A stretch of DNA of 64,000 nucleotides from Candidatus Omnitrophota bacterium (GCA_043820815.1 JBDRDJ010000028.1:22307-86306), one strand, 5' to 3'; shown: positions 1 through 64,000, numbered from the stretch's first letter. A program made the numbers and translations. Notes: generated by a model from the sequence alone, not told the origin.

Positions 1-299
1 TGAATGACCCGGATTTACTTTTACTGGATGAACCGACCGCATCTTTAGACCCGGCAGTGGCATTCAATATCCGTGCTAATCTTCGTGAATTTGTAGCTAG
101 GCGTGACTGTGGAGTGCTTTGGACTTCACATAATATGTATGAGGTTGAGACGGTGTGTGACCGTGTGCTTTTCCTTTCTCACGGGAAAATCCTTCTTAAA
201 GGTAATCCAAGAACCTTACCGAAAGAATACGGTAAGGCTAATTTGGAGGAACTTTTTATCATGATAGCGCGTGAACCGCTTCCTAAAGAGGCAGGGTAA
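1..299 (+). CDS. ABC transporter ATP-binding protein, C-terminal fragment (5' end outside window)
   Basis: The frame is open from the window edge. Translation starts NDPDLLLLDEPTASLDP (Walker B/D-loop) and contains WTSHNM (H-loop). Stop TAA 297-299 abuts the permease ATG at 300. Confidence 0.85.
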   Translation, partial: NDPDLLLLDEPTASLDPAVAFNIRANLREFVARRDCGVLWTSHNMYEVETVCDRVLFLSHGKILLKGNPRTLPKEYGKANLEELFIMIAREPLPKEAG

Positions 300-1106
300 A
301 TGATTTGTTTCATTCGTGTGTGGGCAATTTTGTTGAGACAGTATTATCTGATACGCGCCAGTTTTTCGCGCATTTTACCCTTATTTATCTGGGTAGCGGT
401 GGATATTGTTCTTTGGGGATTCCTTACGCGTTATCTGAATGCTGTAGCTTCTGTGAGTTTTAATTTTGTGCCGGTCATGCTGGGTGCAATTTTACTTTGG
501 GATTTTTTTATCCGTATCATGCAGGGGGTAACCATGGCTTTCTTTGAAGATGTATGGGCCAGAAACTTCATTAATGTCTTTTCTACACCCATACGTATCA
601 GTGAATATTTAATAGGGCTTGTTTTTTCAAGTATTGCTACCAGCTCTGTAGGAATTGCCGTAATGTTTTTTTTAGCCATTGTGGTTTTTGGCCTACAATT
701 TTTAAGTTATGGAATAGTTATTCTGCCATTTTTATTAGTGCTTTTTATGTTTGGCATAGCTTTAGGTATTGCCGCAAGTGCTCTTGTTCTTAGGCTGGGC
801 CCGGCAGCTGAGTGGTTTATTTGGCCTATACCGGCTATTATTTCACCATTTGCCGGCGTTTTGTATCCGATTGATATTTTGCCTAAATGGATGCAGTTTA
901 TTTCACGCTTTTTGCCGCCGTCTTATGTTTTTAAGTCTCTTAGGGCCGTTGTCTTAGGCGGTCGCGTTTCCTGTACAGCTCTATCGTGGGGCCTGGGGCT
1001 TGCTTTATTATATATTTATCTTGCCTGTTTACTTTTCGTGTATACCTACAACCATGCTGTGCGCAGTGGCCTTATAGCCCGTTACAGCGCAGAAAGCTTA
1101 AGCTGA
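300..1106 (+). CDS. ABC-2 type transporter permease
   Basis: 268 aa with about six hydrophobic helices. It directly abuts the ATPase gene, a typical ABC-2 exporter arrangement. Confidence 0.75.
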   Translation: MICFIRVWAILLRQYYLIRASFSRILPLFIWVAVDIVLWGFLTRYLNAVASVSFNFVPVMLGAILLWDFFIRIMQGVTMAFFEDVWARNFINVFSTPIRISEYLIGLVFSSIATSSVGIAVMFFLAIVVFGLQFLSYGIVILPFLLVLFMFGIALGIAASALVLRLGPAAEWFIWPIPAIISPFAGVLYPIDILPKWMQFISRFLPPSYVFKSLRAVVLGGRVSCTALSWGLGLALLYIYLACLLFVYTYNHAVRSGLIARYSAESLS

Positions 1107-1252
1107 ATTTCTCTCTGAATATAAGAAGCTGCAAAACTAATCTAATACAGGGAGTTTACATTTTCTAAAAATCCCGCCCATTTCTTTGATCAGGATTATT
1201 TTCTTTAGGATATGTGTTAATAAACGGATTCTGTTTATTTTTTAAAAATAGC

Positions 1253-1281
1253 TTGCATATTTTGCATAATTATGGTATATA
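1253..1281 (+). promoter_or_regulatory. sigma-70-type promoter candidate for the RRM protein gene
   Basis: TTGCAT (1253-1258), 17-nt spacer, TGg-TATATA (1273-1281, extended -10). This implies a 5' leader of about 245 nt before ATG 1535. Confidence 0.4.
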
Positions 1282-1534
1282 TGATAGATAACGTATAGTT
1301 TCCTGCTTTAGCCTCACGTCTAATGTTAGTTAACACGTTATAAGATGGGGTTTATTATATTAGCCAGAGGTTAAATTTTGGCATTACTAAACCTTCATAA
1401 AAAGCTCATTGAAAAAAAGGAAGAATCGGCCAGGGGTTAAAAATGGTATGTTGCTAAAAATCCTGGCTAAAGAGGGATGCGGTGTTACGCTGATTGGAAT
1501 TTTCTGTGAGAGCATTCATTAGGAGAAAAAAGAG

Positions 1535-1867
1535 ATGGAAGAACAAAAGAAATTGTACATTGGAAATTTAAGTTATGACACCAGCGAAAGTGACCTGAGA
1601 GGGTTCATCGAAGAGAAAGGGGTAACCCCAACAGAAATAAAAATTATTTCTGATAAATATACTGGAAAATCAAAAGGTTTTGGTTTTGCAGAGTTTGAAA
1701 CTGAGGAACAGGCTCAAGCCGCTATCGATGCTTTAAACGAGCAAGAATTCAGCGGCAGAAAGTTAACCGTAAACAAAGCAAAGAAAATGCAGCCCAGAAA
1801 AGACAACTTTGGCGGCAGTGGCGGTGGCGGCGGACGTAACTCAGGTTATCGTAATAACAGATATTAA
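1535..1867 (+). CDS. RRM-type RNA-binding protein with Gly-rich tail
   Basis: RNP-2 LYIGNL and RNP-1 KGFGFAEF motifs, with a C-terminal GGSGGGGGRNSGYRNNRY tail. RBS AGGAGAAAAAAGAG lies upstream. Confidence 0.85.
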   Translation: MEEQKKLYIGNLSYDTSESDLRGFIEEKGVTPTEIKIISDKYTGKSKGFGFAEFETEEQAQAAIDALNEQEFSGRKLTVNKAKKMQPRKDNFGGSGGGGGRNSGYRNNRY

Positions 1868-1973
1868 TTTAAAGTAGAATGCAATCGCAATCAACGGACG
1901 ATGGTATAAAGGCGAACCATTATTTTTACCATTAGCGTCCCTTTTTCTTTCTTATAGAGGTAATTTTTTTAGT

Positions 1974-2013
1974 CCGCGGGGTAATAATTATTTACCTTGC
2001 GGGGTTTTTGTTT
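1974..2013 (+). terminator. Rho-independent terminator candidate
   Basis: CCGCGGGGTAA (1974-1984) pairs with TTACCTTGCGG (1992-2002), including two G-U pairs. It is followed by GGTTTTTGTTT. Confidence 0.6.
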
Positions 2014-2052
2014 GTAAGGATTTTATTACAATGTATTTAAAGGAGGGCTAAA

Positions 2053-2262
2053 ATGCATACGGGAAAGATTAAGAAGTTAATTCTTGATAAAAGTTTTGGT
2101 TTTATTGCCGATACGGACGGTAATGATGTATTTTTCCACAAAAATAGCCTTGTTGGTATTGATTTCAGTGATTTGGCAGGGGATGAAGAAGTCCAATTTG
2201 ACGTTGAGAAAACCCCCAAAGGGCTTAATGCTACCAACGTAAGCCTTGTAAGCAAATCTTAA
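2053..2262 (+). CDS. cold-shock domain protein (CspA family)
   Basis: 69 aa. GKIKKLILDKSFGFI and VFFH match the RNP1/RNP2-like motifs of CSD proteins. RBS AAGGAGGG lies upstream. Confidence 0.85.
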   Translation: MHTGKIKKLILDKSFGFIADTDGNDVFFHKNSLVGIDFSDLAGDEEVQFDVEKTPKGLNATNVSLVSKS

Positions 2263-2336
2263 TCGGATTTTTTGAAGTCAGCAGCCTTCCGATTAATATA
2301 GCATTAAATTTTCTGGAGAAAATACTTTTGAATATA

Positions 2337-2375
2337 CCCCCTCTGTAATGTAATCCATTGCAGAGGGGTTTTTTA
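2337..2375 (+). terminator. Rho-independent terminator
   Basis: CCCCCTCTG (2337-2345) pairs with CAGAGGGG (2361-2368), followed by TTTTTT. Confidence 0.7.
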
Positions 2376-2495
2376 TTTTAAATAAAGCTAAAAAGAATAT
2401 TAAAATGATAACAATTTTCCAAATAACCGTAACTTTACATATTTGTTTGAACCTTAAGTGTAAAGTTAGGGAACTTTGCTTTTAATCTTTCCCGT

Positions 2496-2993
2496 ATGCC
2501 AGTAAAACAAGAACCAATAAATATCAAGATAAGAATTTCTAAACAGAAGCTGTATCTTTGTAAGAGCAAAAGGATGATTAAGCAATACTCAATATCAACA
2601 TCAAGATACGGCATTGGCAATAAGCTCAACAGCAATAAAACACCATTTGGCCTGCACAGAATTTACAGCAAAATCGGCAAAAATGCGTTGATAGGAGCTA
2701 TTTTTAAAAAGAGGCGCTTCAGGGGAAAATATTCCAAGATATATAAGAAGTCAGCTCCAGATAGAACTGATTTTATTACAACACGCATCATAAGGTTAGA
2801 AGGCTTAGAGAAGGGCATTAATAAGGGTATGGGCATTGATTCTTTAGAGAGGTGTATTTATATTCATGGCACCCCTAATGAAGCTTTAATCGGTAAGCCG
2901 GTATCTTGCGGATGCATAAGATTGAAAAACAAAGATATAATCGAGTTGTTCAATTTAGTAAAAAGAGGCAATTTAGTTAAAATTGAAAGGTAG
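2496..2993 (+). CDS. L,D-transpeptidase catalytic (YkuD) domain protein
   Basis: Active-site motif HGTPNEALIGKPVSCGCIRL (His ... Cys-x-Arg). No signal peptide is seen at the N-terminus. Confidence 0.75.
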   Translation: MPVKQEPINIKIRISKQKLYLCKSKRMIKQYSISTSRYGIGNKLNSNKTPFGLHRIYSKIGKNALIGAIFKKRRFRGKYSKIYKKSAPDRTDFITTRIIRLEGLEKGINKGMGIDSLERCIYIHGTPNEALIGKPVSCGCIRLKNKDIIELFNLVKRGNLVKIER

Positions 2994-3120
2994 ATGTGTA
3001 AGCAACGGGATTGGTTTTCGAATCTGATAATGATTTTTTTAACGGGAACCAGCTGATCATTTCTTCCTGCCGGCCTCAAAATAAACAATTAAAAAGGCGA
3101 TAATGCTGGAGATGTATTCT

Positions 3121-3221
3121 TGGACATTCCCCAAAATTAATATATTGTTTTTCATAACGAGTTTAACCATAAACAGTTAAGAAAAATAATATCTGAATTC
3201 CTGTATTTTGGGGAATGTCCA
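3121..3221. repeat. perfect 17-bp inverted repeat pair, part of a MITE-like repeat-dense region
   Basis: TGGACATTCCCCAAAAT (3121-3137) and its exact reverse complement (3205-3221) are separated by 67 nt. A third copy lies at 23273-23289. Confidence 0.6.
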
Positions 3222-3308
3222 TAATCTCAGTAATCTTTCCCCAATCTCAGTAATCAATTGGGAGTTTCTTAGATTTCAAAAATGGGGAAACTCCCGATGT
3301 ATTCTGTT

Positions 3309-3336
3309 TTACTTTCTACTTTAGATATGGTACAAT
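3309..3336 (+). promoter_or_regulatory. sigma-70-type promoter candidate for the sigma-54 activator gene
   Basis: TTACTT, 16-nt spacer, TGg-TACAAT (extended -10, 3328-3336). Confidence 0.4.
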
Positions 3337-3433
3337 ATTTTTTCTTTTTGGCTTAGGCAGCAAGAGAGCGATGAGCCACAGTCTTATTAGAGATGTCCGA
3401 TTTAAACCCTAACGCATTCCCCGCAATAAAGTT

Positions 3434-4813
3434 ATGGTAAGCGTCAATAAACAACCTGTTATTTTAGTTGTGGATGATGACCCTTCAGTTTTAGAGGCAT
3501 TCAAGGTTATTTTAGACGAGCAATTTAAGATTTTGACTGCTCAGAGCGGAAAGAGCGCATTGGATACGGTTTCTAAAGAACCGGTTGATCTGGTTTTCTT
3601 AGACATTGCCATGCCCGATATAGACGGCATGAAGATTCTGCGTACGATGAAGGAATTGGATGCTAATTTATCAATAATTATCGCAACCGCAACCGACAGC
3701 GCGAAAATGGCTGTTGAGGCAATGCGGCTGGGAGCCTGTAATTATATCACAAAGCCTTTTGACCCTGATGAAGTGGTAGCTGTGGCCCAGAAGGCCCTGG
3801 AACGGGAAGAACTGCTGAAAGAAGTTGCTTATTTTCGGTCTCAAAGAGAAGAAATAAAGTTTGATAATATTGTGGGCAAAAGCAAAAGCATGGAAGAGAT
3901 ATACGGCATTATCGAAAAAGTCGGCAAAAACGATACCACCATTATTATTACCGGCGAAAGCGGAACAGGAAAAGAATTAATCGCCCAAGCAATACACTGG
4001 AACGGCCTGAGGCAGCAGAAACCGTTTATTCCCGTTAATTGCGCAAGTATTCCTGAAAACTTGCTTGAAAGCGAATTTTTCGGCTACGAAAAAGGCGCTT
4101 TTACCGATGCCGCTTCTCAGAAATTAGGCATGCTGGAACTGGCTGACCAAGGCACGCTGTTTATGGATGAGATCTCAAGCCTCAAGTTAGATATGCAGGC
4201 AAAGCTTCTGCGCGCTTTGGAAGAGAAGGAAATTAGAAGGGTTGGCGGAACCAAGATAGTTAAGGTAGATGTACGCATTATCTGCGCTGCTAACGTTGAC
4301 TTAAAAGCTTTGGCACAGGAAGGAAAGTTTCGCTATGACCTATATTATCGCTTGAATGTCGTGCCTATACATTTGCCGTCACTTAGAGAACGCAGGGAGG
4401 ATATCCCTTTGCTGGTCGCGCATTTCTTAAGAAACTTTAACAAGGCGTTCAGAAAAGAGATAGAAGGGTTTACGGATGATTCTTTAGAGTACTTAATTAA
4501 TTATGATTGGCCGGGTAATATCCGGGAGCTTAAGAATGTTATTGAGCGTTTGGTTGCCTTAAAGGATAAAGGAGTTATTACATCTAAGGAACTGCCTTTT
4601 GATATTTTTATAAAAAATAAGCTGATAAAGAGCTTCCGGGCCGAAGGCGGGCTCAAAGAAGCACGCCGGGATTTCGAGAAACAATACATAGAAGCTGTGT
4701 TAGAAAGAGTCGGCGGCAATCAAATTAAAGCGTCTAAGATATTGAGTATTCACCGTAATGCACTTTTTAACAAGATAAAGAGTTTAGGGATAGGAGGGCG
4801 AAGATGCGGCTAA
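3434..4813 (+). CDS. sigma-54-dependent response regulator (NtrC family enhancer-binding protein)
   Basis: N-terminal receiver (VVDDDPS ... FLDIAMPDIDG). AAA+ domain with GESGTGKE Walker A and the GAFTDA sigma-54 contact motif. C-terminal Fis-type HTH (QIKASKILSIHRNALFNKI). Confidence 0.9.
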   Translation: MVSVNKQPVILVVDDDPSVLEAFKVILDEQFKILTAQSGKSALDTVSKEPVDLVFLDIAMPDIDGMKILRTMKELDANLSIIIATATDSAKMAVEAMRLGACNYITKPFDPDEVVAVAQKALEREELLKEVAYFRSQREEIKFDNIVGKSKSMEEIYGIIEKVGKNDTTIIITGESGTGKELIAQAIHWNGLRQQKPFIPVNCASIPENLLESEFFGYEKGAFTDAASQKLGMLELADQGTLFMDEISSLKLDMQAKLLRALEEKEIRRVGGTKIVKVDVRIICAANVDLKALAQEGKFRYDLYYRLNVVPIHLPSLRERREDIPLLVAHFLRNFNKAFRKEIEGFTDDSLEYLINYDWPGNIRELKNVIERLVALKDKGVITSKELPFDIFIKNKLIKSFRAEGGLKEARRDFEKQYIEAVLERVGGNQIKASKILSIHRNALFNKIKSLGIGGRRCG

Positions 4814-6651
4814 TCAGATTTATATCTTTTTTTGCATTGTTAGTCACTATAGCCGTTGGCGCAGAGGCGGCGGCTGGAGAAACCAGCACAATTGAATTAC
4901 AGCCTATAGTTATAACGCCAAGAAGAACACCTGTTGGGCTAAGCGCAACAACAGAGAACGTAATCGTAATCAATGAAGAAGAAATAAGCCGGCTGCCTGC
5001 AAGGGACTTAGGCGAAGTTTTGGGGTATACCGCAGGTGTTGATATTGATCCTCGCCAGGGATTTGGCAGGGCAACATCAATCAGTATCCAGGGCTCTGAC
5101 TCCCGCCATGTAAGGGTAATGATTGACGGCATACCTTTAAATAACCAGGCTTCCGGCGAGGTTGACCCTTCCCGCTACTCAATTGAGAACGCAAAAAGGA
5201 TAGAAGTTATTAAAGGGTCAGCTTCGAGTATTTGGGGTTCAAGCTTAGGCGGAGTGATTAATATTATTACCAAGGATACGGGAGATACTTTAATTCCCAA
5301 GGGCAATTACACAACCTCTTTTGCAGAATTCGGCACTAAGAAAGACACTCTTGACTTGTCGGGTAAATTAGGGCAATTGGGTTATTATGTTTTCGGGAGC
5401 TTGATGGAATCAGGGGGCAAGGATTCAAGGGATGATGTTATTGAGAAAAAAACATTCGGCAAGCTATCATACGATTTTAAGGATGCCGGCAAATTAACCG
5501 CTTCTTTCGGTTATAACAAAGCAGATGTAAACAGCGGTGTTTGGCCTGATGGAACCTGGTGGGGCCAGCCTTACCGCATACATTACGGCAAGGCCGGCTG
5601 GGAGGCTGAATTAGGCGCAACAGCCGTGAGCGCTGAATTAAAACATTCCCGTCAGGATATTATTACAGAAATTTACCTTGATGCCGCTGATCAAGAGCCG
5701 TTTTCTACGATTAAATCCAAAGATGCGCTTTATCAGCTAAGTTTAAATTCAACCACTCATATTGGAAAAGATGACCTATTAGTTTTAGGGTTCGATTCCG
5801 ATTGGGATAATTTAAAATCTACTTATCTTACCAAAGCAAAGGGTCTAAATGTACAGGCTCCTTATGCTAATTATGCGTTGAAATTAGAGCCATGGGATTT
5901 TAATTTTGGATTACGTTATGACCATACCAGTGAATTTGGAGATGAACTTAGCCCTTCTTTGGGTGCGATATACCATGTTAAAAGCATTCCCGATACTCTT
6001 GTGCGGGCAGGAGTTTCCCGGGCATTTAATGCTCCGCCTCTTCTTTGGAAGTACTATGACTTCAGCCTAAGCGGCTTGACTATTAACCCTGATATTACAC
6101 CTGAACGTGCCCGGGTGTATGAGCTTGGATTGGAAAGTATGCCGCTACCTGAATTATGGCTTAAGCTTTCTTTATACAGAGCGGATGTGTCTGATGCTAT
6201 CAGCAATGCCCAAAGCGGGAGCGGCCAGTGGTATAAAAAGAACTTTGAGAAGTTCCGGAGGCAAGGGGCAGAGTTACAGTTTAATGCCGGCCTTTTTGGC
6301 GGGTTAAGTTTATTTGGAGGCGGCGCTTTTAACGATATTGAAGATAGAGCTACAAGACAAACCGTAGAAGGCGGAGGTAAACCCCGCTATAGTTATGATT
6401 TAGGGCTGTCATACAACAGTGAAAACGGGCTGAATGTGTTAGTTCGCGGTTATTATAATTACTGGAACGAACCGGCATCAAGCGAGCCTAATGATAGAAA
6501 AATGCTTTGTGACATAAAGATTTCTCAAAAATTCAAAAACGCAGATTTTTTCTTAAATGTACACAATTTTACTAATAGCAAATACTGGAGAGATTATTAC
6601 TTTCCTGTTCCCCAGAGGTATTTTGAGGGAGGAGTCACTTTTAAATGGTAA
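4804..6651 (+). CDS. TonB-dependent outer-membrane receptor
   Basis: Signal peptide, TonB-box-like IELQPIVITP, plug-domain motifs (IEVIKGSASSIWGS), and a beta-barrel ending in an aromatic residue (VTFKW). The start overlaps the activator stop by 10 nt. Confidence 0.85.
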   Translation: MRLIRFISFFALLVTIAVGAEAAAGETSTIELQPIVITPRRTPVGLSATTENVIVINEEEISRLPARDLGEVLGYTAGVDIDPRQGFGRATSISIQGSDSRHVRVMIDGIPLNNQASGEVDPSRYSIENAKRIEVIKGSASSIWGSSLGGVINIITKDTGDTLIPKGNYTTSFAEFGTKKDTLDLSGKLGQLGYYVFGSLMESGGKDSRDDVIEKKTFGKLSYDFKDAGKLTASFGYNKADVNSGVWPDGTWWGQPYRIHYGKAGWEAELGATAVSAELKHSRQDIITEIYLDAADQEPFSTIKSKDALYQLSLNSTTHIGKDDLLVLGFDSDWDNLKSTYLTKAKGLNVQAPYANYALKLEPWDFNFGLRYDHTSEFGDELSPSLGAIYHVKSIPDTLVRAGVSRAFNAPPLLWKYYDFSLSGLTINPDITPERARVYELGLESMPLPELWLKLSLYRADVSDAISNAQSGSGQWYKKNFEKFRRQGAELQFNAGLFGGLSLFGGGAFNDIEDRATRQTVEGGGKPRYSYDLGLSYNSENGLNVLVRGYYNYWNEPASSEPNDRKMLCDIKISQKFKNADFFLNVHNFTNSKYWRDYYFPVPQRYFEGGVTFKW

Positions 6652-6690
6652 AAAGAGTGCACAATATAATGAATTGCACTCTTTTGTGTG
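6651..6690 (+). terminator. terminator hairpin after the TonB-dependent receptor
   Basis: AAAAGAGTGCA (6651-6661) pairs with TGCACTCTTTT (6675-6685), an 11-bp stem with a 13-nt loop. Confidence 0.55.
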
Positions 6691-6854
6691 CATAAAATCC
6701 GCCGCATAAAACCATCTGCGCAAGTTGTTTCGCAAATTGAAAAATAATAAATTAGTTTATTCATGCATCCGCATATCAATGATTGTCTTTGTTTTTACAG
6801 CCCGCCGCTTTAAAAGTTTCCCTAAAAAATTCCAAAATGCAAAAATGTAATTAA

Positions 6855-6870
6855 TGGCACGATACTTGCT
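6855..6870 (+). promoter_or_regulatory. sigma-54 (-24/-12) promoter
   Basis: TGGCACGATACTTGCT matches the consensus TGGCACG-N4-TTGCW at every defined position. It lies 20 nt upstream of the signal-peptide ATG at 6890. Confidence 0.6.
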
Positions 6871-6889
6871 TAATCAAAGATGTAACCGG

Positions 6890-8491
6890 ATGAACAAGAG
6901 AACGCTATTTATTTTATTAACCATTTTGCTTTTAGTTATGTTACTCGTTGGTATTAAAAAACGTTCGCATGTGCTCACTTCTTCTAATTTGTATGGCGGT
7001 ACTCTTGTATGGGGAGCGGTCAATAAGCCTACAATAATAAACCCGATTTTAACCACTCAGAGCATTTCTATGGGGGTTATTAATTTAATATTTAACGGCT
7101 TGGTTAGAATTAATTCAAAAGGGGAAATAGAGCCTGATTTGGCACAGTCTTGGGATATTTCCCAGGACGGCCTTGTGTATACCTTTCATTTAAGGGAAGG
7201 CATAAAGTTTCACGACGGCAGAGAGTGTACTGCTTATGATGTAAAATTTACTTATGATAAAATCGTTGATCCGGATATTAATTCGCCCTTTAAATCTTTT
7301 TACCAATTAGTCAGGGAATTTAAGGCGGTTGATAAATTAACTTTTCAGGCAGCCTTAAGAAAACCTTTGTTTTCTTTTATTTACAGGTTTACCAGAGAGA
7401 TAGTTCCTAAGCATATCCTGGAAAATAAGGATTTGAGCAGATGTGCATTTAATTATCATCCTATAGGAACAGGGCCGTTTAAGTTTAAAGAGTGGAAACA
7501 AGACGGCCGGATTGTCCTTGATTATAATCCTGATTATTACGAGGGAAGGCCGTATTTAGACAGGGTTATCGCTAAAACTTATACTGATTCCCGCAATCTC
7601 TGGGCGGCTCTTATGCGCGGCGAAGTGGATTTTGTGCTTTATATAGGGCGGCAAGATTATGAAATTGTAAGGGATGACCCGGCATTTAAAGCTTATAACT
7701 ATTTTTTTGATTTCTATTATACCTTAATTTACAACCTTAACGATCCCGTGCTGGCCGATAAAAGGGTAAGATACGCACTTGCTTATGGCATAGACAGAAA
7801 GGAGTTGATTGAGAAAGTGGCTTTCGGCTATGGTTTAGAATGTAACGGCCCTTTTTATCCGGATTCTTTAGGTTTTAATCCCGATGTTGAGCCTTTTAAA
7901 TATAGCCCCCAGCGCTCACGCCAGCTATTAGCCCAGGCAGGCTGGGAGGATACTGACGGTGATGGTATTTTGGGAAAAGAAGCAAAAGAGTTGGAGTTGA
8001 GCATTTTGGTTGACGAGAGAAATGACATCTACAAAAATATAATAATGGTTTTAAGGCAGCAGCTTCAGAGAATTGGAGTAAAGACACAAGTACAGCTATA
8101 CAACGACGACAGTGAACTTACCGATAAGTTTCTTGCCCAAAACAAGCCGCAGGCGCATTTAAAAATGCTTATGGCAGGGATGGACCCTGATCAGCAGGCG
8201 CCGCACGATTGGTGTTCCGAAATGCCCCGTGGCCTCGGTAAATTGTGGATATATAGAAACGATGAAGTAAACAGGCTTTTTATGACAGGGAAAGTCAGTC
8301 GTGATAAAGAACAACGGGATTTGATTTATCGAAGAATTCACCGCCTTATTTATGAAGACCAGCCGGCATGTTTTTTATATTTCCCATTTATTTTTCACGC
8401 AGTTTCCAATAAGTTTGAAAATACAGATGATTTCTTTACGGTGAATATGCCTTTTTATACAATAAAAGATTGGCGCCTTAAATCTAATTAA
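6890..8491 (+). CDS. periplasmic solute-binding protein, family 5 (OppA/NikA/DppA-like)
   Basis: The N-terminus MNKRTLFILLTILLLVMLLV is a signal or anchor sequence. Family-5 hallmarks follow (GGTLVWG ... PDLAQSWDISQDGLVYTFHLREGIKFHDG). The track start at 6854 falls inside the sigma-54 promoter, so I moved the start to the in-frame ATG at 6890. Confidence 0.8.
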   Translation: MNKRTLFILLTILLLVMLLVGIKKRSHVLTSSNLYGGTLVWGAVNKPTIINPILTTQSISMGVINLIFNGLVRINSKGEIEPDLAQSWDISQDGLVYTFHLREGIKFHDGRECTAYDVKFTYDKIVDPDINSPFKSFYQLVREFKAVDKLTFQAALRKPLFSFIYRFTREIVPKHILENKDLSRCAFNYHPIGTGPFKFKEWKQDGRIVLDYNPDYYEGRPYLDRVIAKTYTDSRNLWAALMRGEVDFVLYIGRQDYEIVRDDPAFKAYNYFFDFYYTLIYNLNDPVLADKRVRYALAYGIDRKELIEKVAFGYGLECNGPFYPDSLGFNPDVEPFKYSPQRSRQLLAQAGWEDTDGDGILGKEAKELELSILVDERNDIYKNIIMVLRQQLQRIGVKTQVQLYNDDSELTDKFLAQNKPQAHLKMLMAGMDPDQQAPHDWCSEMPRGLGKLWIYRNDEVNRLFMTGKVSRDKEQRDLIYRRIHRLIYEDQPACFLYFPFIFHAVSNKFENTDDFFTVNMPFYTIKDWRLKSN

Positions 8492-8509
8492 AGGAAGGAG
8501 GTGAGAAAG

Positions 8510-8608
8510 ATGAAAGTTATTAAAAAAGGCTCGGATAAGATTTTTAACGGTGTAGATCCCAAAGGCTGCTGCTGGCCGGCAGGGACTATCGGTGCACGCC
8601 CCTACTAA
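8510..8608 (+). CDS. 32-aa candidate RiPP precursor peptide (MKVIKKGSDKIFNGVDPKGCCWPAGTIGARPY)
   Basis: ATG 8510 is preceded by GGAGGTGA (8497-8504) with a 5-nt spacer, and TAA is at 8606-8608. It sits immediately upstream of the rSAM/SPASM gene. It is too short for the ORF track. Confidence 0.6.
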   Translation: MKVIKKGSDKIFNGVDPKGCCWPAGTIGARPY

Positions 8609-8762
8609 TGGTTGAGGGAGGGTAATTAAAATATCCTGAAAAAGAGATGTTTTGCAGTAAGTTTATGGGCGGCCGACCAGAACTTGCTGCAACCATAGTT
8701 GTAAAAGCCACCGATTTATCAACATCAGATAACGGATTGGATCATATTGTTAGGAGCGGGAA

Positions 8763-10127
8763 ATGAAACTGTCGAAATTCAATTTATTGGTTAAAGATTA
8801 TCCTGTCAAAGGCGAATACCTTTTGTTTAATACACGCACTCAGGCGTTGATTACCGTAACTAATAAATTTAAGGAGTTTTTAGACAGCCTTGAAGCCTCA
8901 AACGTTACGGTTTACGGTATGGCGATAAAAGAAAAAATAAATGCATTGAAAGAAAACGGAATTGTAGTTGAGGACGAAAAGGAAGACCAGGATAAATTAA
9001 GTGATTTTTTTCGGCAGCTAAAATATGAATCAAATGTCTTGCCTTTTGAGGCGACAATTCTAACCACTTACAATTGTAATTTTAAATGCGTGTATTGTTT
9101 TGAAGAATCGGTCAGGGATAATATATTCTTAGATATCAAGACCAGCGAGGCAATAATAAACTGGCTAAAGAGAAGAATTCAGCAGAGAGGCTATAAACGG
9201 ATTTATCTGGTTTATTACGGAGGAGAGCCCTTGCTTAATGTCAAGCCGGTTTACGATATATCCTGGCATATGCAGGCATGGGCTGATAAGAATGGTGTTG
9301 AATTCGGTTTCGGTATAATTACCAACGGAAGCCTTGTAAATCCGGAGTTAATTGATAAATTGTTAACCGTAGGCTTAAAAGAAATCCGTGTCAGTTTAGA
9401 CGGCGACAGAAATGCACACAATAAGAAAAGGCCGTTTTCTGATGGACGGCCTACCTTTGACCTTATTGTTAATAATATAAAAAGAGTTATGGGAAAAGTC
9501 AATGTGGGAATTTCGGGGAATTTTGACCGCAAGAACTACAAGAGTATCTACAAACTTTTAGATTATTTAGAAGAACAGGGAATCTTGCGTAAATTACACA
9601 GGATTAATTTTGCACCCTTGACTCCCCGGTTCGGGCCAAAGAATAATCCCGGAGCAGTTGAATTAAAAGAATGCTTTTCTTTTGTGGGAAAAGAGGGATT
9701 ATTTAAGGAAGTGACAGCTATTACAAAAGAGCTAATGCGGCGCAGGCTGACATTGACTACCGGTTTATCGGTTAATATCTGCCCTTTGATTATGCAGGAC
9801 GGAGGTATTACCATTGACCCCGGGGGCGTAATTTACAAATGTAACGCTCTGGTAGGTTATCGGGAATTTTCCATCGGTAATGTCGCCGATGAGGGGTTTA
9901 ACGAAAAGTTTAGTGAATTCTTAAATATTGACGCCTGGAATAAATGCCCACGTGATTGCCCTTATATTCCCATGTGCCAGGGGGGATGCAGATTTTTTTC
10001 CTATTTAGAGAATAAGAATTTTTGTGCGTTATCCTGTAAAAGGGATTATTTTGATAAGATTACTCCCGAATTGATTAAGCTGGAGTACGATAAACTTACA
10101 AACGACTATCAAAGCAGTTTGCAATGA
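8763..10127 (+). CDS. radical SAM/SPASM-domain peptide-modifying enzyme with N-terminal RRE-like domain
   Basis: CNFKCVYC is the CX3CX2C radical SAM motif. The C-terminal SPASM signature is present (CPLIMQDGGITIDPGGVIYKC ... CPRDCPYIPMCQGGC ... C). About 95 aa precede the rSAM core, typical of a PqqD-like recognition element. Confidence 0.9.
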   Translation: MKLSKFNLLVKDYPVKGEYLLFNTRTQALITVTNKFKEFLDSLEASNVTVYGMAIKEKINALKENGIVVEDEKEDQDKLSDFFRQLKYESNVLPFEATILTTYNCNFKCVYCFEESVRDNIFLDIKTSEAIINWLKRRIQQRGYKRIYLVYYGGEPLLNVKPVYDISWHMQAWADKNGVEFGFGIITNGSLVNPELIDKLLTVGLKEIRVSLDGDRNAHNKKRPFSDGRPTFDLIVNNIKRVMGKVNVGISGNFDRKNYKSIYKLLDYLEEQGILRKLHRINFAPLTPRFGPKNNPGAVELKECFSFVGKEGLFKEVTAITKELMRRRLTLTTGLSVNICPLIMQDGGITIDPGGVIYKCNALVGYREFSIGNVADEGFNEKFSEFLNIDAWNKCPRDCPYIPMCQGGCRFFSYLENKNFCALSCKRDYFDKITPELIKLEYDKLTNDYQSSLQ

Positions 10128-11875
10128 AGAGAGCAAGAGAGCTTTTATCTATTTTACGGCCGCATAGGAAAAAGATCATTTTCGCCGGCATATCGATTCT
10201 TGCTGTCAACTTAACGGGGTTGGCTTTTCCCTGGGGTATTAAGATTATCATTGATGAAGTTCTGGTTAAAAAAGATTTCTTTTTGCTAAATAGCTTGGCA
10301 GGGGCACTTGTTCTGATTTTCTTGATACAGTTCTATTGCGGATTTATGCGCGAATACTTAGTTTCTTCTGTGGGTGAAAATGTAGTTTGTGAGTTGCGTA
10401 ACAGGCTCTACTGGCACATAGAGAGATTATCGGTGAAATATATAGAGGATACGCCTATAGGTAAGATTATATCGGGAGTTATCGGCGATGTTGAGAGTAT
10501 ACGGAATTTCCTGTTTGGCGGGCTTATAGATTTTATTTACTCTTTCCTTAACGTATTTTTCGTCCTTATCATCTTGCTGTTTCTGGATTGGAAGCTAACC
10601 CTGGTTTCTTTAATATTTTTGCCCGCGTTCGGGCTCACCTTCTTTAAGCTTACCCCCCGCCTGCAGAAGAAGTTTGGGGCAGTGAGGGAAAAATACGCGG
10701 AGTTAACCGCACACTTAAACGAAGTATGTATTGGTATCCGCGTTGTTTGCGGTTTTGGCAAAGAAAGATACGAGGCAGACAGGTTTAATTCTACTCAGAG
10801 CAAAATTCTCAAAAACTCTATGGCAGGCCACAGGCTGACGATAGGGTTATGGATGGGGTCAGAGTTAGTCAGTTCTTTAGGGCTTGTTACCATTATATGG
10901 TTTGGAACCCGGGCCGTATTTTCCGGGCGTATAACCCCGGGGACATTGATGGCGTTTTATTCCTATACAGGAATGCTTTTTTTCCCCGTAATTAAGATGA
11001 CGATTATTAACAATTTTTATCAAGAAGCTGCTGTTGCAATGGAGCGGATTGATAGAATTTTAGCCGAAGAGCCGGCAGTAAAAGAATCTCTAAATCCCGT
11101 TAAGATTAATAAGGTAAAAGGAAATGTAATATTTGACGGGGTAAGTTTCAGCTACGATGGAAAAAGGGAAGTTCTCTCTGGAATTGACATCGGCGTAAAA
11201 GCATCCCAAACCATAGCCCTAGTGGGTAAAAGCGGCGCCGGTAAAACCACCATGATAAATTTGCTACTTAGATTTTACGATCCCGATAAAGGAGGAATTT
11301 TTATTGACGGATACAACATCTGCGATTTGGATTTGAATTCGTACCGTTCTAGTATTGCTATGGTTCTTCAGGATGATTACCTCTTTAACTTAAGCGTTAG
11401 AGAGAACATTCTCTATGGCAAGCCGCAGGCTTCTTTTGATGAAGTTGTCAGAGCCGCCTGTTTAGCAAACGCTCATCAGTTTATTACTGAATTAGCCGAT
11501 GGTTACGATACAGAGATAGGCGAAGGAGGGGTTAAACTTTCTTTCGGGCAAAGACAAAGGATTTCTATCTCCCGGGCAATAATAAGAGACCCGGCCATTT
11601 TAATTCTGGATGAGGCGACATCGTGCGTAGATTCAGAAACTGAACGCCTTATCATCGAAGGAGCTTATAAAAATGTGATATGCGGCCGTACCACGTTCAT
11701 AATTGCCCATAGGCTTTCAGCAATAACGTATGCTGATAGAATTATTTTTATCGAAGGCGGCAGAATAATTGAGGAGGGTGCTCACCAGCACCTTTTAGAT
11801 AAAAAAGGCCGATATTGGAAAATGTGGACAGAACAAACCCGATATAGCTTTACATCGAAGGTGCCGGCTGCATAA
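10124..11875 (+). CDS. ABC exporter, fused permease/ATPase (MsbA/type I exporter fold)
   Basis: A six-helix TMD is followed by an NBD with GKSGAGKTT (Walker A), LSFGQRQR (signature) and ILILDEATS (Walker B). An ATGA overlap with the rSAM stop suggests translational coupling. There is no N-terminal C39 peptidase domain. Confidence 0.9.
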   Translation: MKRARELLSILRPHRKKIIFAGISILAVNLTGLAFPWGIKIIIDEVLVKKDFFLLNSLAGALVLIFLIQFYCGFMREYLVSSVGENVVCELRNRLYWHIERLSVKYIEDTPIGKIISGVIGDVESIRNFLFGGLIDFIYSFLNVFFVLIILLFLDWKLTLVSLIFLPAFGLTFFKLTPRLQKKFGAVREKYAELTAHLNEVCIGIRVVCGFGKERYEADRFNSTQSKILKNSMAGHRLTIGLWMGSELVSSLGLVTIIWFGTRAVFSGRITPGTLMAFYSYTGMLFFPVIKMTIINNFYQEAAVAMERIDRILAEEPAVKESLNPVKINKVKGNVIFDGVSFSYDGKREVLSGIDIGVKASQTIALVGKSGAGKTTMINLLLRFYDPDKGGIFIDGYNICDLDLNSYRSSIAMVLQDDYLFNLSVRENILYGKPQASFDEVVRAACLANAHQFITELADGYDTEIGEGGVKLSFGQRQRISISRAIIRDPAILILDEATSCVDSETERLIIEGAYKNVICGRTTFIIAHRLSAITYADRIIFIEGGRIIEEGAHQHLLDKKGRYWKMWTEQTRYSFTSKVPAA

Positions 11876-11897
11876 CTTTTTTAATGGAGGAATCGCC

Positions 11898-12428
11898 ATG
11901 GTATTTAAGAATCTGAACATTTTAGTTATTGATGACAGTATTTCAGTAAGGATTTCAATGGCCGAAGAATTAGCGATGCTCGGCTATCAGGTGTATACGG
12001 CTGCAAGCAGGGAAGAAACAGAGAAAATTCTCGAAAATCATATCGTTGATATTGTCTTTCTTGATTTAAAGCTGCCCGGCGTTACAGGGCTTGAATATCT
12101 GGAGCAAATTAGGCGCAGAGAAGAAAACATTGTAGTAATTATAATGACTGCTTATGAATCCATGCCAACAGCTGTTGAGGCTATTGAAAAAGGCGCTCAT
12201 GAGTATATCATAAAACCAATAAGCCCGGGGCATCTTGAACTGGTGATGAAACAGGCGTTGATGCGCTTTTGCCTTGAGCAGGAAAGAGATATGGCTAACG
12301 ATAAGAGGATGGACGTAATAAAGAGGTTTAACAGTGACCTGAAAGACGCGGAAGCACTTAAGCAGGCACTAAAAGCCCAGGTGAACAGCCTTCTTGGGGA
12401 GTTAGGCAGGCCGCCCAAATATAAATGA
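11898..12428 (+). CDS. response regulator, receiver domain with short helical C-terminal tail
   Basis: ILVIDDS ... FLDLKLPGVTG ... YIIKP receiver motifs. RBS GGAGG lies upstream, 22 nt after the ABC exporter stop. Confidence 0.85.
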   Translation: MVFKNLNILVIDDSISVRISMAEELAMLGYQVYTAASREETEKILENHIVDIVFLDLKLPGVTGLEYLEQIRRREENIVVIIMTAYESMPTAVEAIEKGAHEYIIKPISPGHLELVMKQALMRFCLEQERDMANDKRMDVIKRFNSDLKDAEALKQALKAQVNSLLGELGRPPKYK

Positions 12429-12496
12429 CACGATGAGCCTTCCTGCGGAATAATACCGGCGGCCAAAAATAATGGATTAAACAATAAATTATTATT

Positions 12497-14290
12497 ATGA
12501 CGGAAAGGTCTAAAAGGAAATTCAAACGGTTTTTACTAAATTTATTTTACCACAGGCTGTGGGTGCAGATTGCGGCAATTCTTCTTGCGTTAGTTACTGT
12601 TCCGGTGATTACCTTAGGGACGTTACTCATCAAAACATCAGAAGAGGCAGTGCGCAGTTCAGTGCTTAACAATCATAAGGAGATAGTAAAGAGAGCCTCG
12701 GGAGAGATTGAGCTCTTTGCCAGAGGAGCAAAAAGTGTTTTGTATGCTGCGGCAGCGATTATGGGAGAAGTTTCTTCTGCTGAATGGAAACAGGAGACAG
12801 TGCTGGTAGAATTAGTTTTGAACCAGCCGGTTTTTATAAGAGTTTCTTCTGTGGATTTATCCGGTAAAGAAATAGCCAGTTCTGAACTGGGAAGAGAGTC
12901 AAAACGCTATTATTCTAATGAGGTGCTTGAAGAGATTCAGAAGGGAAAAGTTTATATTTCTCAGGTTAAATTCCTCGATAATAATAATCCTTATGTAACC
13001 ATGAGTGCCCCGGTAAAGAAAGACGGCCAAATCGCAGGGGGGATAATTGCTGATGTAAACTTGCGGGGGATATGGGATATTGTGGATAATATCCAGATAG
13101 GCCATACCGGAAAAGCTTTTTTAGTAACAGATAAGGGCGTATTAATTGCCCACCATGATAAGAAACGGGTTCTTAAAAAAGAGAACTTTAGCAGTTATAA
13201 AGATGTCCAATTGGTTTTATCTTCAGAAACCGGCGCAATTGAATTAGAAGATGCATCGAAAGAAAGATGGATTAGTTCTTACGCTCCTATTTCTGATTTA
13301 AGCTGGGCTATTGTATTAAGGCAGAAGCAGGACGAAGCTTATTTATTTTCTAAGGTGATGAGGATGCAGGCGTGGGTAATTATAGGCATAAGTGAATTGC
13401 TGGCGGTTGTTGTTAGTATTTTTATGGCGCGGTTTTTGGTAAGGCCGGTTAAAACTTTAGCCTCGAGAATGAAGAGTGTAGCCGCCGGCGACTTAGACCA
13501 TAAAATCGGCTCAAGAAGGCGAGATGAAATCGGGGAATTAATAAGGTCTTTTAACGATATGATTGAGAAGTTAAAAAGAGCCAGTGCGCGCGAGCGGCTC
13601 TCTGCAATCGGAGAAGCAGCTGCCTGGATAGCACATGAGCTTAAGAACTCTTTAGTTTCCATAAAGACTTTCATCCAGTTGTTTCCTCGAAAATATAAAG
13701 AAAAGAATTTTGTGGATAAGTTTAGCAAGCTGATCCCTGAAGAAATTAAGCGCTGGGAGAATATGCTTAAAGAGCTGTCTGACTTTTCATACCATTCTGA
13801 CCTGCGCAGGCAAAACGTTGATGTGAAGGATTTATTAGATAACTTATTGCAGATAATGGGGGGAAGGCTTCTTGAGAAACGAATAAGCGTTGATTACAAC
13901 ACCGAGGGTGATAATTTTATTATATGGGCTGATAGTGAAAGGTTAAAGCAGGTCTTTATGAATTTAATTATTAATGCCGTAAACGCGATGGCGGACGGCG
14001 GTGCGCTCAGGATATCTTTACGCTCAATAGAAGGCAGCGGCCAGCTTGCAGACAGCTCTATAGAAGCAAGAGTCCAGGATACAGGATGCGGGATACCCAT
14101 GGAAGAACTGGATAAAATATTTGAACCGTTCTATACTGCGAATAAAGGCGGGATGGGCTTAGGGCTTTCAATAAGCCAAAGGATTGTTGAACAGCACGGC
14201 GGGAAGATTAAGGCAGAAAGTAAACTAAATACCGGTTCTGTCTTTACCGTAATATTGCCAAAAGATCCGTTATTGTTAAGGGCTGTGTAA
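12497..14290 (+). CDS. sensor histidine kinase with large extracytoplasmic (Cache-like) domain, HAMP, HisKA, HATPase_c
   Basis: Two TM segments flank a loop of about 270 aa. HAMP region (RPVKTLASRMKSVAAGDLD), H-box HELKNSL, N-box NLIINAVNA, G-boxes DTGCGI and GGMGLGL. Confidence 0.85.
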   Translation: MTERSKRKFKRFLLNLFYHRLWVQIAAILLALVTVPVITLGTLLIKTSEEAVRSSVLNNHKEIVKRASGEIELFARGAKSVLYAAAAIMGEVSSAEWKQETVLVELVLNQPVFIRVSSVDLSGKEIASSELGRESKRYYSNEVLEEIQKGKVYISQVKFLDNNNPYVTMSAPVKKDGQIAGGIIADVNLRGIWDIVDNIQIGHTGKAFLVTDKGVLIAHHDKKRVLKKENFSSYKDVQLVLSSETGAIELEDASKERWISSYAPISDLSWAIVLRQKQDEAYLFSKVMRMQAWVIIGISELLAVVVSIFMARFLVRPVKTLASRMKSVAAGDLDHKIGSRRRDEIGELIRSFNDMIEKLKRASARERLSAIGEAAAWIAHELKNSLVSIKTFIQLFPRKYKEKNFVDKFSKLIPEEIKRWENMLKELSDFSYHSDLRRQNVDVKDLLDNLLQIMGGRLLEKRISVDYNTEGDNFIIWADSERLKQVFMNLIINAVNAMADGGALRISLRSIEGSGQLADSSIEARVQDTGCGIPMEELDKIFEPFYTANKGGMGLGLSISQRIVEQHGGKIKAESKLNTGSVFTVILPKDPLLLRAV

Positions 14291-14309
14291 TTCATAAAGC
14301 GGGGGATGT

Positions 14310-14957
14310 ATGAGCAAGAAAATTCTGATAGTTGATGACCACAGCATTATGCGTGAGGGCCTGCGTGCTTTGCTTGAAGAGGTACAGGATTTCAAAGTAA
14401 TCGGAGAGGCGGAAAACGGGCGTGTGGCATTGCGAATGGTACAGGAGTTTTTACCTGATGTAGTGATTATTGACATTGCAATGCCTCATTTAAACGGAAT
14501 CGAAGCAACACGCCAGATTATTTCCAAGTTTCCCGCTGTTAAGGTCATTATGCTTTCAATGCAGTCCGGCAGGCAGTTTGTGGAAGAGGCGCTTAAGGCC
14601 GGCGCTTCAGGTTATCTCTTGAAAGATAACATTTTTAATGAGTTAATCCTTGCCCTTCATACGGTAACTGAAGGCAGAATATATCTATGTCCGGAAATAG
14701 CCAAAGTGGTAGTTAAAAACCTTGTGCACCGGCTAAAAAACGATGTCCCTTCACAAATTAATATACTTACACCGCGGGAACGCGAAGTGCTTCAGCTCTT
14801 AGCAGAAGGTAAATCGACTAAACAGATTGCCCGCTGTCTGGGTGTGAGCATAAAGACCATTGAAACCCACCGTCAACAGGTTATGCGTAAATTAGACATC
14901 TATAGTATAGCCGAGCTTACAAAATTCGCTATCCGTGAGGGCATAACATCTCTTTGA
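14310..14957 (+). CDS. NarL/LuxR-family response regulator
   Basis: Receiver (ILIVDDH ... IIDIAMPHLNG) plus a C-terminal LuxR HTH (LTPREREVLQLLAEGKSTKQIARCLGVSIKTIETHR). Confidence 0.9.
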   Translation: MSKKILIVDDHSIMREGLRALLEEVQDFKVIGEAENGRVALRMVQEFLPDVVIIDIAMPHLNGIEATRQIISKFPAVKVIMLSMQSGRQFVEEALKAGASGYLLKDNIFNELILALHTVTEGRIYLCPEIAKVVVKNLVHRLKNDVPSQINILTPREREVLQLLAEGKSTKQIARCLGVSIKTIETHRQQVMRKLDIYSIAELTKFAIREGITSL

Positions 14958-15091
14958 AGTTTTCTTAGAAATTCTAAAAACCTTTCTCTTTGCAAATCAG
15001 GTATTTATAACCATAGTATCAGGGTTTCCCCGATTGTTTTTTATGTTGACATGGGATATCATAACGTAAATCTTAGCAAGGACATTAGATT

Positions 15092-16294
15092 ATGGATATG
15101 TATGAAGGTTTTATAGAGAACATTGATGTCTTTTTCTTTAAGCTGGATAGCAAGGGGCGCTGGGTTTATTTAAACAGATTATGCACTGATATTTTTGGCT
15201 GGCCAAAAGAAGAAATGGCAGGAAAGAAATTTATTGATTATGTATCCGGCGGCGCCGGCCTTAAGTTTTCCTCACTGATTAAAAATATACTCAATACTAA
15301 GAATCCACAATGCCGCCTTGAAGCGGAAATCAGAACCAAAACCGGCATAAAGAAGATTTTTGGTTTTAGTCTATACCCGGACAAAGATACTGGCGGCAAA
15401 GCTGCCGGCATACTGGGAATAGGCAGAGATATAACCAGGAGGAAACGGGCTGAGCAAAGAGAGAAAGAACTCTTAAGCTTAGAGAAAAAAAGGTCAGCAC
15501 AGCTTAAAAAAGCTTATAATGATTTAAGAAAAACTCAAAACCTGCTGTTTCAAGCCGAGAAGATGGCAGCTGTTGGGCAATTGGTCAGCGGCATAGCCCA
15601 CGAAGTAAAAAATCCCTTATGTCTAATCGTTCAAGGCGTAAATTTGTTAGAGAACGAAATAGCCATGGATAATACAAGCCAGCGTGAGACACTGTCTCTC
15701 ATTAAAGAAGCTGCATACAGAATCGATATTGTTGCCCGCGGCCTGCTTAATTTTGCAAAGCCGGCCCCTTTAGAACTTACACGCTGTGAGATAAACAAAG
15801 TTATCAAGGCTGCAGTTGAATTGATGAAGAGGAATTTGTTCGTTAAGAATATAGAAATAACCCAGAATTTATCAGCAGGGCTTCCTTTAGCTTTGATTGA
15901 TGCTAATCAGATGGAGCAGGTTTTTATAAATATTATTTTGAATTCTTCGCAATCTATGCCTGAAGGAGGAGAGATAGTAATCAAAACATACACGGGAAAT
16001 TATGGAGTTTTGCAATCCGGCACAGAAAAACAATCATTAAATTCTCGCGCGGCCGGCAATACTGTTATAATTTGTGAGGTTATAGATACAGGAATTGGTA
16101 TACCCAAAAATTTTCTAAGCAAGGTATTTGAGCCGTTCTTTAGCACTAAACCATCGGGAGAAGGCACGGGTTTAGGCTTGGCTATTACAAAGTCAATATT
16201 GAAAAAGCACAAAGGAACAATAAATATTGAAAGCGAAGAAGGAAAAGGCACAAAAGTTACCATAGCTTTGCCTTTACCTAAGGAAAACGGTTAG
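15092..16294 (+). CDS. cytoplasmic PAS-domain sensor histidine kinase
   Basis: N-terminal PAS-like region, H-box GIAHEVKNPL, and HATPase motifs (DTGIGI, GTGLGLAI). No TM segments are seen. Confidence 0.85.
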   Translation: MDMYEGFIENIDVFFFKLDSKGRWVYLNRLCTDIFGWPKEEMAGKKFIDYVSGGAGLKFSSLIKNILNTKNPQCRLEAEIRTKTGIKKIFGFSLYPDKDTGGKAAGILGIGRDITRRKRAEQREKELLSLEKKRSAQLKKAYNDLRKTQNLLFQAEKMAAVGQLVSGIAHEVKNPLCLIVQGVNLLENEIAMDNTSQRETLSLIKEAAYRIDIVARGLLNFAKPAPLELTRCEINKVIKAAVELMKRNLFVKNIEITQNLSAGLPLALIDANQMEQVFINIILNSSQSMPEGGEIVIKTYTGNYGVLQSGTEKQSLNSRAAGNTVIICEVIDTGIGIPKNFLSKVFEPFFSTKPSGEGTGLGLAITKSILKKHKGTINIESEEGKGTKVTIALPLPKENG

Positions 16295-16355
16295 GTGAGT
16301 GTGTCTAAACTTAAATAATTTTGACAATACGCAACATTACACCGGGGGAGATAAT

Positions 16356-16769
16356 ATGAATAGGAAGAAAATTTTGATAGCTGATGACGATATGGTTTTT
16401 TTGAAGTTTTTAGAGCAGAGTTTAGCAGCTCAAGGGTATGCTGTAATCAAAGCCGTTAACGGCAGAGAAGCTTTTCTTCTTGCCAAGAGCCGGCATCCGG
16501 ATTTAGTTGTACTTGATATTTCTATGCCGGTTATGGACGACTACACTGTATCGGAAATATTTAGCCAAGATTCTGATTTAGAAAACATTCCGATTATTTT
16601 TCTGACGGCCATGGTATCAGAACAAGAGGAACAAGCAATGGGAAAAGAGATAGGGGGCTGTTGTATTATGGCAAAGTCTAAGGATACTGCCCGGTTATTA
16701 TCAAAAATAAAAGAAATGTTGGCCCCAGGGATTTCTATCCAGAATAAAGATAACGGCGTCAGCTCTTAA
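16356..16769 (+). CDS. single-domain response regulator
   Basis: MNRKKILIADDD ... VLDISMPVMD receiver motifs. ATG 16356 has GGGGGAG upstream. The track start at 16299 adds a 19-aa extension that I consider unlikely. Confidence 0.8.
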   Translation: MNRKKILIADDDMVFLKFLEQSLAAQGYAVIKAVNGREAFLLAKSRHPDLVVLDISMPVMDDYTVSEIFSQDSDLENIPIIFLTAMVSEQEEQAMGKEIGGCCIMAKSKDTARLLSKIKEMLAPGISIQNKDNGVSS

Positions 16770-16889
16770 AATGTGTAAATGGTTGTAAAGTGCCTTCCTG
16801 AGCCTTTCTGATTTATTATTCCGCCAATATTATCGGAAACTATGTTTTATGCTTTGACAATAGCCTTTAAATTGTGATATAGTTATATC

Positions 16890-17741
16890 ATGAAAAATAA
16901 CACAAAATCAAAACCTAAAGATGTCCGGGTTAAAAAGGCCTATAACAATTATGATTTTTTAAACAGCCCCAGCGCAAGGTCAATACGCGTACTGGCAGAG
17001 TTTATCGAACCGCAAGTGCGCTTCAGAAAACAGAATGTGCACAATACCGTTGTTTTCTTCGGGTCGGCGCGGACAATTCCAAAGCATGCCGCGTTAAGAA
17101 ATGTTAGAGATACTGGCGCGAAAGTAAAAAAGGCAGAAAAGCCAGACACCAGATTACTTAAGCGCATGGAGTCGGCAAAGCGTGACCTTATAATGTCTAA
17201 TTATTATGAAGACGCGGCCCGCTTGTCGGAGAAATTAACCGCATGGTTTAAAGAGGTAAAGAATGCCCACAAGAACTTTGTTATTTGTTCAGGCGGCGGC
17301 CCGGGAATAATGGAAGCTGCCAGCCTTGGCGCAAGAAAAGCAAAAGGCAAATCAATAGGCCTCAATATCAGCCTGGCCATGGAGCAAAAGCCTAATCCTT
17401 ACCAGTCAAAAGAATTGTCTTTTGAATTTCACTATTTTTTTATCCGCAAATTCTGGTTTTTTTACCCGGCAAAAGCGATTGTTGTTTTTCCCGGAGGTTT
17501 CGGCACATTGGATGAGCTTTTTGAACTGTTGACTCTTGTCCAGACTAATAAATCGAGAAAGTATATGCCGATAATATTATATGGCCGCGAATATTGGGAA
17601 AAAATCATAAATTTTAATGAAATGGTTAAATACGGCGTAATTTGCCCCAAAGATCTGAATTTATTTAAAATGTTTAGCAGTGTTGAGGAGGCTTTTAACT
17701 ATTTAAAAGCCAAACTCACCAAGCATTATATAAATATTTAA
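16890..17741 (+). CDS. LOG-family (TIGR00730-type) nucleotide-binding protein
   Basis: GGGPGIMEA and PGGFGTLDELFE motifs are diagnostic of the LOG / lysine-decarboxylase-like family. Confidence 0.8.
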   Translation: MKNNTKSKPKDVRVKKAYNNYDFLNSPSARSIRVLAEFIEPQVRFRKQNVHNTVVFFGSARTIPKHAALRNVRDTGAKVKKAEKPDTRLLKRMESAKRDLIMSNYYEDAARLSEKLTAWFKEVKNAHKNFVICSGGGPGIMEAASLGARKAKGKSIGLNISLAMEQKPNPYQSKELSFEFHYFFIRKFWFFYPAKAIVVFPGGFGTLDELFELLTLVQTNKSRKYMPIILYGREYWEKIINFNEMVKYGVICPKDLNLFKMFSSVEEAFNYLKAKLTKHYINI

Positions 17742-17781
17742 TTATTCTTAAACAATACAGGCGCAACATAAAAAAGCTTGC

Positions 17782-18954
17782 GTGGATATATTTAAAAAAG
17801 AAATTTTACTTATTACCTGTGCCCGGGCAATTGCGCCTTATTTACGCAAAGAGGTTGAGGCCTTAAACTACACAATTAAATCCGAACACAATACAGGCAT
17901 TGAGTTATCAGCATCTTTTGCCGACAGCATGAAACTTAATCTTTGCCTGCGTACTGCCTACGGTGTCCTTTATCTTCTTAAACAATTCAGCTGTCGAGAT
18001 GCGAAAGAACTTTATGAAGAAGTTTTCGCAATTCCCTGGGAAGAGCTTATTGAACCGTCTGAATACTTGAGTGTTGTTTCCCGCGTTGATACCCCCAGCA
18101 TTAATAACTCTGTTTTTGCCAGTCAAAAGGCCAAAGATGCTATTGTTGACAGAATAGCTAATAAATGCGGCAGCCGTCCTTCGGCAGGTGCCAGTCGGGA
18201 AAATGTAGTTGTTAACCTGTATTGGAAAGATAGAAATTGCTGGATTTATATTAATACTTCCGGACGTAAGCTTTCAGACAGAAATTACCGAAAAATTCCT
18301 TATAAAGCTCCGTTGCAGGAAACTTTAGCGGCTGCTTTGCTCCAAGCGGCAGGCTATGACGGAAGAAAGCCGCTTGTAAACCCTATGTGCGGCAGCGGCA
18401 CAATTGCAATTGAGGCGGCATTAATTGCCCTGGCAAGGCCGCCGGCAGAACTGCGCAGAAATTTTGGCTTCATGCATATTAAGGGTTTCGATGCCCAGAA
18501 CTGGCAGAATTTACGCAAGAAAATATGCGCCGCCTCGAAAAAGAATACCGCTTTTAAGATCATCGCTTCAGATATTGACAAAGAAGCAGTTGAATCTGCC
18601 AAAAAGAACGCTAAGGCCGCCAAAGTTGAAGACTGTATAGAATTTCACATTTGCGATTTTAAGGAAACACCCATACCTTGCGAAAAAGGAATAGTTTTCT
18701 TTAATCCCGAGTACGGCCTTAGAATGGGTAACCAGCGCAAATTAGAAAATACCTATAAAGAGATCGGAGATTTCTTAAAGCAAAAGTGCAGCGGGTTTAA
18801 AGGCTATGTTTTTACCGGCAATAAGGATTTAGCCAAATGTGTTGGGTTGAGGGCAAAGCGGCGTTTAACCTTTTTTAATGCTGAAATAGAATGCCGCCTG
18901 CTTGAATATGAGATGTATGAGGGAAGCGTAAAAAAATCAAAAATCAAAAATTAA
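17782..18954 (+). CDS. THUMP-domain class I SAM-dependent RNA methyltransferase (RlmL/YpsC-like)
   Basis: N-terminal THUMP-like region, SAM motif NPMCGSGTIAIEAA, and catalytic FFNPEYG (an NPPY-type motif). Confidence 0.8.
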   Translation: MDIFKKEILLITCARAIAPYLRKEVEALNYTIKSEHNTGIELSASFADSMKLNLCLRTAYGVLYLLKQFSCRDAKELYEEVFAIPWEELIEPSEYLSVVSRVDTPSINNSVFASQKAKDAIVDRIANKCGSRPSAGASRENVVVNLYWKDRNCWIYINTSGRKLSDRNYRKIPYKAPLQETLAAALLQAAGYDGRKPLVNPMCGSGTIAIEAALIALARPPAELRRNFGFMHIKGFDAQNWQNLRKKICAASKKNTAFKIIASDIDKEAVESAKKNAKAAKVEDCIEFHICDFKETPIPCEKGIVFFNPEYGLRMGNQRKLENTYKEIGDFLKQKCSGFKGYVFTGNKDLAKCVGLRAKRRLTFFNAEIECRLLEYEMYEGSVKKSKIKN

Positions 18955-19016
18955 ATATTAAAAATATTTAAACACACAATATCGGTATAATTTTGTGTTT
19001 TTAAAATGGGGGTGGC

Positions 19017-19547
19017 ATGAGAAAAATAGCGGTTTTGGTGGAGGATTATTATCAGGTTTTAGAGGTTTGGTATCCGTATCTTCGCCTTAAGGAAGCAGGA
19101 TTTGAAACAGTTCTTGTTGGCACGGGAAATAAAAAAACCTATTCAAGCAAAGAAGGGTATCCGGCAGATGCCGAAATTTCAATAAAAGAGGCAAAAGTTT
19201 CTGAATTTGATGGTGTAGTAATTCCCGGCGGCTATGCTCCGGATATATTGCGAAGATACCCTGAGGTAAACAAGTTCGTAAAAGATATCCATGATAAGGG
19301 CAAACTCGTTGCGGCAATTTGCCATGCAGGATGGGTGCTGGTTTCCGCAGGGATACTTAAGGGCAAGAAAGCAACCTGTTTTTATGCCATAAAGGATGAT
19401 ATGGTAAATGCCGGCTGTGAGTTTATCGATAAGGAGGTTGTGGTTGACGGCAATCTGATAACTTCCCGCAACCCCTATGATTTGCCGTATTTCTGTGCAG
19501 AAATAATCAAGTTTTTGAGCAACTCTAAAGATTATAAACATAAATAA
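19017..19547 (+). CDS. DJ-1/PfpI family protein
   Basis: Nucleophile elbow AAICHAG and IPGG motifs. 176 aa. Confidence 0.85.
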   Translation: MRKIAVLVEDYYQVLEVWYPYLRLKEAGFETVLVGTGNKKTYSSKEGYPADAEISIKEAKVSEFDGVVIPGGYAPDILRRYPEVNKFVKDIHDKGKLVAAICHAGWVLVSAGILKGKKATCFYAIKDDMVNAGCEFIDKEVVVDGNLITSRNPYDLPYFCAEIIKFLSNSKDYKHK

Positions 19548-19629
19548 TTGGTTAAATTATAAGAACTTTAGTATGCATTGTAAAAGCGGCAGGCGTATAA
19601 TATAATGAAATTAAGAAAAAGGTGTTGTT

Positions 19630-19971
19630 GTGAAAATAATAGATGATAATTTAACAATAGGCGAATTGAAGAAAATGGCTTCGGCTATGTTTGGCGATTT
19701 TGTAAAGGCCGTAGTTGATATCGAGAGAGAGGCTTTGGCAGTAGATGCAGAGCTGCATTCGGATTTAGAAGCCTTGCTTCTTGAGAACGGTTCAAGGCAA
19801 GAGAAACTCTGGGGTATTAATTTGTATCCGGATGAGGCAGGGGGCGGAAATTTCATTGAATTTGATTCTATGATTAATATGCGCCCGTCAAATGGCAATC
19901 GAAGCCGTGGAGTCGATAACCCAGAAATAATAAATAAAATAGCTGAAATAGTTCTAAAAAAAATCATATAA
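19630..19971 (+). CDS. conserved hypothetical protein
   Basis: 113-aa ORF with a GTG start. No motif is recognised with confidence. Confidence 0.5.
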   Translation: MKIIDDNLTIGELKKMASAMFGDFVKAVVDIEREALAVDAELHSDLEALLLENGSRQEKLWGINLYPDEAGGGNFIEFDSMINMRPSNGNRSRGVDNPEIINKIAEIVLKKII

Positions 19972-20312
19972 TGAGTTATCAACATAAAGATTTGGCAAAG
20001 GGGCGGTGGGCAGAGATGCCGTTTGTTGAGCAAATGGCAAATATAGGGAGTGAGGTTGAGCGCGCTATTAAGTGGAAAGAAAAGGGTAATGAAAATTATT
20101 CAAATAAGGCTTTTGAGCGCGCCCTTGAACTATTAGATTTAACTCTGGATAGCCACAGAAGCTTTCCCCGGCTTAAAGAAGTTGCCCGATTAAGAGAGGC
20201 GGTTGTTGATTATTTTTTCGGAGATAACCGGTTTAAATCCACGAACGAACTGTTTAGAAAGTATTTTCTTGCATTTGCGTATGCTGCCCGCAGAAATTAT
20301 GAAATTAAATAA
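19971..20312 (+). CDS. hypothetical helical protein
   Basis: 113-aa ORF. A TAATG stop/start overlap with the previous gene suggests co-translation. Confidence 0.5.
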   Translation: MSYQHKDLAKGRWAEMPFVEQMANIGSEVERAIKWKEKGNENYSNKAFERALELLDLTLDSHRSFPRLKEVARLREAVVDYFFGDNRFKSTNELFRKYFLAFAYAARRNYEIK

Positions 20313-21024
20313 GCCGGAAACCCGGATAATTCCTGAGGATGTCCCTCCTAAATTTTTTGCCAAGCATTTTAAGCCTTATGAATTCATGGCCGAATCAGCC
20401 CGCGGTAAAAAAGTTTTAGAAATCGGATGCGGCGACGGGTATGGTTCATTTTATCTCTCAAAGTATGCCTCGGAAATAACAGGGATAGATTATGAAGAAG
20501 AAATTATTCTAACAGCAAAGAATAAATATAGAAAAGATAATCTAAATTTCAAGTGCATGGATACCGGAAGCCTTGAATTCAATGACAAGGAATTTGATAT
20601 AATATGTTCGTTTCAGGTAATTGAGCATATTCCCGAAGGTAAACTGATTAATTTTCTAAAAGAGGTTAAGCGGGTGCTGAAAGAAACGGGAAAGTTTTAT
20701 GTTTCAACCTTAAATGTAGAGTATGATATGAAGCCGAATTCCCAATATCGTAAAAATCCCGCACATTGTAAGGAATTTAATTTTGTTGAGCTTGAAAGTT
20801 TGCTTAGAGAGGTTTTCACTGATATTGAGTTTTGCGGGCTTCATTTAACAAAAAAACATACTGTTTATCAAAGGCTAAAGAAAATAGGATTAGATAAACT
20901 GCTTCCATACGCTATTAATCCGGTTAAAAGGTTTTATTCTTCGGTTACAACCGAAGATTTTGTTATATCAAAGGATAAGCTCAATAAAGCCATAGATTTT
21001 ATTTGTCTTTGCATCAAAACTTAA
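20299..21024 (+). CDS. class I SAM-dependent methyltransferase
   Basis: Motif I VLEIGCGDGYG and post-I GIDYEE. I placed the start at ATG 20299 (MKLNKPE); ATG 20281 is also possible. The track start at 20203 lies deep inside the upstream gene. Confidence 0.75.
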   Translation: MKLNKPETRIIPEDVPPKFFAKHFKPYEFMAESARGKKVLEIGCGDGYGSFYLSKYASEITGIDYEEEIILTAKNKYRKDNLNFKCMDTGSLEFNDKEFDIICSFQVIEHIPEGKLINFLKEVKRVLKETGKFYVSTLNVEYDMKPNSQYRKNPAHCKEFNFVELESLLREVFTDIEFCGLHLTKKHTVYQRLKKIGLDKLLPYAINPVKRFYSSVTTEDFVISKDKLNKAIDFICLCIKT

Positions 21025-21059
21025 TTTTGACAATACGCGAAGCATAATAAGGAGGAAAC

Positions 21060-21215
21060 ATGGAAAACAAAGATGAAAAACAGAAGAAAAGCAAAGGTTT
21101 CTTGACAAGGTTAGTTGATAAGATCGGCAAAAAGTTAAAACAATGTGCCGAATCCCAGCCTTGCTGCGGCGGGGATACTAAAAAAAACGGAGATAAACCT
21201 TGCTGCAAGGAATAA
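21060..21215 (+). CDS. 51-aa Lys- and Cys-rich small protein (two CC pairs)
   Basis: ATG 21060 is preceded by AAGGAGG. Translation: MENKDEKQKKSKGFLTRLVDKIGKKLKQCAESQPCCGGDTKKNGDKPCCKE. It overlaps the permease start by 16 nt and is too short for the ORF track. Confidence 0.45.
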   Translation: MENKDEKQKKSKGFLTRLVDKIGKKLKQCAESQPCCGGDTKKNGDKPCCKE

Positions 21216-22144
21216 TTGACTGGTTAGTTTATTCGGTTTTCGGCTTTAGCGCGGAGCCTAAACTTGCAGAGGTGTTTAATTTCTTTTTATATGATTCCAT
21301 AAAAATACTGCTTCTTTTATTTTTTATGATTTCGGTCATAGGCTTTATCAGAAGCTATATATCTCAAAATAAAGTTAAAGCCTGGATAGTTAAAAAGAAA
21401 GCATTCGGTAACCTTTTTGCCTCGCTTTTTGGCGCAATAACCCCTTTTTGCTCATGCTCGTCAATACCGATTTTCTTAAGTTTCTTAGAGGCAGGTATCC
21501 CCTTAGGCGTTACTTTTTCTTTTCTTATAACCTCGCCGTTGATAAATGAATACGTAGTAATTATAATGATTGGCTTTTTTGGGTGGAAAATCGCCTTATT
21601 ATATGTGTTGAGCGGTATTTTATTGGGTGTATTATCAGGGGTTATTTTGGGCAAGCTTAATTTGGAAAGGTACCTTGTTAAAGGGTTAGTTTCTACGGAT
21701 AAAGAGCAGCCCCGGGAAAGAATTTACAGGGGCTTAAAAGAAAGGCTTGCCTTTGGAATCACAGAAGCAAAGTCTATTACAAAAAGATTATGGCTTTGGG
21801 TTTTGCTTGGGGTAGGTATAGGAGCATTCATGCATAACTATATCCCTCAAGAGGCCATTGAGTCGGCCATTAAGAAAACCGGGCCGTTTTCAGTTTTGAT
21901 CGCAACTATTTTAGGAGTTCCCATGTACGGAAGCTGTGCGGCAATTGTCCCGATTGCTGTTGTGTTGTTTAGAAAAGGCGTCCCTTTGGGGACTGCCCTT
22001 GCGTTTATGATGGCAACTGCGGCACTTAGTTTCCCCGAAGCGGTAATTTTAAGACGGGCGATGAAATTGAAGTTAGTCGGGATATTCTTTGGTATTACTA
22101 CAGTTGGAATAATTATTACAGGGTATATATTTAATCTATTTTAA
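21200..22144 (+). CDS. COG0701/ArsP-like permease
   Basis: Multi-pass membrane protein with the family-typical TPFCSCSSIP cysteine motif. It has a TTG start per the track, so the exact start is uncertain. Confidence 0.75.
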   Translation: MLQGIIDWLVYSVFGFSAEPKLAEVFNFFLYDSIKILLLLFFMISVIGFIRSYISQNKVKAWIVKKKAFGNLFASLFGAITPFCSCSSIPIFLSFLEAGIPLGVTFSFLITSPLINEYVVIIMIGFFGWKIALLYVLSGILLGVLSGVILGKLNLERYLVKGLVSTDKEQPRERIYRGLKERLAFGITEAKSITKRLWLWVLLGVGIGAFMHNYIPQEAIESAIKKTGPFSVLIATILGVPMYGSCAAIVPIAVVLFRKGVPLGTALAFMMATAALSFPEAVILRRAMKLKLVGIFFGITTVGIIITGYIFNLF

Positions 22145-22176
22145 CACAAAGAATACTTGTGCATTCTTAGGGTTAA

Positions 22177-22217
22177 AATAAAGAACCCGCCTCTTTTTAA
22201 TAGGCGGGTTCTTTATT
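22177..22217. terminator. bidirectional terminator between convergent genes
   Basis: AATAAAGAACCCGCC (22177-22191) pairs perfectly with GGCGGGTTCTTTATT (22203-22217), a 15-bp stem with an 11-nt loop. Confidence 0.75.
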
Positions 22218-22240
22218 CCGAAATCATTTCAGCCCGATTA

Positions 22241-22603
22241 TTACTTCTTCATATGATCGCTTCCGTCGGCTTCGGTCTTTTCTTCCGGGTTTCCGCCGAC
22301 TCCCCAGCCAATACCATTGTTGCTTTTTTCTTTCTTTTCTTTGCCCCCATCTTCTTCCTCTTCTTCTGCCGGTGCTTCGGCAACATCACCGGGCTCTTCA
22401 GCGGTGATTTCTTCACCGGCTAAGAAGTCCTGTGATTGTTCGAAGGTAAGATCGTCGACCTTAGGCGCTACAGAGCCGGAACCGGGATTATAAAAGTAAC
22501 CGGTAATGTAGCCGTCACTTTCGATGACGCCTTCCTGGGCATGAGCAACAAATACTGGGGAGAAAAGAAGCAGCAACGCGATTAGTAAAACATATTTTTT
22601 CAT
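22241..22603 (-). CDS. secreted acidic hypothetical protein
   Basis: Signal peptide MKKYVLLIALLLLFSPVFVAHA, then a Glu-rich low-complexity region. RBS AAGGAGGAGG lies upstream. Confidence 0.6.
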   Translation of the reverse strand: MKKYVLLIALLLLFSPVFVAHAQEGVIESDGYITGYFYNPGSGSVAPKVDDLTFEQSQDFLAGEEITAEEPGDVAEAPAEEEEEDGGKEKKEKSNNGIGWGVGGNPEEKTEADGSDHMKK

Positions 22604-22852
22604 GGCCTCCTCCTTTTTTTATTCACTGTTTTTATCTTCCCTCCACCTTAATAATAACATATTTTCATCCCGATTGCCATGCGATTGCAGAAAAATATTA
22701 ATTATTCTGAAAAATATTCAATTATTTGCATAACCTGTTATATTTTAGGAGATTGCAAAGCTTGACAAAATATGTCAGCAATTAACGGCAAAGTTTAAGC
22801 CAAGGTTAATTTAAAAAGGTTGTAAAAGTGTAAAAGTATAAAATGGCAATAA

Positions 22853-23221
22853 TTAAGGATTTGTGCAAATATAGGTTCCGTTAGCGGGATCATAATTGCA
22901 GCCGCCGATATGGTACCATACAGGAGGAGATTGCAGAAGGCTGTTTTCGATTTCAAAAGTGCTTGCCGGATAACAGGGGTTTGTTGTGTTGGTTGAGCGG
23001 TAGGGATTTGCAGTTGTGCAAAGCCATGCTTCTTCATCAAGGGCAGTTCTACCGTAATACATCAATATTGCCGAGCGGATAGCCGCAAGATTTCCATACG
23101 CAGATGCATTCTGGGCTTCTCTTCTTCTGCTGATAAACCTTGGTATGGCGATAGCGGCAAGAATTCCGATAATAACTATAACCATTATTATTTCTATTAA
23201 GGTGAAGCTCTTTTTATTCAT
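22853..23221 (-). CDS. prepilin-type N-terminal cleavage/methylation domain protein (type IV pilin or pseudopilin)
   Basis: MNKKSFTLIEIIMVIVIIGILAAIAIPRF is a class III signal sequence with Glu at +5. Confidence 0.8.
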   Translation of the reverse strand: MNKKSFTLIEIIMVIVIIGILAAIAIPRFISRRREAQNASAYGNLAAIRSAILMYYGRTALDEEAWLCTTANPYRSTNTTNPCYPASTFEIENSLLQSPPVWYHIGGCNYDPANGTYICTNP

Positions 23222-23272
23222 ATTGAGGTAATTCTATCAAAACAAAAACCATCTTGCAAGATTAAAATTATC

Positions 23273-23311
23273 TGGACATTCCCCAAAATAAAGATATTCA
23301 GATATTATTTC
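23273..23311 (+). repeat. 39-nt repeat copy (35/39 identical to the reverse complement of 3183-3221)
   Basis: TGGACATTCCCCAAAATAAAGATATTCAGATATTATTTC compared with TGGACATTCCCCAAAATACAGGAATTCAGATATTATTTT (reverse complement of 3183-3221). Confidence 0.6.
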
Positions 23312-23488
23312 AAGAAGGTTTAAAAACCAGCTTGATATATTCTGGGTGTTCTAAGTCCCGATGCCGCACGTTTGATTGCCTATGAAAACGCAAAGAAAAT
23401 ATTCTGCTTACAGTAAAATAACCAGTGTAATTAATTTGTAAATCTTAAATCCTGCAGTTTCAAGTAAGGAAAATTTTTCAAAAAAAAG

Positions 23489-23518
23489 TTGACAAATAGC
23501 CTGTTTATATGGTATCAT
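23489..23518 (+). promoter_or_regulatory. sigma-70-type promoter candidate for the Rrf2 gene
   Basis: TTGACA (23489-23494), 18-nt spacer ending in TGG, then TATCAT (23513-23518). Confidence 0.5.
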
Positions 23519-23553
23519 TACTATGGTTATCAAGTTAGTAATGTCAAAATATT

Positions 23554-23979
23554 ATGAAAGTTACGGCAAAATGCGATTACGCTTGCAAGGCATTGCTTGA
23601 ATTGGCATTTCATTGGCCACAGGAAATGCCTTTGCAGATTCACTATATTTCCGAGAAGCAGAAAATACCTGAACGTTACTTGGTTCAGATATTAATTCAG
23701 CTAAAAGGTAGAGGATTAGTGGCCAGTTCCCGCGGCCAGCACGGAGGATATTTGTTAGCAAAATCTCCTAAAGAAATCAGTTTAGGCCAAATTGTTCGCA
23801 TGATGACCGGCGAATCGTTAGTTTCTTTAGCAGAGTCTGTTGAATTGGAGAAAACAATATTTACTGATATCTGGGCAGAGGTTGAACGTGCCATATCGAA
23901 GATCCTTGATTTAGCTACTTTCGACGATATACGTAATAAATTCTACAGCAAAGAGAAAGCTATATTCTACCAGATATAA
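23554..23979 (+). CDS. Rrf2-family transcriptional regulator
   Basis: N-terminal MKVTAKCDYACKALLELA and a wHTH region (ISEKQKIPERYLVQILIQLKGRGLVASSRGQHGGYLLA) are typical of Rrf2/BadM. Confidence 0.85.
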   Translation: MKVTAKCDYACKALLELAFHWPQEMPLQIHYISEKQKIPERYLVQILIQLKGRGLVASSRGQHGGYLLAKSPKEISLGQIVRMMTGESLVSLAESVELEKTIFTDIWAEVERAISKILDLATFDDIRNKFYSKEKAIFYQI

Positions 23980-24033
23980 TTTTTTTTCGCTATAACATTA
24001 CTATGTTGATAAACATAGTAGGAAATGAATTAA

Positions 24034-24255
24034 ATGGAACATCCAAAAAGATCATTTGTTAAATCACTAACCTGGCGGGTAATTGCGATTGTAACAACAA
24101 TGGTTGTGGTCTATTTATATAGCGGTGATTTTAAAAGTTCACTTATGATTGGCTTAGGGGCTAACTTTATTAAGTTTTTTCTATATTATGTGCATGAGAG
24201 GATTTGGAATAAAGTATCGTACGGCAAAGCAAAGGATCTGGAGTATCAGATTTAA
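24034..24255 (+). CDS. small two-helix membrane protein (DUF2061-like)
   Basis: KSLTWRVIAIVTTMVV ... FIKFFLYYVHERIWN. This family is often linked to sulfate-assimilation genes. Confidence 0.6.
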   Translation: MEHPKRSFVKSLTWRVIAIVTTMVVVYLYSGDFKSSLMIGLGANFIKFFLYYVHERIWNKVSYGKAKDLEYQI

Positions 24256-24318
24256 TGAGCACGTGACTTATGTCGCCTGTGGTTACATAACCCGTGGCGT
24301 TATCAAAGGAGGTTTGAG

Positions 24319-25038
24319 GTGGAGTTCTTGTTAAATGCTCAAGACGATGTTGGAAAATTAGTTGAAAGCTTGAATTTTAAGCAAAAGGTTGATAGGTCGC
24401 TTACACTTATTGAGGAGGCGTATAAGAAATACGGTGAATCATTGGTAGTTGCAAACAGCTTAGGCAAGGATTCTGTTGCTGTGTGGGATTTAGTAAAAAA
24501 GGTTAGCCCTAAGATTAGAGGATTTATCGTAACAACGCGGTTTAAGCCAAAAGAGACTGTTCAGTTTATGGATGAGACCGTTAAAAAATACCCAGAGCTT
24601 AAGGTGTTTAAAAATGATTCTCAAATACCTGAAAAGCTTTACGAAACCGAGCCGGATAAATGCTGTGATATTCTCAAAGTTGAACCCACTAAGCGGGCAG
24701 TAAAAGAAATGGGGGTTGAGTGCTGGGTTACTGGTTTACGCTGTACCGAAGGCAGGACAAGGACTGATTTTAAAGAGGTTGAAGAGCGGGATATCGGGCT
24801 CCTGAAACTTAACCCGATTCTTGCATGGAAAGAAAGAGAAGTTTGGCAGTATTTAGCTCTGTACGGAGTAAAAGTAAATCCTCTATATAACGAAGGTTAC
24901 CGTTCATTAGGGTGTGCACCCTGCACAAAAATATCATTCGATGACAACGAGCGTGCCGGCCGCTGGATAGGCACAAGTAAATGCGGCGGTGAATGCGGCA
25001 TACATACAAGGCCTCTTACAGAAGAGGGTAAAATCTAA
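24319..25038 (+). CDS. cysH: adenylylsulfate/phosphoadenylylsulfate reductase (CysH family, Fe-S type)
   Basis: PAPS_reduct fold. The CC pair (KCCDILK) plus CAPC suggest the 4Fe-4S APS-reductase subtype. The C-terminal catalytic ECGIH motif is present. Confidence 0.85.
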   Translation: MEFLLNAQDDVGKLVESLNFKQKVDRSLTLIEEAYKKYGESLVVANSLGKDSVAVWDLVKKVSPKIRGFIVTTRFKPKETVQFMDETVKKYPELKVFKNDSQIPEKLYETEPDKCCDILKVEPTKRAVKEMGVECWVTGLRCTEGRTRTDFKEVEERDIGLLKLNPILAWKEREVWQYLALYGVKVNPLYNEGYRSLGCAPCTKISFDDNERAGRWIGTSKCGGECGIHTRPLTEEGKI

Positions 25039-25060
25039 GAATTTTTTAACCACGAGCCTT

Positions 25061-25534
25061 ATGAAATTCTTTCCGATTGCCTTGTCGCTTAATGATAAGA
25101 ACGTGCTGGTCGTGGGGGCAGGCGAAGTATCTCTTCGTAAAACAAAAAGCTTCTTAGCTTCCGGAGCAAAGGTTGAAGTTATCGCGCCTTTGGCTTGTTC
25201 GGGAATTGTCAGATTGTCTAAGAGTAAGAAGATAAGGTGGATTCGGCGTAATGTTAAAAGGTCAGATGTTAACGCAAGAGACCTTGTTGTATCTGCGGCT
25301 GACAATCGTATTACAAATAATAAAGTAAGCATGTGGGCTAAAAAGCTTGGTGTTTTGGTTAATGTAGTTGATGCACCTCTCATTAGCGATTTTATATCTT
25401 TGGCTGTGATACGAAAGCAAAAGGCCATAGTCGCAGTTTACACAGATGCAAGAGACCCCGTGCTGCCGCGTGATTTAAAGAATTTTCTAAAGGAGAAGCG
25501 GGATGAATTTCTATCTTATAGGTGCCGAATTTAA
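25061..25534 (+). CDS. sirC: precorrin-2 dehydrogenase / sirohydrochlorin ferrochelatase (SirC/CysG N-terminal-like)
   Basis: MKFFPIALSLNDKNVLVVGAGEVSLRK is the NAD-binding N-terminus of siroheme synthase N-domain proteins. Start chosen at ATG 25061. Confidence 0.75.
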   Translation: MKFFPIALSLNDKNVLVVGAGEVSLRKTKSFLASGAKVEVIAPLACSGIVRLSKSKKIRWIRRNVKRSDVNARDLVVSAADNRITNNKVSMWAKKLGVLVNVVDAPLISDFISLAVIRKQKAIVAVYTDARDPVLPRDLKNFLKEKRDEFLSYRCRI

Positions 25535-26516
25535 GAATATCCCGGAGGCTTTGCGCGATAGCATCTTTAGAAACCGGCAGGCAATTTGTTATTTTTGCCG
25601 GAGTATAAATTTTAATTCAGCAGTTTTATTTACTTGTAACAGAGTCGAGATATACGGAGTCTGCGAAGATAGTTTCTCGGCCGACAAACAGGTTGATTTG
25701 TTAACCGCTGCTTACAGAAGGTTGTTTGCTAATGGCTATGTTGTAAGGAATAATTTATCTTTTGTTGAAGCTGCTTTGAATTTAGCTTGCGGCTTAAAAT
25801 CGCAGATTTTAGGTGAAGAGGAGATTATAAAACAATTAAAGGACTGGATAAGCCAAGATGGGTTTTCCGCGGCGGTTAAGAATTTCTGGCAAAGAGTTTT
25901 GCCTAGCGCTTGGCGTATAAGAGATTCTTCGGGGATTACAGAGAGTAAATACAATCTTGCTGCCTTAATTCAGGAGGATTTAAACAATAAAAATAATGTA
26001 AATGAGAAAAGGAAGATAGCGATAATAGGGACAGGTAAAGTCGCCCGGATGTTTTCCGATAATAAACTTAGTAAAGAAGAATTGTTTTTTGTAACCCGTA
26101 AGAATAAAAAGAGAGCAAGAAAACTTGCCGAAAAAGTAAAAGGTAAAACCGTGCTTCTCGATAATATAACCGGCCTGCTTTCCAAGATGGATGCGGTAGT
26201 AAGTGCCACATCGAGCCCGCACGTGATTTTACGAAAAAGGCATCTTGAGCCGGCATTAAAACAAAGAAGAAAAACTCTCTATATTTACGATTTAGCCGTG
26301 CCGCACGATGTATCATCTGAAATTGCGACACTGCCCGGTTTATCAGTTATAACTTTAAATGGCCTTTCAAAAACAATTGCCGAAGCGAACAGACTGTTAT
26401 CAATACCCGCGGAAAAGGCAAAGGTTTTAATCGGCGAAGAAAAGTTTTGGCTTCTTGGGGAGATTATAAAAGATGCGCATAAAAGTAGGAATCCGCCCCA
26501 GTTTGTTAGCCTTTAA
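25503..26516 (+). CDS. hemA: glutamyl-tRNA reductase (short form, C-terminal dimerisation domain apparently absent)
   Basis: Catalytic TCNRVEIYG motif and NADPH-binding IAIIGTGKVA. It is 337 aa, versus about 400-420 aa in characterised enzymes. Confidence 0.8.
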   Translation: MNFYLIGAEFKNIPEALRDSIFRNRQAICYFCRSINFNSAVLFTCNRVEIYGVCEDSFSADKQVDLLTAAYRRLFANGYVVRNNLSFVEAALNLACGLKSQILGEEEIIKQLKDWISQDGFSAAVKNFWQRVLPSAWRIRDSSGITESKYNLAALIQEDLNNKNNVNEKRKIAIIGTGKVARMFSDNKLSKEELFFVTRKNKKRARKLAEKVKGKTVLLDNITGLLSKMDAVVSATSSPHVILRKRHLEPALKQRRKTLYIYDLAVPHDVSSEIATLPGLSVITLNGLSKTIAEANRLLSIPAEKAKVLIGEEKFWLLGEIIKDAHKSRNPPQFVSL

Positions 26517-27117
26517 GCAGGCTGAGGAAATCGAGAGTAAATTAGAAGGGGTTTCTTTTGAGTTTGTCTTTATAGCTACAAAAGGAGACAAAGACAAACA
26601 GACCCCCTTAAGCATAATAGAAGATAGCGATTTCTTCACCCGTGAAATTGAGATGGCTTTGCTTTGCGGCCGGATAGATGCGGCTGTGCACAGTGCCAAA
26701 GATTTAGAAGAATACCCGCCTTCAGATTTAGTTACTGCTGCTTTAACTAAATCAGTAAGCCCTTATGACTGTCTTGTATCGCACCAAGGTTACAATTTGC
26801 AAGATATCCCTTCAGGCGCTGTCGTGGGCACAAGCAGTAAAAACAGAAAGGCATCAGTAATAAAAAACAGGCCTGATATCATAACCAAGGATATAAGGGG
26901 AAACATTGATGAGCGGCTTGTGAAATTAGACAGGGGCCAGTATGATGCAGTAGTTATGGCAGAAGCTGCGCTTTTAAGGTTGGGTTGTACCAGGCCCAGA
27001 TGGATTGTGCCTTTTTTTGTGATAAGTCCGCACCTTCTTCAGGGCAGGCTTGCTGTGCAAATCCACAAAAAGAGAAAAAAACTCTCTGATATTTTTAGGA
27101 GAATTCATGGAGCTTGA
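26473..27117 (+). CDS. hemC: hydroxymethylbilane synthase core (domains 1-2 only)
   Basis: Aligns by eye to E. coli HemC through the motifs RPS, AVHSAKD, VGTSSKNR, RGNIDER and QGRLAVQ. It stops after 214 aa, where domain 3 would begin. Confidence 0.75.
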   Translation: MRIKVGIRPSLLAFKQAEEIESKLEGVSFEFVFIATKGDKDKQTPLSIIEDSDFFTREIEMALLCGRIDAAVHSAKDLEEYPPSDLVTAALTKSVSPYDCLVSHQGYNLQDIPSGAVVGTSSKNRKASVIKNRPDIITKDIRGNIDERLVKLDRGQYDAVVMAEAALLRLGCTRPRWIVPFFVISPHLLQGRLAVQIHKKRKKLSDIFRRIHGA

Positions 27118-27853
27118 TAACGGTAAAGTTTATATTGTAGGCGCAGGCCCCGGGGATCCTGAGTTAATTACCGTTAAAGGATTAAAAGCCTTAAAAAAAG
27201 CAGATTGCGTTTTATATGATTTTTTATCCGCGCCCGAGCTATTAAATTATGCAAAAGATTCTTGTGAGAAAATTTGTGTGGGCAAAGCAGGCGGTTTTCA
27301 CTTAAAAGAGCAGGATGAGATAAACCTTTTGCTTTACGAAAAAGCTTTGGTTTACCGAAATGTGGTCAGGTTAAAAGGGGGAGACCCTTTTGTCTTTAGT
27401 AGAGGCTGCCAGGAGGCTCAATACCTTTATGAAAGAGGTATAAAGTGTGAGGTGATACCGGGAATAGCCTCTGCGATGGCGGCGCCTTTGAGTTTCGGTA
27501 TACCTTTAACTGTTAAAGACAGAATACAATCAGTATCGATAATCACCGGAAGGGAAAAAGACGTAAACGCTGAAATTTATGCCCCTAACAGGGGGACTTT
27601 GATATATCTTATGGCAGTAGCAAACATAAGTAACGTGGTAAAAGCTCTGAAAAAAAGTAAATGGGAAGGCACAACCTTATGCGCCTTTATTGAGAGGGCA
27701 ACGCGTCCTAATCAGCGTATTATTCAGGCTACCGTCGATACAATAGAAGAAGAAACGTTTAAGATGAAAGTCAAGCCTCCGGCTGTTCTGGTTGTGGGCG
27801 ATGTGCTAAAGGAAGTATGGAGAAACAATAGTGTCTACGCAGAGAAAATTTAA
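27107..27853 (+). CDS. cobA: uroporphyrinogen-III C-methyltransferase (SUMT)
   Basis: VYIVGAGPGDPELITVKG and VVRLKGGDPFVF motifs. ATG 27107 has AGGAG upstream. There is no fused HemD domain. Confidence 0.85.
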   Translation: MELDNGKVYIVGAGPGDPELITVKGLKALKKADCVLYDFLSAPELLNYAKDSCEKICVGKAGGFHLKEQDEINLLLYEKALVYRNVVRLKGGDPFVFSRGCQEAQYLYERGIKCEVIPGIASAMAAPLSFGIPLTVKDRIQSVSIITGREKDVNAEIYAPNRGTLIYLMAVANISNVVKALKKSKWEGTTLCAFIERATRPNQRIIQATVDTIEEETFKMKVKPPAVLVVGDVLKEVWRNNSVYAEKI

Positions 27854-28775
27854 AAAAAACAATAAAATTCCGCTTAAGCTGGATGATTTAATATACCCTC
27901 TTTTTGTAAGAGAAGGGATTAAGCTTAAAGAGGAGATCCCTTTAATGCCTAATGTTTTCAGATTATCAATAGATAAGATTGAGCAGGAGGTTGGGTTGCT
28001 GCAAAAAGACGGTATCAGAAAGATTCTTTTATTCGGGATTCCTCAATCAAAAGACGCCCGCGCAAGTCATGCTTACAAGAAAGACAACATTGTGAGCAAA
28101 GCAGTTAAAGTGATCAGGGCTAAATATCCCGATGTCATAATTTTTACTGATGTATGCCTTTGCGCTTACACCTTAGATGCTCATTGCGGCGTTATTAACG
28201 GTAAATCCGGAGGTATTGATATTGATAAAACGCTTAATAAGTTATCTCTAATGGCTCTTAGTCATGCAGAAGCCGGTGCACATTACGTTGCGCCTTCGGC
28301 TATGGCTGCCGGCCAGGTAGGCGCAATCAGAAACAGCTTAAATATTGAAGGCCACAGGCATGTTAAGATTATGGGTTACTCTGCCAAATTTGCTTCGTCT
28401 CTATACGGGCCTTTTCGGGCAGTTGCTGATTCAGCGCCGCGCTTCGGTGACCGGAAGGGATACCAGTTAAATTTCACCGGTAAAGGCCCTGCGCTTAGAA
28501 AATTAGAAGAAGACATAAATCAGGGTGCTGATATTATCATGGTTAAGCCGGCGCTATGGTATTTGGATGTTATAAATGAGGCTAAAAAACGGTTTAACCG
28601 GCCGCTGGCAATATATAGTGTGAGCGGTGAGTATGCGATGATAAAAAACGGCATAAAGTGCGGGATATGGGATGAAAAAGAAATAGTTTTTGAAACAATG
28701 GCGGCTTTTAAACGTTCGGGGGCCGACTATATTATTACGTATCATGCTAAAGAAGTAGCTAGGTGGTTTGCGTGA
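27831..28775 (+). CDS. hemB: porphobilinogen synthase (delta-aminolevulinate dehydratase)
   Basis: DVCLCAYTLDAHCG (Cys-rich metal site) and the active-site Lys context (IIMVKPA). 314 aa. Confidence 0.9.
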   Translation: MSTQRKFKKNNKIPLKLDDLIYPLFVREGIKLKEEIPLMPNVFRLSIDKIEQEVGLLQKDGIRKILLFGIPQSKDARASHAYKKDNIVSKAVKVIRAKYPDVIIFTDVCLCAYTLDAHCGVINGKSGGIDIDKTLNKLSLMALSHAEAGAHYVAPSAMAAGQVGAIRNSLNIEGHRHVKIMGYSAKFASSLYGPFRAVADSAPRFGDRKGYQLNFTGKGPALRKLEEDINQGADIIMVKPALWYLDVINEAKKRFNRPLAIYSVSGEYAMIKNGIKCGIWDEKEIVFETMAAFKRSGADYIITYHAKEVARWFA

Positions 28776-30037
28776 AAGTAAAGAGTACTTTTAAGATTTC
28801 TAAAAGTAAGCAACTGTTTAAAAAGGCCAACGAAGTGCTTGTGGGAGGGGTTAACAGTCCGGTTAGGTCTTTTCGATATACCGGATGCTGCCCATTATTA
28901 ATTAAGAATGCAAGCGATTCCAAAGTATATGATTATGATAACAGAGAGTATATTGACTATGTGCTTTCTTACGGCGCCCTTATTTTAGGGCACGCTCATC
29001 CTGAGGTTGTAGAAGATGTTACAGAAACATTAAAAAGCGGTTTTTCTTTCGGGGCAACCACGCATTTAGAAGTAAGCCTTGCGCAGGAAATAATAAGAGC
29101 GATTCCTCTGATAGAGAAGCTCAGGTTTGTTAATTCCGGCACTGAAGCAACGATGAGCGCGGTCAGGTTAGCCAGAGGCTATACTAAAAGAGACAAAATA
29201 GTTAAATTTACCAACTCTTACCACGGCCACGCAGATAGTTTTTTAGCCAAAAGCGGCTCAGGGCTTGCTACGTTAAATATTCCTTTAAGTAGAGGGGTGC
29301 CTTTTGATTTTACAAAGCATACTATATCTCTTGATTATGGCAACAATGCCCAGATTGAAAAAACATTCCGGCTGCACGGTTCAGAGATAGCAGCGGTAAT
29401 CGTTGAGCCGGTAGGCGGAAACCACGGGGTTATTCCTCTTGATATAAATTTTCTTAAACATTTAAGAATTATAACCAGTGAGTACAACACATTGCTGATT
29501 TTTGATGAAGTAATTACTGCTTTTAGATTTTCCTATGGCGCGGTTTCCAATGAATCAGAGGTTGTCCCTGATTTGATATGCCTCGGTAAGATAATCGGTG
29601 GCGGTTTGCCTGTCGGCGCTTACGGCGGCAGAGAAGAGATAATGAATAACCTTGCTCCTGAGGGAGAAGTGTATCAGGCATCCACCTTTGCGGGAAACCC
29701 CGTGGTTATGCAGGCAGGTATTTCAACTTTACGGGTTTTATTTTCCCGGAGAGAAAAGTACTCTTGTTTATTTAAAATGGCAGAAGGCATTGCCGGGTTT
29801 ATTAAGAAGCAGGCTGAAATGCGGGGCCTCAGCGTTAATGTTCTTTCTTACGGGCCGATGTTTAGCATAAAGTTTTCTGATAAGGGATTGTTTAGGAAAT
29901 TCTACAAAGGTTTACTCGTTGGCGGCATATTCTTTGCACCGTCCGAATACGAAACCAATTTTGTTTCTTTTGCTCACACCAGCCGCGACATAGATAAGAC
30001 AAAGAAAGTAATTAGAGAGGCATTAGAAAGAATATAG
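28763..30037 (+). CDS. hemL: glutamate-1-semialdehyde 2,1-aminomutase
   Basis: GGVNSPVRSF, NSGTEATMSAVRLARG, and the PLP-lysine context LGKIIGGGLP. Confidence 0.9.
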   Translation: MVCVKVKSTFKISKSKQLFKKANEVLVGGVNSPVRSFRYTGCCPLLIKNASDSKVYDYDNREYIDYVLSYGALILGHAHPEVVEDVTETLKSGFSFGATTHLEVSLAQEIIRAIPLIEKLRFVNSGTEATMSAVRLARGYTKRDKIVKFTNSYHGHADSFLAKSGSGLATLNIPLSRGVPFDFTKHTISLDYGNNAQIEKTFRLHGSEIAAVIVEPVGGNHGVIPLDINFLKHLRIITSEYNTLLIFDEVITAFRFSYGAVSNESEVVPDLICLGKIIGGGLPVGAYGGREEIMNNLAPEGEVYQASTFAGNPVVMQAGISTLRVLFSRREKYSCLFKMAEGIAGFIKKQAEMRGLSVNVLSYGPMFSIKFSDKGLFRKFYKGLLVGGIFFAPSEYETNFVSFAHTSRDIDKTKKVIREALERI

Positions 30038-30053
30038 GGTAAGAAGTAAAAAA

Positions 30054-30776
30054 ATGAGCTCAAAAGGCCGCATAGATTACGATGCACTTAAAAAAAGAGG
30101 ATTTCTAAGAGCCAGGCAAGACGGTTTTTTCACTCTTAGGACGAGGATGCCGGCGGGAAATTATGATGCAGGGCATTTAGAGAAACTTTCCGAAATTGCG
30201 AAAGAATTCGGAAAAGGGAAGGTTCATTTAACAGTCAGACAGGGGGTAGAAATTCCTTTCATTAGGCATAAGGACATAGATGCTGTTGAGTTTAAGATAA
30301 AAACCGCAGGTATACAAACAGGCACTTCCGGGCCGCGGCTTCGGGCAACAACGGTATGCCCGGGTAATAACTGGTGTAAGCGCGAACTGGTTGATACGTT
30401 TAGATTATTCGAACGCATTGAAAACGAACGCGGTATAAAATGCGCAACTGACCTCCCTCATAAATTTAAAATTGTTATATCCGGCTGCCCTAATGCATGT
30501 ACGCGCGCCCAAGGTTCAGAAATCGGCATTCACGGCGATGTTGATATTAATCACCCTGATAAGAAAACAGGATATGCAGTATATTTAGGAGGCTGCGGCG
30601 GAAGAACGCCTCGTATGGGATTTAGGCTAAGCAGAATATACACCGAAGATGAGGCTCTGGATATTATAGAAAAAGTAGTAAGTTATTATCGAGAGAATGC
30701 CAAGCCAAGACAAAGATTGGCTTTACTTATAGAGGAAAAAGGAAAAGAAGAATTTATTAAGGCTTCAGGTATTTGA
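30054..30776 (+). CDS. small (240 aa) siroheme/[4Fe-4S] sulfite reductase-like protein
   Basis: CPGNNWC (CX5C) and CPNAC (CX3C) form the siroheme-coupled cluster motif of nitrite/sulfite reductases. Its size matches low-molecular-weight assimilatory-type sulfite reductases. Confidence 0.75.
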   Translation: MSSKGRIDYDALKKRGFLRARQDGFFTLRTRMPAGNYDAGHLEKLSEIAKEFGKGKVHLTVRQGVEIPFIRHKDIDAVEFKIKTAGIQTGTSGPRLRATTVCPGNNWCKRELVDTFRLFERIENERGIKCATDLPHKFKIVISGCPNACTRAQGSEIGIHGDVDINHPDKKTGYAVYLGGCGGRTPRMGFRLSRIYTEDEALDIIEKVVSYYRENAKPRQRLALLIEEKGKEEFIKASGI

Positions 30777-30874
30777 CCCGCAGAGCTAACCGCTAAGATC
30801 CTTATTCATCAGGATTTTCCTGTCAAGCAAAGCGTCACTTTCGAAACAAGAGAACTAATTAATGATAGCTATTC

Positions 30875-30892
30875 TAGTGAAATAATTCACTA
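30875..30892. promoter_or_regulatory. Rex operator candidate 1
   Basis: TAGTGAAATAATTCACTA is a perfect 7-bp palindrome with 4-nt spacing. It matches 12 of 14 defined positions of TTGTGAA-N4-TTCACAA. Confidence 0.55.
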
Positions 30893-30972
30893 ATATTTAA
30901 GTGGATACAGCCATCGAAGTTCCTATGAGGCAGTATGTTATAGAATCGGCTCAATTTATTGCTAAATTATGC

Positions 30973-31002
30973 TTGACAATAAAGAGTTCGATATGGTATA
31001 AA
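30973..31002 (+). promoter_or_regulatory. sigma-70-type promoter candidate for rex
   Basis: TTGACA (30973-30978), 18-nt spacer ending in TGG, then TATAAA (30997-31002). Confidence 0.5.
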
Positions 31003-31012
31003 CTATATGTTA

Positions 31013-31030
31013 TGGTGAAAAAAATCACAC
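31013..31030. promoter_or_regulatory. Rex operator candidate 2
   Basis: TGGTGAAAAAAATCACAC has a GTGA-N6-TCAC core with Rex spacing and matches 11 of 14 positions. It lies just downstream of the -10 element. Confidence 0.45.
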
Positions 31031-31049
31031 AATGTAAACATCCAAAACT

Positions 31050-31661
31050 ATGAAATTGTCAAATAACAGCCTTGAAAGAATATGTAAAATATTTGGCTAT
31101 CTGGATGCTTTAGAGAAAAAGGGAATTCATCTTATCTCTTCATGCGGTTTAGCCCAGGCGGCTGGAACAACAGATTATACGGTAAGAAAAGACATAAGCC
31201 TTTTAGGGGTATCGGGTTTTACCCGCAGGGGATACGAAGTTAATCTTTTAAAGCATGAGTTAGGGTATAAATTAAATTTGAATAAAAACAGGAAAGCCTG
31301 TATCGTGGGGCTGGGACGTTTAGGAACAGCATTGCTCGACTATGAGAAATTTCAGGAAGACGGCTTTGAAATAGTTGCCGGTTTTGATAAAAGTGTTAAT
31401 AAAATTGAAAGAATTCGCACAAATATCGATGTTTTTGAAGTCAGCCAATTAGAGCATGTTGTTTCACAGCGAAACATAGAATTGGGTATAATTGCCGTTC
31501 CTGCCGAGTCTGCTCAGGAAATTGCGGATAAGTTAGTTAATGCAGGAGTTAAAGGTATTTTGAATTTTTCTCCAGTGAAAGTTAACGTGACAAGTAAGAT
31601 AATTCATCTTGATTTGGATTTTACAAGCGCTTTGCGGTTCATCGCCGCTAGGATTGAGTAG
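31050..31661 (+). CDS. rex: redox-sensing transcriptional repressor Rex
   Basis: N-terminal wHTH (ISSCGLAQAAGTTDYTVRKDISLLG) and a Rossmann domain (ACIVGLGRLGTAL). About 200 aa, as expected. Confidence 0.85.
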   Translation: MKLSNNSLERICKIFGYLDALEKKGIHLISSCGLAQAAGTTDYTVRKDISLLGVSGFTRRGYEVNLLKHELGYKLNLNKNRKACIVGLGRLGTALLDYEKFQEDGFEIVAGFDKSVNKIERIRTNIDVFEVSQLEHVVSQRNIELGIIAVPAESAQEIADKLVNAGVKGILNFSPVKVNVTSKIIHLDLDFTSALRFIAARIE

Positions 31662-31743
31662 GTTGTAGGGTGCAGTCGTATGACCGAAGGGAACCCTGAG
31701 TATTCCCGAAGGGGCTGCACCGTTAAAATTCAAGGAGGGAAAC

Positions 31744-32841
31744 ATGGCAAGAATTTACAATTTCAGTGCCGGGCCTGCGGTTTTGCCCGAGGAAGTTTTA
31801 AGAAAAGCAGCGAGTGAAATGTTGAATTATAAAGGATGCGGCATGTCGGTCATGGAGCTTTCACACAGAGGAAAGGAGTTTAAAGGAATAATTGAAACTG
31901 CTGAGGCTAATCTAAGAGAGATTATGGCAATTCCTGATAACTATAAGGTTTTGTTTTTGCAGGGCGGGGCAAGTTTACAATTTTCCATGGTGCCTTTAAA
32001 TTTGATGGTTAAAAACAAAAAAGCCGATTATGTTCATACGGGCGAATGGACGAAAAAAGCAATATCTGAGGCAAAAAAGTACGGAGAGGTAAATATCGTT
32101 GCAAGCTCCGAGAAAGATAATTTTACTTATATTCCAAAGCTTGACCCTAAAACGTTTTCCAAAGACGCTGATTATTTCTATATCGCAAGCAATAATACTA
32201 TTTACGGGACCTCTTATAAAGTTATACCGGACACAGGCGATATCCCGCTTGTGGCTGATATGTCATCTAATATTTTATCTGAGCCCGTTTATGTATCAAA
32301 GTTTGGCATTATTTTCGCAGGCGCCCAAAAAAATATCGGCCCGGCAGGATTAACTATCGTAATTATCCGCCAGGATTTAATCGGTAAAGCTAATGAATCG
32401 GTTCCCGCGCTTCTTAATTACAAGACTCAAGCTGATGCCGGCTCGCTTTATAATACGCCGCCGTGCTATTCTGTTTATATGGCAGGTTTGGTTTTTGAGT
32501 GGATTAAAGAGAAAGGAGGGCTTTTGGCTATTAAAGAGGCTAATATTAAAAAGGCCCGATTATTATATGATTATCTGGATAAATCAGAGCTTTTTAAAAG
32601 CCCGGTTGAAAAAGAAAGCCGTTCTATAATGAATATTCCTTTTGTGACAGGTAACGGTGACCTTGATGCTAAATTTATCGAACAAGCTTCCTCCAAAGGG
32701 CTTAAAACTTTGAAGGGGCACCGGAGTGTCGGAGGCATGCGGGCAAGTATTTATAATGCTATGCCAATGGATGGTGTTAAGGTTTTGGTTGAGTTTATGG
32801 AGGAGTTTGAGAAAAAGAACGCTTGCGTCGGGAAGAATTAA
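31744..32841 (+). CDS. serC: phosphoserine aminotransferase
   Basis: MARIYNFSAGPAVLPEEVL N-terminus and the PLP-lysine context FAGAQKNIGPAGLT. Confidence 0.9.
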   Translation: MARIYNFSAGPAVLPEEVLRKAASEMLNYKGCGMSVMELSHRGKEFKGIIETAEANLREIMAIPDNYKVLFLQGGASLQFSMVPLNLMVKNKKADYVHTGEWTKKAISEAKKYGEVNIVASSEKDNFTYIPKLDPKTFSKDADYFYIASNNTIYGTSYKVIPDTGDIPLVADMSSNILSEPVYVSKFGIIFAGAQKNIGPAGLTIVIIRQDLIGKANESVPALLNYKTQADAGSLYNTPPCYSVYMAGLVFEWIKEKGGLLAIKEANIKKARLLYDYLDKSELFKSPVEKESRSIMNIPFVTGNGDLDAKFIEQASSKGLKTLKGHRSVGGMRASIYNAMPMDGVKVLVEFMEEFEKKNACVGKN

Positions 32842-32853
32842 AAGGAGGAAGAG

Positions 32854-34032
32854 ATGTACAAAGTAATGAAGCTTGATAAGATTTCTTCAGAAGGGCTGGC
32901 GATGTTTCCTTTGGACCAGTACGAAATAGGCACTGAGATTTCGCAGCCCGATGTGATAATCTTAAGGAGCTTTAAAATGCATGATATGGAGTTGCCCGGT
33001 TCTTTGCTCGCTGTTGGCCGCGCCGGAGCAGGGGTAAACAATATTCCCGTAGATAAGTGTTCAGAAAAAGGAATAGTTGTTTTTAACACTCCCGGTGCTA
33101 ATGCAAATGCCGTAAAAGAGCTTACTATCGCGGGGTTGTTACTTTCGTCCCGTGATATTTCCGGAGGAATTAACTACTCGGAGTCGGTTAAAGGGAAAGG
33201 CGCTGATGTTCCCGGCCTGGTTGAGAAAAACAAAAATAATTTTGCGGGTGTTGAAATTATGGGAAAAACTCTCGGTGTTATCGGGCTTGGAAAAATCGGA
33301 GTGATGGTTGCAAACAGCGCCTTGGATTTGGGCATGAAGGTAATTGGTTATGACCCTTTTATATCGGTTGAGTCAGCATGGGGGCTTTCGCGTGAAGTTG
33401 AGCGTGCCGCAGGATTGGATATGCTAGTTTGTGGGTCTGATTACATAACGATACACACGCCTTTAACTGATACTACCAAAGGCATGATTAACGCCGAGAA
33501 GTTTAAAAGAATGAAAAAAGGCGTGCGAATTTTAAACTTTTCCCGCGGCGGCATAGTAAATAACGATGATTTAGCAGCTGCCGTTAAAGAAAAAATAGTG
33601 GCAAAGTATGTTACGGATTTTCCTGACGATGAACTTCTGAATATGGAAAATGTAATCGCCATACCCCATTTAGGCGCATCCACCGAGGAGGCAGAGAAGA
33701 ATTGTGTGGTTATGGTTGTTAAACAAATACGTGATTTTATTGAGAACGGGAGCATTAAAAATTCCGTTAATTTCCCTGATTGTAAGCTTGAGCATAATTC
33801 CGGCTTCCGCCTGGTGGTTATGAATAAAAATATTCCCAATATGGTAGGCCAGGTTTCTGCGATTCTTGCCGGTGCCGATATTAACATTGCTGAGATGTTA
33901 AATAAAAGCAAAGGAGACTATGCCTGCACGATCATAGACATATCAGATGAGCCATCTAAAGATATGGTTGCCGCCATAGGTGCCATAAAAGGAGTTGTCA
34001 AGGTAAGGCTTTTAAACCTGAAAAATAGATAA
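32854..34032 (+). CDS. serA: D-3-phosphoglycerate dehydrogenase with C-terminal ACT-like domain
   Basis: GVIGLGKIGVMVA NAD motif, and the 2-hydroxyacid dehydrogenase catalytic region (NFSRGGIV ... PHLGAST). Adjacent to serC. Confidence 0.85.
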   Translation: MYKVMKLDKISSEGLAMFPLDQYEIGTEISQPDVIILRSFKMHDMELPGSLLAVGRAGAGVNNIPVDKCSEKGIVVFNTPGANANAVKELTIAGLLLSSRDISGGINYSESVKGKGADVPGLVEKNKNNFAGVEIMGKTLGVIGLGKIGVMVANSALDLGMKVIGYDPFISVESAWGLSREVERAAGLDMLVCGSDYITIHTPLTDTTKGMINAEKFKRMKKGVRILNFSRGGIVNNDDLAAAVKEKIVAKYVTDFPDDELLNMENVIAIPHLGASTEEAEKNCVVMVVKQIRDFIENGSIKNSVNFPDCKLEHNSGFRLVVMNKNIPNMVGQVSAILAGADINIAEMLNKSKGDYACTIIDISDEPSKDMVAAIGAIKGVVKVRLLNLKNR

Positions 34033-34069
34033 ATAGCAGAAATGAATTTACCGGAGGTAATTTTTATCT

Positions 34070-34399
34070 ATGGAAATAAAAGAAATTGCTGATAAGTTTC
34101 TAAATCTAAACATTTACGATAAAAGGTGCATTGAGAAAGATTATCTCGAGCTGGTTTTTTTAAGCAGTGAAAAGGAAAAGTGGGATCAGATTTTCCTTAA
34201 TATTTTTGGCGCACCGTTAAAACCACAAGGCACAAAGCCTACCAAAGAGGATTTACGCCTCACGGATGATTATGGAGGAATACTTACCAACCAGACATTG
34301 TTTAAGAAAGAAGACATTGACAGAATTGTAATTGCAATGCTCTGGCCATGGCAAGATGGAAAATATATTACTCTAAAAATTTCAACTGTAAAAAAATAA
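34070..34399 (+). CDS. hypothetical protein
   Basis: 109-aa ORF in an otherwise empty gap. No recognisable motif. Confidence 0.45.
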   Translation: MEIKEIADKFLNLNIYDKRCIEKDYLELVFLSSEKEKWDQIFLNIFGAPLKPQGTKPTKEDLRLTDDYGGILTNQTLFKKEDIDRIVIAMLWPWQDGKYITLKISTVKK

Positions 34400-34562
34400 A
34401 GGCCGGTGTAATAAATTGCCCGGCTTAAGAAAACGGTTATTTTTTTGTATCCAGAGTTTTAACTTGCTGTTATAATGTTTTAGTCTAGAATAATCTGTGC
34501 CGGCAGGCTCGGCAAACCCAGGCCAATTCTACAAACAGCCGTAAGACGAGGTATTTTTTAAT

Positions 34563-36143
34563 ATGAAATCATTTAATGAATTAGGTTTATCCAGGGATGC
34601 CCTTTGCGTTATTGAACAAAAAGGGTTTGAGTCGCCTACCCCGATTCAGGAGAAAGTTATCCCCGCCATACTCTCTGATAATAAAGATATTGTAGGCCAG
34701 GCTCAGACCGGCACCGGTAAGACCGCGGCTTTCGGCCTGCCTCTTATCGAGCTTATTAAAGAAAACGCTGGCTTTGTTCAGGTGCTTGTCCTTACTCCTA
34801 CCCGGGAACTTGCCATACAGGTAGCAGAAGAGATTGCCTCATTAAAAGGAAAAAAGGCCATAAATGCCATTCCTATTTACGGGGGCCAGTCAATTAACCT
34901 GCAATTAAGGCAGCTCCGTAAAGGCGTTGATATTGTAGTGGGAACTCCCGGCAGAGTGCTCGATCACATCAGGCGTAAAACATTAATACTGGATAAAATA
35001 TCATATCTTGTAATCGACGAAGCCGATGAGATGTTAAATATGGGGTTTATCGAGGATGTTGAAACAATATTAAAAACTACCGCAGCTGATAAAAGGACTT
35101 TTTTATTCTCCGCTACAATGCCTCATGAAATAATGCAAATCGCAAAAAAATACATGAATGAATATGACATGTTCAGAGTGTCTAAGGGCCAGCTCACTGT
35201 AAGTTTAACAGACCAGATTTATTTTGAAGTCGCTTCCGCTGACAGATTCGAAGCCTTATGCAGAATCATAGACATTGAGGAAGATTTTTATGGTTTGATT
35301 TTTTGCAGGACCAAGATAGACGTTGATGCCGTGGCGACCCGCTTAACCGAGCGGGGCTATGACGCAGACGCCCTGCATGGCGACATGTCCCAAGGCTTAA
35401 GAGAAAAAATACTGGGTAAGTTTAAAAAACGCCTGATTAATATTCTTGTTGCCACTGACGTTGCGGCAAGAGGAATAGATATTCAGAATTTAACACATGT
35501 AATAAACTATTCTCTTCCCCAGGATCCCGAGTCATATGTCCACAGGATAGGGCGCACCGGACGTGCGGGCAAAGAGGGCAACGCCATAACTTTTATTACG
35601 CCCCAGGAATACAGAAGACTTCAGTTTATAAGGAGAATAGCGCAGACTGACATACGCAAGGCAAGGCTCCCTATGGTTAAGGATGTTATTAACGCAAAGA
35701 AGCTGAGAATTAAATCTCGCCTTGAGGATATCATAAAACAGGATTTAAAAAGCGAATATCTTAAAATGTCCAAAGATCTTCTTGAAAATAACCCGGCCGA
35801 AAACATGCTCGCGGCTTTATTGCAGTATTCCTTCCAGGATGAGCTTGATACCAAGCGCTATACAGAGATAGAAGATGCTGGCCTTGACATGAAAGGCAAA
35901 ACAAGGTTATTTGTGGGACGCGGCAGAAATGACGGGTTAACACGTAAAAACCTGGCTAACATCATTAAGGAGGAATGTAGTATCAATGACGAAAAAATAA
36001 GGGATATTCAAATTTTAGACAAATTTTCCTTTGTTACCCTGCCTTTTCATGAGGCTGAGGCAGTATTGGCTTACTTTAAGAAAAGAGACAAAAAACAGGG
36101 TTTGTTCATAACAAAAGCTAAGAAAAGCAGGGCAAGAAAGTAA
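34563..36143 (+). CDS. DEAD-box ATP-dependent RNA helicase (DeaD/CsdA-like with C-terminal RNA-binding extension)
   Basis: Q-motif (FESPTPIQ), AQTGTGKT, DEAD, SAT and HRIGRTGRAG motifs, with a basic C-terminal tail. Confidence 0.9.
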   Translation: MKSFNELGLSRDALCVIEQKGFESPTPIQEKVIPAILSDNKDIVGQAQTGTGKTAAFGLPLIELIKENAGFVQVLVLTPTRELAIQVAEEIASLKGKKAINAIPIYGGQSINLQLRQLRKGVDIVVGTPGRVLDHIRRKTLILDKISYLVIDEADEMLNMGFIEDVETILKTTAADKRTFLFSATMPHEIMQIAKKYMNEYDMFRVSKGQLTVSLTDQIYFEVASADRFEALCRIIDIEEDFYGLIFCRTKIDVDAVATRLTERGYDADALHGDMSQGLREKILGKFKKRLINILVATDVAARGIDIQNLTHVINYSLPQDPESYVHRIGRTGRAGKEGNAITFITPQEYRRLQFIRRIAQTDIRKARLPMVKDVINAKKLRIKSRLEDIIKQDLKSEYLKMSKDLLENNPAENMLAALLQYSFQDELDTKRYTEIEDAGLDMKGKTRLFVGRGRNDGLTRKNLANIIKEECSINDEKIRDIQILDKFSFVTLPFHEAEAVLAYFKKRDKKQGLFITKAKKSRARK

Positions 36144-36193
36144 ATTCTTTACAAAATGATTTCAAGCCATTCGATAACCTCAAGGAGGCTAAG

Positions 36194-37114
36194 GTGATAG
36201 AGAGGAGAAAGTTCGTAAGGATTGAATCTTCGATAAAAGTTACCTACAGGATACTGGAGAAAGCGGCTCAAGATAAGGCAGCCATAAGCAGAAATATAAG
36301 CGCCGGCGGTATAAGAATGATTTTTGGCGAATATATTGAGCCGGGCGCTAAATTAGAGCTTAAAGTATTTTTGCCCAATGAACTTAAACCGCTGACTGTA
36401 ATAGGAGAAGTGGTATGGCAGAGTTCTATAAAAGGGGCAAGCGGCAATATGATGGATACAGGGATAAAATATATAAAGGCTGAAGGGCCGGAGATTCTGA
36501 AAATTACTTCTTATGTTATGAACAAACTTCGTAAAGACCTCACAAAGCATAAAGATAGCTCCCTTAAAGACGTTAAGCTAAGTGGTTCAATTTCTAAATT
36601 TCTGTCACGTGATATTACCGACCTTAAAGGGGTAAAAAATACACCGGAGCCTGAGAGTGAGGTTCCCCTGCCCGATGGCCTCGTAGATGAGATTAATTTG
36701 CCTTTTGACTGTATCAGATATGCGTATGTTAAATCATCTCTGAGCATTAAATTTAGAATGCTTGACGGAACAAAGTTTGAGAGAAAGTCTTTGAGCCAGT
36801 ATATCAGCGGAGGCGGTGTTTGGCTGCTTTCCGATAAAGAGCTCCCCAAAGATACATTAATCGAGTTAACAATAGAGCTGCCGGGGTCTAAAGATCCGAT
36901 TATTGTCATGGCTAAAGTTGCGGATTTTAGGGTTACGACGCGTTACGGAGATAAAGGCGCAATCACTTATTACGAAACAAACGCGAAATTCGTTTCAATA
37001 TGTCCCAATGAGAGGAAGAAGATTATACGTTTCGTTTATGCCTGCCGTTCTGATTTTATGTTGTTAGGCAAAAAGCCCCCTCCCGGCTGGTTAGATATGA
37101 TTGATGAAAAATAA
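36194..37114 (+). CDS. tandem PilZ-domain protein
   Basis: The first domain has RKFVR (RxxxR) and NISAGG (D/NxSxxG). The second has ISGGG but lacks RxxxR. Confidence 0.7.
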   Translation: MIERRKFVRIESSIKVTYRILEKAAQDKAAISRNISAGGIRMIFGEYIEPGAKLELKVFLPNELKPLTVIGEVVWQSSIKGASGNMMDTGIKYIKAEGPEILKITSYVMNKLRKDLTKHKDSSLKDVKLSGSISKFLSRDITDLKGVKNTPEPESEVPLPDGLVDEINLPFDCIRYAYVKSSLSIKFRMLDGTKFERKSLSQYISGGGVWLLSDKELPKDTLIELTIELPGSKDPIIVMAKVADFRVTTRYGDKGAITYYETNAKFVSICPNERKKIIRFVYACRSDFMLLGKKPPPGWLDMIDEK

Positions 37115-37203
37115 ATATGTTGAAGATGTTGACAAGTAAGAGTATAATAAATTATGCAATTTCAGTTGTTATTTTTTCCGAAATGAAGAGGTAAATTAAA
37201 CCA

Positions 37204-37584
37204 ATGGATCAAGAAGGAAATAAAACAATTTTGATTGTCGAAGACGATGACAGCGTCCGTACGCTTGAAAAAGATTTCTTAAAAAAGCGCGGATATGAGA
37301 TTCTTGAAGCGGCAACGGCAAAAGACGGAATAAATCTCGCCCTTAGTGAAAATCCCGATCTTATACTCATGGATGTAAGGTTACCCAATAAAAAAAGGGG
37401 AATCGGCGCCGCACGTATCATCAGAAATAACGAAAAAACAAAAGGCGTTCCGATTATTTTTGTAACAGCGTATGAAAAAGGCAATTATACAAAAGAGATA
37501 ACAAACATTCCGAATTGCGCTTATATAACCAAGCCGTTTGAAGTAGGGGAACTGCTTAAACTAATCAAGGAATTTATTGGTTAG
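37204..37584 (+). CDS. single-domain response regulator (CheY-like)
   Basis: ILIVEDDD ... ILMDVRLP ... YITKPF receiver motifs. Confidence 0.8.
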   Translation: MDQEGNKTILIVEDDDSVRTLEKDFLKKRGYEILEAATAKDGINLALSENPDLILMDVRLPNKKRGIGAARIIRNNEKTKGVPIIFVTAYEKGNYTKEITNIPNCAYITKPFEVGELLKLIKEFIG

Positions 37585-37627
37585 AAAATCCACCGATAAT
37601 CAATCCTTATAGATATTGCTTAACTGC

Positions 37628-37657
37628 AGCCGGCAAATGATTATGCGGCTATTTTTT
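37628..37657 (+). terminator. weak terminator candidate
   Basis: AGCCG (37628-37632) pairs with CGGCT (37646-37650), followed by ATTTTTT. The stem is short. Confidence 0.3.
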
Positions 37658-37710
37658 AATCTCCTACCTCAAAAAACTTTATATTCTATTAGTTCTAATT
37701 TAACTTAAAG

Positions 37711-38520
37711 ATGAAAAAGGCCAGCGTGGGCATAATCGGATGCGGTGCGATTGGGAGTGAAGTTGCCTTTTTTTTAGAAAAGGAGCTTTCAGGTAAAACT
37801 AACATTTCTGTTCTGGCTGACATATATGAGGAAAAAGCGCAATCCTTGCGGGAAAAATTATCCTCGCGGCCGAAGATTTACAGCCTCAAAGATACCGTTT
37901 CCAAGGTTGACCTTATAATTGAGGCTGCATCGGTTGATGCAGCGAGGTGTTGTTTAAAGGAAGTATACGGCAAGAAAAAGGATATAATAATTTTAAGTAT
38001 AGGGGCGCTTATCGGTGAGAATGAATTCTTAAGGAAGGTTCAAGAAAACGGTACGCGCGTCTGGGTTCCTTCAGGAGCAATATGCGGAGTTGACGGTTTA
38101 GGCGCTCTGAGCATGGGGAAGATCCAGTCAATTAAATTAATTACGTCTAAGCCGCCGGCCGGCTTGATCGGCGCTTCTTATTTGGAAGAAAACAAGATTG
38201 ACTTATCCTGTTTAACTGAGGAAAAAATTATTTTCAAAGGAGGCGTTAAAGAGGCCATTTCTTGCTTTCCCAGAAATATTAATGTAGCCGCAACTCTTCT
38301 TTTGGCTTCATCTTCCGAAAAAGTAGAAGTTATTATAAAAGCTGACCCACAATTGAAGCGGAATATTCATCGAATCGAAATAAAATCTTCGCATGCCTCG
38401 GTAGCAATAGAGGTTCAGAATATTCCTTCAAAAAATAACCCTAAGACAAGCGCATTGGCTATTCTTTCCACACAATACCTGCTTAAGAAGATGTTTTCGT
38501 CTTTGAAGATCGGAAGCTGA
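37711..38520 (+). CDS. nadX: L-aspartate dehydrogenase (NadX family)
   Basis: VGIIGCGAIGSEVA Rossmann N-terminus. The 269-aa size and C-terminal region are typical of the NadX family, and nadA is in the same window. Confidence 0.7.
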   Translation: MKKASVGIIGCGAIGSEVAFFLEKELSGKTNISVLADIYEEKAQSLREKLSSRPKIYSLKDTVSKVDLIIEAASVDAARCCLKEVYGKKKDIIILSIGALIGENEFLRKVQENGTRVWVPSGAICGVDGLGALSMGKIQSIKLITSKPPAGLIGASYLEENKIDLSCLTEEKIIFKGGVKEAISCFPRNINVAATLLLASSSEKVEVIIKADPQLKRNIHRIEIKSSHASVAIEVQNIPSKNNPKTSALAILSTQYLLKKMFSSLKIGS

Positions 38521-38626
38521 TTTATCAGGCCACAGGCTACAGAGACATCTGTGATAATTCGTACATACGGTAACCTATTGTAACCTTGTTAAATAATAAC
38601 GAACCACGAATCACTAACCGCGAACA

Positions 38627-41449
38627 ATGACAGATTATATTTATGTAAAAGGTGCGCGTGAGCACAACCTCAAAAATATAGACGTAAAGATTCCTAAAAA
38701 TAAACTTACCTGTGTAACCGGCCTTTCCGGTTCGGGAAAGTCGTCCCTTGCCTTTGATACTATTTATGCCGAAGGCCAAAGGCGTTATGTTGAGAGCCTT
38801 TCCAGTTACGCCCGCCAATTCTTAGAACAGCTCGATAAGCCTGATGTTGAGCATATTGAAGGTTTGTCGCCTTCCATAGCGATTGAACAGAGAACAGCAG
38901 GCGCATCGCCCCGTTCTATCGTCGCGACACAGACAGAAATATACGATTACCTCCGCCTGCTTTATGCTCGAATAGGCAAGCCTTATTGTCATATTTGCAA
39001 GAATCCGATCACAAGCCAAACTTCCCAGGAGGTAATTTCTAAAATACTTAGCTTGCCCGAAGATAGCAGAGTATATATATTATCACCTGTAGTGAGAGGG
39101 AAAAAAGGCGAGTACTCGGCTCTATTTAAACGCCTGCTTAAAGAAGGTTTTGTCCGGGTTCGTGTTGACGGTAAAGTTTATGATTTAGAAGAGGAGATAA
39201 AATTATCCAGGTACAAGGTGCATACAATTGAGATTGTTGTAGACAGGATTATAGTAAATACCAGTAGTAAGACAAGGATTGCCGACTCAACCGAAGTTGC
39301 CATCAATTATTCGGATGGTTACGTTGGCGTATATGATGAGACCGCCTCCAATAGCTATCTTTTTAATACCAAACTTATCTGTCCGTCATGCGGCATTTCC
39401 TTAAGCGATATGGAGCCAAGAATGTTTTCCTTTAATTCTCCCTACGGAGCCTGCCTGGCATGTAATGGTTTAGGCACTAAATTAGAATTTGACCCTGACT
39501 TCATTGTTCCCGATAAGGTCAAAACCTTAAGAGACGGGGCAATTGAGGCCTGGCGGCGCGGCAGCAAGGGGTTTATACTTTATTACAGGGCACTGCTTAA
39601 GCAGTTAGCTTACGATTTGGATATTTCTCTCGATACCCCTTATAGGAAACTGCCCAGGAAAATACGCGATATCATTCTTTACGGAAGCAGCAAGGTTATT
39701 GTCTGGGATAAGCCGTTCGAAGGAGTTGTCGGTAACCTTGAAAGAGTTTTTAAAACAACCGACAGTGAATACAGAAAAGGAGAAATAGCAAAATATATGT
39801 CTAAACTGCCGTGTTCTGAGTGTCATGGTAAAAGGCTTAAGCCTGAAAGCCTGCATGTTTTTATCAAGGATAAATCGATATGGGATGTGTCGCGGATGAG
39901 CATAAAGGAATGTTTAGATTTCTTTGTCAGCCTTAATTTAACGCCATACGAAGAAAATGTTGCCAGGCACATCATTAAGGAAGTAAGGCATCGCCTTGAA
40001 TTCTGTTTTAATGTAGGATTAGGGTATATTACGCTAGACCGTTTGAGTTCTACGCTTTCGGGGGGCGAAGCCCAGAGGATCCGCTTGGCTACGCAGGCCG
40101 GGTCGTCTTTAAGCGGAGTTTTATACATACTTGATGAACCTACCATAGGGTTACACCCCAGAGATGACAAGAAATTAATCCGCACTCTTACGAATCTTAA
40201 AGAACTCGGCAACACAATTATTGTAGTAGAGCACGACAAACAGATGATTGAGCAAAGCGACTGGGTTGTTGACTTAGGCCCCGGCGCCGGATTAAAAGGC
40301 GGCAGGGTTGTTTATTCGGGGCCCAGAGAGGATATTCTTGGCGCTCAAACTTTGACTGCAAGGTATTTAAAAGGAGAAGAGTCGATAGCTGTCCCTTTAG
40401 AAAGGAGAAATTACAGCAAAGCCCCGCGCCTTACGGTAAAAGGCGCTTGCGAGCATAATTTAAAAAGTATTGACATTGATATTCCTTTAGGGTTATTTGT
40501 TTGCGTTACGGGAGTTTCCGGGTCAGGCAAATCTACGTTTGTAAATGATATATTATTTAAGGCTCTTTCGCGTATTTTTTATAACTCAAGAGAGAAAGCC
40601 GGTAAGCATAAAGCGATAGAGGGTATAAAAAATATTGATAAGGTGATTATTGTAGACCAATCTCCCATAGGAAGAACTCCCCGTTCTAACCCGGCTACTT
40701 ACACAGGGGTATTTACCAATATTCGGAGTTTATTCAGCCAGCTGCCTGAGTCAAAAATCAGGGGCTATAAGCCGAGCCGGTTCAGTTTTAACGTATCAGG
40801 GGGAAGATGCGAGGCTTGCCGGGGAGAAGGGACCAAGAAAATCGAGATGCACTTTTTGCCTGATGTTTATGTGCCCTGCGAAGTATGCAGGGGAAAACGT
40901 TTTAACGCCCAGACCTTAGAGGCGTCTTTCAAGAAATGTAATATATCGGATGTCCTTAAAATGAGTGTTGATGAAGCTTTTGATTTATTTAAAAGTTTTC
41001 CTCAAATAGTCAATATTCTTAACACGCTAAGAGATGTTGGTTTGGGTTATATAAGTTTAGGCCAATCCGCTACTACTTTATCGGGGGGCGAAGCACAGCG
41101 GATAAAATTAGCTTCCCAATTACGAAAAAAAGCAACCGGCAGGACTCTTTATATATTAGATGAGCCGACAACAGGGCTTCATTTTGATGATGTAAAAAAG
41201 TTATTATCTGTCTTACAAAGGCTTGTTGATAAAAAAAATACAGTTTTAGTTATCGAGCACAACCTAGATGTTATTAAATGCGCTGATTATGTTATTGATT
41301 TAGGCCCTGAAGGCGGCCAGGATGGTGGCCGTATCATTGCCCATGGCAGCCCTGAGGAAATAGCAGCGTGTAAAGATTCTTATACGGGTAGTTTTCTTAA
41401 AAAAGAATTGCCTTATTTTAGAAAAAATAAACAACCGTGCAAGAAATGA
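38627..41449 (+). CDS. uvrA: excinuclease ABC subunit A
   Basis: Two ABC modules ([25 protein letters not shown]), zinc-finger cysteines, LSGGEAQR twice. 940 aa. Confidence 0.95.
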
Positions 41450-41556
41450 TGCGTATAAAATATTTTCTATTTCTAATGTTTACAGGGTACAGTATAAGAG
41501 TTTTAATGAGCAAATTTCTTTCGATTATTAAGCTTTTTTTCAAGTTTAACAAAATC

Positions 41557-43983
41557 ATGGCAAAGGTGCCTGTTTTTATTTTGGTTTTTCTGTTTTTATT
41601 TTGCCGCATAAGTTACTGTTTAGATTCGGAAGATGAAAGGTTTTTTGTAGCCGAGCAGGCGTTTTCTGATGATTTTTACGATGCCGCGGCCACCCTTTTT
41701 GAGAGGTTTATCAAAGAATACCCTCAGAGCGAAAAAATTTACCAGGCAAAGCTCTATTTAGCCAAGTCATGCTACTTTAAAAAAGATTATCAAAAGTCTC
41801 TTTTGCTGCTTAGCGAGCTTGCAGAAAATGATCATCCGGTTAATATAGCAGATGAAGTTTTCTACTGGCTGGCAGAAGTTAACTTCCAGGGGAAAAATTA
41901 CAAAAAGGCATTGGAACTCAGCCAGAAAGTAATCAGCGGTTACCCTGATTCGAAAGTGTACTGGTGGTCTTACTATATGGTTGCGGCATCTTTGGGTAAG
42001 CTTGGCCAGAGCGATAAAATGGGTAAGGCTTTCGACAAAATCATCAAAGAGTGCGAAAATATGGAAATTGTTCAAGACAGCTATTCAGAACTTTTAGATT
42101 TTTACTACACAACTAATATTTCACCGGAAAAATTAATATCTGTATCTAAAGAATTTATCACCCGTTTTAAAGACAGCAAATTAGTGCCTAAGGCAATGTT
42201 TTATATAGCAGAGGCATACGCCGCAAACAAAGATACCGGCAAAGCCATTGACAATTACCGTTTAACTATTGAGTTAGCAAAAAACCAGCAGATAAAAGAT
42301 CAAGCGAATCAAGCCTTGGCCCTTAACCTGCTAAAGTTAGGCGATAAAAAAGAAGCTCTTTCTGCCATTGGAAGCATTGCAAACAAAGAACTTAAATTGT
42401 ACGCTTTGGCAAATTACTACTTTAAATCTAACGAATATAAAATAGCGCTTGAAAGCATAGATAGTTTCTTGGATAAATTTCCTTCCAGCCAATTAGCAGC
42501 TAATGTTTATCTGGTTAAAGCAGATATTCTTTATGAGATGGGCAGAGTCAATGATTCATTGTCGGTATATCAGAAAATATTGGCAGCATCTAATCAATCC
42601 GTAAAAGATGATGTTATAGACAATGCACATTACGGACTTGCCTGGTGCTATCTTAAGAACGGCGATTTTAAGAAAGCAATCAAAGAATTTGAAAGTACTA
42701 TTGAATATACGGAAAATCCTATTATTAAGATAAGTTCGCGAATTCAAATAGCCGATGCCTATCAGGAAGCGGGAAACTTTGATTCAAGCCTTGAGATTTA
42801 TAAGGATATTTTAAATTCTTACCCGTCGACTATTTACGCCGATTATATCCAATTTCAGATAGGTATGGCTTTTCTTAAAATGAACGAGTTAGAGAATGTC
42901 CACCTAGCTTTAAGGAGCTTGAAAAGCAATTATCCTAATTCCAGGCTTATCTCAAAGGCACAATATTATTTGGCTGTGGCTTATTTTTCTCAGGAATCTT
43001 ATGAGCAGGCAAAAAGTTTGTTAAATGATTTTATGAGTAATTTTCCCAAAGACGATTTAAACGCCGAAGCCGACTATCTTTATGCTAAATGTTTTTATAA
43101 CGACGGTGATTATAACGAGTCTTTAAAGGTCTTTAACCGCATTATAAAGAAATGCAGCGATAAGAAAATCAAAGAGTTGGCATTTATTGACATAGGTAAT
43201 ACCTATATGAGCTTATCTGAATTTGATAAGGCTAAAGAGGCATGGGAAGTTTTTTTAAAGAAATTTCCTAATTCAGAGCATGCAGGTTTAGTTCTTCTTC
43301 ATCTGGGAGGTATCTATGAGAAAGACGGAGATTGTATCCAGGCAGAGAAATATTACAATGATGTAGTTAAAAAATACCCTAGAAGTATGTGGGTTCAAGA
43401 AGCATGGATATCGCTTGGGCACTTATACTGGTATAAAGGAGATATCAATAAGGCACATGAGAGCTTTGAAAAAGTGCAAGATAACGATTCGGCTATCACG
43501 CTTAAATCAAAACTTTACCGGGCAAAACTTTACAGTTCTCAAGGGGACACAGATCAAGCGTTTAAGCTATACGACGAATTAATTGCGTCAAGCCAGCCCA
43601 TAAGAACGGCTGCACTTATTGAAAAGGCATTTTTGCTCATGGAAGAGAAAGATTACGCTAAAGCAGTAACATTTTTCCAGCAAGCTCTTGATGACGGGCT
43701 TGATTCGGCTAAGATAAGATTTTCATTGGGCAGGTGCTTTGAGAAAATCAGCAGGAACGAAGAAGCAACCAATGAATATTTTAAAGCCATATACGGATTT
43801 AATGAAACTGATTACCGGGTGAAATCATTTTTTCGTATAGCTAAGATGTACGAAAGAGACGGAAGTATTGATTCAGCAAGGGAAATATACAATAAAATCA
43901 TAGAACTTGGCGTGGATGAATCGAAGATAGCTAAAGAGAAGCTTGAGCAACTTAGAATCAGAGGCCAGGTGACAGAAAAGTAA
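41557..43983 (+). CDS. large secreted TPR-repeat protein
   Basis: MAKVPVFILVFLFLFCRISYC is a signal sequence. Many TPR-like repeats follow (YxxAxxxYxxGdyxxAi pattern). The track start at 41437 overlaps uvrA and precedes the signal peptide. Confidence 0.75.
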   Translation: MAKVPVFILVFLFLFCRISYCLDSEDERFFVAEQAFSDDFYDAAATLFERFIKEYPQSEKIYQAKLYLAKSCYFKKDYQKSLLLLSELAENDHPVNIADEVFYWLAEVNFQGKNYKKALELSQKVISGYPDSKVYWWSYYMVAASLGKLGQSDKMGKAFDKIIKECENMEIVQDSYSELLDFYYTTNISPEKLISVSKEFITRFKDSKLVPKAMFYIAEAYAANKDTGKAIDNYRLTIELAKNQQIKDQANQALALNLLKLGDKKEALSAIGSIANKELKLYALANYYFKSNEYKIALESIDSFLDKFPSSQLAANVYLVKADILYEMGRVNDSLSVYQKILAASNQSVKDDVIDNAHYGLAWCYLKNGDFKKAIKEFESTIEYTENPIIKISSRIQIADAYQEAGNFDSSLEIYKDILNSYPSTIYADYIQFQIGMAFLKMNELENVHLALRSLKSNYPNSRLISKAQYYLAVAYFSQESYEQAKSLLNDFMSNFPKDDLNAEADYLYAKCFYNDGDYNESLKVFNRIIKKCSDKKIKELAFIDIGNTYMSLSEFDKAKEAWEVFLKKFPNSEHAGLVLLHLGGIYEKDGDCIQAEKYYNDVVKKYPRSMWVQEAWISLGHLYWYKGDINKAHESFEKVQDNDSAITLKSKLYRAKLYSSQGDTDQAFKLYDELIASSQPIRTAALIEKAFLLMEEKDYAKAVTFFQQALDDGLDSAKIRFSLGRCFEKISRNEEATNEYFKAIYGFNETDYRVKSFFRIAKMYERDGSIDSAREIYNKIIELGVDESKIAKEKLEQLRIRGQVTEK

Positions 43984-44044
43984 CCAAAATAGAAAAGGTT
44001 GCTAAAGGTTGCTAAAGGTTGTATTAAAACGTAGGAGGTAACAA

Positions 44045-44689
44045 ATGGGATTGCAGCTATTAGTTAAAGGCGGTTGGTTAATGATTCCGATACTCATCTG
44101 TTCGTTTTTTTCGCTCATGATTATAATTGAGCGGTTACTTTTTTATATTTTTGGTATTAGTTTAAAATATAATTTTTCTGAAATTAAGAAGCGTATTTTT
44201 GAATCAGTGCGGCAAGACCGTATTTCTGAAGCTATAGAAATTTGCGAAAATAACCCCTTTTATCTAGCAAATATTTTAAAAATCGGCCTTCAGCATTACG
44301 AAGAGCCTAAGGAAATAATAAAAGAAGCAATGGAAGATGCATCGTTATATGAAATTCCTAAATTAGAAAAGAATCTCCACTTCTTAAGTACATTTGCCCA
44401 TATTTCACCGCTCTTAGGGCTTTTGGGAACTGTAGTCGGGCTGGTTAAGTGCTTTTCCGCCATTAAAGAAACAGCCGTTAATGCCGGGGTGGTTAACCCG
44501 TCAGTGCTGGCTCAGGGTATTGAAGAGGCCCTTTTTACAACGGTTTTCGGTTTAAGCGTAGCTATACCGAGTTATCTTGCATACAATTATTTCGTCCACA
44601 AAGTAAATTTATATATCCTTGAGTCTGAACGTGCGGCAACAGAATTGCTTGAGTTGCTCTCTGAAAGGAGGTATAGCCGTGAGATTTAA
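44045..44689 (+). CDS. MotA/TolQ/ExbB proton-channel family protein
   Basis: Three TM helices and the conserved region ISPLLGLLGTVVGL ... ALFTTVFGLSVAIP. Confidence 0.85.
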   Translation: MGLQLLVKGGWLMIPILICSFFSLMIIIERLLFYIFGISLKYNFSEIKKRIFESVRQDRISEAIEICENNPFYLANILKIGLQHYEEPKEIIKEAMEDASLYEIPKLEKNLHFLSTFAHISPLLGLLGTVVGLVKCFSAIKETAVNAGVVNPSVLAQGIEEALFTTVFGLSVAIPSYLAYNYFVHKVNLYILESERAATELLELLSERRYSREI

Positions 44690-45077
44690 AAAGCGCCTGA
44701 GAACCGATTCAGGCCTGCGTCAAATAGACATCGCTCCTCTTATCGATTGTATTTTTTTGCTGCTCATATTTTTTATGCTTACTTCGAGTTTTGTTGTTAT
44801 GCCCGGTATAAACGTAAGATTACCCAAGGCAGTGACATCGGAAGAAATAAGCGTGCAAACTTTAACTATAACCATATCAAGCGAGGATATTATTTACCTA
44901 AACGGAGAGGCAATAACCATAGAAGAGGTAGCTGAATTTGTAAATGAAGGAGATTATTCTTCGATATTTATAAGGGCAGACAGAGACTCTTCTCTTGGTA
45001 CTGTTGTTGCGATTTGGGACTCGTGTAAAAAGGCAGGAATTGAGAAGATAAGTATCGCCTCTACTTATCAAGAATAA
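44679..45077 (+). CDS. ExbD/TolR family protein
   Basis: GTG 44679 has AAGGAGG 7 nt upstream. IDIAPLIDCIFLLLIFFM is the ExbD TM signature with Asp. Confidence 0.8.
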   Translation: MRFKKRLRTDSGLRQIDIAPLIDCIFLLLIFFMLTSSFVVMPGINVRLPKAVTSEEISVQTLTITISSEDIIYLNGEAITIEEVAEFVNEGDYSSIFIRADRDSSLGTVVAIWDSCKKAGIEKISIASTYQE

Positions 45078-45150
45078 AACGTAGATATCCGCGGAGTTCT
45101 GCTTCTATTGTCAGCATAGTCTATATCCAATTGCCGGAATCATTAAAAAA

Positions 45151-45723
45151 ATGGCTATGATGAAAAAAAGCCGGTCAAAGCAAAGTGTTTATTTTACAAT
45201 TTCGGCTTTTGTTATATCAGCGTTAATATTCGGGTTTGCCTTATCTTTCGTTAAGGTTCATATTGACGCAGAAAGAAATCCTGTAATATACAACTGGGGA
45301 AATATATTAAGCAAAGACGATCTTTTTGCCGGTAAAAAGAAAATAAATATTCCTGATTGGATAGATTTATCTTCAGGAGCGATCCGCCGCCAGTACCTTT
45401 TCCCGGCTATCACTCCCCAGCGCCGTATCCCTGTTAGTTTTAAGCGGCACCTACACATGTCAGAGAAAACTTCTAATTATCAAAATGACCATGAAGAATT
45501 ATTGTATCTATGGCAAAGGCAGTCTTTTTTCGTCTCAGGCAAGGCAGAGCCGGTAACTTACCGGGTTTTAATTTCACCTAAAGGAAAAGTCCTCCTAAGC
45601 TACCCCCGGAAATTGTCCTTAGATTCACGAAAATCCATAAGTGCTCAGCGTTATATCAATAATGCGGCTTTCTTTTTCAATGACAAATTATTCTGGACAA
45701 ATTTAAAAGAGGTGGTAAAATAA
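45151..45723 (+). CDS. N-terminally anchored hypothetical protein (possible degenerate TonB-C-like partner of ExbBD)
   Basis: One N-terminal TM helix. Position after exbB-exbD is suggestive. There is no Pro-rich linker and only vague C-terminal similarity to TonB. Confidence 0.35.
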   Translation: MAMMKKSRSKQSVYFTISAFVISALIFGFALSFVKVHIDAERNPVIYNWGNILSKDDLFAGKKKINIPDWIDLSSGAIRRQYLFPAITPQRRIPVSFKRHLHMSEKTSNYQNDHEELLYLWQRQSFFVSGKAEPVTYRVLISPKGKVLLSYPRKLSLDSRKSISAQRYINNAAFFFNDKLFWTNLKEVVK

Positions 45724-45743
45724 ATATCGGTTTATCTCTATTA

Positions 45744-45950
45744 TTGGGAATTTTAATAGGGGTATTTTTCTTTTTTTTATCTTTCTTTATATTTATTCAC
45801 GAGAGGCGCGTTCTAAAAGATCATAGAAAATCAGGCTTAACAAAAAAGAAATGCGAGGTTTGCTCATCTATTTATTTTATATCGGCCTTTAAGAGTTATT
45901 GGCGTTGTCCTTTATGCAGGAGCATCAACACATCTGCTAAGAAAACATAA
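45744..45950 (+). CDS. small membrane protein with C-terminal zinc-ribbon (CxxC...CxxC)
   Basis: An N-terminal TM helix, then CEVC ... CPLC. Confidence 0.4.
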   Translation: MGILIGVFFFFLSFFIFIHERRVLKDHRKSGLTKKKCEVCSSIYFISAFKSYWRCPLCRSINTSAKKT

Positions 45951-46008
45951 ACCGTATTTGAAAAGTTAGTTAATTTTTTCAGAAAAATCTTAAAGGGGAG
46001 ATGGTTAG

Positions 46009-46227
46009 ATGATAACAGAAATCGGGATAGTGGCAGGAGAAATCTGGAATTTCTTAGATAAAAACGGAGAGGTTACGTTAACCGAGATCATTGACGGTAT
46101 TGACCGTTCCCAGGATATTGTTCTGATGAGCATGGGGTGGCTTGCCCGCGAAGGCCATGTGCGGGTTAATAAACATGAAGGAAATTACAGGGTAAATTTA
46201 AGGACACCAAGCGAGGTAATAACATGA
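46009..46227 (+). CDS. small winged-helix protein
   Basis: 72 aa with a wHTH-like pattern (GEVTLTEIIDGIDRSQDIVLMSMGWLAREGHV). RBS GGGGAGATGG lies upstream. Confidence 0.55.
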   Translation: MITEIGIVAGEIWNFLDKNGEVTLTEIIDGIDRSQDIVLMSMGWLAREGHVRVNKHEGNYRVNLRTPSEVIT

Positions 46228-46583
46228 AGAGAGCAGTAGCTTTATTAGTGGTCATGTCTATCATGGCGGTCATAGCTGTTTTTACTTTAATTGCACTCTA
46301 TGTTATGACTCAGGAAGCGCGCCTTGCCGAGCATAAGATAAAGAGGATGCGGGCTTTTTACGCGGCCCAGGCAGGAATGATTCATGCCCAGGAAAGATTG
46401 CGCCGGGAGAATAATACCGATGTTACTGCCGCCGATATCAGCAGCGCGGATCTTTTAGTCGGCGAAGGCCTTAACATTCGCGGCTACCCTATTCCTGTGA
46501 ACATTACAGTCGGCCCTATTATTGACAATAGTCCCGGAATAGAAAACGCGACACGTGAAATAAATATCACAGTTGACTACTAA
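46224..46583 (+). CDS. minor pseudopilin-like protein (PilX/GspK N-terminal-like)
   Basis: N-terminal hydrophobic helix followed by a RAFYAAQAGM motif, as in PilX_N/GspK-type proteins. ATGA overlap with the upstream gene. Confidence 0.45.
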   Translation: MKRAVALLVVMSIMAVIAVFTLIALYVMTQEARLAEHKIKRMRAFYAAQAGMIHAQERLRRENNTDVTAADISSADLLVGEGLNIRGYPIPVNITVGPIIDNSPGIENATREINITVDY

Positions 46584-46609
46584 AATCTTTTTATAACCTT
46601 CCTAAAAGG

Positions 46610-47548
46610 ATGAAAATGCCCTTCCTGCCCGCAGCACCTTCAAATATGGATATTTCTGATAAAATAAAAGGGATTAAAGAGCGAAAAAGAATAACTGTTT
46701 TTGCCCATAATTACCAAATACCTGAGGTTCAGGAAAGTGCTGATGTGCTTGGTGATTCTCTCGAACTTGCCAAGATTTCTACACAACTTGATGCCAGAAT
46801 TATTGTATTGTGCGGCGTTAAGTTTATGGCTGAGACAGTAAAAATTCTTTCCCCTCAGAAAAAAGTGCTGCTGCCTGTTACCGATGCCGGATGCCCTTTA
46901 GCTGACACTATAACTCCTGATCAGCTCTTAGAGCTTAAAAATAAATACCCTGATGCATGGGTAATAAGTTATGTAAATACTTCTGCCAGCATAAAATCAT
47001 TGAGTGATGTATGCTGCACATCGGCTAACGCGGTAAAGGTTGTTAGGAATGTCCCCGTAAAGCAGGTAATTTTTATCCCTGATAAGAATTTAGGGTGGTG
47101 GGTTAAGAAAAATGTTCCCGAGAAAGATATTATCCTTTGGGACGGCACTTGTTATGTCCATGACAGGTTCAACTTAAAGGAATTGCTTGACGCGAGAAAG
47201 AAATTCAGCGATGCAGAAATTATTGTTCATCCAGAGTGTCCGAGCGAGGTTCTTGAACATGCCGATTTTGTTTGTTCTACTTCCGGGATGCTTAGCAGGG
47301 CAAAAGAATCCCAGGCTAAGAGGTTTATAATAGGCACCGAAGTTGGGCTCATCCATAGATTGAAGAAGCAGAATCCCCGCAAAGAGTTTTATTCTCTGGG
47401 TTCTGTCAAGGTCTGCAGTAATATGAAGAAGATTACCCTGAATGAACTCTGCTTTTCGCTGGAAAATGAAGTTAATTCTGTTGAAATAAGCCAGGATGTC
47501 CGTAAAAACGCATTAAAAGCCCTTGAGGCAATGATGAAATACGTATAG
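46610..47548 (+). CDS. nadA: quinolinate synthase
   Basis: Conserved NadA blocks (VFAHNYQIPEVQ, GVKFMAETVKIL, HPECP) with three Fe-S cysteine contexts. Confidence 0.9.
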   Translation: MKMPFLPAAPSNMDISDKIKGIKERKRITVFAHNYQIPEVQESADVLGDSLELAKISTQLDARIIVLCGVKFMAETVKILSPQKKVLLPVTDAGCPLADTITPDQLLELKNKYPDAWVISYVNTSASIKSLSDVCCTSANAVKVVRNVPVKQVIFIPDKNLGWWVKKNVPEKDIILWDGTCYVHDRFNLKELLDARKKFSDAEIIVHPECPSEVLEHADFVCSTSGMLSRAKESQAKRFIIGTEVGLIHRLKKQNPRKEFYSLGSVKVCSNMKKITLNELCFSLENEVNSVEISQDVRKNALKALEAMMKYV

Positions 47549-47555
47549 AGCTTAA

Positions 47556-48614
47556 ATGAAGCGTAAAGTTGCTGTTGGTTTAAGCGGCGGCATTGATTCC
47601 AGCGTTGCCGCTTTTTTTTTAAAAGAACAGGGTTACGAAGTAACCGCTTTTACTTTGAAATTTTACCCCCAGGAAAACCGTTGCTGCGATTCCGAAAGCA
47701 TATATCAAGCTCAGCGGTTGTGCCACAAATTAAACATCCCTCATTACATAATACCCGCCGAGAATCTATTCAAAAATAAAATTGTCCAGTATTTTATTGA
47801 GAGCTATCTTAAGGGGTTGACGCCTAATCCTTGCACAATGTGCAACCGCTTTATTAAATTCGGATTTATGCATGATGAGATAAATAATTTAAACGTTGAT
47901 TATCTCGCAACCGGACATTACGCAAGAATTATTAAAAAAGGGGATAATTTCTTTATCGCTAAAGCTAAGGATGCCGTTAAATCGCAAGATTATTTTCTCT
48001 CTTTAGTCGAGCCGCCGGTGCTTAAATGCCTTGTATTTCCGCTGGCAGAATTTACCAAAGCGGAAGTTAAAAGTTTTGCGGGAAAAAATAAAATTATTTT
48101 CCACAAAAGAAAAGAGAGCCAGGATATATGCTTTGTAGAAGACATGCCATATCCGGCTTTCATCAAAGGTTTTATCAAGGAAAAAGCAAAGTATCTTGGG
48201 CAGATAAAGCATATCCGGGGAGCTGTGCTCGGCGAGCATAAAGGTATTTACAATTTTACTTATGGGCAAAGGCACGGGCTCGGTGTTTCCTGGAAAGAGC
48301 CATTGTATGTTGTTGATATTGACAGTATAACCAATACGGTTTTTGCCGGTGAAAGGAAATATTTAAAGAGAAAGTTTTTTTATGTGAGCCTTATCAATTT
48401 GTTCAGCTCTTTAAAGGATAGAAAACATCTTAAGGTTCAGATTCGCTATAATTCACCTTTATTTGATTGCAGCATTAAACAGCAGGGTGATTTCTGTAAG
48501 GTTATACTGGACAATGAAATCGAAGGGGTTGCGCCGGGTCAAGTTGCTGCGTTTTATCATGACGATATGATTTTGGCCGCCGGCATAATAGAGAAGTCAG
48601 ATATCAGAAAATAA
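47556..48614 (+). CDS. mnmA: tRNA 2-thiouridine(34) synthase
   Basis: PP-loop VAVGLSGGIDSSVAA, catalytic NPCTMCN, and ATGHYA blocks. Confidence 0.9.
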   Translation: MKRKVAVGLSGGIDSSVAAFFLKEQGYEVTAFTLKFYPQENRCCDSESIYQAQRLCHKLNIPHYIIPAENLFKNKIVQYFIESYLKGLTPNPCTMCNRFIKFGFMHDEINNLNVDYLATGHYARIIKKGDNFFIAKAKDAVKSQDYFLSLVEPPVLKCLVFPLAEFTKAEVKSFAGKNKIIFHKRKESQDICFVEDMPYPAFIKGFIKEKAKYLGQIKHIRGAVLGEHKGIYNFTYGQRHGLGVSWKEPLYVVDIDSITNTVFAGERKYLKRKFFYVSLINLFSSLKDRKHLKVQIRYNSPLFDCSIKQQGDFCKVILDNEIEGVAPGQVAAFYHDDMILAAGIIEKSDIRK

Positions 48615-48666
48615 ATGGCGTTGTAGTGGCCGGGCCTGCCCGGCCCTTTACAGCCAGAGGTCAGAG

Positions 48667-49686
48667 ATGAAGAAGAGCATTGATTTATCGAATATACCCG
48701 AAGAAGAATTGCTTGAGCTAAGAATATGTGATTTACCTATAAAAATATCAGGCTCTTGGCTTGAGGCTTGTATTGATGAGCTATATAAAGAACTTGATTC
48801 TAAAGGAATTTTATTTAAGCCTTTTTGCTATCTTGCAGATGAGTGGTTGTCTCCTGATAACGAGCCCATAATCGGGCTGCCCTTTTATTTAGCCCACCCG
48901 GCGCTGGTGAAACTTGAAAAAAAGTTTATGCTAGATGTCGAAGGCTCAACTAAGCCCTGGTGTATGAAGCTCCTTAGGCATGAAGCAGGCCATGCCATAA
49001 ATTACGCTTATAAACTGTACAAACGCAGGAAATGGAAAGAAGTTTTTGGAAGTTTTCAAGAGGAGTATGCCGAAACCTATAGATTCCGCCCTTACAGCAG
49101 AAGTTTTGTCAAGCACTTAGAGGATTATTATGCACAGTATCATCCCGATGAAGATTTTGCTGAAACATTCGCCGTATGGCTTGCTCCAAATTTTGACTGG
49201 GAGATTCAATACCGGGGTTGGAAAGCTTTGAGCAAACTTCGCTATGTCGATTCTTTAATGCGGGAAATAAGCAGTAAAGAACCTCTTCTCAAGAGAGGCA
49301 AAAAATACTGGCAGGCTTCCCGTATGAAAATAACTTTGATGAACTTTTATAAAAAGAAAAGGCGCGACTACAGAGAAGATTTTCCTGACTTTCACGACAT
49401 TAACTTAAAGAAAATATTTCAGGCCCAACCGCATAACAGTAAAAACCAGAAAGCCAGCGAGATATTGAAGCGTTATAGAAAGGAGATTTTAAGCAGTGTG
49501 TCGGCCTGGACCGGAGAAAAAAAATATATAATTGACGATTTAATGCGCAAGCTTATTTGCAGGTGCCGTGGTTTGCGCCTGGAAACCGATGACAATGAAC
49601 CTGTGACTGTGCTTAAGATTTCCGCCTATATTACAACCTTAGTTATGAATTATTTGCATACAGGGTGGTTCGGAGGAGACAGGTGA
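48667..49686 (+). CDS. putative zinc metallopeptidase-like protein (HExxH)
   Basis: An HEAGH motif with a downstream acidic region (HPDEDFAETFA). The gene overlaps the ATP-grasp gene by 22 nt. Confidence 0.6.
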   Translation: MKKSIDLSNIPEEELLELRICDLPIKISGSWLEACIDELYKELDSKGILFKPFCYLADEWLSPDNEPIIGLPFYLAHPALVKLEKKFMLDVEGSTKPWCMKLLRHEAGHAINYAYKLYKRRKWKEVFGSFQEEYAETYRFRPYSRSFVKHLEDYYAQYHPDEDFAETFAVWLAPNFDWEIQYRGWKALSKLRYVDSLMREISSKEPLLKRGKKYWQASRMKITLMNFYKKKRRDYREDFPDFHDINLKKIFQAQPHNSKNQKASEILKRYRKEILSSVSAWTGEKKYIIDDLMRKLICRCRGLRLETDDNEPVTVLKISAYITTLVMNYLHTGWFGGDR

Positions 49687-50699
49687 AAAAGAAATTAAAA
49701 GTTTTATTTGTTTTTGACTGTCCTTTCCACGCGGCGCGCGGTTATGATTTTAAAGAAGAATTTAAAGATTTAGACTGGGCTGCCGAAGATGAGGTCAGCA
49801 AGGCTCTTAAGGCCAACGGCCATCAAGTAATCCTGCTCGGCTTATTTAAAGATATTCGTATTCTTCTTGACGAGATCAATGAGAGTAAGCCGGATGTAGC
49901 ATTCAATCTTACCGAAGTTTTTAAACAGCGTTCTCAGCTTGATAAAAATATCGCCTGGCTTCTTGAAATACTCGGTGTTACTTACACGGGGGCTTCTCCG
50001 GGGAACCTTTTAATCTGTAACAATAAAGCTCTTACTAAGAAAATACTTACTTATCACCGTATAAAGACCCCCCGTTTTTATACATTTTACCGCGATCACA
50101 AAGTATGGCTGCCTAAGAGGATAAAGCTTCCGGTGGTTGTTAAGCCTTTAACCGAAGAGGCTTCGCGGGGGATTTCTCAGTCTTCGGTTGTTGATAGCGA
50201 AACAGCGTTTATCGAGCGTGTGCGCTTTATTCATGAAAACATGAAGTTAGATGCTATAGCCGAAGAATATATTGAAGGCAGGGAGTTTTATGTAAGTTTG
50301 CTCGGCAATAAAAGAATTAAGGCGTTTCCGATTCGAGAGATGAAATTCGGTCAATTCTCCGAAGATGAGCCAAGGATTGCTACTTATAAAGCAAAGTGGG
50401 ATTATGATTACCGCCAAAAGTGGGGGATTAAGAATGTATTTGTGGGCAGATTGGCCGAGGGGCTTGAGAAAAAGATATCGGAAACGTGCAAGCGTGCTTA
50501 CCGTGCTTTAGACATTAAGTGTTATGCGAGGTTTGACATACGTGTCACTAAAGATAATGCCGTATATATAATTGAAGCGAATGCTAACCCTAATCTTGAT
50601 AAGTATGACGAGCTTGCTCAGTCTGCCGAGAAAGCTCAAATGCCCTACCCTAAGCTGATCCAGAAAATAATACGCCTTGCCTTTCAAAGAAAAGAGTGA
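49665..50699 (+). CDS. ATP-grasp enzyme (D-Ala-D-Ala ligase superfamily)
   Basis: LPVVVKPLTEEASRGI, EEYIEGREFYVSLLG and IIEANANPNL blocks are typical of ATP-grasp ligases. Confidence 0.8.
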   Translation: MVRRRQVKKKLKVLFVFDCPFHAARGYDFKEEFKDLDWAAEDEVSKALKANGHQVILLGLFKDIRILLDEINESKPDVAFNLTEVFKQRSQLDKNIAWLLEILGVTYTGASPGNLLICNNKALTKKILTYHRIKTPRFYTFYRDHKVWLPKRIKLPVVVKPLTEEASRGISQSSVVDSETAFIERVRFIHENMKLDAIAEEYIEGREFYVSLLGNKRIKAFPIREMKFGQFSEDEPRIATYKAKWDYDYRQKWGIKNVFVGRLAEGLEKKISETCKRAYRALDIKCYARFDIRVTKDNAVYIIEANANPNLDKYDELAQSAEKAQMPYPKLIQKIIRLAFQRKE

Positions 50700-50839
50700 T
50701 ACTGCTTATAGAGATATTTTTTCGGTAGAATAATTACCGTGGCAGTGTTTTAAAAAGCTTGCAGTCGGCTAAAACCATAGTAAAATAAATAACTAAGGAA
50801 ATAATCATTTTGTTTGTTAAGAAATACGAGGAGGTAATA

Positions 50840-51451
50840 ATGGAAGAGGTATTGGATCTTCTTAAGGAGGTAGGGAGTATCGCTTCATGCCATGGCGGGA
50901 TTGCTTTGTCGGAAATTTTAGGTAAAAAAATTAAGTTATCCGTTCCGGCTATAGATCTTATTCCCTCGCGCCAGAGGCCGGAAAGTATTAATGTAAAACA
51001 AACAGGATTAGCAGTATTTTGTAAGATTTTAGTAGGCCTTGAAGGAGAAGTTGCCTTTATTCTTGATGAGGCCAATGCGTATAAGCTTATAACTTCTTCT
51101 TATAAAATGAAGAATGAATCATCAAGTATAGGCGTTATTACTGAAATGGGGCTTTCAATAATAAAAGAGGTTGGGAATGTCGTTATCGGGTCATATCTTA
51201 ATGCGCTCAGCCTTATGTTAAAGCGCATGATTATCCCGCCGATGCCTACCCTTATCAGCGGTTCGATAGATGATATTCTTGATATTGTTTTTTCTCCGTA
51301 CGGACAGGATGATCCCAGCTATCTTATAGAGGCTGTTTTCCAAGAATTGGGAAGCGGTTTAAAGGGAAGTTTTTTTCTTGTTTTAACTCCTTATGCAGCC
51401 AAAGATATCGAAGAATCATGCAGGAAGACGCTGGAGGATTTAAGAAAATAG
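50840..51451 (+). CDS. CheC/CheX-family phosphatase-like protein
   Basis: Two CheC-type repeats (LLKEVGSIASCHGGIALSEIL and IIKEVGNVVIGSYLNALSLML). ATG 50840 has GAGGAGG upstream. Confidence 0.7.
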   Translation: MEEVLDLLKEVGSIASCHGGIALSEILGKKIKLSVPAIDLIPSRQRPESINVKQTGLAVFCKILVGLEGEVAFILDEANAYKLITSSYKMKNESSSIGVITEMGLSIIKEVGNVVIGSYLNALSLMLKRMIIPPMPTLISGSIDDILDIVFSPYGQDDPSYLIEAVFQELGSGLKGSFFLVLTPYAAKDIEESCRKTLEDLRK

Positions 51452-51570
51452 TGCCCATACGGTTTCACGCCTTAAGCTTTAACAAAACCAAAGGTTAAAG
51501 ACAGAAAATCGATAGATTAGCTATCTTTTGTTTCTTGTTTTTCAATTTTTGGTTTTTAATTTTCCGTTAC

Positions 51571-52200
51571 ATGAATGACCTGCGTTTATTTGAATCAATA
51601 CCAATACCGGCTGTTGAAGAACGTATTTTTAAGAGATTAGGTTACGTAAAGAAGACAGCTGATACCGCAGATAATATTATAAGCATTGTTAAGAAACATA
51701 TCGAAGAAACAAAATTGTTTATAAGCCCGAAAGGGTGTGTTAAACGGATGCAGTTTACTGTAAGCGGCGGCGATACAATAATTATTCCTTCAGGAGTTTC
51801 GATAAAAAGCAGGAGCATTTTTAATTTTTTAGAAAGTTCTCGCGAAATTATTTTCATGGGTGCTACTTCAGGGGCAGAGATTTCAACAGCTATTGAAAGG
51901 GATTGTAGAGAAGAAAATGTTACTCGGGCCGCTGTTTATGATGCTTGCGGCAGTGAAATAGTAGATGCTTGTTTAGACTGGATTATAGGTTATATCGGTA
52001 AAGAGATTTCCAGGGAAAGGTGTTTTCTAACCAGAAGGTTTTCTGCAGGATATGGAGATTTTTCACTTTCTAACCAGAAGATTATATATGATGAACTTGA
52101 ATTCGGGAAATTAGGTGTTAGGTTAACCGATAGTTTTATGTTAGTGCCTGAGAAATCGGTACTGGCTCTGGCTGGTATATATGAGGAGCCGGACATATAA
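51571..52200 (+). CDS. stand-alone methionine synthase reactivation (AdoMet-binding) domain protein
   Basis: RRFSAGYGDFSLSNQ ... LTDSFMLVPEKSV matches the MetH activation-domain signature. The stop abuts the metH start. Confidence 0.75.
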   Translation: MNDLRLFESIPIPAVEERIFKRLGYVKKTADTADNIISIVKKHIEETKLFISPKGCVKRMQFTVSGGDTIIIPSGVSIKSRSIFNFLESSREIIFMGATSGAEISTAIERDCREENVTRAAVYDACGSEIVDACLDWIIGYIGKEISRERCFLTRRFSAGYGDFSLSNQKIIYDELEFGKLGVRLTDSFMLVPEKSVLALAGIYEEPDI

Positions 52201-54603
52201 GTGATGAAGCCAAAATCAATACAGAACATTCTGAAATACAGGCCGGTTGTGCTTGACGGTGCAACAGGAACAGAGTTGTATAAAAGAGGCATGCCTTGCG
52301 GGATTTGTCCTGAAATTTGGGCACTTGATAACTACAGTATTGTTTCATCCTTGCAGCGTGAATATGCCGATTTAGGGGCGGATGTTGTATTTGCACCGAC
52401 TTTCGGCGCTAACCGCATTAAGCTGAAGAATTACAAATTAGATAAAGTAGAAGAGATAAACAAGAATTGTGCATTGCTTTCGCGCAAAGCTGTAGGGAAA
52501 AATACCCTTGTTGGGGGTGATATCGGCCCAACAGGTAAATTTATCGAACCTTTCGGCAGCCTCTCTTTTGACGAGGCTGTCGATATTTTTAAGGAACAGG
52601 CCCGCGGCCTGCTAAAAGGCGGAGTCGACTTTTTTATTATCGAAACCATGATTGATATACAGGAGGCGCGTGCAGCGTTACTGGCGGTAAAAGAGCTGAC
52701 AGATAAATTTGTCATGGTAAGCATGACGTTTGAGGCTGACGGCCGTACATTAAACGGAAATTGCCCTGAAGCAGCGGTTGTTACCCTTCAAGGGCTAGGT
52801 GCAAACGCAGTAGGGTGTAATTGCTCTGTGGGCCCGCAAGCCATGGTTTCGATTATTAAGAGGATGAAACCTTATTCAAAAGTCCCTCTGCTGGCAAAGC
52901 CTAATGCCGGCATGCCAAAAGTAATGAAATCTAAAACAGTTTTCCCTATGGGGGCCAAAGAATTTGCATCATTCGCAGCGCCCATTGTATCATCGGGAGC
53001 CGGCTTAATCGGAGGCTGCTGCGGAACTACCCCCCGGCATATCTCTCTGCTAAAAAGGGCGGTTTCCCGCAAGAAGCCAAAAAAAGTTTTTCCTGAATTC
53101 TTAAGCGTGTTAAGCTCAGCAAGCAGCTTTTTACCTTTAGACCGTTCAGCTGCCTTAGGCATTGTAGGCGAATGCATTAACCCAACGGGTAAGCCCCGCC
53201 TTAGGAAAGAGCTTTCTAAAAGGAATTTTTCTTATGTCCGGGAAATTGCTGTTGAGCAAGAGAAAAATAACGCATGCCTGCTTGATGTTAATGTGGCTTC
53301 CGCCGCAGGGGATGAGGAATCGTTACTTTGCGAAGCTGTTAAGAGTATAGCGCAAATAACCGGACTGCCTCTTGTCATTGATTCTTCTAACATAAGTGCG
53401 GTTGAGAATGCTTTAAGGGTTTATCCGGGCAGGGCCTTAATTAATTCTATCCCCTGGCAAAAAGGAAAAACCGATAAATTACTTAAAATTGCCGCTAAGT
53501 ACGGAGCAATGTTTATTGTGCTTCCCATTGATCACAAAAACGTTCCCTTAACCAGCACCCAACGTCAAGAAGTAGCCCGGAAAATACTCGCTAAAGCAAA
53601 AGATTACGGATTAAATAAAGAGGACGCAGTTGTTGATGCTTTGGTGATGGCTCTTTCAACCAGCCATGATTCGGCAAAAGAAACATTGAGTATGATTGAA
53701 TGGTGTTCCCGCAAGCTGGGTATGTTGACAATAATCGGGCTTTCGAATGTTTCTTTTGGTTTGCCCGGGCGGCAGTGGTTGAATGCGGCTTTTATGGCAG
53801 CAGCTTACTCAAGGGGTTTAAGGCTTGCTATAGCTGACCCTTCTCAGTACGAGGTTACAGCCATAAAAACAGCATTAAATGCAGCGTATGGGTTAGACCC
53901 GGATGCTAAAGAATATATTGATTTTTTTAGAAAAAGTTCCTTAGATAAAGGCGCGGCTTCAGCGAATAAAGATGCAAAGCAAGGTTTATTCGATGCTATT
54001 TTGCATGGAGACCGCCAAAGGGTTAATTATTTTATAGATAAAGCCATAGCCCAAAATCATTCTCCCTCGGATCTTGTAAGCAATACGATGATACCTGCCA
54101 TTAAGAGGGTAGGCGAGCTGTATGAGCAGAGATCATATTTTCTTCCTCAGCTAATCGCAAGCGCAGAAACCACCAAAAGAGCCTTTTTGCATTTAAAGCC
54201 GCTTCTTTCAAAAAAAGAGAGAGATAAAGATCATTTTATCTGCCTCATGGCGACTGTTGAGGGGGATGTCCATGATATCGGTAAGAATATAGTTGGGTTG
54301 ATTCTTGGCAACCACGGTTTCAAAATAGTTGATATGGGTAAAGATGTAAGTGCTAATAAGATTGTCAGTGAAGCTAAGCGCCTGGGCGCTCATTTGGTCG
54401 GCCTTTCTGCGCTTATGACTACAACTATGCTTAAGATGAATGACGTCGTTAAGCTTGCCAAGAAAGAAGGCCTTAAATGTAAATTTATCGTAGGAGGAGC
54501 CGCGGTTAGTTCTCATTACGCTGATTCAATTGGTGCAGAATACGCAAAAGATGCAATTGAGGCGGTTAAGGTTGCAAAGAGGATGATTGGGAAGAAGGGC
54601 TAA
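52201..54603 (+). CDS. metH: cobalamin-dependent methionine synthase (Hcy, pterin and B12 modules; no activation module)
   Basis: Homocysteine S-methyltransferase N-terminus (VLDGATGTEL, GGCCGTTP), pterin-binding module (GLSNVSFGLPGR), and the B12 motif DVHDIGKN with GLSALMTTT. Confidence 0.9.
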   Translation: MMKPKSIQNILKYRPVVLDGATGTELYKRGMPCGICPEIWALDNYSIVSSLQREYADLGADVVFAPTFGANRIKLKNYKLDKVEEINKNCALLSRKAVGKNTLVGGDIGPTGKFIEPFGSLSFDEAVDIFKEQARGLLKGGVDFFIIETMIDIQEARAALLAVKELTDKFVMVSMTFEADGRTLNGNCPEAAVVTLQGLGANAVGCNCSVGPQAMVSIIKRMKPYSKVPLLAKPNAGMPKVMKSKTVFPMGAKEFASFAAPIVSSGAGLIGGCCGTTPRHISLLKRAVSRKKPKKVFPEFLSVLSSASSFLPLDRSAALGIVGECINPTGKPRLRKELSKRNFSYVREIAVEQEKNNACLLDVNVASAAGDEESLLCEAVKSIAQITGLPLVIDSSNISAVENALRVYPGRALINSIPWQKGKTDKLLKIAAKYGAMFIVLPIDHKNVPLTSTQRQEVARKILAKAKDYGLNKEDAVVDALVMALSTSHDSAKETLSMIEWCSRKLGMLTIIGLSNVSFGLPGRQWLNAAFMAAAYSRGLRLAIADPSQYEVTAIKTALNAAYGLDPDAKEYIDFFRKSSLDKGAASANKDAKQGLFDAILHGDRQRVNYFIDKAIAQNHSPSDLVSNTMIPAIKRVGELYEQRSYFLPQLIASAETTKRAFLHLKPLLSKKERDKDHFICLMATVEGDVHDIGKNIVGLILGNHGFKIVDMGKDVSANKIVSEAKRLGAHLVGLSALMTTTMLKMNDVVKLAKKEGLKCKFIVGGAAVSSHYADSIGAEYAKDAIEAVKVAKRMIGKKG

Positions 54604-54761
54604 CATAGGCATTACCAAGGTTAATTTTCGGGTATTGATTATTCAGTTTGAAAAGTAGGGTTTTAAGATCTCTCGCTTCGCTCGAGATCAATTCGGACAT
54701 ATGACTTATGTTTGCTCGCTTCGCTCGCTCCATAAGTCAGTCCTCATGGAGGTAATCCAAA

Positions 54762-55712
54762 ATGTTTAGGGAGAAGATTAAGGTTTTTGATTGCACAATT
54801 AGAGACGGAGGCCTTATAAATAACCATGATTTTGACGACCGGTTTGTCAGGGAGGCTTATAAAGCGCTCTCTGCATCGGGAGTTGATTACATGGAAATTG
54901 GCTATAAGAATTCAAAAAAGTTATTTTCGGAAAAAGAATACGGTAAATGGAAATTTTGCGATGATGATGTTATCAAAAGGATTATCGACGGCATTGAATC
55001 CAAAACGAAAATATCCGTCATGGTTGACGTGGGGCGGGTTGATTTAGATGAAGTTAAGCCGGCCCAGCAGAGCCCCGTTGATATGATACGCGTTGCTTCA
55101 TATGTAAAAGATATCGATAAGGCTATTTATATGGTTAACGACTTTGCCGATAAAGGATATGAGACCACAGTCAATATTATGGCAATTACCAGAGCTTTAG
55201 ACAACGAATTAACAGAAGCCCTTACGCAGCTTGAAGAGGAAAGTAAAGCTAATGTTATTTATGTGGTTGACAGCTTTGGTGCACTTTACCAGGAGACAAC
55301 GGAATTCCTGGTTAAGAAATTTAAAAGTATTTTAAAAACCAAAGAAGTAGGTATCCATGCCCACAACCATCAGCAGCTTGCTTTCTGTAATACCATCGAG
55401 GCTATAATTCATGGTGTTAATTATGTTGACGGGACCGTTTATGGCATAGGCAGAGCTGCGGGAAACTGCCCCCTTGAGCTTCTAATTGGATTTTTAAAAA
55501 ACCCCAAATTTGACATACGGCCTATACTTGATTTGATATCAAATGAGTTTATCCCTCTTAGAAATAAAATCGAATGGGGCTATATTATCCCTTACGCAAT
55601 AAGCGGCATGTTTAATGAACATCCAAGAGCCGCAATAGCCTTAAGAAGCAGCGACAAAAAAGAGAATTACAGGGAGTTTTACGAATCTTTAACCGGCACA
55701 GATATGGATTAA
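54762..55712 (+). CDS. HMGL-like (DRE-TIM metallolyase) aldolase/carboxyltransferase-family protein
   Basis: FDCTIRDGG N-terminal motif and the HAHN metal-binding motif. 316 aa. Confidence 0.7.
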   Translation: MFREKIKVFDCTIRDGGLINNHDFDDRFVREAYKALSASGVDYMEIGYKNSKKLFSEKEYGKWKFCDDDVIKRIIDGIESKTKISVMVDVGRVDLDEVKPAQQSPVDMIRVASYVKDIDKAIYMVNDFADKGYETTVNIMAITRALDNELTEALTQLEEESKANVIYVVDSFGALYQETTEFLVKKFKSILKTKEVGIHAHNHQQLAFCNTIEAIIHGVNYVDGTVYGIGRAAGNCPLELLIGFLKNPKFDIRPILDLISNEFIPLRNKIEWGYIIPYAISGMFNEHPRAAIALRSSDKKENYREFYESLTGTDMD

Positions 55713-55713
55713 C

Positions 55714-56352
55714 ATGGATATTAAAGAATTTAAGAAATTACCTTTGCTGGCGATAGTAAGAGGAGCCAGCTCTGATTGTATTGAGCCTATTATTGATTGC
55801 GCTGTATCGGCAGGCCTTAAGACGCTTGAAATAGCCATGAATACAGATGGCGCGCCTGATTTAATTAAGAAAGCGGTTAAGGCTTCAAAAGGCAATTTAA
55901 CCATAGGGGCAGGCACGGTTTTGTCCCGCGATTCGCTAAACCTTGCCTTAGATGCCGGTGCCAGTTTTATCGTAACTCCGGTTTTGGTTAAAGATGTTAT
56001 GAGGCGCTGCCGGAAAAATAATATACCCGTATTTGCCGGCGCCTTAACGCCCAATGAGATATGGCAAGCCTGGAGCGAAGGGGCAAGCATGGTAAAGGTG
56101 TTTCCCGCTAAAGTTTTTGGGCCGGATTATTTCAAACAGGTAAAAGCTCCCATGCATGATGTTGAACTACTTGCCTGTTCAGGGGTAACTGCGGAAAATC
56201 TTTCTGAGTATGCAACTTGTGGCGCCAGCGCTTTTGCTTTTGGTTCCAGTGTATTTAAAAGGGAGTGGCTTTCTCAAAATAATTTTTCTGCTATTACAGG
56301 CCGCATACGCCAGTTTATAACTGCTTACCAGGGTTGGGTTGGCAACGCCTAA
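55714..56352 (+). CDS. eda: KDPG/KHG aldolase family protein
   Basis: Class I aldolase blocks (LLAIVRG, GAGTVL, VKVFPA). 212 aa. Confidence 0.8.
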   Translation: MDIKEFKKLPLLAIVRGASSDCIEPIIDCAVSAGLKTLEIAMNTDGAPDLIKKAVKASKGNLTIGAGTVLSRDSLNLALDAGASFIVTPVLVKDVMRRCRKNNIPVFAGALTPNEIWQAWSEGASMVKVFPAKVFGPDYFKQVKAPMHDVELLACSGVTAENLSEYATCGASAFAFGSSVFKREWLSQNNFSAITGRIRQFITAYQGWVGNA

Positions 56353-56465
56353 GAAAAAAGCATGAGTTTATCCAGCAGGCCAGAAGTATTCTCACCAAAA
56401 AACCGCATTTTTTCCTTTTGAATCATTCAATCTTTCGAAATAAAGCCTTTAAGCGCTAATTAATC

Positions 56466-56494
56466 TTGCATATTAGCCGGATGGATTATAGAAT
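56466..56494 (+). promoter_or_regulatory. sigma-70-type promoter candidate for the extended EF-G gene
   Basis: TTGCAT (56466-56471), 17-nt spacer, TAGAAT (56489-56494). Confidence 0.45.
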
Positions 56495-56641
56495 ATTATA
56501 ATCAGGCATCAGACAGAATATAGCCATGATTGATGGTTCAGGGCTGCCCAGCAATGACAAAATCCCAATGGTTAAACGCAATACTCAATACGGGTTTTCG
56601 TTCGTGGCAATTTGTTTTTAATTCGTGATTAAGGAGAGTAA

Positions 56642-59600
56642 ATGATATTATTCGTATGGATGGGGTCTTTTGTTTGTATAGCGATACTTGTTGCTGTATC
56701 TTTGCCTTCCGATAAAGGCCGTATGGAAAAAAAACTAGAAGAAGCCGAGCAATATTCCAAGAAGCAAGCCCAACGCATGCAGAGTAAAGTTTATTCTTTA
56801 AAAGGGCATATGTCCGGCCTTAAGCAGGAACTAAGTGCCGAGAAGGACAATATTATAAGCCTGCAAAATCAACTTAAAGCCGTTCAAGAGAAGGAAGAAG
56901 AGCTTAAGGAAAAATTACGCAAGCATAAAACATGGGTTGATGAGAGCCAGGAGCATGTCGATAAGGCAAAATCCAGCCGCGAAGAACTAAGACAGCAGTT
57001 AATTAGCAAAGAAAAGGAGCTTGAGAATGAGTTTTCCAAGAATGTCGCCTTAACCAGGCAGATCGAAGAAAGCCATAGGCATTTTGATGAATTGGAGAAA
57101 AAGAACGGGCGTTTGCTTGATAATATTATGTCTCTCGAGAAGAAGATAATGGGCTTTGAGTCAAAATTAAAAGAAAATAAAGCTGAGTTGAACAGGCATA
57201 TTGATATAGCCGCGCAGCTTAAGAAAAAGGAAGAAGAGAGTGAATGGGTAGCTAAAGCAGAGTACGTAAAATTAGCTGAACAGTGCAATGAGCTCAAAAA
57301 TAAGCTTGAAACAAGAAATAAAGAATTAGAAATTAAGGAACAGGCGATTAAAGATCTCGATATCGAAAGAATCAGGTTTAAAAACAAACTACGCGGTATA
57401 GGCCTTATGGAGGGTTTAGAGGATCCTTTTGATTCTACGGCTGCTCTTGAAGTGCCCGGGGCCGGGGAGCAGATATCCGCAGATCAGGCAACGAAAGAGG
57501 AAGCTGGGGGGATTGAAGAAGAGCCTAAAGCAAATGATTCGAGTATTACCGAGTCAGAAAAAGAGGATAAACCCGAAGATTTTGAAGGGGTAACGGCCGC
57601 TGAACCTAAGAAACAGGTTAAAGGGAAGCTGCTTGTCCACGAAGTACCTTCCGGTATAGATTTATCGAAAATAAGAAATATAGGAATCATAGCCCATATT
57701 GATGCCGGAAAAACCACTTTAACCGAGAGGATTTTATTTTATACCGGCAAATCTCACAAAATCGGAGAAGTCCATGACGGATGCGCCCAGATGGACTGGA
57801 TGAAACAGGAGCAGGAAAGGGGCATAACAATTACTTCCGCCGCCACCATGTGTCAGTGGAACGGGTATAATGTGAGCATTATCGATACTCCCGGACACGT
57901 TGATTTCACGGTTGAGGTTGAGAGAAGCCTTCGGGTTCTTGACGGGGCTGTTGTTGTTTTTTGTGCAGTATCAGGTGTTGAGGCTCAGTCTGAAACTGTC
58001 TGGCGCCAGTCCGATAAATATAAAGTTCCCAAAATTGCATTTATTAACAAGATGGATAGAGTCGGCGCTAATTATTTCAGTGTGTATAAAGATATTAAGG
58101 AAATGCTCCGGGCCAATGCCGTCCCCATCGAAATACCAATGGGGTCTGAGAGTGAATTTAAAGGGGTTATAGATCTAATTAAAAAGAAGGCTTATTTTTA
58201 TGAAGATGAGTCTTTGGGGAAAGATTTCCGCGAAGAGGAGATTCCGTCTCAATATACGGAGCTGGCCACAGAATATTATGAAATTATGGTTGAAAGAACT
58301 GTTGCTTGTGATGAAAACTTAATGCAGAAATATCTTAAAGCAGAGGATCCGATTACGCCTGAAGAATTGATGGCAGCAATAAGAAAAGGCACGCTTTCTA
58401 ATAAAATAATTCCTGTTCTTTGCGGTTCGGCATTGAAGAATAAAGGTGTTCAAAAATTGCTCGATGCGGTTACTCAATATCTGCCTTCTCCCTTAGATAT
58501 TCCGGCTATTGAGGGCAATCTTGCAGATGATCCTCAGAAAAAGATCCAAAGGCGCCCTGACCTGCATGAACCTTTTTGTGCCCTTGCTTTCAAGGTTCAG
58601 GCTGATGCGCATATAGGAAAGCTTGTTTATCTCAGGGTTTATTCAGGTTGTGCTTTTGCCGGTTCGTATCTCTTTAACGCTACCAAGGGAAAGAAAGAAC
58701 GCATATCAAGGATTGTGCGTATGCATGCTAATCAAAGGGAAAGCCTGAAATATATGTGTGCCGGCGAGATTGTTGCTTGCATTGGATTAAATCACACGGT
58801 AACAGGCAACACTATTTGCGACCCGGAAAACCCGGTAATTTTAGAATCAATAGAATTTCCAACGCCTGTTATTTCGGTAAGCATAACTCCTGCCAGCCGC
58901 TCTGATCAGGATAAATTGAACAAGGCTCTTTTTAAGCTGTCAGAAGAAGATCCCACGTTTTCTGTTGATACCGATTCCGAGAGCGGAGAAATTATCTTAT
59001 CAGGCATGGGAGAACTTCATCTTGAAATTATTGCCGAAAGGCTTAAAGATGAGTTTAAAATTAACGCCGAGATAGGCAAACCAAAAGTTTCCTACAGAGA
59101 AACAATTCAATCTGAAGTGAAACAGGAATATAAGCATGTAAAGCAAACCGGCGGCCACGGCCAATACGGCCACGTAATTATGGAAATTTCGCCAAAGGCA
59201 AGGGGTGAAGGGTTTGAATTTAAGGACAGTGTTACAGGAGGAAGAATACCCAAAAATTACATATCTTCTATTGAAAAAGGCATTATCGAAGCATTAAAGA
59301 AGGGTTCTTTTGCAGGATTTCCCGTTGTTGATATTAATGTAAACTTAATTGACGGATCATTTCATGAGGTTGACTCATCAGACATTGCTTTCAGGTTGGC
59401 TGCAATAGGCTGTTTCAGGGAAGCTATGCTTAAAAGTTCTATTGTATTGCTTGAGCCTTTTATGTCGCTTGAAATTTCTACTCCGGAAGAATATACTAGT
59501 AATATTGTGGGCGATATATGTTCGCGCCGGGGCAGGATAATCAATATGGAGCAGAAAGTAAATCAGAAAATAATATCCGCAGAGGCCCCTTTGACGGAGT

Positions 59601-59743
59601 TATTCGGCTACGTTACCAGTGTCCGGTCTTTAAGCAGCGGCAGGGCAAGCTGTTCCATGGAGTTTAAGAAATATACAGAAGTCCCCCGCGAACTTGCCGA
59701 GAAGATCGCCGAAGAACAAAAAGAAAAACGTGCTAAACCGTAG
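56642..59743 (+). CDS. elongation factor G homologue fused to an N-terminal TM anchor, coiled coil and acidic linker (1033 aa)
   Basis: Residues from about 344 to 1033 form a complete EF-G ([29 protein letters not shown], domain IV HEVDSS). Residues 1-22 are hydrophobic. Residues from about 28 to 250 are heptad-like and Lys/Glu-rich. Residues from about 255 to 330 are acidic low complexity. The whole is a single uninterrupted ORF. Confidence 0.8.
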
Positions 59744-60899
59744 GTTTATAGTCCATATAGACATGGATGCGTTTTTTGCGGCTATTGAACAGCGTGATAA
59801 CCCCTCATATCGTAACAAACCGGTTGTTGTAGGCGCAGACCCAAAAGGCGGCTGCGGACGCGGTGTTGTTTCAACCTGCTCCTATGAAGCGCGCAAGTTT
59901 GGTATTCATTCAGCAATGCCGATTTCAAGCGCTTACAGGCTATGCCCCAAGGCTGTATTTATCCCTCCTTCTATGGATAAATATTGCAGAGTTTCCCATG
60001 AAATTTATACGATATTAAATGATTTCAGCCCCATTGTTGAGCCGGCCGGTATTGATGAGGCTTTTTTAGATATCACAGGAAGCTTTCACTTGTTTGACAC
60101 ACCGCTTGAAACCTGCGAGCTTATTAAATCAAAGATACTTAAACAAACAAAATTAACCTGTTCGGTTGGCCTTGCCCCTACAAAAATGGCGGCAAAAATC
60201 GCCTCTGATTTAGAGAAACCCGATGGATTGGTCATTGTAGCCAAAGAAGGGTTAAATGATTTCTTAAATCCGCTTGATATTGGTAAGCTCTGGGGCCTGG
60301 GCAAGAGAACAAAAGCTATTCTAAATACAAGAGGCATTCATACTGTAGGCGGCCTTGCCCGGAGAAATCCGGTTGAACTTACTGCTTTGCTGGGGAAAAA
60401 CGGTCAGCATCTGTGGCAGCTTGCTCAAGGTATAGATAACAGCCCGGTTTGTAATAGCGAAGAGGTTAAATCTCTAAGTAATGAGCATACATTTAGCGAA
60501 GATACCCGAGATTACAATGAAATAAACGGTGTTTTAATTTCGCTTTGCGAAAAGGTTTCCTGCCGCCTTCGCAATGAGGCGGTTAAGGGCCGCACAATCA
60601 CCTTAAAAATCCGCCTTGAAGGTTTTATGACTTATAGCAGAGCGATGACTCTTTCAAAAGCAACTAATTATGCCGATGTTCTTTATAGGGCGGTAGATAA
60701 GCTTTATAATAATTTTGATAAAAAGAAAAGAAAAATAAGGCTTTTGGGGGTAAAAGTTTCAGGCCTGCTTCCTTCCCTGCAGAGAGACAGTATTTTTGAC
60801 AAGAGCCCGGACGTAAAAAGGGAAAAAGTCCATTCAGCCGTCGATAAAATAAGAGGAAAGTTCGGCGATAACGCTATCAAAAGGGCGGGGATGATTTAG
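59694..60899 (+). CDS. dinB: DNA polymerase IV
   Basis: [20 protein letters not shown]-terminal catalytic motif and the [16 protein letters not shown] block. The true start may be GTG 59730, which would overlap the EF-G stop by 14 nt rather than 50 nt. Confidence 0.9.
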
Positions 60900-60946
60900 T
60901 TTATTGATACAAGTATTGTATGAATCAAAATTTTATCCCGCAGGAA

Positions 60947-62389
60947 TCATTTTCCGCCAGCTTTCTTAAACCACAAAAATCCCCCGGCGTATCCGGAATA
61001 ATCATCTGCCAGGATATAGCCTTTTAAGCCTTTATCTGCTATTGAGGTGATTAATTCATTTTTGCTGAAAGGATAAAGTACGAATATGGATTCATAATCT
61101 GTTAAGCGTATTTTATTATAGAAGCCATTCCTGTTTGAAAATTGTAAGATTTGATGCCCTTGATTGTAGTAACCGGCGTAATCAAGAGGCAGGCTTGTCG
61201 CGACAACAGAATTCCCCCCAGCCTTAGCGCATAAAGTACCCATAATGTTTCTAAATCTGTTTTTTTCGTTTGCGATATAGGGATACAAAGGTATGATCCT
61301 TACGGAAAAGATTAATGCAATTAACAGGAGTGTTATATAAGGCCTGATTCTTGGGCTATACTTTGTTATTCCGTAACCCGCAAGAATAATCATGGGAATG
61401 TGTATGAAGCCAATGTATCGCAGTGTGTTTTTGTGAATAATCGGAAATAAGGACAAGTTAATTATTATATATATTATGGCCGGAATTATTATCCAGGCAA
61501 TGAGTACAAGGTGCGGCTTTGAAAAATATAATTGTATTTTCTTTCCGGTATTTTTTGAGAAAGTTAAGAAGGATGAGGCGATAAGAAGATAATACGCTAT
61601 TATGTCGTCAAAAACATGCCCTATAGGGATTTTTATTATTGTTCTTGTAAATATGGCGCCCATTAGTGCTGTGTAATTTGTCGTTTCTTTAATCCATTCG
61701 ATGCCTGTCCCTCGGTAAGCGTTATATAGAAATATTCTTATCCAGGGCAGATACATTACCAGCAAAACTAATTGTGCAAAAACCCACCATTTTATTTGTT
61801 TTTTCTTATGATAAAAAAGAATAATCGCGTTCTGGATTATAACAAAAATGAACCCTATGTACATCGTATAGAGAGATAGCGAAGTAAATATAATATACTT
61901 TGTTAGATGGCGCCGGTTGCAAGATATTAAGAATTTATGGAAATAGAGAAAAGATATAATCATAAAAAACCACAGCATAGAATACATTTTTGCTTCTTGA
62001 GCATAATAGATGCTGAAAGGGCATATACTTAAAAGGGCCGCTGAAAACAGCCCCGCGTTTCTATCGAACATTTCTTTCGCGAGATTGTAAATTGCAATTA
62101 TTGACAAAACAGAGAATATTAATGATGGCAGCCGTATTGCCAATTCGCTTCTGCCGAAGACAGGTTCCCAAATATTCATTAGCATATAATAAAGAGGAGG
62201 GAAAGAAGAAGTGGACAGATTTCTTATTACGGTTACGAAAGGATAGCTGATTCTGCTTATTGTCATTAACTCGTCATGCCATAAACCTGCAGCTTCCAGG
62301 CGGTATATCCTGAGAAGAAAACCAAAAGCAAATATCGCAAAGAGAACAATATTATTTCTTCTAAGAAGACCGGCAAAGAAATATTTCAT
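60947..62389 (-). CDS. GT-C fold membrane glycosyltransferase (family 39 / ArnT-PMT-like)
   Basis: About 12 TM helices. The first-loop GLWHDELMT motif (acidic DE) is typical of PMT_2/ArnT-type enzymes. Confidence 0.7.
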   Translation of the reverse strand: MKYFFAGLLRRNNIVLFAIFAFGFLLRIYRLEAAGLWHDELMTISRISYPFVTVIRNLSTSSFPPLYYMLMNIWEPVFGRSELAIRLPSLIFSVLSIIAIYNLAKEMFDRNAGLFSAALLSICPFSIYYAQEAKMYSMLWFFMIISFLYFHKFLISCNRRHLTKYIIFTSLSLYTMYIGFIFVIIQNAIILFYHKKKQIKWWVFAQLVLLVMYLPWIRIFLYNAYRGTGIEWIKETTNYTALMGAIFTRTIIKIPIGHVFDDIIAYYLLIASSFLTFSKNTGKKIQLYFSKPHLVLIAWIIIPAIIYIIINLSLFPIIHKNTLRYIGFIHIPMIILAGYGITKYSPRIRPYITLLLIALIFSVRIIPLYPYIANEKNRFRNIMGTLCAKAGGNSVVATSLPLDYAGYYNQGHQILQFSNRNGFYNKIRLTDYESIFVLYPFSKNELITSIADKGLKGYILADDYSGYAGGFLWFKKAGGK

Positions 62390-62443
62390 GCTATTATACT
62401 TTCTGTTATAATTAACTGTGCAACGGTAAATTACAAAATTAAT

Positions 62444-64000
62444 ATGTATTTTCTAAAAAAAGGCGATTATTTAACGCTTATCAAATCATTTTTTTACCCG
62501 TTCCTTATACTGTTTTCATTTTACCTTACCTTTAAGTCAGGACAAAGAGGTTTTTTTCCTTTTGACCAGTCAATTGTTTTTGACGGTGCTTACCGGATAA
62601 TTTGCGGCCAAATACCCTACCGCGATTTTGTCATTCCAATAGGGCCGGTAACATTTTATATACAAGCGTTGTTTTTCCGAATTTTTGGTGTCAACTACTT
62701 TTCTTATATTTTAAGTGCCGCATGCCTTAATGTGGCGGGCGCGGTTTGCGCGGCGCTAATCTTAAGAATACTTTTCCCCGAAAAGCGCATACTTTCCTAT
62801 ATCGCCGGAATTATTACGTCGATATGGTTTTGTCCGATACACGGAACATTTTATTATGACCAGCTTGCTTTTTTCTTTTGCTCATTAACCGTGGTTATCA
62901 TGCTTTATATATCGAAATTGTCAGACATTAATCTGGCACAAAAAAAAGTTCTGGTATTTCTCTGCGGGTGCATTTCTTTTATTGCATTTATCACCAAGCA
63001 GAACGCCGGCCTAATATCTCTTATTTTTTGTATAATATTTTTTGTGGCTATTTCTTTCCCTTTTGCGAAAAAATCCTGCAGGAACATTTTAATATTCTTT
63101 TCAGGCTATGCATTGAGCGCAATAGTTTTTATAGTTTGGTTGTTTCGGGTAAGCCGTATCGATATCTTTATGCGCCATTTCTTCGCCATACCTGCCCGCA
63201 CGGGCTTTCTTAGGATTTTTGACAACCCTTACGATTTCTTAAAAATTGTTATATTCGGCGCCGGCCAGTTACTAGCCGCCAATATTATTTTTGTATCGAT
63301 GATTATTTCAGTATTTATAATATTTTATCATTTTAAAATTCCCGGCAAGCATTCAGCTAACCGCCGGCGCAATATAACCGCATGTTTTATTTGCATTTAT
63401 TTTGTATTATTTCAGAATTTATTTATTGCAACAACCTATAATGAGCCGGAAAATTCCCTTGTCTTTATGGGTATAATCTTTGCCGTTGCACTCGGGGTTC
63501 TTATTGATAATTATTCTTTGTTAAGCAGTACCCGGAAGGATACAAGGCCGGTGCCAGGTTTTATAATTATCGGGATACTGGTTTTAGGTATTTGTGCCGA
63601 GGGCATGTACGTGTCATTAAGCCGCTATGTTCAAAATGGGTTCAAGGGGTCAAGTTTCCCTAAAAATGTTGCAATTAAGAAGTTATCAAATTTGAAGTGG
63701 GGCAAGCCTACCCGGATTAACGGAGAGGGCGTTACCGTAGATGAAGCAGATTTCCTTAATACCCATAATTTTTTAAAGAAAAGCAAAAAGAATTTCTTTA
63801 TTTTTCCCGACTACACAATTTTTTATGGATTGTTAAATGTCCCTTCTCCGCAGCCGCTTGTTTGGTTTCACAGGGGGCTTACCTATCCGTTTGATTATGA
63901 TGTGAAAGTTGATAATTGGATTGTTGGCGGCTTGAAAAACAATAGCATAGAATTTATCATTATTGAAGAAGATTCGTTTATAGGGTCGCAAAAGAGGCTC
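62444..64000 (+). CDS. multi-pass membrane protein, putative GT-C-like glycosyltransferase (3' end outside window)
   Basis: From ATG 62444 the frame stays open for 519 codons to the window edge (MYFLKKGDYLTLIKSFFYPF ... FPFDQSIVFDGAYRII ...). It is absent from the ORF track because there is no stop in the window. It is divergent from the GT39-like gene across a 54-bp spacer. Confidence 0.55.
   Translation, partial: MYFLKKGDYLTLIKSFFYPFLILFSFYLTFKSGQRGFFPFDQSIVFDGAYRIICGQIPYRDFVIPIGPVTFYIQALFFRIFGVNYFSYILSAACLNVAGAVCAALILRILFPEKRILSYIAGIITSIWFCPIHGTFYYDQLAFFFCSLTVVIMLYISKLSDINLAQKKVLVFLCGCISFIAFITKQNAGLISLIFCIIFFVAISFPFAKKSCRNILIFFSGYALSAIVFIVWLFRVSRIDIFMRHFFAIPARTGFLRIFDNPYDFLKIVIFGAGQLLAANIIFVSMIISVFIIFYHFKIPGKHSANRRRNITACFICIYFVLFQNLFIATTYNEPENSLVFMGIIFAVALGVLIDNYSLLSSTRKDTRPVPGFIIIGILVLGICAEGMYVSLSRYVQNGFKGSSFPKNVAIKKLSNLKWGKPTRINGEGVTVDEADFLNTHNFLKKSKKNFFIFPDYTIFYGLLNVPSPQPLVWFHRGLTYPFDYDVKVDNWIVGGLKNNSIEFIIIEEDSFIGSQKRL

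Follow-up and report, generated by a model that had tools for sequence, protein, structure and literature searches.

EF-G is highly conserved and well studied and is regarded as a freely diffusing cytosolic factor, so a gene in which EF-G appears joined to a hydrophobic N-terminus raises the question of whether a core elongation factor can be fixed to a bacterial membrane. We analyzed such a gene in a 64,000-nt stretch of DNA (hereafter, the window) from the metagenome-assembled genome of a Candidatus Omnitrophota bacterium (GCA_043820815.1, JBDRDJ010000028.1:22307-86306). A sequence-only reading of the window had described an open frame running from a hydrophobic N-terminus into EF-G, in a gene context that is not ribosomal. 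Both points hold: the frame is continuous (Table 1), with MetH-like, HMGL-like and KDPG aldolase genes upstream and DinB downstream, and a motif search revealed no further translational-GTPase motif elsewhere in the window. The start codon is the first following the upstream stop, and 338 stop-free codons at about 42% GC would arise by chance with a probability of roughly 1e-9, by a rough estimate. The reading that we favor, to which we assign a probability of about 60%, is that the product is an N-out/C-in, probably oligomeric, membrane-tethered and catalytically intact EF-G that would act on ribosomes near the inner membrane.

Table 1. Features of the fused EF-G gene, in nucleotide positions of the window
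Feature	Position	Strand	Basis or remark
Shine-Dalgarno AAGGAG	56631..56636	+	Read from sequence; strong, 5 nt ahead of ATG 56642
Whole gene, 1033-aa membrane-anchored EF-G (predicted anchor)	56642..59743	+	ORF; stop codon 59741-59743
N-terminal transmembrane helix, residues 2-21, predicted N-out/C-in signal anchor	56645..56704	+	Hydropathy, charge bias, AF2
Coiled-coil stalk, residues 31-201	56732..57244	+	AF2 single helix of ~25 nm, heptads; invariant W98, F131 (EFSKNV motif)
Hinge motif ESEW(V/I)xKxE, residues 199-206, conserved	57236..57259	+	Alignments, AF2 break, heptad register shift
Second helix, residues 205-252	57254..57397	+	AF2
Acidic disordered linker, residues 253-338	57398..57655	+	Composition, pLDDT
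Complete EF-G module, residues 339-1033	57656..59740	+	TIGR00484; 57656 is the ATA taken as start by NCBI
G domain with G' insertion, residues 343-616	57668..58489	+	PF00009 (GTP_EFTU), 2.8e-67
G1 AHIDAGKTT; G3 DTPGH	57692; 57884	+	Motif search
Lys388 codon, switch I	57803..57805	+	Sole position marking fused copies
EF-G domain II, residues 644-726	58571..58819	+	PF22042, PF03144
EF-G domain III, residues 739-813	58856..59080	+	PF14492, 2.6e-31
EF-G domain IV including HEVDSS loop, residues 814-932	59081..59437	+	PF03764, 1.9e-45
EF-G domain V, residues 935-1021	59444..59704	+	PF00679, 9.2e-27

Predicted anchor, stalk and linker

The extension had been read as a transmembrane helix, a coiled coil and an acidic low-complexity linker, and each of these parts is supported by the analysis. 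The transmembrane assignment was based on hydropathy, charge bias and AF2: the hydrophobic segment has a mean Kyte-Doolittle (KD) value of 2.7 over a 19-mer, AF2 models a helix at residues 2-19, and there is no Lys or Arg ahead of the segment and four within the next 20 residues. The bias extends across the family, with means of 0.45 Lys/Arg ahead of the helix and 5.2 after it, and a KD value of at least 1.6 in 107 of the 121 members. A hydrophobic stretch of about 20 residues and a positive-inside bias, which together characterize a single-pass N-out/C-in anchor, are thus both present, and membrane insertion is predicted.

Residues 31-201 form one AF2 helix with a pLDDT of 95-98, and the heptad register is constant over all 171 residues, as followed in twelve overlapping 28-residue segments spanning residues 31-198. 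The power at period 3.5 was 3.47 (0.19 ± 0.19 in shuffled sequences), a value reached by none of the 2,000 shuffles. At residues 202-204 the AF2 helix breaks, and the heptad register moves from reg2 to reg5 at this hinge; the second helix shows a weaker heptad signal (p=0.035). From these heptads we infer that the stalk, predicted by AF2 as a monomer, is probably a parallel dimer or higher oligomer. The linker of the window protein (86 aa, 26% Asp/Glu, net charge -14) has a pLDDT of 26-36 and is without secondary structure in the full-length AF2 model, and linkers across the family range from 35 to 130 aa, with 28% Asp/Glu and 12% Pro, always keeping the frame.

A canonical EF-G module, with an unfused paralogue in some relatives

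That the gene carries a complete EF-G with all G motifs and the HEVDSS loop was borne out. The FusA equivalog model TIGR00484 scored 1019.1 bits (cutoff 659.4), with residues 339-1027 covering profile positions 5-690 of 691, and the Pfam models PF00009, PF22042/PF03144, PF14492, PF03764 and PF00679 follow one another in the order G(G')-II-III-IV-V, which accounts for all five domains and agrees with the AF2 secondary structure. End-to-end matches were obtained with the EF-G of T. thermophilus (1DAR, 859 bits) and of E. coli (826 bits). Motifs G1-G5 are intact, as is the loop of domain IV that contacts the decoding centre, and all are invariant across 23 fused homologues, including H908, V910, D911, S912 and S913 in alignment A1. 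As to its class, the window protein fell below the cutoffs of the EF-G2 models NF009377/NF058620 (491.3 vs 890, 477.9 vs 1000), of the tetracycline ribosomal protection model NF012153 (396.5 vs 775) and of the RF3 model, and the EF-G2 structure 1wdt matched with 401 bits, compared with 859 for EF-G. With 1033 aa and an extension, the protein departs from the soluble, ~700-aa, str-operon form that is typical of EF-G, though not strictly defining. The EF-G module is canonical, with intact catalytic motifs, and is predicted to be active.

Fused modules differ little from unfused ones. Lys occupies position 388 in 98% of the 122 fused modules, Ala or Glu is found there in two unfused Omnitrophota copies, and Glu in 64 of 95 outgroup sequences. 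Comparison of the fused modules gave no other fused-specific substitution, and their divergence from outgroup EF-Gs exceeds that of unfused copies by just 1-3 percentage points. Beyond K388, the fused module bears no sequence signature of functional specialization, which counts against the tethered reading that we favor.

The suggestion that the gene is probably a paralogue was borne out in relatives. On three contigs (L119, L121, L156) an unfused EF-G of 697-699 aa adjoins the fused gene, which makes the fused gene a paralogue there. The two copies share 72-73% identity without gaps, both within L119 and within L121, and all four of these proteins are TIGR00484 members. None of the eight contexts of the fused gene (the window, L003, L004, L006, L119, L120, L121 and L156) has rpsL, rpsG or tuf at its flanks, and the unfused EF-G of contig L177 likewise lies outside the rpsL/rpsG/tuf operon. 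Operons of the order S12-S7-EF-G-EF-Tu are described in complete Omnitrophota genomes in a 2026 preprint (10.64898/2026.06.07.730766), the main text of which does not report EF-G copy number. In NJ trees, fused and unfused Omnitrophota EF-Gs formed one clade in 40 of 40 bootstraps; monophyly of the fused copies, with unfused copies included, was recovered in 12 of 40 and in 1 of 100, and these trees tell neither how many times the fusion arose nor whether the unfused neighbors came from fused genes. A metagenome DNA pattern for the Omnitrophota-type unfused EF-G drew mostly other phyla (58-62% identity), as S457 and K464 also occur outside the Omnitrophota clade, and L156 and L177 were the only informative matches.

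These comparisons bear on whether the tethered protein works as a general translocase at all. It might instead serve solely in recycling or splitting of ribosomes at the membrane, hold ribosomes for hibernation or positioning, or form a reserve that is released under stress, as has been reported for the sequestered LepA of E. coli. The unfused copy in some genomes and the fused-specific Lys in switch I are consistent with such a role, as is a probably oligomeric stalk, which, judging from the heptads, would present at least two EF-G heads and could cross-link ribosomes. EF-G paralogues that divide translocation and recycling between them are also known (spdEFG1/2, mtEFG1/2; PMC4342817). However, the module reaches the score of a canonical EF-G equivalog, its domain IV tip and G motifs are intact, and its small excess divergence is unlike that of the strongly diverged EF-G2 and spdEFG, so that we consider a specialized role of this kind unlikely.

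Conservation of the fusion and the family of its N-module

A search for the same architecture recovered at least 119 protein clusters of 943-1081 aa in NCBI, JGI, ENA and Logan assemblies, on contigs of up to 599 kb, as well as in the Omnitrophota single-cell genome L006; no fused copy was found in IMG/VR. The fusion is real and is conserved in Omnitrophota, an uncultured nanobacterial phylum. Within the N-module, W98, F131 and S200 are invariant in alignment A1, and conservation is 90% or higher at W202, K123, K133, V135 and K194, S200 and W202 being seen in both A1 and A2. These conserved residues, together with linker indels that never break the frame, indicate selection on the N-module. 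In other phyla, extended open frames ahead of EF-G were also considered and were rejected as chance high-GC ORFs with normal starts.

As defined by alignment A2, the N-module belongs to an unnamed, Omnitrophota-specific transmembrane/coiled-coil family, here called the SEW-motif family. Its traits are a transmembrane helix, a coiled coil with W98, and the motifs EF(S/T/A)KNV and ESEW(V/I)xKxE(Y/F), all of which the window protein displays. With the N-terminal 343 aa as query, a word-indexed search of 5.8 billion proteins returned two weak matches only, and the family emerged in an exhaustive search of a 50%-identity representative library, which yielded 142 N-module relatives at E<1e-3. The N-module also occurs as stand-alone genes of ~228 and ~305 aa. 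The local N-module HMM gave 2.4e-75 for the window gene, with stand-alone and fused relatives ranging from 1e-29 to 1e-74. No Pfam or NCBIfam model reached its cutoff on the N-module, and Foldseek gave no match in the PDB. Assignments to SMC, DivIC/FtsL, EzrA and RNase Y were rejected, given sub-threshold coiled-coil noise (SMC, ATG16 and the RNase Y N-terminus) and the absence of structural matches. As a 'Rosetta stone' of sorts, the fusion would tie this uncharacterized membrane coiled-coil family to the ribosome.

The existence of independent N-module genes implies that the module can work alone, and it lends some weight to a pro-protein, in which one chain would be cleaved in its linker to give a soluble EF-G and a separate membrane module, with the fusion ensuring only co-expression or stoichiometry. 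A disordered, exposed linker would be accessible to proteases, and the near lack of fused-specific changes in the EF-G module would fit a factor that is set free. Nevertheless, the linker is hypervariable in length and sequence and carries no conserved cleavage motif, some genomes have an unfused EF-G beside the fused gene and would hardly need another source of soluble EF-G, and when a gene fusion is kept throughout a phylum, physical linkage would usually be the reason. Cleavage is, in our estimation, distinctly unlikely, and the protein probably stays whole. The Omnitrophota study supplements that were searched contained neither EF-G entries nor proteomic evidence of size.

A different division of the gene is implied by the public annotation. 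The NCBI record of this gene gives a 695-aa EF-G starting from the ATA at codon 339, a codon that is allowed as a start in translation table 11, and thereby hides the extension; it would follow that EF-G is made independently and that the 338 upstream codons are separate or untranslated. This is highly improbable. The ATA is not preceded by a Shine-Dalgarno sequence, whereas a strong one precedes codon 1. The sequence-only reading had noted no start in the 30 codons upstream of the G domain; this proved correct and extends to 60 codons, in which ATG, GTG and TTG are all absent ahead of RNIGI in the window, L003 and L006, while L004 has one TTG without a Shine-Dalgarno sequence. A usable internal start is therefore absent in four genomes, which leaves the EF-G module no standard codon from which to be initiated close to its ordinary N-terminus. 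In a promoter and terminator scan, matches were at chance level, including the promoter-like ones within the gene, and they speak neither for nor against an internal promoter. Moreover, the upstream codons are open and in frame in all of the clusters despite linker indels, they encode invariant residues of a recognizable family, and other pipelines call single genes of 1038-1081 aa for the relatives. JGI labels the fused sequences merely 'elongation factor G'. Model-driven trimming of the start thus concealed the architecture, and other conserved families could suffer likewise.

That assembly, binning or sequencing joined two unrelated genes is practically negligible, even for a metagenome-assembled source whose exact 1033-aa product (like the 695-aa one) has no record in the gene index, since the same junction recurs in the independent assemblies and the single-cell genome and the N-module HMM matches all fused loci tested and gave no match in the 79 canonical EF-G loci of other phyla.

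A proposed tethered EF-G and its relation to known systems

In the tethered EF-G that we favor, the charge-free hydrophobic N-terminus would insert as a signal anchor, and the heptad-perfect helix would form a parallel stalk of about 25 nm, ending at the conserved SEW hinge and followed by the second helix. The disordered linker could then extend the reach of EF-G by several to tens of nanometers. The tethered module would bind ribosomes and hydrolyze GTP as an ordinary EF-G does, in translocation and/or RRF-dependent recycling, and its action would be confined to a shell of about 30-60 nm beneath the membrane, so that membrane-proximal ribosomes would be served preferentially. As to origin, a duplicate of Omnitrophota's own EF-G may have gained the phylum-specific membrane coiled-coil protein as its N-module, with unfused EF-G kept alongside in at least some genomes. 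Most Omnitrophota cells measure about 0.2 µm, and membrane-proximal specialization may be weaker than it sounds, as a tether of 30-60 nm spans most of the cytoplasm of a 200-nm cell. Most Omnitrophota are described as ultra-small (PMC10066038), and membrane-anchored architectures with cytoplasmic domains are common among long Omnitrophota proteins (preprint 10.64898/2026.06.07.730766).

A further step, which we offer tentatively and hold to be doubtful, is a two-tier elongation system, in which soluble EF-G would supply bulk translation and a probably dimeric tethered EF-G on its stalk would supply ribosomes docked at the inner membrane. Such ribosomes might, for example, spend hours on the giant proteins of the phylum, which are 10-150 kAA long and mostly membrane-anchored, inserting or secreting them co-translationally, and stand-alone SEW-motif proteins could join the stalk in a sub-membrane scaffold that positions ribosomes. 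If true, bacteria would have a core elongation factor dedicated to one place in the cell, the first such case known.

Compared with canonical EF-G (FusA), with which residues 339-1033 align end to end and share five domains, G1-G5 and HEVDSS, the fused protein adds a 338-aa transmembrane/coiled-coil/acidic-linker module, Lys388 and a location outside the rpsL-rpsG-fusA-tuf operon in 8 of 8 contexts. In keeping a second EF-G gene beside another, it resembles EF-G2/EFGII, spdEFG1/2, gcEFG2 and mitochondrial EFG1/EFG2, and such pairs subfunctionalize into translocation and recycling (PMC4342817). Those paralogues, in contrast, lack any added module: they are soluble, about 700 aa long and, in most cases, far more divergent than the Omnitrophota pair.

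Membrane tethering of this kind has parallels elsewhere. In RNase Y, a single-pass anchor at the N-terminus, followed by a coiled coil, holds a cytoplasmic RNA-handling enzyme at the membrane; the fused EF-G shares this design logic, with a different catalytic cargo and a much longer stalk, and we claim no homology, as a stand-alone N-module relative scored 15 bits against the RNase Y N-terminus (cutoff 454). FtsY, the SRP receptor GTPase, is kept at the membrane by means of an N-terminal targeting region that includes a highly acidic disordered segment (the A domain), but by description it is a SIMIBI GTPase without a coiled-coil stalk that functions in targeting and not in elongation, whereas the fused EF-G is a translational GTPase. 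At the ER, kinectin and p180 (RRBP1) keep translation components at the membrane by an N-terminal transmembrane anchor and a very long coiled coil, and kinectin is reported to anchor EF-1delta; these eukaryotic proteins are non-homologous and bind their factor non-covalently, unlike the covalent fusion in Omnitrophota. Finally, the EF-G module matched PDB entries 4WPO, 4WQF and related ones, which are named L9-EF-G chimeras and which we take to be ribosome co-crystals. Like the Omnitrophota fusion they place a foreign domain on the N-terminus of EF-G, although they are artificial constructs made for crystallography and the partner is a ribosomal protein and not an anchor. By analogy, this suggests that the EF-G N-terminus is sterically free and that an N-terminal fusion is compatible with ribosome binding.

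The proposal that the architecture is new stands for the literature searched, since full-text searches found no description of a membrane- or coiled-coil-fused EF-G, and neither does the translational-GTPase survey of Atkinson (2015) contain one; it does not extend to the databases, where more than 100 public sequences exist, named simply 'elongation factor G' at JGI or trimmed at NCBI. A membrane-bolted EF-G that is selectively kept across a phylum would demonstrate spatial restriction of a core elongation factor in bacteria, and it would offer an experimental entry to the organization of translation in ultra-small cells and at membranes.

The EF-G module and its paralogues

A complete EF-G continuing in frame from a long N-terminal extension had been described in the sequence-only reading, and all the features it listed were found as stated. 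The fused gene reads as one conserved open frame, and codon 1 is served by a strong Shine-Dalgarno sequence. Its EF-G module contains the five EF-G domains of Pfam in the correct order (residues 343-1021) and matches TIGR00484, the NCBIfam EF-G equivalog, over nearly its full length (residues 339-1027 against profile positions 5-690 of 691; 1019 bits, cutoff 659), while the protein falls below every cutoff of the NCBIfam models for EF-G2, Tet-protection proteins, RF3, LepA and BipA. Among solved structures, the module aligned end-to-end with the EF-Gs of T. thermophilus (859 bits) and E. coli (826 bits), compared with only 401 bits for the EF-G2 structure 1wdt. All the sequence criteria applied place the module within the EF-G family, and at this level it is shown to be canonical and catalytically intact; an EF-G2, spdEFG-like or Tet-like identity was rejected, the EF-G2 and Tet models lying below their cutoffs. 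The gene departs from the family solely in its typical form, that of a soluble protein of ~700 aa encoded in the str operon.

In NJ trees, fused and unfused Omnitrophota EF-Gs formed one clade (40/40 bootstraps). When the unfused copies were left out, the 22 fused modules were monophyletic against 95 outgroups (50/50), and with these copies added, fused-only monophyly dropped to 12/40 and 1/100 bootstraps. The unfused copies lie marginally nearer to outgroup EF-Gs (0.58-0.60 versus a fused median of 0.566), with the window module, at 0.542, diverging most among the 124. Position 388 alone tells the fused modules apart from the unfused and canonical EF-Gs, being Lys in 98% of 122 fused copies, Ala or Glu in two unfused Omnitrophota copies and Glu in 64 of the 95 outgroups; the fused copy of a single-cell genome carries Ala. 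As a separate observation, about 20 IMG/VR contigs classed as viral (L086-L105), some of 270-480 kb, encode full-length canonical EF-G with 45-54% identity to the query, which could reflect cellular contamination, integrative elements or jumbo phages.

Coordinates of the fused gene, its neighbouring unfused copies and the stand-alone N-module genes
Feature	Location	Coordinates	Strand	Remarks
Fused EF-G ORF	window	56642-59743	+	1033 aa; start is the first start codon past the upstream stop
Shine-Dalgarno AAGGAG	window	56631-56636	+	5 nt ahead of ATG
Lys388 codon	window	57803-57805	+	switch I, MDWM(K)QEQERG ([11 protein letters not shown])
Linker	window protein	residues 253-338		26% Asp/Glu, net charge -14
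Unfused EF-G	L119	7579-9672	same as fused	697 aa; immediately upstream
Fused EF-G	L119	10001-13243		1080 aa
Unfused EF-G	L156	2435-4534	same as fused	699 aa; 140-nt spacer
Fused EF-G	L156	4674-7898		1074 aa
Unfused EF-G	L121	6307-8403	same as fused	698 aa; 1.6 kb upstream
Fused EF-G	L121	10001-13246		1081 aa
Stand-alone N-module, ~228 aa	L114	10001-10687
Stand-alone N-module, ~228 aa	L115	10001-10693
Stand-alone N-module, ~228 aa	L117	10001-10684
Stand-alone N-module, ~305 aa	L001	491-1423
Stand-alone N-module, ~305 aa	L002	695-1606

The non-ribosomal gene context noted previously was borne out: the neighbours encode MetH-like, HMGL-like, KDPG aldolase, DinB and PMT-type glycosyltransferase proteins, and no second translational-GTPase motif occurs elsewhere within the 64-kb window. 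Counted from its first TTG, the DinB (Pol IV) ORF (59694-60899) shares 50 nt with the 3' end of the EF-G gene, so its true start is probably further in; in two relatives (L003 and L004) a dinB gene likewise follows the fused gene a few genes downstream, as residual synteny. The MetH-like protein (52201-54603; 800 aa) has Hcy-methyltransferase, pterin-binding and B12-binding domains, with no match to the C-terminal AdoMet reactivation domain. Strand and skew are strongly biased: the + strand carries 47 of the 51 ORFs that reach 150 aa or more, and GC skew is above zero in 32/32 two-kb bins, so that the whole window resembles a single extended leading-strand segment.

None of the eight fused-gene contexts (window, L003, L004, L006, L119, L120, L121, L156) is a str operon; S12-S7-EF-G-EF-Tu-S10 operons are described in complete Omnitrophota chromosomes (2026 preprint). 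On three relatives' contigs (L119, L121 and L156) an unfused EF-G lies near the fused gene, so that in some genomes at least the fused gene is a paralogue; the earlier proposal that it is probably a paralogue holds for these relatives. On L119 and L121 both copies belong to TIGR00484 (unfused, 1094 and 1108 bits; fused, 1077 and 1070 bits), the fused and unfused copies of one contig share 72-73% identity without gaps, and identity between the two unfused copies is 79%. The closeness of the two copies on one strand in the three contigs suggests an origin by tandem duplication. An alternative that we judge unlikely is that the tethered EF-G is specialised for recycling, for positioning or as a reserve, instead of general translocation.

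Two further neighbourhoods were observed. Small ~140-aa genes with a GGQ/RF-1 domain (ArfB-like) lie close to EF-G genes on L121 (14211-15277, -) and L177 (2686-3108, -), the former adjoining genes for S21 and an RRM protein just downstream of the fused EF-G, and these may form a loose translation-rescue neighbourhood. Two metagenome loci (L133 and L139) carry S12-S7-EF-G(-EF-Tu) operons whose EF-G, with S457 and K464 signatures and 59-62% identity to Omnitrophota unfused copies, is a candidate str-operon EF-G for Omnitrophota or for a phylum close to it.

Predicted transmembrane anchor, stalk and linker

The first 21 residues ([21 protein letters not shown]), already read as a hydrophobic N-terminus, reach a Kyte-Doolittle 19-mer mean of 2.7 and form a predicted transmembrane helix. 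Values of at least 1.6 occur in 107 of the 121 family members (median 2.42), and most of the remainder look like mis-called starts. Across these members, K/R residues average 0.45 ahead of the helix versus 5.2 in the next 20 residues, a positive-inside pattern which predicts an N-out/C-in topology with everything downstream in the cytoplasm. The AlphaFold2 model of the N-module, built from an alignment of 23 N-modules, comprises a helix (2-19), disorder (21-33), a single helix (31-201; pLDDT 95-98), a break (202-204) and a further helix (205-252). The heptad-like stretch previously noted proved to hold one register throughout residues 31-201, shifting exactly at the helix break, with a period-3.5 hydrophobic power of 3.47 versus 0.19+-0.19 for shuffled sequences (0/2000 reached it). 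This unbroken pattern points to an oligomer whose chains run parallel from one anchored end, with a stalk of ~25 nm by our own arithmetic (171 residues at ~0.15 nm each). Conserved positions include W98, F131 (EFSKNV motif), K123, K133, V135 and K194, and the hinge residues S200 and W202 in ESEW(V/I)xKxE(Y/F).

The N-module defines a family in its own right. Searching 1.84 billion representatives exhaustively with HMMER recovered 142 relatives (47 with E below 1e-10), which are mostly 210-320 aa long and align end-to-end. Two stand-alone forms are complete genes within contigs: a ~228-aa hypothetical protein of Candidatus Omnitrophota/Omnitrophica MAGs, always between a TPR protein and a class I/II aminotransferase, and a ~305-aa form, also with an acidic tail, between rarA and a cyclophilin (PPIase) gene. 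No Pfam or NCBIfam model reached its cutoff on the N-module, beyond coiled-coil noise, and Foldseek returned zero matches in the PDB. Among the loci compared, the family HMM matched Omnitrophota genes only, with 0/79 hits in canonical EF-G loci of other phyla and no other hit in the window.

The acidic low-complexity stretch corresponds to a linker that the full-length model leaves without secondary structure, at pLDDT 26-36; this model was used for the linker alone since its mean pLDDT was only 62. Throughout the family the linker is acidic, Pro-rich, unalignable and 35-130 aa long, and the reading frame is always kept. Cleavage within this disordered segment would free a soluble EF-G, an alternative that we consider improbable.

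Recurrence of the fusion and its public annotation

A full-length protein search, extending the comparison to related genomes, returned at least 119 clusters (90% identity) of 943-1081 aa with the same layout, plus one exception, the NCBI protein record of the window gene (P0003). For most listed clusters, query coverage is 89-100% and identity 50-57%; about 17 match through the EF-G two-thirds alone, with 63-69% identity. The start of the G domain falls at 258-392 residues (median 339) in all listed clusters of 943-1081 aa.

P0003, titled 'MAG: elongation factor G [Candidatus Omnitrophota bacterium]', is 100% identical over 695 aa, and its first residues ([10 protein letters not shown]) place the NCBI start at ATA codon 339 (nt 57656), dropping 338 in-frame codons. 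This start makes the annotation fit the EF-G model while hiding conserved coding sequence, and the same trimming probably affects the whole fused family in PGAP-annotated MAGs. Independent initiation at the ATA, as annotated, is nonetheless very improbable: other gene callers report one gene of 1038-1081 aa, no usable canonical start precedes the G domain in the four genomes checked, and the 60 codons preceding the RNIGI motif of the window gene lack ATG, GTG or TTG, doubling the 30 initially found clear.

An assembly or sequencing error, named at the outset as a possible source of the fusion, has a negligible likelihood, since the architecture recurs in NCBI, JGI, ENA and Logan assemblies, on contigs of up to 599 kb, and in the single-cell amplified genome Candidatus Omnitrophota SAG AM-311-N09 (L006), whose 1043-aa version has an N-module matching the family HMM (E=8e-44). 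The fused EF-G is confirmed as neither an artefact nor a one-off, and is conserved across Omnitrophota.

A proposed membrane-tethered EF-G

We infer that the product would be an oligomeric, N-out/C-in, membrane-tethered EF-G, whose GTPase heads would sweep a shell ~30-60 nm beneath the inner membrane, as estimated from the ~25-nm stalk plus the linker (~6 nm typical end-to-end, ~30 nm contour). Ribosomes within this shell would be the ones on which it performs translocation and/or recycling. An N-terminal fusion to EF-G appears sterically tolerated, by analogy with PDB entries such as 4wpo, whose names describe L9-EF-G chimeras and which are ribosome co-crystals. Most Omnitrophota cells measure ~0.2 um. 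Most members are ultra-small (PMC10066038), and in such cells the tether would reach much of the cytoplasm. Tethering may therefore enrich the factor near the membrane without strictly confining it there. Anchored proteins with cytoplasmic domains are common among long Omnitrophota proteins (2026 preprint).

Several known systems offer analogies of functional design, not homology: RNase Y likewise combines a transmembrane helix, a coiled coil and an enzyme; FtsY is likewise a membrane-bound GTPase with an acidic N-terminal region; and kinectin/p180 are eukaryotic membrane coiled coils that retain translation components. The architecture had been proposed as new, and neither our full-text literature search nor the translational-GTPase survey of Atkinson 2015 contained a membrane-anchored or N-terminally extended EF-G. 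Sequence analysis and structural modelling support a canonical EF-G bearing a lineage-specific membrane/coiled-coil tether that is conserved across Omnitrophota. Annotation practice hides this architecture, and an EF-G tethered in this way would surprise translation specialists.
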